Positions 1-27,216 of a stretch of DNA of 27,216 nt are shown one piece after another (positions within the stretch are counted from its first letter, which is position 1; every line of letters begins with the position of its first letter). The stretch covers positions 1 through 27,216 of IMG/VR virus record IMGVR_UViG_2711768034_000009; one strand, written 5' to 3'. The DNA comes from a virus. Taxonomy: Duplodnaviria; Heunggongvirae; Uroviricota; Caudoviricetes. The translations under genes and the position numbers were made by a program. The notes below the pieces were generated by a model. The model made no database searches. It had not been told where the DNA came from and saw only the letters and a list, made by a program, of their open reading frames with translations.

Positions 1-132
1 GCAATCGACCGTTGCAGCAATATCTGGGCGTCATTGCCCGGGGCAGGCTATGGCCAGTTTGAGCATAAGGCAGACAGCCTGATTGCAAAATTCAAAGAAG
101 TTGGCGGAACGGTCAGAGAGATTGAGGTATGA
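1..132 (+). CDS. Endolysin, 3' partial (lambda R-like lytic transglycosylase C-terminus)
   Basis: Frame 1 is open from the window edge to TGA at 130-132 and translates to [43 protein letters not shown], which I recognise as close to the lambda R C-terminus. It sits immediately upstream of Rz, as in lambdoid lysis cassettes. Confidence 0.75.
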
Positions 133-587
133 GCAGAGTAACCGCGATTATCTCCGCTCTGGTTATCTGCATCATCGTTTGCCTGTCATGGGCTGTTAAT
201 CATTACCGTGATAACGCAATCGCCTACAAAGAGCAGCGCGATAACAAGGCCAGTGAACTGGAGAAGGCGAACGCCACCATCGCTGACATGCGGAAGCGTC
301 AACGTGATGTAGCAGAACTCGACGCAAGATACACAAAGGAGCTTGCTGATGCTAACGCGACTATCGAAAGTCTCCGTGCTGATGTTTCTGCTGGGCGTAA
401 GCGCCTGCAAGTCGCCGCCACCTGTGCAAAGTCAACGACCGGAGCCAGCGGCATGGGCGATGGAGAAAGCCCAAGACTTACAGCAGATGCTGAACTCAAT
501 TATTACCGTCTCCGAAGTGGAATCGACAAGATAACCGCGCAGGTTAACTACCTGCAGGAATACATCACCACGCAATGCCTGAAGTAA
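129..587 (+). CDS. Rz: Rz-like i-spanin (inner-membrane spanin)
   Basis: 152-aa ORF with an N-terminal transmembrane helix and coiled-coil periplasmic region, recognisably similar to lambda Rz. Its start overlaps the endolysin stop (ATGA). Confidence 0.9.
343..534 (+). CDS. Rz1: Rz1-like o-spanin (outer-membrane lipoprotein), embedded in Rz in the +1 frame
   Basis: 63-aa ORF wholly inside Rz in a different frame. It has a signal peptide ending in a lipobox-like LGVSAC followed by a proline-rich segment ([12 protein letters not shown]), the classic Rz1 architecture. The true start may be an internal Met. Confidence 0.8.
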
Positions 588-644
588 GGCATTACAGAGC
601 CACTTCCAGAGGTGGCTCGATAATGTCACAACGAGGTAAGGACT

Positions 645-1385
645 ATGGCAAAACCGGACTGGGGAGCACTGCAACACCAGTTCCTCGCCGAGCATGCCAA
701 AACAGGAATATCCCCGAAAGACTGGTGCGCAGCGCAGGGACTGAATTATTCATCTGCGAAACGCTATATCAAAGTAACGACTTACGGTGCGAATTCGCAA
801 AAAAAAAGTGCGAACAAATCTGCGAATTCGCAGAAGGAGAAAGGCGAGGTCAGTAAAAACGGGGAGGTGAAAAAACACCAGCCCGACACAGGCGCCCACT
901 CAAAATCTCCAGAAACGAAACCGATACGCGGATCGCGCACTGCTCCGCCGACGAACGCCTTCCAGCCTGGCAACCAGAACGCATTAAAGCATGGTGGCTA
1001 TGGCCGCCGGATGCTGCTCTCTGACGCCATCACCGAAGATGCCCAGATGCTCACGCTCGACGATGAGCTTTTCTGGCTGCGAGCGGCGAGCCTGACAGCG
1101 GCAGAGAATATCGGGCGCTGGCAGACAGAGCTGGAGACAGCCGCCAGCGAGCAGGCCAAAGATCTGCACGACCTCATCTCTCAGGCGCAGAAAGCCATGC
1201 ATCGCAACACTGCGCGCATTGAGTCGCTGGAGTACACCAAGGCGGCGATTATCAAGCAGCGCGTTGATGCCGCTTACCGCGAAGCCGCGACCGAAAAGGT
1301 TGAGCTCGAAATTGATGTACTGAAAGACGGCGACAAGGATAACGCGATCGTCGTGCATAACTCGCTGCCAATACCGGGAAGATAA
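645..1385 (+). CDS. Putative terminase small subunit
   Basis: 246-aa ORF directly upstream of the terminase large subunit, with a GAGG-type ribosome-binding site. The N-terminus has an HTH-like segment (GISPKDWCAAQGLNYSSAKRYIK) and the C-terminus is predicted coiled coil. Confidence 0.6.
   Translation: MAKPDWGALQHQFLAEHAKTGISPKDWCAAQGLNYSSAKRYIKVTTYGANSQKKSANKSANSQKEKGEVSKNGEVKKHQPDTGAHSKSPETKPIRGSRTAPPTNAFQPGNQNALKHGGYGRRMLLSDAITEDAQMLTLDDELFWLRAASLTAAENIGRWQTELETAASEQAKDLHDLISQAQKAMHRNTARIESLEYTKAAIIKQRVDAAYREAATEKVELEIDVLKDGDKDNAIVVHNSLPIPGR
788..832. repeat. Two copies of the perfect 12-bp palindrome TGCGAATTCGCA (788-799, 821-832) flanking an A9 tract (799-807), inside the terminase small subunit gene
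   Basis: Read directly from the sequence. A TGCGAA half-site also occurs at 809-814. At the protein level this encodes a duplicated SANSQK linker. Confidence 0.5.
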
Positions 1386-1388
1386 ATC

Positions 1389-2720
1389 ATGGCCGACATT
1401 TACCTACCCACGCTACACAACGGGCAGTTAACGGTCTGGTCTGATTCCTGGGATCACCAGTTGAATGCGGTTCGATGTGGTCGACGCTGGGGGAAAACCT
1501 TCATGCTGTCGAGCGCCGCGGTGACCTACGCAACATCACAGTTCCGGCGCCCGGGCATGGATATCGAGCTGGGCGGCCGGGTCGGTATCTTCACTGCCGA
1601 GTATCGCCAGTACCAGGAGATCTACGACAAGCTGGAAGAAATCCTGTTGCCGCTGAAAAAGAGCTTCAGCCGGCAGGAAAAGCGACTGCTGCTGAAGAAC
1701 GGCGGGAAGATTGACTTCTGGGTCACCAACGACAACAAACTGGCCGGTCGTGGTCGTGAATATGAAATTATCCTGATCGATGAGGCGGCGTTTACCAAGT
1801 CGCCTGAAATGCTGAAGGAAATCTGGCCGAAGTCGATTAAGCCGACGCTGCTGACGACAAAGGGCCGGGCTTATGTATTCTCAACGCCTGACGGTGTGGA
1901 CGAAGAAAATTTCTTCTATGCCATCTGCCATAACAAAGACCTCGGCTTCCATGAGCATCACGCGCCGACGTCATCAAACCCCTTCGTTCCTCCCGAGGAG
2001 CTGGAGAAAGAGCGACAGAACAACGATCCTCGCGTTTTCCGGCAGGAGTTCTTGGCCGAGTTCGTCGACTGGTCCGCTGCGTCGCTGTTCGACGTCCGCA
2101 AATGGTTCGAGGGTGAAAACCAGGATCAGCCTGTCGATTACCCTGAGATGTGCCAGGCCGTTTTCGCTGTCATGGATACCGCCGTTAAGGGCGGTACTGA
2201 GCACGACGGCACGGCGGTGGTTTACTACGCCGTAGACACCCGGCCCGGAATTCAGCGCCTGACCATTCTTGACTGGGATGTGGTGCAGATCGACGGCGCG
2301 CTGCTGGAAGAGTGGATTCCGTCTGTTTTCACCAGGCTGAATGAGCTATCCGGCCAGTGCGTCGCTGTAAATGGCAGCCTCGGCGTTTTCATTGAAGACG
2401 CCAGTATGGGCAGCATCCTTCTGCAGAAAGGCGAGAGCCTGGGATGGCCGGTCAACAAAATTGAATCCACCCTGACCAGCAAAGGGAAGGACGAGCGCGC
2501 CATTATGGCCTCTGGGTATCACTACCGCGGGCTGGCGAAAATATCCCGATACGCCTACGAGAAGACGGCAGTCTTCAAGGGCGAAACAGCAAACCATCTG
2601 CATAAGCAGGTATCACGATTCCACCTTGCCGATAAGAACGCGCACAAGCGCGCCGACGATTTGCTGGATGATTACACCTACGGGCTGATCATCGCGTTCG
2701 GTAGCGGCGACGCACTCTAG
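1389..2720 (+). CDS. Terminase large subunit
   Basis: 443-aa ORF with a Walker A-like motif (GRRWGKT) and a Walker B-like acidic motif (EIILIDEAAF), in the canonical position after the small subunit. Confidence 0.85.
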   Translation: MADIYLPTLHNGQLTVWSDSWDHQLNAVRCGRRWGKTFMLSSAAVTYATSQFRRPGMDIELGGRVGIFTAEYRQYQEIYDKLEEILLPLKKSFSRQEKRLLLKNGGKIDFWVTNDNKLAGRGREYEIILIDEAAFTKSPEMLKEIWPKSIKPTLLTTKGRAYVFSTPDGVDEENFFYAICHNKDLGFHEHHAPTSSNPFVPPEELEKERQNNDPRVFRQEFLAEFVDWSAASLFDVRKWFEGENQDQPVDYPEMCQAVFAVMDTAVKGGTEHDGTAVVYYAVDTRPGIQRLTILDWDVVQIDGALLEEWIPSVFTRLNELSGQCVAVNGSLGVFIEDASMGSILLQKGESLGWPVNKIESTLTSKGKDERAIMASGYHYRGLAKISRYAYEKTAVFKGETANHLHKQVSRFHLADKNAHKRADDLLDDYTYGLIIAFGSGDAL

Positions 2721-2731
2721 CGAGAAAACCA

Positions 2732-4147
2732 ATGAACGAAGATGATATCGCAATCGGCAGTTGCTCGCCGGAGCTGATCACGCTCCTGGACAGCGATGAC
2801 ATTCAGCCTGGTATTTCGGCTGGCTATCAGACCTGCAAAACGATTTACCTCTTCCACCCGTTGGGCGGGAAAATGGTAGATCGCCCGATCAAGATGGCGA
2901 TGAACGAGTCGCGCACGGTTCACATTTCGCAGGCGTATGGCATTGAGCAGCGTCTCCGCGATGCATTTGAGCGGGAGTGGAAAGCACTGGGCGCCGATAA
3001 GCACATCGCTAATGCGGCGCGCATCTCTCGCATTTACGGTGTTTCGGCGATCGCAATGCTGGTTGATAACCAGGAGCCGTCCTCTGCGGTGGACTACCGC
3101 ACGCTGTATAAGCACAACGTGACATTCAACATTCTCGACCCGCTGAACACTGCCGGAAGCATCGTCCTGAACCAGGATCCGAACGCGCAGGACTTTCAGA
3201 AGGTCGACGGGATCAGAGTGGCGGGCAAGCCGTATCACAAATCCCGCTGTGTTGTGCAACAGAACGAGGACCCGATTTATCTGGCCTATAACTCTGCTGC
3301 CTTTGGCTTTACCGGTCGCAGCGTTTACCAGCGCGCTCTGTTCCCGCTGAAATCCTTCATCCAGACCATGCGCACCGATGACATGGTTTCCGTGAAGGGT
3401 GGCTTGCTGGTAACGAAGATTCAGGGACCGAGCTCAGTCGTCAACAACATGATGCAAAAGCTCAGCGGCATCAAACGAATGATGCTGAAGCGAGGGAAGA
3501 CAGGCGAAGTCCTGCAGATCGGCGCAAATGACAGCATCGAATCCATCGACCTGAGCAACCTGGAAAAGCCGCTCGACTCCTCCCGGAATCACATTCTGGA
3601 GAATATCGCTGCGGCAGCTGACATGCCGGCTATCATTCTGAACTCGGAAACATTCGCCCAGGGCTTCGGCGAGGGGACGGAAGACGCTCGATCTGTTGCA
3701 GTCTACATCGACAACATCCGCGAGTGGCTTGAGCCGCTGTATGACTATTTCATCCGTATTTGCCAGTATCGCGCCTGGAGCATTGAGTTTTTCAATTCTC
3801 TGCGTGCTGACTTCCCGGAGCTTAAAAACACCTACAGCCTGTATTTCTCCTCATGGATTAACAACTTCGAATATCGCTGGCCGTCATCCCTGAAAGAGCC
3901 GGAAAGCGAAAAAGTGAAGGTCGACGAAATCCGCTTTAAGGCCATCGTCAGCATGCTGGAAGTCCTTCTCCCGCAGGTCAACACGGATGATGAGAACCGC
4001 GCGCTTCTTATCGAGTGGGCGCAGACCAACGCGAACGCTAACGAAAGCCTGTTCCCGCAGCGACTTGATCTCGATATCGACTCGTTAAAGGCTAACCGGC
4101 CTGAACAGCCACGGGATGAAGAGCCCGGCGGCGGGATGATGCTATGA
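2732..4147 (+). CDS. Putative portal protein
   Basis: 471-aa ORF immediately after the terminase large subunit, with an acidic C-terminus. Assigned by size and gene order. Confidence 0.6.
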   Translation: MNEDDIAIGSCSPELITLLDSDDIQPGISAGYQTCKTIYLFHPLGGKMVDRPIKMAMNESRTVHISQAYGIEQRLRDAFEREWKALGADKHIANAARISRIYGVSAIAMLVDNQEPSSAVDYRTLYKHNVTFNILDPLNTAGSIVLNQDPNAQDFQKVDGIRVAGKPYHKSRCVVQQNEDPIYLAYNSAAFGFTGRSVYQRALFPLKSFIQTMRTDDMVSVKGGLLVTKIQGPSSVVNNMMQKLSGIKRMMLKRGKTGEVLQIGANDSIESIDLSNLEKPLDSSRNHILENIAAAADMPAIILNSETFAQGFGEGTEDARSVAVYIDNIREWLEPLYDYFIRICQYRAWSIEFFNSLRADFPELKNTYSLYFSSWINNFEYRWPSSLKEPESEKVKVDEIRFKAIVSMLEVLLPQVNTDDENRALLIEWAQTNANANESLFPQRLDLDIDSLKANRPEQPRDEEPGGGMML

Positions 4148-4974
4148 AGACTTTCACGCGCACCGTACGCGAGGCGGTGAAGTTCTTTCTGCGCAATGGC
4201 TACACCTCGAGGCAGGAGCTGGAGCAATGGCAGGCCATTATCCGGCAGGCGGCCGAAAGCGAAACCGATGACGACTACATGAGCATGGTGTCGGATCGGT
4301 TGCGTAAGACCTATGACCTGCAGGTGAGCAAGGCTGGAGCGCTGGAGCGCCACAAGGGGCTTTCACGCTTCACGCTGAACTACATGGAGCCGAAGTTACG
4401 CAGCGAGCTGGATCGCCGCATCCTGGCCAGCGCTGACCTGATAAAGCTGAATCGCACCGCGGCGATTAACAAAACCGTGCAACGCTTCAGTGGTTGGGCA
4501 ACCAGCATACCGGTGCAGGATTATGTCGGTGGCGGTCTGTCTGCATCGTCGCGAAGTGGCATTGTGGCAAACGCCCAGCACATTCAGAAGAGTGCTGAGC
4601 AGGTGGACTACGAAGCGCGCCGCGTGATGATTGACCAGAGCCATAAGCTGATTGCCAATATCGACAACATCATCGCGACGGGCAACAACGCGATTGCTGC
4701 CGAGTGGCATAGCCACTGGCGCCAGCCAGGGTACGACTACCGGGAAGATCACAAGGAGAGGGACAAGCTGATCTATCTCATCCGCGGGAACTGGGCGCAG
4801 AAAAATGGCTATGTCAAAGCTGGCCCTGCCGGCTATCTCGACGAAATTACGCAGCCTGGCGAAGAGGTTTTCTGTCGGTGCTACGTCACCTATCTGTACA
4901 ACCTCCGCAGCATTCCCGAGGACATGCTGACCCAGAAGGGCCGCAAGTTCCTGGAGTCCATGAAAGCAGCATAG
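4144..4974 (+). CDS. Putative head morphogenesis / minor head protein (Mu F / SPP1 gp7-like position)
   Basis: 276-aa ORF overlapping the portal stop by 4 nt (ATGA), in the position usually held by the head morphogenesis protein. The family assignment is an inference. Confidence 0.45.
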   Translation: MKTFTRTVREAVKFFLRNGYTSRQELEQWQAIIRQAAESETDDDYMSMVSDRLRKTYDLQVSKAGALERHKGLSRFTLNYMEPKLRSELDRRILASADLIKLNRTAAINKTVQRFSGWATSIPVQDYVGGGLSASSRSGIVANAQHIQKSAEQVDYEARRVMIDQSHKLIANIDNIIATGNNAIAAEWHSHWRQPGYDYREDHKERDKLIYLIRGNWAQKNGYVKAGPAGYLDEITQPGEEVFCRCYVTYLYNLRSIPEDMLTQKGRKFLESMKAA

Positions 4975-4983
4975 GAGCATTAA

Positions 4984-6600
<1,617 letters not shown>

Positions 6601-6615
6601 CGGGAGCTCTGAAGC

Positions 6616-7476
6616 ATGGCTAATTTATCTCTTAACCCGATGGCGACCACGAATGCCGCTGGTTCCTTCGGTGTGCAGTCTGATGGCTTTATTCAGGGTG
6701 TTGCTCTGGATGATCCGGCAAACCGCTTTAATCTGGCATCCGGCACCGTCGCCGCCACAGAAACCAAACCGCTTTGGGGCGGCCTGCCGGTTGCTGAGTT
6801 GCTGCCCGGCGTGAACTCCAGCCATCGCGGATCGACCATTCGTCGTGCTGTGTCTCTGGCTGAACTCGAAGGCTTTACCGTCTTCAACCAGGCCCACAAC
6901 GGGCTTACCACTCCGCAATCACCGGTTCCGCTGTATGCGTCCGGCATGAGCGTTTCATTCTATCGCCTTGGCTCCAACATGCGCGTTCCGCTGAAAGCTT
7001 CAGCGCAGGTGGTCGCACTGGGAACCACTGGCGCATCGGTGAAAACGCCGCTGGCGTGGGACTTCGTCAATAACCAGGTGACCACCGCAGCCGCGGCGGC
7101 TTTTTCCGGTGCTAACATTGACACGACCGCTGTTACCTACTCGAACGGCGTGGCCACCGCCACCACTGCCTCTGCACATGGTCTGACTGCAGGCCAGTAC
7201 GTGAAGATCAGCGGCGTAGATCCGGCTGCCTATAACGGCACCGTCGTTGTGCTGACCGTACCGAGTACGACAACCTTCACCTATGCGCCTGCCAGCGCGC
7301 CGGGCGGCTCCGCGACCACGCAGGGCACTATCGGCGCTGTGGCTCAGGCAGACATCACCCTGCCGGTGAAAGTCATCTCCATCGAGAGTGGGAACTCTAA
7401 AACTGTCAGCTATGACAGCGCTACGGGCTTCCTTACCTGGAACAACACCGACAGCTGCGCGCTGGTCTTACTTTAA
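6616..7476 (+). CDS. Capsid-associated structural protein (possible decoration or head protein) with a C-terminal beta-rich module
   Basis: 286-aa ORF between the scaffold-like gene and the putative major capsid gene. It is rich in Thr/Ala/Gly/Val and carries a roughly 60-aa module (AHGLTAGQYVKISGV...YNGTVVVLTV...TFTY) that recurs in the sheath and baseplate J-like proteins. Confidence 0.4.
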   Translation: MANLSLNPMATTNAAGSFGVQSDGFIQGVALDDPANRFNLASGTVAATETKPLWGGLPVAELLPGVNSSHRGSTIRRAVSLAELEGFTVFNQAHNGLTTPQSPVPLYASGMSVSFYRLGSNMRVPLKASAQVVALGTTGASVKTPLAWDFVNNQVTTAAAAAFSGANIDTTAVTYSNGVATATTASAHGLTAGQYVKISGVDPAAYNGTVVVLTVPSTTTFTYAPASAPGGSATTQGTIGAVAQADITLPVKVISIESGNSKTVSYDSATGFLTWNNTDSCALVLL

Positions 7477-7489
7477 TCGGGAGCTTTAA

Positions 7490-8521
7490 ATGGCTGCAAT
7501 TACCCCCAGCTACACCATCGTCAACCCGTCGTATATTGCGCCGGAGTTGATCATTGGTTACCAGCAGGCGTCCGGTGCGTTCGAAACCATCGCCAGCGGT
7601 AACCCGCAGGTCCGCCTTGGCGTAGGCGACCAGTACGTTTATATGCGCCGCCTGGATATTCGTACCCAGGTAACCTCCAGCCAGTCCGGCAACGCCAACC
7701 AGCTGCCGAGCGTGGCGCTCGAGGCGCGCATGATCTCCACTCCAACCTACCTGTTCCGCTGCCGTGGTATCTACGATCACCACGACACCGCGGCGGCCGG
7801 TAACTGGAACGTGGCTCTGCCAGAAGCTCAGCGTCTCGGCATGCGTCAGGGCATCTTCCAGCAGTTGCGTTCTGCGCTGCTGTACGGCATGAACCCGGCA
7901 GGCGGCGAAGGTCTGCTGAACACCGCAGGCGCGACCACCGAAACCCTGCCGCCGGACAGCAACAGCAACACCACTGTGCTGACCTACGACCATGGACAGA
8001 TGGCTGTCTATCTGCTGGGCCATGTACAGGCCGCGCTGACCCGCACCATGCAACTGGGTCGCCAGCAGCGTGTTGTTATCCTCGGTCCGCAGCGAGTGCT
8101 GGGCGCGATGGAGATTCAGCAGATCGTTCAGCTGACATCTTATCAGCGTCCTGGCGGCGGTACTGATACCGTCGGCGGCACCGTGAAAGAGGTTCTCCGT
8201 GGCGCGAATGTTCAGGTTGACTGGGTGTACGACGACACGCTGATCGGCGCCGGTGCCGGCGGTACTGACGCGGTGGTTATCACCGTCCCGGAAGTGGAAG
8301 TGCCGATGGCCAACTCCACCGTGAACACCAACGAATTCGCCAAACTGAGCCCGTCTCTGGCGGCGAACGCCCTGATGTTCACCGACATGGCGGCACCGAT
8401 GGAAATCCCGACGCCAATCCCCGGGGGCGCTATCGACGTGCTGTCAGAAATGCGCTCTACGGCTGGCTGGGCAGTCCGTCCGGAAGCTATCACCATCCTG
8501 TCGATGAAATACAGCGACTAA
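7490..8521 (+). CDS. Putative major capsid protein
   Basis: 343-aa ORF in the canonical position after the scaffold, followed directly by a strong intrinsic terminator, as is typical for highly expressed capsid genes. Confidence 0.55.
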   Translation: MAAITPSYTIVNPSYIAPELIIGYQQASGAFETIASGNPQVRLGVGDQYVYMRRLDIRTQVTSSQSGNANQLPSVALEARMISTPTYLFRCRGIYDHHDTAAAGNWNVALPEAQRLGMRQGIFQQLRSALLYGMNPAGGEGLLNTAGATTETLPPDSNSNTTVLTYDHGQMAVYLLGHVQAALTRTMQLGRQQRVVILGPQRVLGAMEIQQIVQLTSYQRPGGGTDTVGGTVKEVLRGANVQVDWVYDDTLIGAGAGGTDAVVITVPEVEVPMANSTVNTNEFAKLSPSLAANALMFTDMAAPMEIPTPIPGGAIDVLSEMRSTAGWAVRPEAITILSMKYSD

Positions 8522-8545
8522 AACTCGAAATTGAGAAGTGCTTAA

Positions 8546-8580
8546 GCCTCTGCATGGTTCGCTGTGCAGGGGCTTTTTTA
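8546..8580 (+). terminator. Rho-independent terminator after the capsid gene
   Basis: Stem CCTCTGCA (8547-8554) pairs with TGCAGGGG (8565-8572), one G-T wobble, around a 10-nt loop, followed by CTTTTTT. Confidence 0.65.
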
Positions 8581-8593
8581 CGAAGGGTAAACA

Positions 8594-9076
8594 ATGAAAC
8601 TGTACATCGCCAACACTACCAAGCAGCGCCACATCTTCACTTTCCGCCAGCTGGAAACCGGGCGCCTTCGCCAGATCCCCATTGAGCACGGCTCACAGAT
8701 GCTGGTTCTGGATGGCTCGACCGAAGAAGTCGAAGCGGTTATTCAGCATCATCAGGTTTACGGTCTGGTTGACTCAACCAAAATCGACCAGAGCCAGGCA
8801 TTTGTCGGCCTGTGCTACAGCATCAACAAACCCGTTTCCGCCAGCGTTATTGAGAAAACCATTCGCGATAACGATGGTCATCTGACCCGCGGGGCTCATA
8901 ACCGCCGGCAGGCATCCGTCGCCGCGCTGGATAACACACTGCGCGAAAGCGGTATCGGCTACGAAGGTGACATGGAATTCAGCGCAGAGCAGGCCAAGGG
9001 GCGCGATGACCATTCAGACGACCCGACCATCAACGAAAAAATTGTCACGCCGAAAGCCGGGAGCAAGAAGAAATGA
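8594..9076 (+). CDS. Hypothetical protein (first gene after the capsid terminator; possible head completion or accessory protein)
   Basis: 160-aa ORF with an AGGG-type ribosome-binding site and an acidic, then Lys-rich C-terminus. No motif recognised. Confidence 0.4.
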   Translation: MKLYIANTTKQRHIFTFRQLETGRLRQIPIEHGSQMLVLDGSTEEVEAVIQHHQVYGLVDSTKIDQSQAFVGLCYSINKPVSASVIEKTIRDNDGHLTRGAHNRRQASVAALDNTLRESGIGYEGDMEFSAEQAKGRDDHSDDPTINEKIVTPKAGSKKK

Positions 9077-9501
9077 CCACCAGTCTGTCGGGATTCATCG
9101 AATTCGTTCGATCTGATATGGGAATCACCCCCGACCAGGTTCCCGACGACTCGCCGTCTTTTTCTCTCGCCTATGGCGGCGCCATTGAATGGGTTAACCC
9201 GGACATCGCGTGCGTTATGCCTAACATGTACAGCATCGCGGTTTATAACCTTGGGGCATCGTTTCTCATCAATTACGGGACAGAGGCTGTGTTTGTTGAG
9301 TTCCGTAAACAATATGGGCTGAATGACTTCAAAGCCGGGGTTATCACGGGAGCCGGGGATAACTCTACCAGCGCACAGCGCCTGGTCCCTGATTTCTTCA
9401 AAGACCTGTCGCTGGCAGATCTGCAGATGCTCCAGGACCCGTGGGGCCGTCGCTACCTGATGTTCGCTCAGCAGTTCGGGAGCCTGTGGGGTCTGACATG
9501 A
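9073..9501 (+). CDS. Hypothetical head-tail joining / head completion protein
   Basis: 142-aa ORF translationally coupled by an ATGA overlap to the upstream gene, located between capsid and tail sheath genes. Confidence 0.4.
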   Translation: MTTSLSGFIEFVRSDMGITPDQVPDDSPSFSLAYGGAIEWVNPDIACVMPNMYSIAVYNLGASFLINYGTEAVFVEFRKQYGLNDFKAGVITGAGDNSTSAQRLVPDFFKDLSLADLQMLQDPWGRRYLMFAQQFGSLWGLT

Positions 9502-9932
9502 TCACCTTTCATCTGGGCGTTATCGATATCCCCTACGAGGACGAGGACACCACGACGGGGAGCGTAGCGGAAGAGCTGGAAGCGAGGTATCAGATTATGC
9601 AGACGTTCTTTGACCGCTACGGGAACGACATCGCTGAGCTGATGAGCAAAGACCTGGCCGCAGCTCTTGAAAACATGTTCGCTGGCGCGCCGCCGGCAAA
9701 AGACCCGCTCGCTGAGTCAATGTCCAAAGTTCACGATCTCTTTGTCGGCTTCCTCGATAACACCGAGATGAACGGCCTCCCTGGCGTACCAACGCGCCGC
9801 GCGCTTGAGGGAATATCGAAGCGCTTTAAAGGCAAAAAGGGGCCGCCACGCCCTTCGTTCATTGACACAGGAACCTATCAGGCAGCTATGCGAGCCTGGG
9901 TAAGCGGGGTGCTGAATGCCTTCCCTGAGTGA
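9498..9932 (+). CDS. Hypothetical head-tail joining protein
   Basis: The ORF track starts at 9441, but the ATG at 9498 overlaps the upstream stop (ATGA) and gives the coupled start MITFHLG... Confidence 0.4.
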   Translation: MITFHLGVIDIPYEDEDTTTGSVAEELEARYQIMQTFFDRYGNDIAELMSKDLAAALENMFAGAPPAKDPLAESMSKVHDLFVGFLDNTEMNGLPGVPTRRALEGISKRFKGKKGPPRPSFIDTGTYQAAMRAWVSGVLNAFPE

Positions 9933-10854
9933 GTTACAGAACGCCAAAACCGAGCTTAACGCTACCCTGACACAGGGGCTGGATGATCTGAGCCGGTTCC
10001 AGGTGGTGACGTTCACGAAGTACATCAGAAAGGTACTTCCGCTCGATGGCTTCGTGTTCTGGGTGAAAGCCTCGGTCCTGTCAGACGATCCGAACAATGA
10101 GCCGGATACGGTAGATGTGAAAGGTTATTTGCACCTGACGACCGAAACCATTCAGGACGACGAGCAACTGTACGATCGCAACGTGGTGACGTTCACCGCG
10201 CAGGCGGACATCGACCCGTTTAACGACATCGGGTCAGAGGTGCTGTACATCGGCGAGTTTTTTGGCGTTCAGTTCTCGTTCTCACGGCGTACCGGGCTGA
10301 ATGAGCCGGCGAACCTGTACCACTACACCGGAGAGGCGATTTTCCCGCACATGCGGTCGCAGATCATCAACTCTGCGGATGACATAGACCTCTCCGACGT
10401 GGTGGTGTCGAGTTCTTTGCCGATTTGGCTGGCCCTGAATCAGTACATGCCGATGTTCCCGGCGATGCTCTCAACGCAGAACCTTTCACCGCCTTATGCA
10501 ACGGTGAAATGCAGCAATACGTCACCGATCGCCGGCGCTTTCTATCTGGACGAGAAGCAAAACCAGTATCAGCTGGTATCGGAAGATGTCACGCTTTCGG
10601 TCACCGGCCTGCGTAACGCCAGCATTGAAGACTTTGTGCGGTATGTGCAGGACTACACGACCGGCGATGCCCCGGAGATGGGGATCATGAATATTCCCGT
10701 CGTGCAGGATGAGCGAGTCACTCAGAACGAGCTCAACATCATCGCCATGCGTAAGACCATCAAATTCAAAATCAATTATTACCAGCAACGGATGCGTAAC
10801 TTAGCGCGCCAGCTGATCACGTCTGCAATTCCGTCCATTGACCCGGAGAAATAA
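9916..10854 (+). CDS. Hypothetical neck / tail completion protein
   Basis: 312-aa ORF overlapping the previous gene and ending just before the sheath gene. Confidence 0.4.
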   Translation: MPSLSELQNAKTELNATLTQGLDDLSRFQVVTFTKYIRKVLPLDGFVFWVKASVLSDDPNNEPDTVDVKGYLHLTTETIQDDEQLYDRNVVTFTAQADIDPFNDIGSEVLYIGEFFGVQFSFSRRTGLNEPANLYHYTGEAIFPHMRSQIINSADDIDLSDVVVSSSLPIWLALNQYMPMFPAMLSTQNLSPPYATVKCSNTSPIAGAFYLDEKQNQYQLVSEDVTLSVTGLRNASIEDFVRYVQDYTTGDAPEMGIMNIPVVQDERVTQNELNIIAMRKTIKFKINYYQQRMRNLARQLITSAIPSIDPEK

Positions 10855-10858
10855 GTAA

Positions 10859-12253
10859 ATGGCAATTGTTAATATTAACGTGTCGGTGACGAATCCGCCG
10901 AAGCCCTCGCAGTTGTTAAAGTCCGGGGCGATGATTTCTATGGGCGGCACGACGCTGAATGCCGGTGAATATCAGCTGCTGACCAGTGAAACCGACCTGG
11001 CCGACATCCTCGCACCGGCGAAAACCATCTCGACGCTCGCCTGGGATACTGGCGTGGTAACCGTCACGCTGGCTGCCGCTCACGGATGGACTAACGGGTC
11101 ACAGGTCCCGGTGATTATCTCCGGATCGACTCCGGCGGGGTACAATGGCGCCTATACCGCTACGGTGACAGGTACCAACACCTTCACCTATCCGCTGACG
11201 ACCAACCCCGGCACCGCAACGGCAATGGGTACGGTAAAAACGGTAGTACAGACCGAAATTTCCCAGATGAATACCTCGTTCTGGGCCCAGGGGAAGACGC
11301 GGGCAGTTTATGTGCTGGAACTGGGTGATGTGTCCATGGAGGCAGCTGTCGCAGCGCTGACAACCTTCATTGCTGAAGACGTCTCCCTGGGTAACACCTA
11401 CCAGAAGTTTTTCTCCTATCTGGTGCCGCGCGAATGGGATTCGGTCGATGAATTTAAAACCCTGACCAGCCTCTATACTTCGCCGGGAAGTCTGGTTTAC
11501 TTCTTTGTCACCACAACGATCGCGACCTATCAGGATTGGGTCGCGACGAAAAACAAAACTGTCTTTGCCGGCGTCGAGGCTCCGGATATTCCGGCGAGCG
11601 AGTTTTCCATGGCCGGCCCGTTCCAGTCGTCCCTGGCAAACGACCCGGGGTCGAGCAACATGGTGCCGCCGATGTCGTACCGCTTTATGTACGGCCTGAC
11701 TGAGTACCCGCTGGAAGGCAACAGCGCACTGCTGAAATCGCTTCAGGACAGCAACATCAACTACATCGGCACCGGCGCCGAAGGTGGACTCAGCAATAAA
11801 GTGCTGTTCACCGGCCGCATGCTCGATGGTAACCCGTTCAACTACTGGTATTCGGTGGCGTGGACGGCGATCAACCTTGAGCTCGACCTGGCGAATGAAA
11901 TCATCAACGGCTCCAACACGACCGTTAACCCGCTGTACTACGAGCAGAAGGGCATTGACCGCCTGCAGCGTCGTGCTCTGAAAACCTTGCGTAATGGCAT
12001 CAGCTACGGGCTGATCCTCGGTCGTGTCATTGACACGCAACTGACGCAAGAAGATTTCAACACCGAGTATGACAAAGGCACTTACGCCGGCAACGCCGTG
12101 ATCAACGCCGTGCCGTTCAGTAACTACAACAGCCTGAACCCCTCCGATTATCAGGAAGGCAAATATAACGGGCTGAGCGCCGTCATGACGCCGCGCCGCG
12201 GCTTCGAATCCATCACGTTTAACGTGAACGTAACGAACTTTGTAGGGGCGTAA
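10859..12253 (+). CDS. Putative tail sheath protein
   Basis: 464-aa ORF with a GGAG ribosome-binding site, immediately upstream of a 145-aa tube-like gene, the chaperone and the tape measure (canonical contractile-tail order). It contains the inserted roughly 60-aa module shared with two other virion proteins. Confidence 0.6.
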   Translation: MAIVNINVSVTNPPKPSQLLKSGAMISMGGTTLNAGEYQLLTSETDLADILAPAKTISTLAWDTGVVTVTLAAAHGWTNGSQVPVIISGSTPAGYNGAYTATVTGTNTFTYPLTTNPGTATAMGTVKTVVQTEISQMNTSFWAQGKTRAVYVLELGDVSMEAAVAALTTFIAEDVSLGNTYQKFFSYLVPREWDSVDEFKTLTSLYTSPGSLVYFFVTTTIATYQDWVATKNKTVFAGVEAPDIPASEFSMAGPFQSSLANDPGSSNMVPPMSYRFMYGLTEYPLEGNSALLKSLQDSNINYIGTGAEGGLSNKVLFTGRMLDGNPFNYWYSVAWTAINLELDLANEIINGSNTTVNPLYYEQKGIDRLQRRALKTLRNGISYGLILGRVIDTQLTQEDFNTEYDKGTYAGNAVINAVPFSNYNSLNPSDYQEGKYNGLSAVMTPRRGFESITFNVNVTNFVGA

Positions 12254-12256
12254 AAA

Positions 12257-12694
12257 ATGGCGAACCCATTAGTACCGCAGGGCTTCCTTAACCGCGTACG
12301 CGGGGCTCTTTCCGTCACGGACACACCGGCGCTGAACGTTTCGGCGTCGTACCTGGCAAAGGACGGCATTAGCCTGCGTCCGGATGGCCCGGCGACCGAC
12401 ATCATCCCTACGATGACCGGAACCGTCGGCAGCCAGGCGCCGTATCAGCAGGTAACGCTGACCGTGCATCTCCTGAAAACTCAGGGGCTGGGCGAAAGCT
12501 ACCGGCAACGCTTTTTAACCGACACGTCGCTGGGTGAAATCGTGGTAACGCCGGATGCAACGACGTTCGGCAATATCACGCTGCTCAACTGCTATCTGGT
12601 CAACTTCAACGAGCTGGCTTTCAGCGGGATGGACCCGGCTTTTGTGGTAACCATCAGCGGCTATATGGTCACCAACGACAACATGTGGGTGTAA
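12257..12694 (+). CDS. Putative tail tube protein
   Basis: 145-aa ORF directly after the sheath gene. Assigned by size and position. Confidence 0.55.
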   Translation: MANPLVPQGFLNRVRGALSVTDTPALNVSASYLAKDGISLRPDGPATDIIPTMTGTVGSQAPYQQVTLTVHLLKTQGLGESYRQRFLTDTSLGEIVVTPDATTFGNITLLNCYLVNFNELAFSGMDPAFVVTISGYMVTNDNMWV

Positions 12695-12697
12695 TGC

Positions 12698-13270
12698 ATG
12701 AAAATTGACAAGAAACTGAATCTGGTCACCAACGTTACCCGCGAAGACGGCTCGATCGTATACCTGCATGTGACGCCATTCCCCTATGAGGTGGTGGAAG
12801 AACACTGCATCCTGCTGGGGAACCTGTTCACAAAATTCATCTCGCAGGTGGGTGGTCTTGGCGCCGCCAGAATCGCCGCGATGATGCTGAGGCAGAGCCT
12901 GAAAGCGGAAATCGATAACGGTCGGACAGGTCCGAACATCGTTGATGAAATTCAGCGACTGACGGTCGTTATCCATAACGTCGGCGGCCAGTGGAAAACC
13001 ACGCCTCTTGAGGTGGCATTCAAGCAGGGGATTATCGACCCTGATGAGTATCGCGAGGTCGAAGGCGAAGTGGTTTTTTTTATGGTTTCCTCTGCTATTC
13101 AGAAGGCAAACCTGATCGCGCCGACCGTGGGAACGGTGATCAAAATGTACGATGGGCAACTAACCTCATCGAGCGGTACGGCGTTCCGCGATTCGTTGCA
13201 GACGTCGAAGCCGGATACCGATACCCCGACCCAGAATGCCCAGCCGGAAACGTCATTTATACCCTCTTAG
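12698..13270 (+). CDS. Tail assembly chaperone, 0-frame product (lambda G / P2 E analogue)
   Basis: 190-aa ORF immediately upstream of the tape measure gene. It contains the slippery heptamer T_TTT_TTT in the 0 frame at 13075-13081. Confidence 0.6.
   Translation: MKIDKKLNLVTNVTREDGSIVYLHVTPFPYEVVEEHCILLGNLFTKFISQVGGLGAARIAAMMLRQSLKAEIDNGRTGPNIVDEIQRLTVVIHNVGGQWKTTPLEVAFKQGIIDPDEYREVEGEVVFFMVSSAIQKANLIAPTVGTVIKMYDGQLTSSSGTAFRDSLQTSKPDTDTPTQNAQPETSFIPS
13075..13081 (+). other. Candidate -1 programmed ribosomal frameshift site (slippery heptamer U_UUU_UUU)
   Basis: 0-frame codons are GTT TTT TTT ATG. The heptamer fits X_XXY_YYZ and lies 63 codons before the 0-frame stop. Confidence 0.5.
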
Positions 13271-13404
13271 ACTGGGCGTCTAATGAGGGTTTCTGGCAGG
13301 TGATAAGGGAGATCACCGGCGAGGAGTATGCAAGCCCGGCGCAGTACCGGCAGCGCTACCTACTCGCCGCGCTCAAAGAAAGAGGTTTCTTCAATGGTAG
13401 CTAA
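13081..13404 (+). CDS. -1 frame extension of the tail assembly chaperone (GT / E+E'-like product, joined to 12698..13081)
   Basis: The -1 frame is open for 108 codons from the slip site to TAA at 13402-13404 (YGFLCYSEGKPDRADRGNGDQNVRWATN...KERGFFNGS) and has no listed ORF. It ends just inside the tape measure start. Confidence 0.45.
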   Translation, partial: YGFLCYSEGKPDRADRGNGDQNVRWATNLIERYGVPRFVADVEAGYRYPDPECPAGNVIYTLLDWASNEGFWQVIREITGEEYASPAQYRQRYLLAALKERGFFNGS

Positions 13405-15211
13405 GTCGATCGTCGACATTGACGTAAATGACGACAAGTTTGTCGCGTTTATGGAAAGGTTTCGCGAGTACCAGAGCGCGCTGGATGATTTACCGGAAGC
13501 CTGGCGAGTGGCTGCCGTTGGTATTGGTGAAAGCAGCAAGCAGACCGAAAAAGCCAAAGGTGAGGCGAAGGAGTTAGGCGCGGAGTTTAATGCCGTGGCC
13601 GAGGCCATCCTGACCATCAACAGCGGTATCGATCGGCTCAATACCAACCTGGAAGACTCGAAGAAAAAGCAGGACGAATTCAACAAAAGCACCCGATCTG
13701 CGAAGGGCTTCCTCAGCGATGCGACGAAAGACGCTAAATCGCTGGCAGGGCATATCAAGGAAGCGACGGCCAGCCTTCTGTCCTGGGGTGGTATTGTCGG
13801 GATATTTACCGGCGTCCTTGGCGTTGGCGGCCTGTTTGGCATCAACCGCCTGGCTGCCACCACCGGTGCCCAGCGGTTTACTTCTCTCGGGCTTGGGACG
13901 AGTATCGGCGCACTTGATTCCACCGCCATAAACTACCAGAAAGCGCTGGGTAATCCGGCGGGGACGCTGGGCGCTATCCGCGATTCCCAGATGGACCTGT
14001 CGAAGCGCTGGACGTTTCAGGCGATGGGGATTAACAATCCCGACCAGGACCCTGCCAAACTGCTCCCGCAGATGATCCGTAATGCGCGCGATATTTTCGT
14101 GCAGAGCGGCAGCACGCTGCAGGGCGCACAGGCGCACGGCCTGACAAACTTCTTTACGCTGGACGACCTGAACCGCTTCAAAAACATGAGCGATGAGGAG
14201 ATCACCGCCATGGAGAAGCGCGCGCAGCAGGATGCGCGTATGTTGCAAATTACCGACCAGCAGGCGCGTCAGTGGCAGGATTTTAACGTCCAGCTCGATT
14301 ACAGCAGCCAGAGCATCAGAAACACGTTTGTGCGCGGCCTGGGTCCTCTCACACCTCAACTGAGAAAACTGTCTGATGCGCTGTCAGGCGCGATCGATAC
14401 CGTCCTGAAATCCCCCGAACTCGGCAAGTGGATTGATGCGCTTGCCGGCGGCATTGAGCGATTCGGTAATTACCTCGCTTCTCCTGAATTTTCCACAGAT
14501 GTAAGCAACTTTATGGACAAAGTAGAGAAAATGGGAAATCTAATTGGCAAGGTTATTGATTGGGTAACAGGGAAAGCGAGTATCTCTACTGCGGATATAT
14601 CATCCGGGTCAACGATGTTGAGCCCAAGCACCATCATCGATCCGAAAACGGGAAAATCCTATACTCCTGGAAGCAATGATGACCCGCATGTATGGGGCTG
14701 GCTCAAGGGTGTTAGGCGCTTCTTTGAAGATGGAACCGTTAAAGCTGTTGATCCCACACCTGCAAATACTTCCGACAGAAACAGGACTATTGCAGATCGA
14801 TTTAATAATCCGGGAAATCTGCGGTGGGCTGAAGGATACAGCAGCGAGAATACGAGAAGCGGTAAATTTGCCGTCTTCCCAACGCTGGATGAAGGCGTAC
14901 TGGCGGCGACAAAGCAACTTCAAATGTATGGCGCTAAAGGAATAAATACGGTAGGAGATATTGCAAGAAAATGGGCTCCTCCTAAGGAAAATAATACCGC
15001 TGAGTATATTCGGCATGTGGTTAAAACTACTGGATTTAATGAGAATCAGAAACTGAATCTCAATGATCCTCAGGTTATCGCGAAACTCATTTCTGCTATA
15101 TCTCAAAAAGAAGGGGCTGGTAGCAGAGTTTCTGAGAGCACAGTCATTCAGATCTATAACAATACCGGTGGGAATGCAGTGGTAACTTCAGCGCAATTGG
15201 GGGCGAGGTAA
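13394..15211 (+). CDS. Tail tape measure protein
   Basis: The ATG at 13394 follows AAAGAGG; the ORF track's 13328 start is an upstream extension. It has a helical N-terminal half and a Gly-rich hydrophobic segment (GGIVGIFTGVLGVGGLFGI). The 3' portion from about 14440 has markedly lower GC. Confidence 0.6.
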   Translation: MVAKSIVDIDVNDDKFVAFMERFREYQSALDDLPEAWRVAAVGIGESSKQTEKAKGEAKELGAEFNAVAEAILTINSGIDRLNTNLEDSKKKQDEFNKSTRSAKGFLSDATKDAKSLAGHIKEATASLLSWGGIVGIFTGVLGVGGLFGINRLAATTGAQRFTSLGLGTSIGALDSTAINYQKALGNPAGTLGAIRDSQMDLSKRWTFQAMGINNPDQDPAKLLPQMIRNARDIFVQSGSTLQGAQAHGLTNFFTLDDLNRFKNMSDEEITAMEKRAQQDARMLQITDQQARQWQDFNVQLDYSSQSIRNTFVRGLGPLTPQLRKLSDALSGAIDTVLKSPELGKWIDALAGGIERFGNYLASPEFSTDVSNFMDKVEKMGNLIGKVIDWVTGKASISTADISSGSTMLSPSTIIDPKTGKSYTPGSNDDPHVWGWLKGVRRFFEDGTVKAVDPTPANTSDRNRTIADRFNNPGNLRWAEGYSSENTRSGKFAVFPTLDEGVLAATKQLQMYGAKGINTVGDIARKWAPPKENNTAEYIRHVVKTTGFNENQKLNLNDPQVIAKLISAISQKEGAGSRVSESTVIQIYNNTGGNAVVTSAQLGAR

Positions 15212-15921
15212 TGGGATTCACACGTGAAATGTATAAGCTGGGTTTTGAAATATCCCCAGTAATACTTTGCGGAGGGATAGCGCAGGCCATTCCTGGAGGA
15301 ATGCTCCCGATCGTCGCTTTGACACAGAGCGCGAGCTTTGTTACGGGGCTGCTTGGAGGAGCCATAAACCTAACCGATCTGGATAAATATTTCTGCCACT
15401 GGCGACCGGTTCAGGGCGCCACAATGGTTGATTATGAAATTGCCAGATACCCTTTCGCCAACCAGGTAGTAGCTGCGAACGCCTTGCTTGCTCAGCCTTT
15501 GCGCGTTTCGTTGGTAATGGAGGCCCCGGTCAATGAAAACACCGGGGCGATGACAAAGCTCGTCACTATGAGTGCTTTGCAGTCTGTCCTTCAGGCGCAT
15601 TCTAACTTAGGCGGCACGTTTATCGTCGCCACCCCATCCGTTATCTATAGCAACTGCATTTTGCGTGTAGTGAGGGACATTACCTCTGGTAACGATCCAT
15701 TACCACAGCGTTCATGGATATGGGATTTCGAGCAGCCACTGATAACCGATAATGGTGCAGAGCAGGCCGTGAACAATTTTTTAAACAAGATTGGCGCCGG
15801 GGATATGGTAACCGACCCATCCTGGACTAATACCGCCAATGCTCTTGGCAACACGCCTCTCGGGAGCTCTGTATCGGAAGCAATAACCGGCCTATTGGGT
15901 AAGTTGGGGGTAGGGCCATGA
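15211..15921 (+). CDS. Hypothetical tail / baseplate protein
   Basis: 236-aa ORF whose start overlaps the tape measure stop (TAATG). Confidence 0.4.
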   Translation: MGFTREMYKLGFEISPVILCGGIAQAIPGGMLPIVALTQSASFVTGLLGGAINLTDLDKYFCHWRPVQGATMVDYEIARYPFANQVVAANALLAQPLRVSLVMEAPVNENTGAMTKLVTMSALQSVLQAHSNLGGTFIVATPSVIYSNCILRVVRDITSGNDPLPQRSWIWDFEQPLITDNGAEQAVNNFLNKIGAGDMVTDPSWTNTANALGNTPLGSSVSEAITGLLGKLGVGP

Positions 15922-16196
15922 CAACCCAGAATTATCCGTTTACCGGCAATGATCGTCAAAGCATGACATTTACACCGATCCTTGATGGCACCGTCTATAA
16001 CTGCCAGGTTAAATGGAACATTGCCGGGCTGAGGTGGTATGTCCTCATTACAGATGGCTCTGGGAATACCATTCTAAATACCCCGCTCGTTGGCTCCGAG
16101 CTTAACGGTGGAATAAATATTATCTCCGGAGTGTTTAATTCGTCCTCCATGTACTGGCGCGAACAGAATGGACTGATTGAGGTAAACAGTTCATGA
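15918..16196 (+). CDS. Hypothetical small tail / baseplate protein
   Basis: 92-aa ORF coupled by ATGA overlaps on both sides. Confidence 0.35.
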   Translation: MTTQNYPFTGNDRQSMTFTPILDGTVYNCQVKWNIAGLRWYVLITDGSGNTILNTPLVGSELNGGINIISGVFNSSSMYWREQNGLIEVNSS

Positions 16197-17230
16197 GATA
16201 TTATGATATTGAGATAACCATTCCTGCTGAAGGTGCCTCTCCGGAAAGAACGATAAAATACAGTAGCCATAAGAACGGAGTTTACAACCCCGGCGCCCTG
16301 ATGATTGAGTTTGATATCCTCAGGTACGGTGAATCGACTCCCCAGGGCGAAACTCACCTGACCATCTGGGGTATTGGCCCAAAAGAAATGCAGCAGGCTC
16401 GCCAGAATTTTTTTGGCAAAAAAATTAAAATATTCCTTGGGATGAAAGACGGGCTGCCATTGGCTGGCAAGGTTACCGCACCAAAACTGGTATTGGATGG
16501 CGTGATAAATCAGGTCTTTGGTAACTGGCAGGGTATTGAGTTACGACTTGACTTCATAATCGTGGTTGGTCCTGTCCAGAACGTGCCAAATAACAAACCC
16601 GTACCCCTTCCTTTAACCTTTGACTGGAAGGAGGGGCAGAAGCTTTCTGTAGCCCTCACGCAGTGTTTTATGAACATCAGAGGGTATACGTTCAATATCA
16701 ACATAAGCGACCGGCTAATCCTTAATCATTACCGGGGACTGTTTTGTGATGACATTGTCACCCTGGCCAAGGACCTTAATGCTTTTTCACGTTCCAGAAT
16801 TCGCGATAGCGGGTACTCTGGTGTAGAGATCGCAATAGTGAATGGTAATGAGATCCGGGTATGGGATAACGATTATGATAACCACCCGGATAAGACTTCT
16901 GTTTCCAGCGCCGTAGCCAGAAGCAACAGCCCAACCCAAATAGATTTCAAGGATTTGATAGGGCAGCCGACATGGGTGGCATTTAACACAATCAGCATGG
17001 CGTGCGTAATGCGCGGTGATATTCAGGTTGGCGATCACATCCTGATGCCTAAAAAAAGCACTCCGTTGATACAGGCCTCTTCGTACTCTCAGTATCGAGA
17101 AGACTCTGCCTTTACTGGCGACTTTATTGTGAACTCCGTTCGCCTGTTAGGGAATAGCAGGCAACCAACGGCAGAGGCATGGGTAACAATTATTGAGGCT
17201 TCCCCTTTCATTAAGGCAGGTAGTGCATGA
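16193..17230 (+). CDS. Putative baseplate hub protein (P2 gpD / Mu gp44-like position)
   Basis: 345-aa ORF between the tape measure region and the spike-like gene. Assigned by position and size only. Confidence 0.4.
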   Translation: MRYYDIEITIPAEGASPERTIKYSSHKNGVYNPGALMIEFDILRYGESTPQGETHLTIWGIGPKEMQQARQNFFGKKIKIFLGMKDGLPLAGKVTAPKLVLDGVINQVFGNWQGIELRLDFIIVVGPVQNVPNNKPVPLPLTFDWKEGQKLSVALTQCFMNIRGYTFNINISDRLILNHYRGLFCDDIVTLAKDLNAFSRSRIRDSGYSGVEIAIVNGNEIRVWDNDYDNHPDKTSVSSAVARSNSPTQIDFKDLIGQPTWVAFNTISMACVMRGDIQVGDHILMPKKSTPLIQASSYSQYREDSAFTGDFIVNSVRLLGNSRQPTAEAWVTIIEASPFIKAGSA

Positions 17231-17943
17231 GCATCGACAACAAGCTTAATTTTGCCTCAAGCATGAACAGGTTTACTGAAAGAAAGATTGAAAATGCGCT
17301 TCAAAAATCAGGGAAAGTTCTTCCGGCGAGCGTGGTTAAGCAAACTGGGAATATGATCACCGTCTCCTTCGAGCTAAGGGATATCCCATATGTTTTGCCG
17401 CAAGTGACTATCCCCTTATTTGGCCCTCAATATATTCGTTACCCTATGCAGCCGGGAGATAAGGGGATTGTTATCCCCGCAGATACTTACATTGGCGGGG
17501 TTAGCGGTCAGGGAGGCGGCATTGCAGATATGACTCCGCCAGCAAACTTAAGCGCCCTCGTTTTTTTGCCGATCAGTAATACCGAGTGGCAGGGTGTCGA
17601 CGGGCAGGTGGTGACGGTATACGGTCCGGAGGGTGTAACGCTGCGCGACAGCGGCAGCAACACGACGTTTCTCCTGAAGCCTGACAGCATCGCTATTTCC
17701 ACACCTGACAGCTTCACCGTCACCGTTGGCGGGACAGTTTTTTCACTGACCGGTAGCAAATGGAGCCTTTCAGGAGAGGCAGGGCATCTGCAGGATTCAG
17801 TGGCCAGTACCAGCCCGGCAATCATGCACGCCGGATGGCAGTCGCTTCTGGCCTGGCTTAACAGCCATGAGCATTCAAACGGCAACGATGGAAATGATAC
17901 CGGGGGGCCGACTTCAACGTATAACGGGAGTATCACCGAGTGA
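17227..17943 (+). CDS. Putative baseplate spike / assembly protein V-like
   Basis: 238-aa ORF with a Gly-rich C-terminus, directly before a gp25/W-sized gene and a J-like gene. Confidence 0.45.
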   Translation: MSIDNKLNFASSMNRFTERKIENALQKSGKVLPASVVKQTGNMITVSFELRDIPYVLPQVTIPLFGPQYIRYPMQPGDKGIVIPADTYIGGVSGQGGGIADMTPPANLSALVFLPISNTEWQGVDGQVVTVYGPEGVTLRDSGSNTTFLLKPDSIAISTPDSFTVTVGGTVFSLTGSKWSLSGEAGHLQDSVASTSPAIMHAGWQSLLAWLNSHEHSNGNDGNDTGGPTSTYNGSITE

Positions 17944-18272
17944 GAACCTATGGCCGAAACTCTGAGGGGAAGTGGGTCCTGGTGGAAACCGACGAATATG
18001 GGTTTAATGACTCGGTGTATTTGACGACCCTGATCCAGAATCTGAAACTGGCGCCGCAGGAGTCGCCATTTTATGCGAACAACGGAATCCCGGCCGCCGG
18101 GTCGGTGATCCAGCAAATCCTGCCGACGTATTACGTAAACCGTATTCAGAAACAGTTCAGCCAGTATTTTTCCTCGCTGCAGATTGCGCTGATCAGCGAC
18201 GACCCGCCTGTTTATAACATCTCGGCAATCACAAATGCAGGTTCAAAAATAATTACACAGGTGGCCGTATGA
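17940..18272 (+). CDS. Putative baseplate wedge protein (gpW / gp25-like size and position)
   Basis: 110-aa ORF coupled to the genes on either side. Confidence 0.4.
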   Translation: MRTYGRNSEGKWVLVETDEYGFNDSVYLTTLIQNLKLAPQESPFYANNGIPAAGSVIQQILPTYYVNRIQKQFSQYFSSLQIALISDDPPVYNISAITNAGSKIITQVAV

Positions 18273-19687
18273 GCGATTTACCAGTCAGCTATACGTCAGC
18301 AGGCCCGGTTCCTCTGACGCCGGAAGAGCTACGAGCACAGCTCGTTTCTCAGGCAATTGCGCTATCTCCGGGACTCACAACTGATTTGCCTGGATCTCTG
18401 ATTGAGGACGTGGCCAGTACCGATGTCGGCGCGCTCATCGTTTGTGATCAAGCAAGGGTTGACCTGATTAACTCGGTGGGGCCACTAAAGGCTAACCTGG
18501 CCATGCTGGAGCTTCTCGCACAGCAGGCTGGTATTCCTGGGCAGAAAACGGCTGGCACAACAACAGTCCCGGTTCAGTTTTCCGGCCCCGCGGGATTTGT
18601 TATCCCACAGGGGTTTATTGTTTCTGATGGGACCTATACCTATTCAGTCAGTGATGCGACGATAATCTCGTCGTCAGGAGTGTCTGCCAGCGTATCATGC
18701 GAGGGAACAGAGACCGGGACCTGGGCGGTTCCGGTAAATACGGTTAACCAGATCATATCCAGTCTACCGTCTGACGTAACCATTACCTGCACCAACCCGA
18801 TCGCCGGCACTCCTGGTGCTGACCCGGAAACGAACTATCAGTTTCGTGATCGCGTATGGCAGGCGCAGATGGCCACCGTTCAGGGATATCCTGGATTTAT
18901 CCGGCAATATCTCACCAGCCTTGATAACGTGCAGGCGCGCCTGGTTTCTGTCATTCAGGACGGGGATAAGTGGATAGTCATGTGCGCCGGCGGTGATATT
19001 TACGATATTGCTGGCGCGCTCTATAAGTCTGCGGGGGATATCAGCCGGCTGAAAGGGTGTTCACTGAATGTAACTGGGATCACGAATGCAAATCCTGGCG
19101 TCGTCAGCACAGACCTGACTCATGGCTACACTGACGGCCAGGTTATCCGGATCACTGGCGTTACCGGGATGACGGGTATTAATGACGTTCCTCTGACCGT
19201 GACGGTACTGTCTCCTCACACTTTTTCCATCGGGATTGATACCACTTCATCCGGGACCTGGGGAGGCGGCGGCGAGGTGACACCGAACGTCAGAAACAAT
19301 ACCGTGACGGTGAATGACTGGCCTGATAACTACGTGATCCCGTTCGTGACGCCATTGCTGCAGCGGGTCACTGTGACGTATCAGTGGGGGACCGAAAGTG
19401 TTAACTACCTGACTGATGCGACGGTCGCCTCTCTGGTCTCGGCTCCTACGATTCAGTATGTGAACGGCATATTCGCCGGGAAACCGCTGAACGTTAACAA
19501 CCTGAAAGACGCATTCTTACAGGCGATTAACTCGACAATCGACATGGGGCTGATCAGCACTTTAAACGTCGTGGTCACCATCAATGGTGTGATAACGCCA
19601 CCGGATGCCGGGACGAATATCATCAGCGGCGATAAGTTCAGTTATTTTTATATCGCGTCGGATGGCGTGATCGTAACAGGGGCGTAG
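18269..19687 (+). CDS. Putative baseplate J-like protein
   Basis: 472-aa ORF in the baseplate J position. It contains the third copy of the shared roughly 60-aa module (HGYTDGQVIRITGV...). Confidence 0.5.
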   Translation: MSDLPVSYTSAGPVPLTPEELRAQLVSQAIALSPGLTTDLPGSLIEDVASTDVGALIVCDQARVDLINSVGPLKANLAMLELLAQQAGIPGQKTAGTTTVPVQFSGPAGFVIPQGFIVSDGTYTYSVSDATIISSSGVSASVSCEGTETGTWAVPVNTVNQIISSLPSDVTITCTNPIAGTPGADPETNYQFRDRVWQAQMATVQGYPGFIRQYLTSLDNVQARLVSVIQDGDKWIVMCAGGDIYDIAGALYKSAGDISRLKGCSLNVTGITNANPGVVSTDLTHGYTDGQVIRITGVTGMTGINDVPLTVTVLSPHTFSIGIDTTSSGTWGGGGEVTPNVRNNTVTVNDWPDNYVIPFVTPLLQRVTVTYQWGTESVNYLTDATVASLVSAPTIQYVNGIFAGKPLNVNNLKDAFLQAINSTIDMGLISTLNVVVTINGVITPPDAGTNIISGDKFSYFYIASDGVIVTGA

Positions 19688-19688
19688 C

Positions 19689-20393
19689 ATGCTGGACGAT
19701 ATCATCCGGTCGTATATGTATACGCAATACAACGACGATGAAAATCTGCGGGCGTTTTTTACTGCGTATAACTCGATGGCGCAGGGCATTTATGACTGGA
19801 TGGTTAATGCCAACCTGCCGATTTTCATCGGTGACTACAACACCGGAGATCAGCTCCGGTGGATTGCCCATGGCATCTATGGCGTTTTGCCGCCGGTGAT
19901 TTCCAGCAGCGATCAGCAGGAGATAGGCCCATATAACACCTTCGAATTTAACCAGCTGGCATTCAATGAGTACCGGGTGATTGACCAGTCAAACCAGGTT
20001 GTTGTCTCTGATGACCTTTTTAAGCGGATCATGACCTGGAATTTTTACAAAGGTGACGGCTTCTATTTCTCTATCCCATGGATAAAGCGGCGTATTCTGC
20101 GGTTCCTTTTGGGAGTGAATGGCACCGACATTCTCAACGACCAGCGATGGAGTATCTCGATCCAGTTTGTGGATGGCGGTATCGTGATTTCCATCTATAA
20201 AGGGCGCCGCATGTTCACGCGGAGCGCTATCTACAATGCATCGGCCTATAACTCCAGGAAGTACAACCAGAAGGACACGGCCTTTGTGATCACTGAGGAT
20301 TTCGAGTTCGCCATTTTTTTCAAGCAGGCCATGGATAGCGGCCTGCTGCACATGCCGTTTTACCAGTCAGTCACGGTTGAGATATTTGATTAG
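19689..20393 (+). CDS. Putative baseplate wedge / tail fibre attachment protein (P2 gpI / Mu gp48-like position)
   Basis: 234-aa ORF that is the last gene of the tightly coupled baseplate operon. Confidence 0.4.
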   Translation: MLDDIIRSYMYTQYNDDENLRAFFTAYNSMAQGIYDWMVNANLPIFIGDYNTGDQLRWIAHGIYGVLPPVISSSDQQEIGPYNTFEFNQLAFNEYRVIDQSNQVVVSDDLFKRIMTWNFYKGDGFYFSIPWIKRRILRFLLGVNGTDILNDQRWSISIQFVDGGIVISIYKGRRMFTRSAIYNASAYNSRKYNQKDTAFVITEDFEFAIFFKQAMDSGLLHMPFYQSVTVEIFD

Positions 20394-20645
20394 GTTTTTA
20401 TCTCGATTATCTATTGTTATATACAGATGTGATTTAACGCTCTGACAAATTATATACAGCACAACTATTGATAAAAACAAAATGGATGACATTTTTATCA
20501 TATCTATTGGCGGCATTCCTTGCTGAAAAAGAAATCCAAATAAAATAATAAGCAAGGCGCACGAAAGGAGTATTAATAAAGTAGATAGAGTTCCTAAAAG
20601 TATTTTTAAAATAGCAATAGAAGCATTATTCATAATATTCACCAT
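20367..20645 (-). CDS. Hypothetical small membrane protein, antisense to the tail operon
   Basis: 92-codon ORF in a low-GC gap that is otherwise non-coding on the + strand. The product is very hydrophobic with two or three predicted transmembrane segments. An internal Met at 20633 follows a GGTGA ribosome-binding-like motif. It is not certain that this ORF is expressed. Confidence 0.35.
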   Translation of the reverse strand: MVNIMNNASIAILKILLGTLSTLLILLSCALLIILFGFLFQQGMPPIDMIKMSSILFLSIVVLYIICQSVKSHLYITIDNRDKNLIKYLNRD

Positions 20646-20652
20646 TTAAAAG

Positions 20653-20672
20653 GCCGCGCTTGCGGTTTTTTT
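20653..20672 (+). terminator. Weak candidate intrinsic terminator upstream of the tailspike gene
   Basis: Short GC stem CCGC/GCGG with a GCTT loop followed by T7 (20666-20672). Confidence 0.3.
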
Positions 20673-20695
20673 ATTGCCTAATCCCGGAGGATACA

Positions 20696-22956
20696 TGGCA
20701 CTAACCCTTTTGGCTACAAACAACGCAGAAAGCACGCTGGCTTCTGCTATCAGCGCAACCGACACGTCGCTGATCGTTAGCGCTGGAACTGGTGCCGAGT
20801 TCCCTGATGCTGTGGCAGGCGAGAGTTACTTTAAGCTCACTCTCACCGATGCCGCCACTGGCTCACAGGTTGAGATCGTGAACGTGACAGCTAAGGCTGG
20901 AGACATCTTCACGATTGAGCGTGCGCAGGAAGGAACGCTGGCGCGTGCGTGGGCGGCCAATGATATGGTAGCCAACATGATGACGGCGGGTACCCTGAAC
21001 ATTATTGCTCAATATACCCAACAAGCAGCAGCATCAGCTGCACAGGCCGAAGAGTACAAGAATGATGCCTCTGAATACGCACTGAATAAGTTCACATTCT
21101 TTAAAACGCCGAGCGATCCGGATGGCACAATTGCAGGACTCGCTGCCACTACTAACGGACAGTCTTTTCGCGTAGCGGAAGGCCCGGAAGCGACAGCAGC
21201 ATTTAAAACCTACGAGAATCAGGATGGCGTGGCTGTGCTGCAGGCATCCCAACCCGGAACCTCAGCATTAACTGGGACCATCCGATACTACCCAAGTCTC
21301 TCGGCAGCGCAAAGCGATGCAAATGCAGGAAATATTTTAGCAAATGCAAAGTGCTGGGTAGATAACGAAGATGACGAAATGCTTGCCGACGAATACATCA
21401 ATTTATCTGGCGCATTGGTTGCAACTGGCAGACAGTCGGTATCAAAAAAATATATTTATGACATTATTCATAAAAACGATAGCCAGTATGTCATGGTTGT
21501 TATTGATAAAGACAATAACGTAAGGTTTGAAATTGATGTAAGCGGCTATTTTGAAACAGAAAATGTTTCTTTGAAAAATGGAAGCATTAAAAGCGGTGAT
21601 ATATCATTACGGATTGATGAAAACACAGATGGTTTTTTGGTGGTAGATTCTGATGGTAACGTTTTATTTGACTCTACCAACATAACTTCAAGTGGTGGGG
21701 GTACTGACCAGGGAGAGGTTACCGTAAACCTTCCTCCTCAAACATCTGCGTATAATGTTCTTTCAAAACTAAGATCTGCTCAGGATGATGTCTGCATTAT
21801 CATTAATAGCGACTCCACTGGAATAGATCACGATACCGACCCATCAACTGGGGTTTTGTTTTACAAGTGGACCAGAAAGCTTGCTAACTTTTTAGCTGCT
21901 AATTATCCAGCGTATACTGTTAATTATTATACATGGTCTGGGACAGGCTATTCTTCTGCCACTCAAATTCAGGTAGGGACATCTGGTAAAACCCTATACT
22001 TCTATAATGCAGCTGTTGCAGGTACTCAGCCATTATATCTTATGGGTAATTATTTTCAGGCTGCATATGTGCCAAGGCAAGCTGATCTGATCATAATGAA
22101 TCACGGGCATAATACTGACAGTAACGCACTTGTTTCCACTCATATGGGAATGGATTTGGCTGTAATGTATGCAATGCTTGAATGGCATCCAGCTGCAGGT
22201 GGGATGATCGTTTCGCAGAACCCACTTCGCGATAGCGAAAATGGCACAACAAGAAGTGACGGAGCGAGGCAGGCGGCAACAGCTGCCGGATTTAGTCTTA
22301 TTGATGCCTTTCAGCTTTTTCAGAATGCGGGTAAGCCAAGTGGCTGGTATATGGATAACATTCATCCTAATGCCGTTGGAGATTCTCAGATTTTTGAAAT
22401 AGTAAAAGATCTATTCGTGTGGCCAGCAGCTCCAGCTTTTAAATTGCAGGGTTTTGTTAATTCTGGGAACCTGCTAAAGAATGGCGATTTTTCTACATGG
22501 ACTGACACAAGCCAGCCTCCTGACAACTGGTCAGTAACCGGTTGTACAGCCTCAAAAGACACTACTAATTTTGAGAGTGGATCATGGGGTTTGCTTCTTA
22601 CCCAGACAGATACGATTGAGGCTTATGCAAGTCAAACGCTATCGGCAGATCTTGTTAAACGTCTGAGAGGGAAAACAGTAGCTCTTTCATGTCGTGTTTT
22701 TATCCCGACATCATCTACCAGGGCTAACTGCGGGGGGGTTCAAATACCAGAAGTATCAAATACTCGTACTTATGGAAGTTCTTCCGGTGGTCGCGGTGGG
22801 TTTGTTTGGAAAACAACCCTTGTAACTATTCCAGCTACAGCGACAGCAATTACAGTTCGAGCCGTTCTTGATACTGCCGGGGGTGTGGCAGGAAACTGGT
22901 GTACTTTTGACCGGTTAGTTTTAACATCTGGCTTTATCCCGCAAGACTCCTATTAA
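20696..22956 (+). CDS. Tailspike / tail fibre protein with SGNH (GDSL-like) esterase domain and C-terminal carbohydrate-binding-like domain
   Basis: The ATG at 20696 follows GGAGG (20686-20690); the ORF track's TTG at 20674 is rejected. The N-terminal roughly 105 aa are paralogous to the N-terminus of the 23776 gene. The central region has SGNH hydrolase blocks: IIINSDSTG (block I Ser), NHGHNTD (block III) and DNIHPN (block V Asp-x-x-His). The gene is low-GC. Confidence 0.65.
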
Positions 22957-22970
22957 GGTAAGGAATAAAT

Positions 22971-23729
22971 ATGGGCGTAGTAATTGAATCTCCGGCATCT
23001 AATGGCTGGAAAACAGCAAGCAGAATAGAAGTTCCATTTGATGCGGCATGGGAGGGATTCTTTTCTTTTGGCGTCGATGCAAAGACATCTATAAGAAATC
23101 TTATTGCAGGGAAAACCGCACTTTCAGCTGTTGGAGCTCTTGTCTACGGAGATAACTACGTTGATCTCACGGGTGCGCAAACTGCTTATTTCCTGACTGA
23201 TATTATAAACAGCTCTGATATGACAGTAATGGCTACCGCAATGCCACTGGAAGAAAAAGGGATCGCGATAGCATCGAACTATCAATCTACAAGGGCTGAC
23301 GCCACTGGATTATGCATTGGCACCAGTCTTGTATTCGATGTTGGATCAAACCCTTCAGATGGTAATGTAATAACGCGATTCAACCATGCGACGCTTGTAA
23401 GTGGGGTGTCAACCGGAGCCTCTGCAGAAACGTCGGTTGCCAGCCCCATAAATGAATGGTATCTGGTCGCCGGTCGTTGTCAGAACTCGAACAGGGTTAG
23501 AAATGTTTATAACCTTACAGCAGGAACGTCTGGTACTAATACTCCTCAATTAAACCCTGTTGATATTGGCGGCCCGATGCGGATTGGTTCTGCATACAAC
23601 AGCCAATTTCCAGGGAAGGTAAGGTTGTGTGAACTTGCTATTTTTAGTGAATCACTATCTGATGCTAACTTTGCGGCTTTAACTCAATTTATGCGGCAAA
23701 GGGCTTTAACCAAGGGTATTACTGTTTAA
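22971..23729 (+). CDS. Hypothetical receptor-binding accessory protein (LamG / concanavalin-like jelly-roll suspected)
   Basis: 252-aa ORF with an AAGGA ribosome-binding site. The C-terminal pattern VDIGGPMRIGS...FPGKVRLCELAIFSESLSDANFAAL resembles LamG-type lectin domains. This is a tentative call. Confidence 0.4.
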   Translation: MGVVIESPASNGWKTASRIEVPFDAAWEGFFSFGVDAKTSIRNLIAGKTALSAVGALVYGDNYVDLTGAQTAYFLTDIINSSDMTVMATAMPLEEKGIAIASNYQSTRADATGLCIGTSLVFDVGSNPSDGNVITRFNHATLVSGVSTGASAETSVASPINEWYLVAGRCQNSNRVRNVYNLTAGTSGTNTPQLNPVDIGGPMRIGSAYNSQFPGKVRLCELAIFSESLSDANFAALTQFMRQRALTKGITV

Positions 23730-23775
23730 CATATTTATGAATATATAATATCAACATCACATAATCGGTATTAAT

Positions 23776-24807
23776 ATGACTCTAAAGCTATTAGCCAATA
23801 ATAACGCAAAGAGTGTGCTCGCTGCGGGTATTAGCGCGTCCGCTACCGTTATTACCGTGGGTACTGGAGCGGGGTCTTTATTCCCTTCCCCTGTATCTGG
23901 ACAGAGCTATTTCAAATTAACGATAACCGATGCGGCGACGAAAACAATTTCTGAAATTATGCACGTTACGTCTGTATCCGGTGACGTGATGACAGTAATT
24001 CGTGGTCAGGAAGGAACTACGGCACGCGTATGGTCAACGAATGATATTGTCGCGAATTTAATGACCGCCGGGTCATTATTATCTTTCCTGCAGATCAGCA
24101 ATAACCTGTCAGAAATTAAAGATGCCGGTGAGGATGCGATAAATGAAGCCCGTTATAACCTCGGAATATCTGATTCCTCTGGTTTTGTCGGGCGTTCACT
24201 TGGCGCTCCAAAAGCGTTCTATGCAAACGGCACCTATACGCGATCTCCTCTGGCCCGTTATGCAAAAGTAACGTTGGTCGGAGGTGGCGGCGGCGGTGGC
24301 GGGTGCCAGGCATCTAATAACACCGAAACCTTCTCCGGTGCTGGCGGCGGCGCGGGCGCGACCATTATCGTATGGGTTGACCTGTCTGCTGCCAGTTCTT
24401 ATGCGATTACTGTCGGCAAGGGTGGTAAGGGCGGAGTTGGCGCAGTAAGTGGTGCGGATGGTGGGGCCACCTCGTTTGCCAGCCTGTTCTCAGCTCCTGG
24501 CGGGAAAGGAGGAGTGAAGTCAGGCTTGACCAATACCGCCGGCGGCGCCGGAGGTACGGCGGCGACCGGAGATATCAGGATCAACGGTGGTACCGGCTCA
24601 GATGGACAGACAGGCTCAAGCCTTCTGACGGGCAACGGCGGGGCGTCGTATTTTGGCGGCGGTGGCCGGGCGGGTTCTCAGGCCGGTATTGCTGGCGCAG
24701 CTCCCGGATCCGGTGGTGGTGGCGCGTATGACCTTGGGTTTACCGGTACGGCATTTACCGGTGGTGATGGTGCTACTGGCATGGCGATCGTGGAAGAATT
24801 CGCGTAA
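23776..24807 (+). CDS. Tail fibre protein with glycine-rich C-terminal domain
   Basis: 343-aa ORF whose N-terminal roughly 105 aa are paralogous to the tailspike N-terminus. The C-terminal half is extremely Gly-rich (GGGGGGGG and GGxGG repeats). Confidence 0.55.
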   Translation: MTLKLLANNNAKSVLAAGISASATVITVGTGAGSLFPSPVSGQSYFKLTITDAATKTISEIMHVTSVSGDVMTVIRGQEGTTARVWSTNDIVANLMTAGSLLSFLQISNNLSEIKDAGEDAINEARYNLGISDSSGFVGRSLGAPKAFYANGTYTRSPLARYAKVTLVGGGGGGGGCQASNNTETFSGAGGGAGATIIVWVDLSAASSYAITVGKGGKGGVGAVSGADGGATSFASLFSAPGGKGGVKSGLTNTAGGAGGTAATGDIRINGGTGSDGQTGSSLLTGNGGASYFGGGGRAGSQAGIAGAAPGSGGGGAYDLGFTGTAFTGGDGATGMAIVEEFA

Positions 24808-24811
24808 TGGC

Positions 24812-25972
24812 TTACACTCCTGCACGACCATCGATGTAATCAGCCCACCACTGCATCATTTCTCTGCGCTTATCGAGATACTGCGCATGGTTGTAAATAC
24901 CGCGCACAGATCCGCCGTTGGCATGTGCCAGTTGCACTTCAATAGCGTCAGCAGGCCATTCGTGCTCGTTCATAATTGTGCTGAATTCATGCCTGAATCC
25001 GTGACCGCTTTCCAGACCCTCATAGCCGATTTGTTTGATCACAAGCAATACCGCGTTCTCGCAGATTGGCTTCTTCTTATCGTTGCGACCGGCAAAAACA
25101 AACTCTGATACTGGTTTAGTGATTGAGCTTAGCGTAGTGAGAAGTTCAACAACCTGGTCTGACATAGGAACCACATGAATTTTGCGACCCTTCATCACAC
25201 TGGCGTCGATGGTGATAATCCTGTTTTCAAAATCGACGTTCTTCCATTGCATGGAACGAAGCTCTTTCGTTCTTAGGGCTGTATAGCGTAAAACCTTGGT
25301 CGCAATGAGCGATACGATGCTTCCTGAAAATGTTGCCAGTGCTTTGTTAAATGCCGGGATCTGGTCTGCAGGAAGAAACGGGAAGTTTTTCTTGCGGTAT
25401 CCCTTCATGGCGTCAGCAAGGTCAGGTGCCGGGTTATATTTAGCCCTACCAGTGACAATAGCGTAACGGAAAACCTCGCCACATCTTCTGCGGGCTTTGT
25501 TGGCTCGCTCCATTGCACCGCGATCTTCAAATCTGCGGATTACTTCCAGCAGTTGCATCGGCTCAATATCCAGAATCTCGAGACCGCCGATGATGGGTAA
25601 AATGTCGTCATCAAACATTTTGGCAAGTTCAGTCGCATACCCTACAGACCACACTTGCTTCTTGTGCTCGTACCATTCCTTGTAAATGGCACTAAAGGAG
25701 TTGTTGTTAGACGAAGCCTTTTTCGCTTTTACCGGATCTATGCCAACCGAGATGTCTTTCCTCGCAGTCCATGCTTTATCCCTTGCCTCCTGCAAAGTCA
25801 TAAGCGGATATTTTCCGACAGTCAGGATTTTCTCCTTACCGTCAATCTTGTAGCGAAGCTGCCATACCTTTTTCCCTGACACAGGGACATAAAGGTACAG
25901 GCCATTACCATCGAGAAGGCGGTATGGTTTTTCTTTCGGCTTTGCTGCTTCAATCTGCTTAACGGTGAGCAT
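24812..25972 (-). CDS. intS: Tyrosine integrase (IntS-like)
   Basis: The product from the first ATG (25972) begins MLTVKQIEAAKPKEKPYRLLDGNGLYLYVPVSGKKVWQLRYK, which I recognise as IntS-like, with a C-terminal catalytic region (...HGFRHEFST...). The ORF track's 26008 start is an upstream GTG. It is adjacent to a tRNA-Arg gene. Confidence 0.9.
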   Translation of the reverse strand: MLTVKQIEAAKPKEKPYRLLDGNGLYLYVPVSGKKVWQLRYKIDGKEKILTVGKYPLMTLQEARDKAWTARKDISVGIDPVKAKKASSNNNSFSAIYKEWYEHKKQVWSVGYATELAKMFDDDILPIIGGLEILDIEPMQLLEVIRRFEDRGAMERANKARRRCGEVFRYAIVTGRAKYNPAPDLADAMKGYRKKNFPFLPADQIPAFNKALATFSGSIVSLIATKVLRYTALRTKELRSMQWKNVDFENRIITIDASVMKGRKIHVVPMSDQVVELLTTLSSITKPVSEFVFAGRNDKKKPICENAVLLVIKQIGYEGLESGHGFRHEFSTIMNEHEWPADAIEVQLAHANGGSVRGIYNHAQYLDKRREMMQWWADYIDGRAGV

Positions 25973-26133
25973 GGGTAAAAATCCGGTGGGTAAAATTATT
26001 TTATCCACTTTTTACCCGTCATGGAGTGCGGCTGTCAACGATCTGACGCGAACCATTACGAACTGTGAATCTATGGAAGGCTTGCTATTCAGGGGATTTT
26101 GCGGACTGGTACGGATGGGAGCGAACTGATAAA

Positions 26134-26208
26134 TGGTGTCCCCTGCAGGAATCGAACCTGCAATTAGCCCTTAGGAGGGGCTCGTTATATCCATTTAACT
26201 AAGAGGAC
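26134..26208 (-). tRNA. argW: tRNA-Arg (anticodon CCU)
   Basis: The reverse complement of 26134-26208 is GTCCTCTTAGTTAAATGGATATAACGAGCCCCTCCTAAGGGCTAATTGCAGGTTCGATTCCTGCAGGGGACACCA. It folds by hand into a cloverleaf with a 7-bp acceptor stem, D-stem GTTA/TAAC, anticodon stem AGCCC/GGGCT with loop CTCCTAA (anticodon CCT), T-arm GCAGG/CCTGC and a CCA end. Confidence 0.85.
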
Positions 26209-26219
26209 AATGCGGCATG

Positions 26220-26248
26220 AGTATACCCGCTAATGGAGTGCGGGGTAA
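26220..26248 (-). promoter_or_regulatory. Candidate sigma70 promoter for the tRNA-Arg gene
   Basis: On the minus strand, TATACT lies about 12 nt upstream of the tRNA 5' end, with a weak TTACCC 17 nt further upstream and a GC-rich discriminator. Confidence 0.3.
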
Positions 26249-26283
26249 GTACGCTGCCGCTCGATTGCTTAAACCCTCGCCAT

Positions 26284-27216
26284 TTATGCCGGGTTTTTAT
26301 AATTTTTCTTAATGTTTTCCGCACGTTCTGCTTTTTGGCGTGCTTCTGCTTTACGCTTATTGCTCATGTCGTTACGAATCTGTGCATGACTCATTAACGC
26401 GAAGATAAAGGTGCCGCCGCAGATGTTCCCCGCTAAAGTAGGTAGTGCGAAGGGCCAGATGAAATCGCTCCAGTGCAGCGTACCGTTAAACACCAGATAG
26501 AGGATTTCAACAGAACCGACCACGATATGGGTGGTGTCACCCAGGGCAATAAGCCAGGTCATCAATATAATCACCACAATCTTTGCCGCACCCGCTGCAG
26601 GAAACATCCAAACCATAGTGGCGATCAGCCAGCCGGAAATGATCGCGTTGGCAAACATCTCGCTGGGGGTGTTCTTCATCACATCCATGCCGATTTTGAC
26701 AAATGCATCGCGAGTTTCTTCATTGAAGATAGGCATATATTCAAATGCCCACGCCGCAATACCTGTCCCGAGAATATTACCCAGCAGCACGACGCCCCAT
26801 AACCGTATAAGTAAGCCGACGTTGCTCATTGTCGGTTTTTGCATGACGGGTAGTACCGCAGTCACGGTGTTTTCGGTAAATAATTGCTGGCGGGCCATAA
26901 TGACGATAATAAAACCAAAGGTATAACCGAGATTCTCCAGCAAGAAGCTGCCCGGCACACCTTCCAGTTCGACATGAAATATCCCTTTTGCCAGTAACGA
27001 AGCGCCCATCGACAGACCCGCCGCAATGGCTGACCACAGTAGCGCCATTGCGTCGCGTTCCAGCTCTTTTTCACCATCCTGGCGGATATGCTCATGAATT
27101 GCCATCGCCCGGGAGGGGAGTCGGTCTTCATCTATTTCTATTTTTTTGCCGCGCTCTTTTTCTTCGCTCTCAACTTCAATTTCGTCGCTGTGTTGATCAA
27201 TTTTGTCGTTGTCCAT
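26284..27216 (-). CDS. yfdC: Inner-membrane protein of the formate/nitrite transporter family (YfdC-like), host chromosomal gene
   Basis: 310-aa ORF with multiple transmembrane helices and a charged N-terminus (MDNDKIDQHSDEIEVESEEKERGKK...). Recognised from memory as E. coli yfdC-like, and its position next to argW matches the K-12 locus. The start codon lies at the window edge. Confidence 0.8.
   Translation of the reverse strand: MDNDKIDQHSDEIEVESEEKERGKKIEIDEDRLPSRAMAIHEHIRQDGEKELERDAMALLWSAIAAGLSMGASLLAKGIFHVELEGVPGSFLLENLGYTFGFIIVIMARQQLFTENTVTAVLPVMQKPTMSNVGLLIRLWGVVLLGNILGTGIAAWAFEYMPIFNEETRDAFVKIGMDVMKNTPSEMFANAIISGWLIATMVWMFPAAGAAKIVVIILMTWLIALGDTTHIVVGSVEILYLVFNGTLHWSDFIWPFALPTLAGNICGGTFIFALMSHAQIRNDMSNKRKAEARQKAERAENIKKNYKNPA

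Follow-up and report, generated by a model that had tools for sequence, protein, structure and literature searches.

A putative tail assembly chaperone gene of Felixviridae prophages with a conserved candidate −1 frameshift site

Gene order and reading frames upstream of the tape measure gene

The window (the whole stretch of DNA analysed, 27,216 nt) comes from a Klebsiella/E. coli prophage and carries a set of tail genes, all on the plus strand. The tail sheath gene (10859..12253; phrog_205 'tail sheath', E 4e-51) is followed by the tail tube gene (12257..12694; phrog_6566), an open reading frame (ORF) at 12698-13270 and the tape measure gene (13394..15211; phrog_7694, phrog_2276 and phrog_873). 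The last of these encodes a C-terminal lytic transglycosylase domain, and its homologues match PF01464 SLT. This order of sheath, tube, 12698-13270 ORF and tape measure was identical in every homologous locus inspected. The start of the tape measure gene was placed at ATG 13394, which is preceded by AAGAGG and is invariant in all 33 thinned relatives. The start proposed by the ORF finder, ATG 13328, was ruled out: it occurs in 4 of the 33 relatives and lies in a region with −1 frame periodicity.

The 12698-13270 ORF matches phrog_11810 over its full length (E 8e-88) and has its equivalents in gp15 of phage RothD and gp13 of phage Chronis. RothD gp15 and the window ORF share their position and 98% identity; counting along the RothD record, the tube-position gene is gp14, and the KlebPhaCol paper includes a tail tube protein among the assigned products of RothD's conserved structural module. 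RothD gp15 itself was published as unassignable, having no Phold or Foldseek annotation, and a frameshift was not mentioned. The locus belongs to the recently proposed Felixviridae, of which gp15 is a core gene. Prophages of this group are present in 44 of 5,426 complete E. coli genomes, and their hosts include Klebsiella, E. coli, Salmonella, Yersinia and related gut bacteria.

Read straight through from ATG to TAG, the ORF (12698..13270) gives a short, 'G-like' product of 190 aa (20.9 kDa). The original prediction had placed an in-phase slippery heptamer T_TTT_TTT in this gene, and we located it at 13075..13081, within a run of eight T's (T8, 13074-13081). The 0-frame reading at this point is GAA GTG GTT TTT TTT ATG (E V V F F M), with the P-site TTT at 13076-78 and the A-site TTT at 13079-81, and the base following the heptamer is always A. 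A stop codon at 13045-13047 closes the −1 frame, which is then open from 13048 to the TAA at 13402-13404. The +1 frame, considered as an alternative, is closed and was ruled out.

After a −1 slip, the first new codon is TAT at 13081. The resulting 'T-like' arm (13081..13404; 12.3 kDa) consists of 107 sense codons and the stop, which together make up the 108 codons first reported. Its TAA falls 11 nt past the tape measure ATG, just inside that gene as predicted, and the fusion read from the sequence, ...EVVFF/YGFLCY..., is also the one predicted. The composite long, 'GT-like' product, join(12698..13081, 13081..13404), has 128 + 107 = 235 aa (26.6 kDa), and residues 1-128 alone are common to both products. 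The 0-frame stop follows the slip site only after 62 codons (186 nt), and the resulting dual-coding overlap of 186 nt (13082..13267) specifies residues 129-190 of the short and of the long product. Approximately one third of the short protein is replaced, not extended, in the long protein. The predicted junction peptide of the long form is EVEGEVVFFYGFLCYSEGKPDR, and the predicted peptide of the short form is EVEGEVVFFMVSSAIQK.

The ORF listing shows no entry for the extension, as had been noted, and bears out the expectation that an ORF finder would miss the longer product. Likewise, the frameshift is unannotated for this gene in GenBank, RefSeq/PGAP and PHROG records. The RothC and RothD records do contain a 105-nt ORF (the 34-aa gp16) that corresponds to window positions 13300-13404, the last part of the −1 arm. 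The extension itself has a weak match to phrog_14324.

Conservation of the slip site and coding in both frames

To evaluate conservation we used 103 homologous loci, comprising the window and L001-L092 (93 loci) together with ten further prophage loci. They span Enterobacterales to Burkholderiales prophages, with hosts from Klebsiella, E. coli, Yersinia and Pantoea to those of Burkholderia-type prophages, and their protein identity goes down to ~25%. The aligned slip site is TTTTTTT in 101 of the loci and TTTTTTC in the remaining two, L096 and L104 (Paraburkholderia-type), whose six T's still form a valid X_XXY_YYZ site. In every one of the 103 loci the −1 frame reaches the tape measure start, so that none lacks either the slippery site or the extended −1 frame. 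Of the 93 loci formed by the window and L001-L092, 92 carry a T8 run; in Pantoea phage PdC23 the run is T7. No other in-phase XXXYYYZ heptamer occurs in the overlap of these 93 loci, and none was seen in the ten further loci.

None of 101 diverse homologues deviates from the two phenylalanines encoded by the heptamer, F127 and F128. The codons TTT TTT are kept in prophages of 55-61% GC that prefer TTC (3 TTT versus 23 TTC in L098), which, together with the invariant FF, indicates selection on the heptamer at the nucleotide level. Furthermore, many loci have a −1 frame stop 6 nt upstream of the heptamer, so that in these the shift cannot happen earlier.

Both frames are coding, and the −1 frame has no independent start. 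Using tblastn, we found the −1 extension to be 73-75% identical to Yersinia phages and 40% identical to Pantoea phage PdC23 over all 107 residues, with the similarity to these phages starting at the first residue of the extension. Codon-usage periodicity of the −1 frame was one of the checks originally proposed. In the stretch from the 0-frame stop to the tape measure start (13271-13393), the wobble is in phase with the −1 frame, with entropies of 0.25-0.28, 0.11-0.21 and 0.89-0.92 at the three −1 codon positions. The 0-frame periodicity resumes only past 13404. Within the overlap, the third-position entropy falls from 1.27 upstream to 0.54, a collapse of wobble over the 186 nt that is expected for dual coding. 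The first third of the overlap follows the 0-frame periodicity and the remainder shifts toward that of the −1 frame, both translations being about as conserved as the single-coded parts.

Conserved residues are found on both sides. In an alignment of 18 fusions, G162, L191 and F199 are invariant in the −1 part of the long product, and Y129, F166, G198, R218 and R220 are nearly so; in the 0-frame tail past the T run, S166, L167 and P189 are invariant. Among the 18 homologous extensions examined, five contain no ATG, GTG or TTG at all, and the single possible start in the window extension is a GTG at codon 74. Fused or separately annotated proteins carrying the arm amounted to only 5 partial contig-end calls among 5.8 billion proteins.

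The open −1 frame was also compared with chance expectation in the 24 long plus-strand ORFs of the window (7,964 codon positions), in which −1 open runs have a median length of 11 codons and a 95th percentile of 72. These ORFs contain 32 in-phase XXXYYYZ heptamers, and the one at 13075-13081 is alone in preceding more than 52 open −1 codons.

Probable ribosomal slippage and the origin of the long product

The product of this gene is a putative tail assembly chaperone on the basis of its position and architecture. Neither the window protein nor 101 homologues match a Pfam family; the hhalign probability was 0.2% with P2 gpE and 0.1% with lambda gpG. A profile search of the PDB was also negative, and no sequence or fold similarity to known chaperones was detectable. 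The AF2 model of the short product (pLDDT 83.7, pTM 0.80) is confident to residue 172, while that of the −1 arm, obtained from a 4-sequence alignment, has a pLDDT of 53.8 and is unusable beyond 'probably helical'. Gene order, heptamer, start-less −1 arm and codon-position variation nevertheless support the frameshifted tail assembly chaperone that had been proposed.

Systems of the lambda and P2 type make their two products at a constant ratio and require both for tail assembly, and the virion contains neither. Binding to the tape measure protein is the task of the G part, and binding to the tube protein that of the T part. We consider it highly probable (roughly 85%), judging from the sequence, that the present gene is likewise expressed as two proteins through a programmed −1 ribosomal slip on U_UUU_UUU. 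This is recoding of the lambda G/GT type and not a new mechanism. The majority of ribosomes would read straight on and make the 190-aa protein. A minority, with tRNA-Phe in the P and A sites on U_UUU_UUU (13075-13081), would slip back by 1 nt; both tRNAs would re-pair perfectly in the −1 frame, and translation would go on for 107 codons to give the 235-aa protein. If lambda G/GT and P2 E/E+E' are a guide, the N-terminal part common to both products would attach to the tape measure protein from the gene immediately downstream, the arm encoded in the −1 frame would recruit the tube protein, and a constant frequency of slipping would determine how much of each product is made relative to the other.

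A downstream stimulatory structure had been suggested at 13082-13140. Folding of the single sequence (z = -0.29 for 13082-13160 and -0.96 for 13082-13130), an RNAalifold consensus of 21 diverse sequences (no more than 4 pairs, at -0.35 kcal/mol) and Rfam, which gave no match, lend it no support, and the folds of seven homologues were mixed (z from -1.76 to +2.28), with no conserved structure in either the alignment or the individual folds. Upstream of the heptamer, GAGG/AAGG motifs are present at -13/-14 or -20 in most loci and missing in L006, L008 and L095; these purine-rich motifs also serve as Glu/Gly codons. With no conserved hairpin or pseudoknot and an upstream SD-like element that is not universal, the site does not appear to be a stimulated signal of the dnaX type. 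No RNA stimulator is apparently needed, which suggests an efficiency of probably a few per cent. As a −1 site in E. coli, U_UUU_UUU is established but shifts with only moderate efficiency (PMC5009743), which fits a product made at a low ratio.

The same long protein could arise through transcriptional slippage, in which RNA polymerase adds one U on the T8 run and creates a continuous V-F-F-Y-G... frame. The resulting protein would be identical to the ribosomal product, homopolymeric A/T runs are known slippage sites, and T8 is kept almost throughout (92 of 93 loci). The failure to find an RNA stimulator of ribosomal frameshifting and the under-representation of UUUUUUU in enterobacterial genes (PMC5009743) point the same way. 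However, the run is shortened to T7 in PdC23 and to six T's followed by C in L096 and L104, where valid ribosomal heptamers remain, and the shifts of lambda and P2 are ribosomal even though they too have no predicted structure under the same test (PMC5009743). We therefore regard polymerase slippage as unlikely and infer that it is the ribosome, rather than RNA polymerase, that slips.

It is very improbable that no recoding takes place and that the −1 ORF is either untranslated or a separate small gene with its own start. The 105-nt ORF of RothC and RothD does begin at a GTG placed after GAGG, but that GTG is missing from most homologues, in addition to the five extensions without any start codon. 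Moreover, conservation from the slip site onwards and −1 periodicity from 13271 both begin well upstream of the GTG, and the heptamer itself is under nucleotide-level selection. Least probable of all is that one continuous ORF was split artefactually, whether by a sequencing error in the homopolymer or because the gene is a pseudogene in a decaying prophage, since, error-prone as homopolymer runs are and prophage-borne as many of the copies are, the T-run length is the same in more than 90 independent assemblies and isolated phages, the 0-frame tail is conserved (S166, L167 and P189) and confidently modelled to residue 172, and RothD, Chronis and the Yersinia phages are viable and plaque-forming (PMC12629751, PMC9224151).

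Under the preferred reading, a ribosomal −1 slip, the layout may be that of a 'branch-point' rather than an 'extension' chaperone, in which a shared 128-residue N-terminal module is joined to one of two alternative C-terminal modules; we propose this tentatively, at somewhat below even odds. The C-terminal module of the short form has 62 residues and an invariant [IV]-P-[SV] motif at its end, and that of the long form is the 107-residue arm, which is probably helical. The two modules share the 186 nt under complementary constraint, on the 0 frame in the first third and on the −1 frame in the remainder. If the short-form module must be absent from the long form, recoding would switch domains instead of adding one. 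One possibility for the role of the short-form module is self-association along the tape measure protein.

If true, this would be a chaperone family with a fold unlike that of any characterised chaperone, carried by prophages from Enterobacterales to Burkholderiales. The frameshift itself would provide a function and a corrected gene model for a Felixviridae core gene, with the 34-aa gp16 being spurious and one piece of that gene. In its long conserved overlap two protein modules share one DNA stretch, a clean natural case for studying such dual coding.

Comparison with known frameshifted chaperones

The arrangement was originally likened to lambda G/GT and P2 E/E+E'. The recoding layout is indeed shared, but the slip occurs 62 codons before the 0-frame stop, compared with 5 codons in lambda and 6 in P2. 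As in lambda, the putative chaperone gene immediately precedes the tape measure gene and carries an in-phase X_XXY_YYZ heptamer. Both −1 extensions lack a start of their own and run into the beginning of the tape measure gene, by 8 nt in lambda and by 11 nt in the window. The same structure test predicted no RNA stimulator for lambda either (PMC5009743). The heptamers differ, being G_GGA_AAG in lambda and T_TTT_TTT here, and lambda is a siphovirus, whereas the present phage has a sheath. Furthermore, lambda GT holds essentially all of G, while the long form described here lacks the last third of the short form.

P2 is likewise a contractile-tailed temperate phage with the order sheath, tube, chaperone, tape measure. 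Its heptamer, T_TTT_TTG (annotated in NC_001895), is also U-rich and read by tRNA-Phe, its −1 extension also ends inside the tape measure gene (8 nt), and again no structural stimulator was predicted under the same test. The proportions are different: P2 E has 91 aa and a 57-codon extension, as against 190 aa and 107 codons here. Phage Mu was uninformative as a comparator, as its gp41 lacks an in-phase heptamer and it is the +1 frame that stays open longer in the direction of the tape measure gene.

Finally, the chaperones of the SEA-PHAGES and Xu-Hendrix-Duda collections show the same two-ORF recoding in the interval that separates the major tail gene from the tape measure gene (PMC10885494; PMC5009743). 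Their slip-to-stop distances are much shorter, with means of 26 nt in the SEA-PHAGES set and 36 nt in the Xu set (PMC10885494), compared with 186 nt here. The predictor PRFect mostly missed chaperones of the Xu set with slip-to-stop distances above 30 nt, and in a eukaryotic viral frameshift set it mostly missed sites more than 51 nt from the stop (PMC10885494). A second frame without a start, combined with 186 nt between slip and stop, accounts for the long product being missed by gene callers, PGAP and short-distance frameshift predictors.

Phage identity, gene order and the slip site

The window belongs to a temperate contractile-tailed phage or prophage. Its tail module is 95-96% identical to those of the Klebsiella phages vB_Kpn_Chronis, RothC and RothD. 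RothD, of the genus Nakavirus, is the type phage of Felixviridae, a recently proposed family (PMC12629751). A 1.2-kb segment across the tube and chaperone genes shares 99.9% identity with a prophage in an E. coli chromosome, and related copies were found in 44 of 5,426 complete E. coli genomes. On the plus strand, the tail sheath (10859-12253, phrog_205) and tail tube (12257-12694, phrog_6566) genes are followed by the 190-aa ORF in question (12698-13270, phrog_11810, 'unknown function') and by the gene for the tape measure protein (13394-15211; phrog_7694, phrog_2276, phrog_873), which carries a C-terminal lytic transglycosylase domain. A 214-aa antisense ORF opposite the chaperone gene (12515-13159, minus strand) shows no sign of being a gene.

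The ORF contains the sequence GAA GTG GTT TTT TTT ATG (E V V F F M), where the T run spans 13074-13081 and the in-phase heptamer T_TTT_TTT occupies 13075-13081. In the -1 frame, the stop at 13045-13047 is followed by open sequence until the TAA at 13402-13404, so that reading past a -1 slip (...VFF/YGFLCYSEG...) yields 107 sense codons; the +1 frame at the chaperone gene has many stops and offers no open alternative. The predicted products are 190 aa (20.9 kDa) and 235 aa (26.6 kDa) long. Direct reading of the window sequence reproduced all coordinates and the junction of the original prediction. Among the 24 long plus-strand ORFs of the window, the open -1 run from any codon has a median of 11 codons and a 95th percentile of 72, and just one of their 32 in-phase XXXYYYZ heptamers, that at 13075-13081, is followed by more than 52 open -1 codons.

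Two other homopolymer regions were noted. T7-GGC-A7 at 16408-16424, inside ORF 16193-17230 (..QNFFGKKIKIF..), has its TTTTTTT in phase and was ruled out as a second recoding site, the -1 frame being shut after 4 codons. An A9 run (799-807, within 786-833) lies in plus-strand ORF 644-1385, the gene directly upstream of a large terminase-like ORF; a perfect 12-nt palindrome, TGCGAATTCGCA, flanks the run in two copies, the encoded protein repeats ANSQK, the -1 frame past the run is shut after 16 codons, and the run recurs in RothD (609-617). Packaging or terminase recognition within a small-terminase-like gene is one possible role of the region; a slippage-prone run is another possible reading.

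Conservation of the heptamer and coding in the -1 frame

A tblastn search of a phage collection with the 190-aa protein returned homologues in five groups: Yersinia (66% identity), Pantoea (52%), E. coli Rac-SA53 (35%), Actinobacillus (33%) and a 'Shewanella' phage (28%). All five carry TTTTTTT in phase at the same aligned position, and in all the -1 frame is open up to the tape measure start. We added 80 IMG/VR and 4 genome loci, 10 prophage loci of 52-61% GC obtained from a protein search that started from the most distant homologue, and one E. coli chromosome locus. The conservation of slippery site and -1 frame on which the prediction depended was borne out: of 103 loci in total, 101 have TTTTTTT and two (L096 and L104) TTTTTTC, still a valid X_XXY_YYZ site, with the IMG/VR set partly pre-selected, as one of its two peptide scan patterns contained 'FF', and the tblastn, genome (N-terminal pattern only) and protein-search loci free of that selection. 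No other in-phase XXXYYYZ heptamer occurs in the overlap of the two frames in 93 loci, and none was seen there in ten further prophage loci. Many loci have a -1 stop only 6 nt before the heptamer, which rules out any earlier shift in them. Across 101 aligned, diverse homologues (24-98% identity), F127 and F128 never vary, and GC-rich genomes that favour TTC for Phe keep TTT TTT at the site (3 TTT versus 23 TTC in the locus L098).

'Shewanella phage vB_Sb_QDWS' (L008, OK094664) and 'Hujiaoplasma phage zrk29-1' (OP650936) are both 47,902 bp with identical matches, and their chaperone shares 94% identity with proteins of Burkholderia prophages; both host assignments look doubtful. The chaperone-frameshift module also occurs on L092 (JAGWHB010000021.1), a 4.4-kb contig assigned to a Thaumarchaeota MAG; the contig probably comes from a bacterial phage or prophage and was mis-binned. 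L107 (JGI 3300075493 contig, 1201-1896) has an intact heptamer and 98-codon -1 arm amid many very short gene calls, with no clear tube or tape measure gene, probably through fragmented calling on an error-rich contig.

The 107-aa extension (13081-13404) is 73-75% identical over its whole length to Yersinia phages and 40% to Pantoea phage PdC23, as good as or above the values for the 0-frame protein. Across 18 reconstructed fusions, G162, L191 and F199 are invariant and Y129, F166, G198, R218 and R220 nearly so. Codon-position entropy was computed from a gap-free alignment of 33 thinned enterobacterial sequences. Upstream of the site it shows ordinary third-position wobble (0.45, 0.32 and 1.27 for positions 1, 2 and 3 in the 0 frame). 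From the 0-frame stop up to the ATG of the tape measure gene (13271-13393) the wobble follows the -1 frame (0.25-0.28, 0.11-0.21 and 0.89-0.92), and past 13404 the 0 frame, that of the tape measure gene, takes over (0.12, 0.00 and 0.84). Inside the 186-nt overlap (13082-13267) the peak collapses (0.21, 0.44 and 0.54 in the 0 frame), matching the expectation if both frames are constrained; its first third (13082-13144) retains 0-frame periodicity, the rest leans to the -1 frame, and residue conservation in both translations is about that of the single-coded parts.

The extension does not behave as an independent gene. Five of 18 homologous extensions contain no ATG, GTG or TTG anywhere, and the sole possible start in the window's own extension is a GTG at codon 74, which RothC and RothD call as the start of a 34-aa 'hypothetical protein' (RothD gp16; 13109-13213 in those records, 13300-13404 in the window); the call covers the final third of the -1 extension and is not a separate gene. 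A search of 5.8 billion database proteins with the extension gave five partial contig-end calls and nothing else: the -1 frame is essentially never called as protein. An ORF finder and the Chronis record begin the tape measure gene at an ATG equivalent to 13328, present in just 4 of 33 relatives, and 13328-13393 has -1-frame, not 0-frame, periodicity. The ATG at 13394, preceded by AAGAGG, is invariant; the annotated start of Chronis gp14 probably lies 22 codons too far upstream.

Origin of the shift and the short form

The programmed -1 frameshift of the G/GT kind is real and very probably functional. It is best explained by tRNA-Phe slipping -1 in tandem on U_UUU_UUU, which would yield a protein of 190 aa as the major product and one of 235 aa as the minor product. 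Slippage of RNA polymerase on the T8 run, which would make an identical long protein, is the one rival to be taken seriously; however, PdC23 has T7 and L096 and L104 T6C, which shorten the homopolymer yet keep the ribosomal heptamer. Sequencing error or pseudogene decay is excluded because the run does not vary in length among >90 independent sequences, conservation extends to the 0-frame tail, and isolated phages are viable.

The search for a downstream stimulatory structure, proposed in 13082-13140, came back negative: folds of this region are no more stable than those of shuffled sequence (z = -0.29 and -0.96), 21 diverse sequences give a consensus at -0.35 kcal/mol, homologue folds range from z = -1.76 to +2.28, and Rfam gave no match. 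Lambda and P2 likewise lack structure in the same test (z = +1.62 and -0.28). Purine-rich GAGG/AAGG motifs lie 13-20 nt upstream in most loci, not all. In E. coli, U_UUU_UUU is a known -1 site of only moderate efficiency (PMC5009743), which fits a long form of low abundance.

In a confident AF2 model of the short form (pLDDT 83.7, pTM 0.80), F127 and F128 fall in the middle of helix 115-134, and disorder is confined to residues 173-190. Since residues 129-172, past the slip, are structured, the model suggests that the long form would swap out part of the fold rather than merely extend it. The disordered Ser/Thr/Pro/Gln-rich tail ends in a conserved [IV]-P-[SV] (residues 188-190, 13259-13267) that looks like a short C-terminal docking motif; P189 never varies, whether in Klebsiella or in Burkholderia-type homologues.

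Comparison with the lambda and P2 chaperones

No homology to gpG, gpE or Pfam chaperone families was detected, a profile search of the PDB found no sequence, and BFVD gave sub-threshold matches to chaperone-named proteins and nothing stronger. Judged by sequence, the family is unrelated to characterised chaperones, and the comparison searches gave no fold relationship. The frameshift is unannotated, as predicted, in all records examined: the RefSeq/PGAP entry reads 'hypothetical protein' without a join, and the KlebPhaCol paper leaves RothD gp15 (98% identical to the window ORF) without Phold or Foldseek assignment and does not mention a frameshift. The gain is a corrected gene model and a putative role for an orphan gene in the core set of Felixviridae-type prophages; attention is also due to the branch-point geometry.

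Measured directly on the annotated precedents, the short product is 140 aa in lambda (G) and 91 aa in P2 (E), against 190 aa here; the heptamers are G_GGA_AAG, T_TTT_TTG and T_TTT_TTT, the -1 extensions 144, 57 and 107 codons, and the overlaps into the tape measure gene 8, 8 and 11 nt, respectively. The lambda/P2-type arrangement originally proposed holds for gene position, heptamer and the start-less -1 ORF, to which conservation can be added, but not for a slip near the 3' end, which lies 5 and 6 codons before the 0-frame stop in lambda and P2 and 62 in the window (53-76 across the family). The PRFect study reported mean distances of 26 nt in 2,397 SEA-PHAGES chaperones and 36 nt in 28 Xu et al. 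phages, and the predictor mostly missed sites much farther from the stop (PMC10885494). The mechanism is ordinary, with recoding logic common to lambda, P2 and the window, whereas the slip, about two-thirds along the gene and 186 nt before the stop, leaves an unusually long dual-coding overlap.

What the first reader, a model, noticed from the sequence alone, without database searches (positions are those of the whole stretch)
20367..20645. Antisense small membrane-protein ORF in the low-GC gap between baseplate and tailspike genes
The 280-bp gap (20394-20695) is the only sizeable non-coding stretch in the tail operon and is AT-rich. A 92-codon open frame on the opposite strand is unexpected there because AT-rich DNA is stop-codon-rich. 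The product is extremely hydrophobic with two or three predicted transmembrane helices, as expected for a small membrane moron such as a superinfection-exclusion or immunity protein. No clear promoter or terminator was found for it.
Basis: partly seen in the sequence, partly recalled or inferred. Interest (0 to 1): 0.45.

Follow-up and report, generated by a model that had tools for sequence, protein, structure and literature searches.

The report
Unannotated prophage small membrane-protein gene
The antisense open frame between the baseplate and tailspike genes of this E. coli prophage is a real gene for a two-helix inner-membrane protein. It belongs to a conserved but uncharacterised family that sits where phage P22 keeps its superinfection-exclusion gene, so it probably protects the lysogen from related phages, though this is untested.

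Summary
A 92-codon frame lies on the minus strand at 20367-20645, in a 31% GC, 301-bp gap between a 234-aa baseplate gene and the tailspike gene of a Felixviridae-type prophage.

It is a real gene. Homologues at 25-59% identity occupy the same antisense position in 22 of 80 related viral contigs and in prophages of at least 10 enterobacterial genera. A profile search finds 123 protein clusters, all named hypothetical. dN/dS is 0.08-0.19 for unsaturated pairs. The conserved start is Met5 (ATG 20633, SD GGTGA), giving 88 aa.

Predicted structure is a helical hairpin with two TM helices, N-in/C-in, and a conserved periplasmic loop. There is no hit to Pfam, NCBIfam, PADLOC, PHROGs or PDB, and no similarity to P22 SieA, HK97 gp15 or T4 Imm.

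The slot is a cargo hot spot. It is empty in distant relatives. Elsewhere it holds signal-peptide or lipoprotein genes (15 of 15), or a P22 immI-like module beside the small gene.

Best reading: a prophage-expressed blocker of DNA entry, by inference only. One caveat: most homologues have an extended -10 promoter, but this allele lacks that segment.

The parts
20367..20633 (-). Coding sequence of the small membrane protein. It is 88 aa plus a stop at 20369-20367, starting at the family-conserved MNN. TM1 is about residues 11-36, the periplasmic loop 37-47 (QQGMPPIDMIK), TM2 about 45-66, and the basic cytoplasmic tail 67-88.
   Evidence: ORF. Conserved start and alignment. hmmsearch with the family profile scores 103 bits, E 4.7e-30. 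Hydropathy and charge distribution. AlphaFold2 gives pLDDT 87.5 with helices 3-38 and 43-87.
20634..20645 (-). Four in-frame upstream codons (ATG GTG AAT ATT), most likely 5' leader rather than coding. They contain the Shine-Dalgarno GGTGA (20643-20639), 5 nt before ATG 20633.
   Evidence: Every homologue has an SD 5-8 nt before the MNN start, while the N-terminal extension is not conserved. RefSeq and other gene callers give 88-aa forms.
20367..20393 (.). Antisense overlap of 27 nt between the 3' end of the small gene and the 3' end of the 234-aa baseplate gene. The two genes are convergent, with no room for a terminator between them.
   Evidence: Coordinates. In 97-aa homologues the two stop codons abut with no overlap; in 82-aa homologues the overlap is 11 nt.
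20394..20647 (.). Low-GC cargo segment that fills the slot. It lies between the stop of the 234-aa gene and the backbone terminator hairpin.
   Evidence: Related prophages and phages match only the flanks (about 20300-20393 and 20664-20760) and carry other DNA in between. GC is 0.31.
20648..20672 (+). Plus-strand intrinsic-terminator-like hairpin (AAAAGGCCGC GCTT GCGGTTTTTT plus T). It lies 14 nt upstream of the small gene's ATG as read on the minus strand, and 22 nt before the tailspike ATG.
   Evidence: It folds at -11.9 kcal/mol on the + strand (z -2.2) and only as a 4-bp stem on the - strand. A hairpin plus T-run of different sequence at the same place precedes the tailspike RBS in nearly all relatives, including those with an empty slot. 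The simple terminator scan did not flag it.
20688..20716 (-). Weak candidate sigma-70 promoter for leftward transcription: -35 TAGCCA at 20716-20711, a 17-nt spacer, -10 TATCCT at 20693-20688. It overlaps the tailspike RBS and start codon. Unverified.
   Evidence: This was the best match found upstream of the gene in this allele, 8 of 12. The tool scan found no promoter there at 9 of 12. The extended -10 (TGnTAnnAT) present in most homologues is missing here.
19689..20393 (+). Conserved 234-aa baseplate-module gene (phrog_8212) that forms the left border of the slot.
   Evidence: It lies next to the Baseplate_J/E1_FCCH gene at 18269-19687.
20695..22956 (+). Tailspike or tail-fibre gene (753 aa, conserved N-terminal anchor, SGNH/GDSL esterase domain) that forms the right border of the slot. 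Its RBS is GGAGGA at 20686-20691.
   Evidence: The N-terminal 100 aa are conserved in relatives while the distal domains differ.

Best explanation
The gene at 20367-20633 (minus strand) encodes an 88-aa inner-membrane helical hairpin. Both ends face the cytoplasm and a short conserved loop faces the periplasm. It belongs to a family that is specific to Felixviridae-type temperate phages of Enterobacterales.

The gene is a cargo (moron-type) gene, placed antisense between the last baseplate gene and the tailspike gene. This is the position P22 uses for sieA.

Proposed mechanism (inferred): in the lysogen, where the late operon is silent, the gene is transcribed leftward on its own. The protein inserts into the inner membrane and blocks genome delivery by superinfecting phages that use the same tail and injection apparatus, as P22 SieA, HK97 gp15 and T4 Imm do. 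Convergent late transcription would silence it during lytic growth.

Shown here:
- the gene is real
- the family is conserved and under purifying selection
- the genomic position is constant
- the fold and topology are predicted as described
- the alternative cargo in the slot is envelope-targeted

Inferred:
- expression in the lysogen
- inner-membrane location
- the exclusion function and its target
For: Real, selected gene:
- Homologues at 25-59% identity are in the same place and orientation.
- The profile search finds 123 clusters in at least 10 enterobacterial genera.
- dN/dS is 0.08-0.19 for unsaturated pairs.
- Window versus L035 differ at 94 of 267 nt with codon positions 38/18/38. Only 1.3% of neutral simulations keep the frame open.

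Topology:
- Two hydropathy peaks. K/R average 1.2 in the N-terminal segment and 6.2 in the C-terminal tail (net charge +2.3), and the loop has a net charge of -0.6.
- AlphaFold2 predicts a hairpin at pLDDT 87.5.

Constant context:
- The gene always directly follows the 234-aa baseplate gene, antisense, and precedes tail fibres of many unrelated types (SGNH, TolB-like, Gp53-like_C, Gly_rich).
- It therefore tracks the conserved tail and baseplate module, not the receptor-binding domain.

Own promoter in relatives:
- An extended -10 (TGATATAAT, TGATACAAT, TGCTAAGAT, TGGTAAAAT) lies 25-30 nt upstream of the ATG.

The slot behaves like an exclusion or conversion hot spot:
- It is empty (67-69 bp) in some relatives.
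- 15 of 15 alternative single-gene cargos have signal-peptide or lipobox N-termini, against 2 of 26 backbone proteins.
- In L057 the order is small gene(-), Arc-like(-), Bro-N(+), ORF6N(+), tailspike(+). This mirrors P22 gene 16, sieA(-), mnt(-), arc/ant(+), gene 9.

Parallels with SieA biology (PMC10883804):
- Patchy presence: 22 of 66 P22-like phages carry sieA, and 22 of 80 contigs here carry the small gene.
[quoted passage not shown] Fast divergence relative to neighbours:
- Window versus L035 is 51% aa identity, against 95% for the adjacent gene at similar dS (0.75 versus 0.87).
Against: - No expression, localisation or phenotype data exist for any family member.
- There is no sequence similarity to SieA, gp15 or Imm (hhalign probability below 1%). 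There is no hit in PADLOC, Pfam, NCBIfam or PHROGs.
- In the window allele and the L035 type, the roughly 28-nt segment carrying the extended -10 promoter of other members is absent. Only 14 nt separate the hairpin from the ATG, and only a weak 8-of-12 promoter match lies further upstream.
- This allele deviates from the family at 3 of 15 nearly invariant positions (L30I, N45M, C65S) and scores lowest against the family profile.
- dN/dS in its clade is higher, 0.28-0.57.
- No terminator for the minus-strand gene was found.
- A helical hairpin is a generic fold, so the fold search was uninformative.
Confidence: 0.45

Rival explanations
1. Lysogenic-conversion factor acting on surface-polysaccharide synthesis rather than on DNA entry. 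Under this reading, a small membrane protein inhibits or modulates an inner-membrane enzyme such as Wzy, Wzz or a capsule polymerase. This alters the receptor of tailspike-bearing phages, as the small hydrophobic O-antigen polymerase inhibitors of Pseudomonas phage D3 (Iap) and Salmonella phage epsilon15 do (from my own knowledge).
For: The gene lies directly next to a polysaccharide-directed tailspike gene with an SGNH/GDSL esterase domain. The product is a predicted inner-membrane protein. One relative carries an Acyl_transf_3 gene near its tail-fibre genes, so conversion genes do occur in these prophages.
Against: Nearly the same allele (at least 96% identical) accompanies different tailspikes: SGNH types and a TolB-like type. 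The family spans at least 10 genera with unrelated fibre types. Wzy and Wzz targets are serotype-specific. The gene co-varies with the baseplate module, not with the receptor-binding domain.
Confidence: 0.13
2. Membrane-active toxin or effector. This could be a holin-like or abortive-infection protein, or a type I toxin-like peptide whose mRNA is countered by the fully complementary late-operon transcript. It would kill or arrest the cell under particular conditions rather than exclude DNA entry.
For: The protein is small and very hydrophobic, with two TM helices and a charged C-terminal tail, as in class II holins. The gene is embedded antisense in a strongly transcribed operon. A + strand terminator sits just past its 5' end. 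There are sub-threshold Pfam matches to Phage_holin_2 and TcpE.
Against: - The lysis cassette is about 20 kb away (Rz at 129-587), and relatives have their own holin.
- At 88-97 aa with two TM helices it is larger than type I toxins.
- No dedicated antisense promoter or sRNA was found, and there is no Rfam hit.
- The + strand terminator is a backbone feature that is present even when the slot is empty.
- PADLOC gave no match.
- The Pfam matches are far below their gathering thresholds.
Confidence: 0.1
3. The family is functional, but this particular allele is a silent or decaying copy. A deletion removed its promoter, and it persists only because the prophage is young.
For: - The extended -10 segment found in most homologues is missing.
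- It has the lowest profile score in the family and 3 of 15 nearly invariant positions changed.
- dN/dS is 0.28-0.57 in this clade, against 0.08-0.19 elsewhere.
- PGAP does not call the ORF in E. coli.
Against: - The frame is intact in all 19 complete E. coli genomes that carry it and in the L035 type, which differs at 35% of nucleotides. P = 0.013 under neutrality.
- Second codon positions are the least changed, 18 against 38 and 38.
- The SD is retained.
- Amino-acid polymorphisms among close alleles are conservative: I/T/A, S/A, V/L, S/C, I/V.
Confidence: 0.2
4. Chance open frame in AT-rich spacer DNA, with no gene.
For: It is not annotated by PGAP in E. coli. A single-sequence word-index search found only itself.
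Against: The family is conserved at the protein level while the DNA has diverged. Purifying selection, a conserved start and SD, and a constant position all argue for a gene. The shuffle test gives 0.5%.
Confidence: 0.02

Closest known systems
P22 SieA (superinfection exclusion protein A of Salmonella phage P22 and P22-like prophages)
   Same: - A prophage cargo gene on the strand opposite to the late operon. It is convergent with the last virion injection or baseplate gene and lies upstream of the tailspike gene.
- It can be accompanied by an Arc/Mnt-type repressor and an antirepressor module in the same slot.
- It is a predicted inner-membrane protein.
- It is present in only about a third of related phages, and its sequence types are very divergent (PMC10883804).
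   Different: - SieA is 164 aa with more TM segments and a cytoplasmic FxRYPxEAxxFNK motif. This family is 82-105 aa with two TM helices and different motifs (G-I/M-P-P-F-E-N-I-K loop, IC.CLK, D.R).
- hhalign probability is 0.3%.
- The host phages are contractile-tailed Felixviridae, not P22-like podoviruses.
- The exclusion phenotype is demonstrated for SieA and untested here.
HK97 gp15 (the first described moron; YebO-like superinfection exclusion protein)
   Same: A small inner-membrane protein encoded by low-GC extra DNA inside a tail operon, followed by a terminator before the next tail gene. It blocks genome entry in a way that depends on the incoming phage's tail (PMC3594210).
   Different: gp15 is 62 aa with one TM segment. 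It is on the same strand as the tail operon and is related to bacterial YebO. There is no similarity to this family (hhalign probability 0.1%). No chromosomal, non-prophage homologues of the present family were seen.
T4 Imm (immunity to superinfection)
   Same: Similar size (83 aa) and predicted architecture: two hydrophobic helices and a charged C-terminal tail. It is annotated as preventing DNA of superinfecting phage from crossing the inner membrane.
   Different: It is an early gene of a virulent phage, not a prophage moron. There is no sequence similarity (hhalign probability 0.4%).
Receptor-blocking lipoproteins encoded next to tail-fibre or receptor-binding-protein (RBP) genes (Cor of phi80/N15, Llp of T5)
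   Same: These are envelope-targeted exclusion proteins encoded beside the receptor-binding genes (Cor: PMC3594210; Llp: my own knowledge). The alternative cargos in this same slot are lipoprotein-like or secreted proteins.
   Different: The protein studied here has no signal peptide or lipobox. It is an integral two-TM protein, so an outer-membrane receptor block is unlikely.

Membership tests
Moron (Juhala/Hendrix definition as summarised in PMC3594210) | Extra DNA between two genes that are adjacent in related phages | tested here: met
   Relatives have 67-69 bp (terminator plus RBS only) between the 234-aa gene and the tailspike gene. The window has 301 bp.
Moron (Juhala/Hendrix definition as summarised in PMC3594210) | GC content different from the surrounding genes | tested here: met
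   GC is 0.31-0.32 in the insert against 0.48-0.56 in the flanks.
Moron (Juhala/Hendrix definition as summarised in PMC3594210) | Own promoter | tested here: inconclusive
   An extended -10 promoter lies 25-30 nt upstream of the ATG in most homologues. In the window allele that segment is absent and only a weak 8-of-12 match exists at 20716-20688.
Moron (Juhala/Hendrix definition as summarised in PMC3594210) | Own terminator | tested here: not met
   The 3' end abuts or overlaps the convergent 234-aa gene, and no minus-strand terminator was detected. The nearby hairpin is a + strand backbone terminator.
Moron (Juhala/Hendrix definition as summarised in PMC3594210) | Expressed from the repressed prophage | not testable with these tools
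   No transcriptome or proteome data are accessible.
SieA family (P22-like prophages) | Sequence homology to SieA types A-C, including the cytoplasmic motif FxRYPxEAxxFNK | tested here: not met
   hhalign of the family profile against P22 SieA gives probability 0.3%. The motif is absent from the alignment.
SieA family (P22-like prophages) | Antisense gene between the last injection or tail gene and the tailspike gene | tested here: met
   P22 layout against the window and relatives.
SieA family (P22-like prophages) | [quoted passage not shown] | not testable with these tools
   Only the predicted topology is available.
HK97 gp15 / YebO family | Sequence homology to gp15/YebO | tested here: not met
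   hhalign probability 0.1%.
T4 Imm family | Sequence homology to Imm | tested here: not met
   hhalign probability 0.4%.
Holins | Membership of a holin family and location in the lysis cassette beside an endolysin | tested here: not met
   There are only sub-threshold Pfam matches (Phage_holin_2, E 0.019, in 2 of 11 members). The lysis genes are at the other end of the late region (Rz at 129-587; holin in L090).
Type I toxin-antitoxin toxins | Peptide under about 60 aa with one TM segment, plus a dedicated cis- or trans-antisense sRNA | tested here: not met
   The protein is 82-105 aa with two TM helices. No + strand promoter or sRNA was found in the gap, and there is no Rfam match above threshold.
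Known anti-phage defence proteins (PADLOC-DB 2.0) | Profile match | tested here: not met
   0 of 11 members match at E <= 1.

The most novel reading that the evidence does not exclude
This two-TM family is a new, sequence-unrelated class of superinfection-exclusion protein that blocks inner-membrane genome delivery by contractile-tailed temperate phages (Felixviridae). The baseplate-tailspike junction of these phages would then be a dedicated, freely exchangeable hot spot for envelope-located exclusion proteins. These would include inner-membrane hairpins, periplasmic proteins and lipoproteins, sometimes together with an immI-like antirepressor module. That would be convergent with the gene 16-sieA-immI-gene 9 region of P22.
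Probability: 0.4. Interest if true: 0.55.

Novelty: new member of a known kind. Interest (0 to 1): 0.4.

Why it matters
Felixviridae are a recently recognised family of temperate gut phages of Enterobacteriaceae, and almost none of their accessory genes have been characterised (bioRxiv 10.1101/2024.12.02.626457; ICTV 2025, PMC12451628).

This work turns an unannotated ORF into a defined protein family with at least 123 clusters, a fixed genomic address and a testable function. It also shows that the junction between the baseplate and tailspike genes is a swap site for envelope-targeted cargo.

If the family excludes superinfecting phages, three things follow:
- It adds a new inner-membrane exclusion protein for contractile-tailed phages.
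- It gives a handle, through escape mutants, on how their genome crosses the inner membrane.
- It matters for predicting phage susceptibility of clinical E. coli and Klebsiella lysogens.

It also shows that genome annotation pipelines systematically miss such genes.

Tried and rejected
- **Single-sequence homology search.** The word-index search found only the query's own cluster. Exhaustive phmmer found 8 hits. The family emerged only from synteny: I fetched 80 loci through the neighbouring gene and compared what lies in the slot.
- **Family libraries.** Pfam, NCBIfam, PHROGs and PADLOC gave no match above threshold. The PDB sequence search gave nothing.
- **Foldseek against BFVD.** There were no matches at E <= 0.001. 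A helical hairpin is too generic a fold. Further fold searches were not run for that reason.
- **tblastn against 50,697 sequenced phages.** Two alleles were used as queries and neither matched. The cultured relatives carry other cargo: Chronis gp22, a 230-aa + strand ORF, and RothC, a 133-aa minus-strand periplasmic ORF.
- **Rfam scan of the gap.** Only chance-level hits.
- **The hairpin as part of the cassette.** I first took the hairpin at 20648-20672 to be the gene's own element or the terminator of an antisense sRNA. I rejected this because an equivalent + strand terminator precedes the tailspike RBS even in empty-slot relatives.
- **Scan of GTDB species representatives.** With a tighter alignment it found only two further loci, in Scandinavium and Rahnella, both in the same context.
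- **Holin and type I toxin readings.** Considered and ranked low; see the rival explanations.
Full report
**What is in the sequence**

The window is the late and right arm of an integrated prophage. In order it contains:
- an Rz spanin gene (129-587)
- terminase, head and contractile-tail genes
- a Baseplate_J/E1_FCCH gene (18269-19687)
- a 234-aa baseplate-module gene (19689-20393, phrog_8212)
- the gap
- a 753-aa tailspike with an SGNH/GDSL domain (ATG 20695)
- two more fibre genes
- an integrase on the minus strand (24812-26008)
- a host formate/nitrite-transporter gene

The baseplate region is 97% identical to Klebsiella phage vB_Kpn_Chronis and 90% identical to RothC/D. These are members of the recently created family Felixviridae.

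The gap is 301 bp, has 31-32% GC against about 50% in the flanks, and is the largest gap in the + strand gene array. A stop-free stretch this long arose in only 0.5% of shuffles of the region.

**Is it a gene?**

Annotation and simple searches say little. PGAP does not call the ORF in identical or 98%-identical E. coli prophages. A single-sequence search returned only the ORF's own cluster.

Synteny settles the question. I fetched 80 viral contigs through the neighbouring 234-aa gene and examined the same slot in each. Twenty-two of the 80 carry a minus-strand hydrophobic ORF of 88-105 aa directly after the stop of the 234-aa gene. These ORFs align with the window ORF at 25-59% identity over their whole core.

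Conserved features of the family:
- a start at MNN (the window's fifth codon)
- K10
- a loop motif Q-D/E-G-I/M-P-P-F-E-N-I-K
- I-C-x-C-L-K at the end of the second helix
- D75 and R77

A profile of the family finds 123 protein clusters (90% identity). All are named 'hypothetical'. They come from E. coli, Salmonella, Citrobacter, Klebsiella, Enterobacter, Kosakonia, Kluyvera, Scandinavium, Dickeya and Izhakiella, plus Rahnella.

Selection tests agree:
- Pairs with unsaturated synonymous divergence give dN/dS of 0.08-0.19.
- The window allele and the L035 allele differ at 94 of 267 nucleotides, with second codon positions least affected (38/18/38). Only 1.3% of neutral simulations with that many changes keep the frame open.
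- Between the window and the ST540 allele there are 8 substitutions, 4 synonymous, and the frame stays intact.

The ORF is therefore a real, selected protein-coding gene.

Every homologue has a Shine-Dalgarno 5-8 nt before the MNN start. In the window this is GGTGA at 20643-20639. Some gene callers, including RefSeq (WP_420054454.1), give the 88-aa form. The gene is best placed at 20367-20633.

**The protein**

Two hydropathy maxima (2.88 and 2.31 on a 19-residue Kyte-Doolittle window) define TM1 at about residues 11-36 and TM2 at about 45-66.

Across the family the charges are distributed as follows:
- the short N-terminus carries about one K/R and no acidic residue
- the 13-residue loop has a net charge of -0.6
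- the C-terminal tail carries about six K/R (net +2.3)

By the positive-inside rule this gives N-in/C-in, with the conserved loop in the periplasm. AlphaFold2 with a 30-sequence alignment predicts a helical hairpin, helices 3-38 and 43-87, at mean pLDDT 87.5.

No family library recognises the protein: Pfam, NCBIfam, PHROGs, PADLOC and PDB sequences all gave nothing. The structural search gave only generic hairpins with no significant hit.

**The locus**

The context is constant. In E. coli, Enterobacter-type metagenomic contigs, Dickeya, Scandinavium and Rahnella, the gene is always antisense, convergent with the 234-aa gene, and upstream of the tail-fibre gene. Its 3' end overlaps the 234-aa gene by 27 nt or 11 nt, or the two stop codons abut. 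The distal fibre domains differ completely between loci: SGNH/GDSL, TolB-like, Gp53-like_C, Gly_rich. The gene therefore travels with the conserved baseplate and tail module, not with receptor specificity.

The slot itself is hypervariable:
- empty (67-69 bp) in some more distant relatives
- one + strand ORF of 154-337 aa
- one minus-strand ORF of 133-149 aa
- a 2.5-kb multi-gene insert

All cargo is low in GC (0.30-0.44). All 15 alternative single-gene cargos have signal-peptide or lipobox-like N-termini, against 2 of 26 backbone proteins, one of which is Rz.

The multi-gene inserts are P22 immI-like. They contain an Arc-like ribbon-helix-helix gene on the minus strand and Bro-N, ORF6N or P22_AR_N antirepressor genes on the plus strand.

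In L057 the order is small membrane gene(-), Arc-like(-), Bro-N(+), ORF6N(+), tailspike(+). This is the arrangement of P22: gene 16, sieA(-), mnt(-), arc/ant(+), gene 9.

**Regulatory signals**

The hairpin at 20648-20672 folds well only on the + strand, at -11.9 kcal/mol, and is followed by a T-run. An equivalent hairpin plus T-run, with different stem sequences, sits immediately before the conserved tailspike RBS (ATTGCC..CCGGAGGA) in nearly all relatives, whether or not the slot is filled. It is thus a backbone + strand terminator, not the small gene's own signal. By inference, tailspike expression requires read-through.

On the minus strand, most family members have an extended -10 promoter 25-30 nt upstream of the ATG, just past that hairpin:
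- TGATATAAT
- TGATACAAT
- TGCTAAGAT
- TGGTAAAAT

One member has a perfect TATAAT. This is good evidence that the family is an independent leftward transcription unit, able to be expressed while the late operon is silent.

The window allele and the L035 type lack this segment. Only 14 nt separate the hairpin from the ATG. The best upstream match is a weak 8-of-12 promoter (TAGCCA-17-TATCCT, 20716-20688) that overlaps the tailspike start. No minus-strand terminator was found.

The window allele also differs from the family in three other ways:
- it scores lowest against the family profile
- it departs from the consensus at three nearly invariant positions, of which C65 is retained in sister alleles
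- dN/dS in its clade is 0.28-0.57

Its expression is therefore the weakest link in the argument.

**Most likely function**

I commit to a prophage-expressed inner-membrane protein that blocks genome entry of superinfecting phages with the same tail type. This would be functionally analogous to P22 SieA (PMC10883804), HK97 gp15 (PMC3594210) and T4 Imm.

The supports are indirect:
- the position equivalent to sieA, and the occasional immI-like neighbours
- exclusively envelope-targeted alternative cargo in the slot
- patchy distribution (22 of 80 here; 22 of 66 for sieA in P22-like phages)
- linkage to the injection and baseplate module rather than to the receptor-binding domain
- amino-acid divergence much faster than the neighbours. 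Window versus L035 is 51% identical against 95% for the adjacent gene, at similar dS.

The protein is not a member of any of those three families. hhalign probabilities are 0.3%, 0.1% and 0.4%. I put this reading at about 0.45.

**Rivals**

- A conversion factor acting on polysaccharide synthesis: about 0.13. It is disfavoured because the gene is independent of tailspike type and host genus.
- A membrane toxin, holin-like or type I toxin-like effector: about 0.10. There is no partner gene, no sRNA, and the gene is far from the lysis cassette.
- A silent or decaying allele of a functional family: about 0.20. This is compatible with the family-level explanation.
- A chance ORF: about 0.02.

**Novelty and verdict**

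The kind of element is known: a moron-type small inner-membrane protein inside a tail operon. This family is unnamed, uncharacterised and often unannotated. It is absent from all 50,697 sequenced phage records searched, and it belongs to a phage family described only in 2024-2025.

I rate it a new member of a known kind, of moderate interest. Three refinements apply: the start is Met5, there are two TM helices, and the gene is a conserved family at a fixed address rather than a one-off insert. Function and expression, especially of this allele, remain unproven.

Noticed in passing
window 20394-20694; L003, L004, L014, L024, L034, L040, L042, L044, L046, L048, L049, L050, L060, L068, L073 (slot between the 234-aa gene and the tailspike): The slot is a hot spot for envelope-targeted cargo. 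All 15 alternative single-gene cargo ORFs (133-337 aa, either strand, no Pfam or PADLOC hit among the 7 of them that were scanned) have signal-peptide or lipobox-like N-termini, against 2 of 26 backbone proteins.
   Followed up: partly
L057 4055-6172 (also L058, L061, L062); L060 4442-6118: Some relatives carry a P22 immI-like module in the slot. It has an Arc-like ribbon-helix-helix gene on the minus strand and Bro-N, ORF6N or P22_AR_N antirepressor genes on the plus strand. In L057 this sits next to the small membrane gene, mirroring P22 sieA-mnt-arc-ant-gene 9.
   Followed up: partly
window 20648-20672 and the equivalent position in nearly all related loci: A + strand intrinsic terminator sits between the baseplate genes and the tailspike RBS. 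Its structure is conserved but its sequence is not, and it is present even when the slot is empty. Tailspike expression must therefore depend on read-through or antitermination.
   Followed up: partly
window 20674-20697: The mechanical ORF list starts the tailspike at TTG 20674. The conserved start is ATG 20695, with RBS GGAGGA at 20686-20691 and N-terminus MALTLLATNN.
   Followed up: yes
L001 3396-6461 (E. coli MEI008, NZ_CP074680): In this otherwise identical prophage the tailspike is annotated as a pseudogene missing its C-terminus. A second SGNH/GDSL fragment lies about 1.7 kb further on, which suggests an insertion or rearrangement in the tailspike.
   Followed up: no
L005 3106-3507 (Klebsiella phage RothC, PP934563): The deposited annotation lists three tiny minus-strand ORFs (32-44 aa) in the slot. 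A single 133-aa minus-strand ORF with a signal peptide is open there, homologous to WP_072644600.1 of E. coli.
   Followed up: partly
L014 3749-4441, L024 3698-4465, L046 3698-4711, L060 3702-4427, L068 3203-3901; Chronis gp22 (L096 833-1525): A family of secreted cargo proteins shares a mature N-terminus, SFDCxKAKxFAEKTICxDxxLSxxD, with variable C-terminal domains. The one member scanned (L060) gave no Pfam match at E <= 0.01. Cultured phage vB_Kpn_Chronis carries a 230-aa + strand ORF (gp22) in the same slot; its sequence was not read, so assigning it to this family rests on matching length and position only.
   Followed up: no
97-aa family members (e.g. L052 3706-3999, L056 1685-1978, L090 5001-5294): The longer alleles end in a conserved acidic-hydrophobic C-terminal motif, R-V/A-E/D-D/E-V-x-I/M. 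The 82-aa and 88-aa alleles, including the window's, lack it, so the cytoplasmic tail is modular.
   Followed up: no
window 24812-27216: The prophage's right end is here: an integrase on the minus strand (24812-26008), followed by a host formate/nitrite-transporter family gene (26284-27216, minus strand). The attachment site should lie at about 26.0-26.3 kb.
   Followed up: no

What the first reader, a model, noticed from the sequence alone, without database searches (positions are those of the whole stretch)
20696..24807. Duplicated N-terminal anchor domain on two receptor-binding proteins with different C-terminal domains
The first roughly 105 residues of the 20696 and 23776 products are clearly paralogous (MALTLLATNNAESTLASAISATDTSLIVSAGTGAEFP...SYFKLTLTDAAT versus MTLKLLANNNAKSVLAAGISASATVITVGTGAGSLFP...SYFKLTITDAAT), while their C-termini are unrelated (SGNH esterase versus Gly-rich). 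This suggests two alternative or co-mounted receptor-binding proteins sharing one docking site. The protein encoded between them has no anchor domain.
Basis: seen in the sequence. Interest (0 to 1): 0.5.

Follow-up and report, generated by a model that had tools for sequence, protein, structure and literature searches.

The report
Two prophage tail fibres sharing one anchor
An E. coli prophage encodes two tail fibres with a related attachment domain of about 100 residues but different host-binding ends (a sugar-deacetylating enzyme and a glycine-rich adhesin), which is a real but fairly ordinary example of how phages build modular, two-receptor host recognition.

Summary
The products of 20695-22956 (753 aa) and 23776-24807 (343 aa) share a paralogous N-terminal domain: 57% identity over 101 aa, BLASTP E=6e-34. 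Their remaining sequence is unrelated.

The window is an E. coli prophage at tRNA-Arg (argW). It belongs to the recently proposed Felixviridae, temperate myophages related to Klebsiella phages Chronis and RothC/D, which are reported to resemble the minimal myophage Pam3.

The shared domain behaves as a tail-attachment module.
- It matches the N-terminus of the solved Ralstonia phage GP4 tail fibre (PDB 8JOV).
- It sits at the extreme N-terminus in nearly all of the best-scoring hits, out of >10,000 protein-cluster representatives matched.
- Recombination breakpoints fall just behind it.

RBP1 consists of anchor, neck, SGNH esterase and a CBM-like domain. RBP2 consists of anchor and a Pam3-type polyglycine adhesin.

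In close relatives, all 22 loci complete for both genes carry both fibres: 17 RBP1 end-types against 5 RBP2 end-types. More distant relatives have a single fibre.

No inversion switch exists, so co-mounting is the likeliest reading. Whether the two anchors share one docking site or divide two sites between them is unresolved.

The middle gene travels with the esterase module as a two-gene cassette.

Verdict: a new member of a known kind, of moderate to low interest.

The parts
18269..19687 (+). Baseplate J-like wedge subunit (472 aa) with an E1_FCCH-like inserted domain (aa 275-338). Context: part of the presumed fibre-docking platform.
   Evidence: Pfam Baseplate_J 6e-12 and E1_FCCH 4e-14; phrog_6 baseplate wedge subunit. 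Same gene, 472 aa, in the related loci inspected.
19689..20393 (+). 234-aa conserved protein in the second wedge position (phrog_8212). It lies upstream of the fibre module, separated from RBP1 only by a small minus-strand ORF, and is the presumed docking partner by inference from synteny.
   Evidence: phrog_8212 8e-90. 191 relatives in IMG/VR. No Pfam or PDB match even with a profile. The PdC23 homologue is annotated DUF2612 by its depositors.
20695..21009 (+). RBP1 anchor domain (aa 1-105), 'long-fibre' type.
   Evidence: 57% identical to the RBP2 anchor. 94-98% identical to the Chronis, RothC and ETEC4091 orthologues. Matches 8JOV chain residues 7-116, E=1.3e-10.
21010..21444 (+). RBP1 neck: a helical segment followed by a beta-rich segment (aa ~106-250), partly conserved in the family. 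Recombination breakpoints cluster at aa ~120, ~162, ~217 and ~248.
   Evidence: phmmer over related loci. Breakpoint scan. Predicted helices 82-125.
21757..22419 (+). RBP1 SGNH/GDSL esterase domain (aa ~355-575). Putative catalytic residues S374, G443, N473, D554, H557.
   Evidence: Pfam Lipase_GDSL_2 6.9e-5, below the cut-off. Motif blocks conserved in 25-27 of 31 aligned sequences. Homologues carry PF13472 or are named SGNH/GDSL hydrolase.
22462..22953 (+). RBP1 C-terminal beta-sandwich, similar to carbohydrate-binding modules (aa ~590-753).
   Evidence: Foldseek hits to a hyaluronan-binding module (4d0q, E=2e-6) and to CBM16, CBM22 and CBM4, TM 0.6-0.68 on the target. Model pLDDT there is 67-90 in most 10-residue blocks, lower at 691-700 and the last few residues.
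22971..23729 (+). 252-aa ConA-like (Laminin_G_3-like) protein without an anchor. It is an obligate partner of the RBP1 esterase/CBM module: an accessory subunit or an assembly chaperone.
   Evidence: Pfam Laminin_G_3 9e-5, below the cut-off; phrog_4390 1e-43. In the surveyed loci it occurs only next to the same RBP1 end-type. The same two-gene cassette sits in P2-like and sipho-like phages behind other N-termini.
23776..24090 (+). RBP2 anchor domain (aa 1-105), 'short-fibre' type.
   Evidence: Matches 8JOV, E=6.4e-7, and 8.8e-13 with a profile. 10,009 cluster representatives at E<=1e-3, with the domain at residue 1 in nearly all of the listed hits.
24193..24804 (+). RBP2 TNF-like plus polyglycine-rich receptor-binding domain (aa ~140-343).
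   Evidence: PF21722, 57.3 bits. Profile hit to Pam3 fibre 7yfw/7ypx, E~2e-7. AF2 pLDDT >=85 (mostly >90) over aa 141-343; Foldseek hits to 7ypx (5e-8) and Bxb1 gp33 (1e-7).
24812..26008 (-). IntS-type tyrosine integrase, marking the end of the prophage. The fibre module is the last late-gene block.
   Evidence: NCBIfam integrase domain 9e-71. ~96-97% DNA identity to the Sf6, CUS-3, HK633 and other coliphage integrases.
26134..26208 (-). tRNA-Arg(CCT) (argW), the attachment site. yfdC follows, so the host is E. coli.
   Evidence: ARAGORN. 100% identity to E. coli yfdC/tRNA-Arg.

Best explanation
The region is the host-recognition module of an E. coli prophage of the Chronis/RothD (proposed Felixviridae) type, a small temperate myophage. 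It encodes two fibres that carry paralogous ~100-residue N-terminal baseplate-attachment domains followed by exchangeable distal modules.

- RBP1 (753 aa) consists of anchor, neck, SGNH esterase and a CBM-like domain. It is the hypervariable fibre and most likely binds and deacetylates a surface polysaccharide (O-antigen or capsule).
- RBP2 (343 aa) consists of anchor, a short helical neck and a polyglycine-rich adhesin of the Pam3 gp24 / S16 gp38 kind. It is the conservative fibre and most likely binds a more invariant receptor.

Both genes are expressed from the same strand with no switch, so both fibres are most likely mounted together on each virion. By analogy with Pam3, each wedge may hold two non-equivalent fibre sites (12 fibres in all). 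The two diverged anchors may each take one site, giving six of each fibre.

The 252-aa protein encoded between them belongs functionally to RBP1's distal module, as an accessory lectin or a chaperone, and not to the baseplate.

Shown: the paralogy, the domain identities, the modular exchange, the constant co-occurrence, and the absence of a switch. Inferred: co-mounting, the docking partner, the division of sites, and the receptor classes.
For: - Paralogy: E=6e-34.
- The anchor is homologous to the N-terminus of GP4 fibre gp76, which is PDB 8JOV with 18 chains.
- The anchor family is huge and sits at the N-terminus in nearly all listed hits.
- The same anchors are fused to many other ends. Behind the RBP2 anchor: PF21882, PF07484 and PF03335. 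Behind the RBP1 anchor: PF03629, M14 peptidase, CotH and others. Conversely, the esterase and Gly-rich ends occur behind other anchors: PF18668, PF08400, PF03906, PF12571.
- Breakpoints cluster just after the anchor.
- Family survey through the wedge protein. All 22 close relatives complete for both genes carry one long fibre and one short fibre. RBP1 has 17 end-types in 30 complete genes; RBP2 has 5 in 22. The pairings vary independently.
- Each anchor type is 92-98% conserved across Chronis, RothC and ETEC4091, against 57% between types.
- More distant relatives (wedge ~66% identical) have a single anchor-bearing fibre, Gly-rich in several of them, whose anchor is 66-70% identical to both paralogues.
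- No long inverted repeats and no invertase.
- Myophage context: sheath, tape measure, hub, baseplate J.
- Literature: Felixviridae core proteins resemble those of Pam3 (PMC12629751). Pam3 wedges carry two fibre sites (PMC9942802). SGNH fibres of Klebsiella prophages are active esterases (PMC13123978).
- The middle gene co-travels with the esterase module.
Against: - There are no virion data for this phage family, so co-mounting is an inference.
- The anchor could not be modelled (pLDDT<50 in both AF2 runs), so no interface could be examined.
- The 234-aa presumed docking protein has no detectable match to any solved structure or Pfam family. Its equivalence to Pam3 gp23 rests on gene order and on a published statement about the family.
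- The Pam3 fibre uses a different (helical, disulfide-linked) anchor, so the two-site analogy may not transfer.
- In the podophage JC1, with three anchor-bearing fibre genes, mass spectrometry detected only one.
- RBP2 has a weak ribosome-binding site.
Confidence: 0.6

Rival explanations
1. Both anchors bind the same class of baseplate site and compete for it. Virions would then carry a stochastic mixture of the two fibres, in a ratio set by expression.
For: The two anchors are homologous. Each is 66-70% identical to the single anchor of one-fibre relatives, which presumably fills every site alone, as Pam3 gp24 does (PMC9942802). Nothing in the sequence marks a second site.
Against: The two anchor types are kept distinct (57% identity) while each is 92-98% conserved among relatives. 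That pattern is expected for specialised interfaces. All 22 complete close relatives keep both genes.
Confidence: 0.25
2. A branched arrangement. Only one fibre docks on the baseplate and the other (or the 252-aa protein) hangs on it, as in G7C gp66/gp63.1, KP32-type dual depolymerases or the CBA120 tailspike complex.
For: RBP1 has a sizeable beta-rich region (aa ~150-340) of unassigned function. The middle protein has no anchor, yet always accompanies the esterase module, so it may ride on RBP1.
Against: In the known branched systems the riding protein lacks the tail anchor. Here both fibres carry the same kind of anchor at residue 1. No T4 gp10-like or XD-type branching domain was detected by Pfam. 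RBP1 and RBP2 end-types assort independently.
Confidence: 0.07
3. Only one of the two fibres is incorporated. The other is a spare cassette for recombination, or is used only in some hosts or conditions.
For: In JC1, only one of three paralogous fibre genes was seen by virion mass spectrometry. RBP2 has a weak ribosome-binding site and a 46-nt AT-rich spacer.
Against: Both genes are intact and full-length in every complete close relative. The anchors are too diverged at the DNA level to recombine with each other; no repeat was found between them. There is no invertase or switch.
Confidence: 0.08

Closest known systems
Klebsiella phages vB_Kpn_Chronis and RothC/RothD (proposed family Felixviridae, genus Nakavirus) and E. 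coli prophages such as those of ETEC4091 and N921
   Same: The gene order is the same: baseplate J, 234-aa protein, long variable fibre, short fibre, integrase. Matched segments of the tail module are 89-95% identical at the DNA level. Both anchor types are present, at 92-98% identity to the window's. RothD gp33 is described as a short tail fibre with a polyglycine-rich domain (PMC12629751).
   Different: The window's RBP1 distal module and the middle gene differ from theirs. This cassette is absent from 5,426 complete E. coli genomes. The main text of the family paper does not mention the shared N-terminal domain: 'N-terminal' occurs 0 times.
Bcep22-like and GP4-like podophages (Lessievirus, Gervaisevirus) with 2-4 paralogous tail fibre genes; GP4 fibre gp76 solved in PDB 8JOV
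   Same: They use the same N-terminal domain family (35-45% identity). It is duplicated two or three times in adjacent fibre genes with different distal parts.
   Different: These are podophages. Their fibres sit near a 93-aa fibre-tail adaptor ring (8jou_D) that has no counterpart or similarity here. The duplications appear to be independent of the one here.
Cyanomyophage Pam3 fibre gp24 and its wedge (PDB 7YFW/7YPX; PMC9942802)
   Same: The distal TNF-like plus glycine-rich domain is homologous to RBP2. Pam3 has a minimal baseplate in which the wedge offers two fibre sites. The Felixviridae core is reported to resemble it (PMC12629751).
   Different: Pam3 has one fibre gene. Its anchor is a helical bundle disulfide-bonded to the wedge and is not the anchor domain described here.
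Esterase tailspikes and fibres: G7C gp63.1, DEV gp53, and SGNH fibres of Klebsiella prophages
   Same: They are SGNH-type esterases mounted on a fibre behind an N-terminal attachment domain and a coiled-coil. DEV gp53 has a comparable layout: an N-terminal beta-barrel (residues 1-91), a coiled-coil, then a carbohydrate esterase-like domain, followed by a further C-terminal fibre domain (PMC11445570). Klebsiella prophage SGNH fibres have been shown to be active esterases (PMC13123978).
   Different: G7C gp63.1 rides on gp66 rather than on the tail. No sequence link between the window's anchor and DEV gp53 or G7C was found in the PDB searches.

Membership tests
GP4 gp76-type N-terminal fibre anchor domain (no Pfam model found) | Significant sequence similarity to the N-terminal ~105 residues of the solved fibre | tested here: met
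   8jov_1: E=1.3e-10 for RBP1, 6.4e-7 for RBP2, and 8.8e-13 with a profile. 8jov_1 is GP4 gp76.
GP4 gp76-type N-terminal fibre anchor domain (no Pfam model found) | Domain at the extreme N-terminus, followed by interchangeable distal modules | tested here: met
   Nearly all of the 150 best representatives start the match at residue 1-5. Alternative C-terminal domains follow the same anchor. Breakpoints fall at aa ~100-135 and ~120-250.
GP4 gp76-type N-terminal fibre anchor domain (no Pfam model found) | Physically attaches the fibre to the tail or baseplate | not testable with these tools
   The AF2 monomer models of the domain are unreliable (pLDDT<50). Complexes could not be modelled.
SGNH/GDSL hydrolase | Four conserved blocks with catalytic Ser, Gly, Asn and Asp-x-x-His | tested here: met
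   S374 in NSDSTG, G443, N473 in NHGHN, D554/H557 in DNIHP. Each is conserved in 25-27 of 31 aligned sequences.
SGNH/GDSL hydrolase | Pfam PF13472 score above the gathering threshold | tested here: not met
   23.9 bits against a cut-off of 32.9 for the window protein. Homologues at 55-61% identity do carry PF13472, and the 79%-identical protein is named SGNH/GDSL hydrolase by its source.
SGNH/GDSL hydrolase | Esterase activity | not testable with these tools
   Shown only for other prophage SGNH fibres (PMC13123978).
Gly_rich_2 / Pam3 gp24-type polyglycine fibre tip | PF21722 above threshold, and a fold match to the solved fibre | tested here: met
   57.3 bits against 24.3. Foldseek hit to 7ypx_A, E=4.7e-8. 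Profile hit to 7yfw/7ypx, E~2e-7.
Gly_rich_2 / Pam3 gp24-type polyglycine fibre tip | Pam3-type helical N-terminal anchor disulfide-linked to the wedge | tested here: not met
   The match to the Pam3 fibre covers only RBP2 aa 134-341. The N-terminus belongs to the other, GP4 gp76-type domain.
Branched RBP complexes (G7C gp66/gp63.1, KP32-type, CBA120) | One RBP has the tail anchor plus a branching domain; the second lacks the anchor and binds the first | tested here: not met
   Both fibres carry the anchor at residue 1. Pfam detected no branching domain. The anchor-less 252-aa protein could still ride on RBP1; this was not tested.
Invertible or alternative tail-fibre switches (Mu Gin, P1 Cin type) | An invertase gene and inverted repeats flanking alternative fibre ends | tested here: not met
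   The longest inverted pair is 24 nt at 79% complementarity and does not flank the fibre ends. The only recombinase is the prophage integrase.
Felixviridae-type temperate myophage | Conserved structural core ending at the 234-aa protein, followed by a variable fibre module and an integrase | tested here: met
   89-95% DNA identity to Chronis and RothC/D over matched segments of the tail genes. Same gene order. Sheath, portal and terminase are present.

The most novel reading that the evidence does not exclude
The two paralogous anchors may have sub-functionalised to the two non-equivalent fibre sites of a Pam3-like minimal baseplate, giving an obligate 6+6 hetero-fibre particle. The duplication of an anchor-bearing fibre gene followed by a swap of the distal module may also have happened repeatedly and independently, in the close relatives, in the more distant two-fibre group, in PdC23, in L084 and in Bcep22/GP4-like podophages. 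That would make it a general evolutionary route from one-receptor to two-receptor phages.
Probability: 0.3. Interest if true: 0.5.

Novelty: new member of a known kind. Interest (0 to 1): 0.3.

Why it matters
Modular fibres with a conserved attachment domain are the basis of phage host-range engineering. This case defines a compact, very widespread anchor domain of about 100 residues: more than 10,000 cluster representatives, no Pfam model detected, and one solved homologue. It also shows where distal modules can be exchanged in a gut-associated temperate phage family of E. coli and Klebsiella. The family contains natural one-fibre and two-fibre members, which makes it a convenient system for asking how a minimal baseplate accommodates a second receptor-binding protein. 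The biology is otherwise expected: dual RBPs, SGNH esterase fibres and polyglycine adhesins are all already described.

Tried and rejected
- AlphaFold2 on RBP2 (30-sequence alignment) and on RBP1 (31 sequences). The distal domains were usable. The anchor came out at pLDDT 26-50 in both runs, so no fold comparison of the anchor was possible.
- PDB sequence and profile searches, and Pfam, with the 234-aa wedge-position protein found nothing. Its equivalence to Pam3 gp23 could not be tested.
- PDB search with the baseplate J-like protein returned only E1 FCCH domains and a weak TRI-2 hit.
- The GP4 structure paper (PMID 37660940) is not held. How the 8JOV anchor contacts the tail could not be read. 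The second GP4 anchor-bearing fibre, gp75, is not in the PDB.
- Similarity between the anchor and the GP4 93-aa fibre-tail adaptor: none.
- Invertible-segment or shufflon idea: rejected, because there are no suitable inverted repeats and no invertase.
- Recent duplication or recombination between the two anchors: rejected, because no DNA repeat was found between them.
- Shared anchor in P2-like Klebsiella prophages that carry the same esterase cassette: absent.
- NCBIfam gave nothing for the three proteins.
- The promoter and terminator scans were at background level.


Full report
**Observation**

The + strand carries three consecutive ORFs at the right end of a prophage:
- 20695-22956 (753 aa, here called RBP1);
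- 22971-23729 (252 aa, here called 'mid');
- 23776-24807 (343 aa, here called RBP2).

The RBP1 start is ATG 20695, preceded by GGAGG. BLASTP of RBP1 against RBP2 gives one significant segment: residues 1-146 against 1-138, 47% identity, E=6e-34. Everything else is noise. Over the first 101 residues the identity is 57%. The paralogy is real and is restricted to the N-terminus. At the DNA level the two copies are too diverged to register as a repeat, so this is an old duplication and not a recent one.

**What the surrounding element is**

Downstream lie an IntS-type integrase (24812-26008, minus strand), tRNA-Arg(CCT) (26134-26208) and yfdC. The tRNA-yfdC flank is 100% identical to E. coli, so this is a prophage at argW in E. 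coli.

Upstream are a spanin, terminase, portal, head genes, a tail sheath, a tape measure with a transglycosylase domain, a baseplate hub, a baseplate J-like protein with an FCCH-like insertion, and a 234-aa conserved protein. The element is therefore a myophage.

The tail genes are 89-95% identical at the DNA level, over the matched segments, to Klebsiella phages vB_Kpn_Chronis and RothC/RothD. These have the same gene order, as do E. coli prophages in strains ETEC4091 and N921.

RothD is the type of the proposed family Felixviridae (PMC12629751). In that family:
- the members are temperate and gut-associated;
- a conserved structural core ends exactly before the first fibre gene;
- the core proteins were reported to resemble those of the minimal cyanomyophage Pam3.

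**The two distal ends**

RBP2 residues ~140-343 are a Gly_rich_2 domain (57.3 bits; cut-off 24.3). A family profile hits the Pam3 fibre (7yfw/7ypx, E~2e-7). The AF2 model is confident there (pLDDT >=85, mostly >90). Foldseek returns the Pam3 fibre (E=5e-8) and the mycobacteriophage Bxb1 'tail wing brush' gp33 (E=1e-7). This is the TNF-like plus polyglycine adhesin fold known from Pam3 gp24 and S16 gp38 (PMC9942802).

RBP1 has a helical neck after the anchor, then a beta-rich region of unassigned function, then an SGNH esterase and a C-terminal beta-sandwich.
- Its Pfam score is sub-threshold. All four SGNH blocks are nevertheless present and conserved among homologues (S374, G443, N473, D554/H557).
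- Homologues at 55-61% identity carry PF13472, and the 79%-identical protein is named SGNH/GDSL hydrolase by its source.
- The C-terminal ~165 residues match carbohydrate-binding modules.
- SGNH fibres are common in Klebsiella prophages, and two of them were shown to be active esterases (PMC13123978).

**Is the shared domain an anchor?**

Four lines of evidence say yes.

1. It is homologous to residues ~4-116 of the only related solved protein, PDB 8jov chain 1 (E=1.3e-10, 6.4e-7, and 8.8e-13 with a profile). I verified that this chain is the 439-aa tail fibre gp76 of Ralstonia podophage GP4, present as 18 chains.
2. A search of 1.84 billion cluster representatives finds 10,009 proteins at E<=1e-3 and 2,712 at E<=1e-10. 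In nearly all of the 150 listed the domain starts at residue 1-5, in proteins mostly of 170-880 aa.
3. The same anchors are joined to many alternative ends. Behind the RBP2-type anchor are PF21882, PF07484 and PF03335 instead of the Gly-rich domain. Behind the RBP1-type anchor plus neck are sialate O-acetylesterase, other SGNH domains, M14 peptidase, CotH, SwmB and many unannotated ends. Conversely, the esterase end occurs behind PF18668, PF08400 or PF03906 N-termini, and the Gly-rich end behind PF12571/PF03406 N-termini.
4. Among close relatives, the block of high identity to the window stops at aa ~117-121, ~162, ~217-221 or ~247-250 in RBP1, and at aa ~99-137 in RBP2.

Pfam has no model that hits the domain. 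AF2 could not model it as a monomer (pLDDT<50 in both runs).

**Family survey**

I used the conserved 234-aa protein as an unbiased handle and fetched 80 IMG/VR loci. I then scanned all ORFs for the anchor.

- Close relatives (234-aa protein >=94% identical): every locus that is complete for both genes (22 of 22) has one long fibre (640-1259 aa) with the RBP1-type anchor and one short fibre (279-368 aa) with the RBP2-type anchor. The loci lacking the second gene are all cut by a contig end.
- The 30 complete long fibres fall into 17 distal types. The 22 short fibres fall into 5, and the window's Gly-rich type accounts for 13 of those 22. The pairings assort independently. RBP1 is therefore the hypervariable fibre and RBP2 the conservative one.
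- A second group (234-aa protein ~66% identical) has only one anchor-bearing fibre (265-498 aa, Gly-rich in several loci) before the integrase, even where kilobases of downstream sequence are available.
- A third group (60-64% identical), Pantoea phage PdC23 and locus L084 again have two.

**Pairwise identities of the anchors**

- Short-fibre anchors and single-fibre anchors are all ~64-77% identical to one another.
- The window's two anchors are 57% identical to each other, but each is 66-70% identical to the single anchors.
- The long-fibre anchors of the different two-fibre lineages are no closer to each other (51-58%) than to anything else.
- In L084/L086 the two copies are 68% identical, as are Bcep22 gp65 and gp66.

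This pattern, together with an NJ tree, suggests one of two histories: repeated duplication of a single ancestral fibre gene, or one old duplication followed by fast evolution of the long-fibre copy. The analysis is not strong enough to decide between them. The same domain is duplicated two or three times in GP4-like and Bcep22-like podophages.

**Mechanism**

The two genes lie on one strand in one gene string. There are no convincing inverted repeats and no invertase, so there is no genetic either/or switch. Both fibres are kept intact in all complete close relatives. The most economical reading is that both are mounted on the same particle.

How they dock cannot be computed here. The published Pam3 structure shows six wedges, each with two non-equivalent fibre platforms. 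These hold 12 copies of one fibre, alternately pointing up and down (PMC9942802). One-fibre Felixviridae-type relatives plausibly work the same way.

In two-fibre members, each anchor type is 92-98% conserved among relatives but 57% identical to the other type. That fits a division of the two sites, six RBP1 plus six RBP2. Competition for identical sites is not excluded.

A functional division of labour is likely:
- an esterase/CBM fibre for a variable, acetylated surface polysaccharide, as for G7C gp63.1, DEV gp53 and the Klebsiella prophage esterases (PMC11445570, PMC13123978);
- a polyglycine adhesin for a more conserved receptor.

Caveats:
- The Pam3 anchor is not homologous to this one.
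- The 234-aa protein has no detectable solved relative.
- In podophage JC1, virion mass spectrometry found only one of three paralogous fibres (PMC9144972).

**The middle gene**

The 252-aa protein lacks the anchor. It has weak similarity to ConA-like lectins (Laminin_G_3, E=9e-5) and belongs to phrog_4390.

Among the surveyed loci it occurs only next to the same RBP1 distal type (window, L026, L032). A 28%-identical relative follows the Chronis-type RBP1. L032 combines it with a different RBP2.

Database homologues sit on the same contigs as homologues of the RBP1 distal part (matching contig lengths). Look-ups show the same 'SGNH fibre + ~252-aa protein' pair in two other contexts:
- in P2-like Klebsiella prophages, after the baseplate gene with the Tail_P2_I domain, the position that the P2 fibre gene and its assembly chaperone occupy (from my own knowledge of the P2 gene order);
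- in a sipho-like contig, behind a PF08400 N-terminus.

The middle gene is therefore part of a mobile two-gene distal cassette. It serves the esterase module, either as an accessory lectin subunit or as an assembly chaperone, and not the baseplate. This particular cassette has low GC (42-45%) and is absent from 5,426 complete E. coli genomes. Its nearest named relatives are from Klebsiella.

**Comparison and novelty**

Conserved N-terminal anchors with exchangeable distal domains, dual-RBP phages, SGNH esterase fibres and polyglycine adhesins are all established (for example PMC12692247, PMC13579863, PMC13123978, PMC9942802).

What is specific here:
- an anchor domain that no Pfam model hit but that is very widespread;
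- its paralogous use in both fibres of a recently recognised temperate myophage family, whose describing paper does not mention it in its main text;
- the existence of natural one-fibre and two-fibre relatives.

I rate it a new member of a known kind.

Noticed in passing
window 20367-20645 (- strand) and 20648-20675: A 92-aa hydrophobic, membrane-like ORF lies on the opposite strand between the wedge-position gene and RBP1. Homologues are found in 22 related loci at the same position. It may be a moron, for example a superinfection-exclusion gene. An A-run/short GC hairpin/T-run lies just upstream of the RBP1 ribosome-binding site.
   Followed up: partly
window 18269-19687, aa 275-338: The baseplate J-like protein carries an inserted domain that matches the ubiquitin-E1 FCCH domain (Pfam 4e-14; PDB E1 enzymes down to 6.5e-7). 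In the two most distant relatives inspected (L084, L085) the ORF at this position is shorter (391 and 404 aa). The insertion could be a fibre-docking or carbohydrate-binding module.
   Followed up: no
window 22971-23729; loci L087-L090: The esterase fibre end and the 252-aa ConA-like protein form a mobile two-gene cassette. It is also present in P2-like Klebsiella prophages, directly after the fibre gene and before a second fibre gene, and in a sipho-like contig behind a different N-terminal anchor.
   Followed up: yes
window 20695-23729: This distal cassette has low GC (42-45%, against 52-57% in the phage core) and is not found in any of 5,426 complete E. coli genomes. Only the first ~500 nt (anchor and neck) match, in 48 genomes. 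The closest named relatives are from Klebsiella.
   Followed up: partly
database proteins P0242, P0109, P0261, P0265, P0297, P0332, P0336, P0356: Some proteins show two or three separate matched stretches to the anchor domain, suggesting tandem copies within one chain. What that means for attachment is unknown.
   Followed up: no
window 20695-21009 and 23776-24090: AlphaFold2 gave pLDDT <50 for the anchor in both proteins, despite strong conservation and a solved homologue. Possible reasons are a domain that folds only in an oligomer or on its partner, or alignments that were too shallow (30-31 sequences).
   Followed up: partly
window 24812-26008 (- strand): The integrase is ~96-97% identical at the DNA level to those of Sf6, CUS-3, HK633 and other coliphages (several of them known to me as P22-like podophages). 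An integration module is thus shared between unrelated phage types at argW.
   Followed up: no
window 4987-6600: A 537-aa head-module protein combines a NUDIX/MutT-like N-terminal region with a head-maturation-protease-like region (phrog_6216, phrog_1198, phrog_530).
   Followed up: no
loci L007, L011, L023, L091 (upstream of RBP2): Many relatives have extra small ORFs directly upstream of the short fibre gene: a 116-aa ORF in L007, L011 and L023, a 79 + 105 aa pair in N921 (L091), and a 79-aa ORF followed by one annotated 'DNA polymerase V subunit UmuD' in RothC. The window lacks these ORFs.
   Followed up: no
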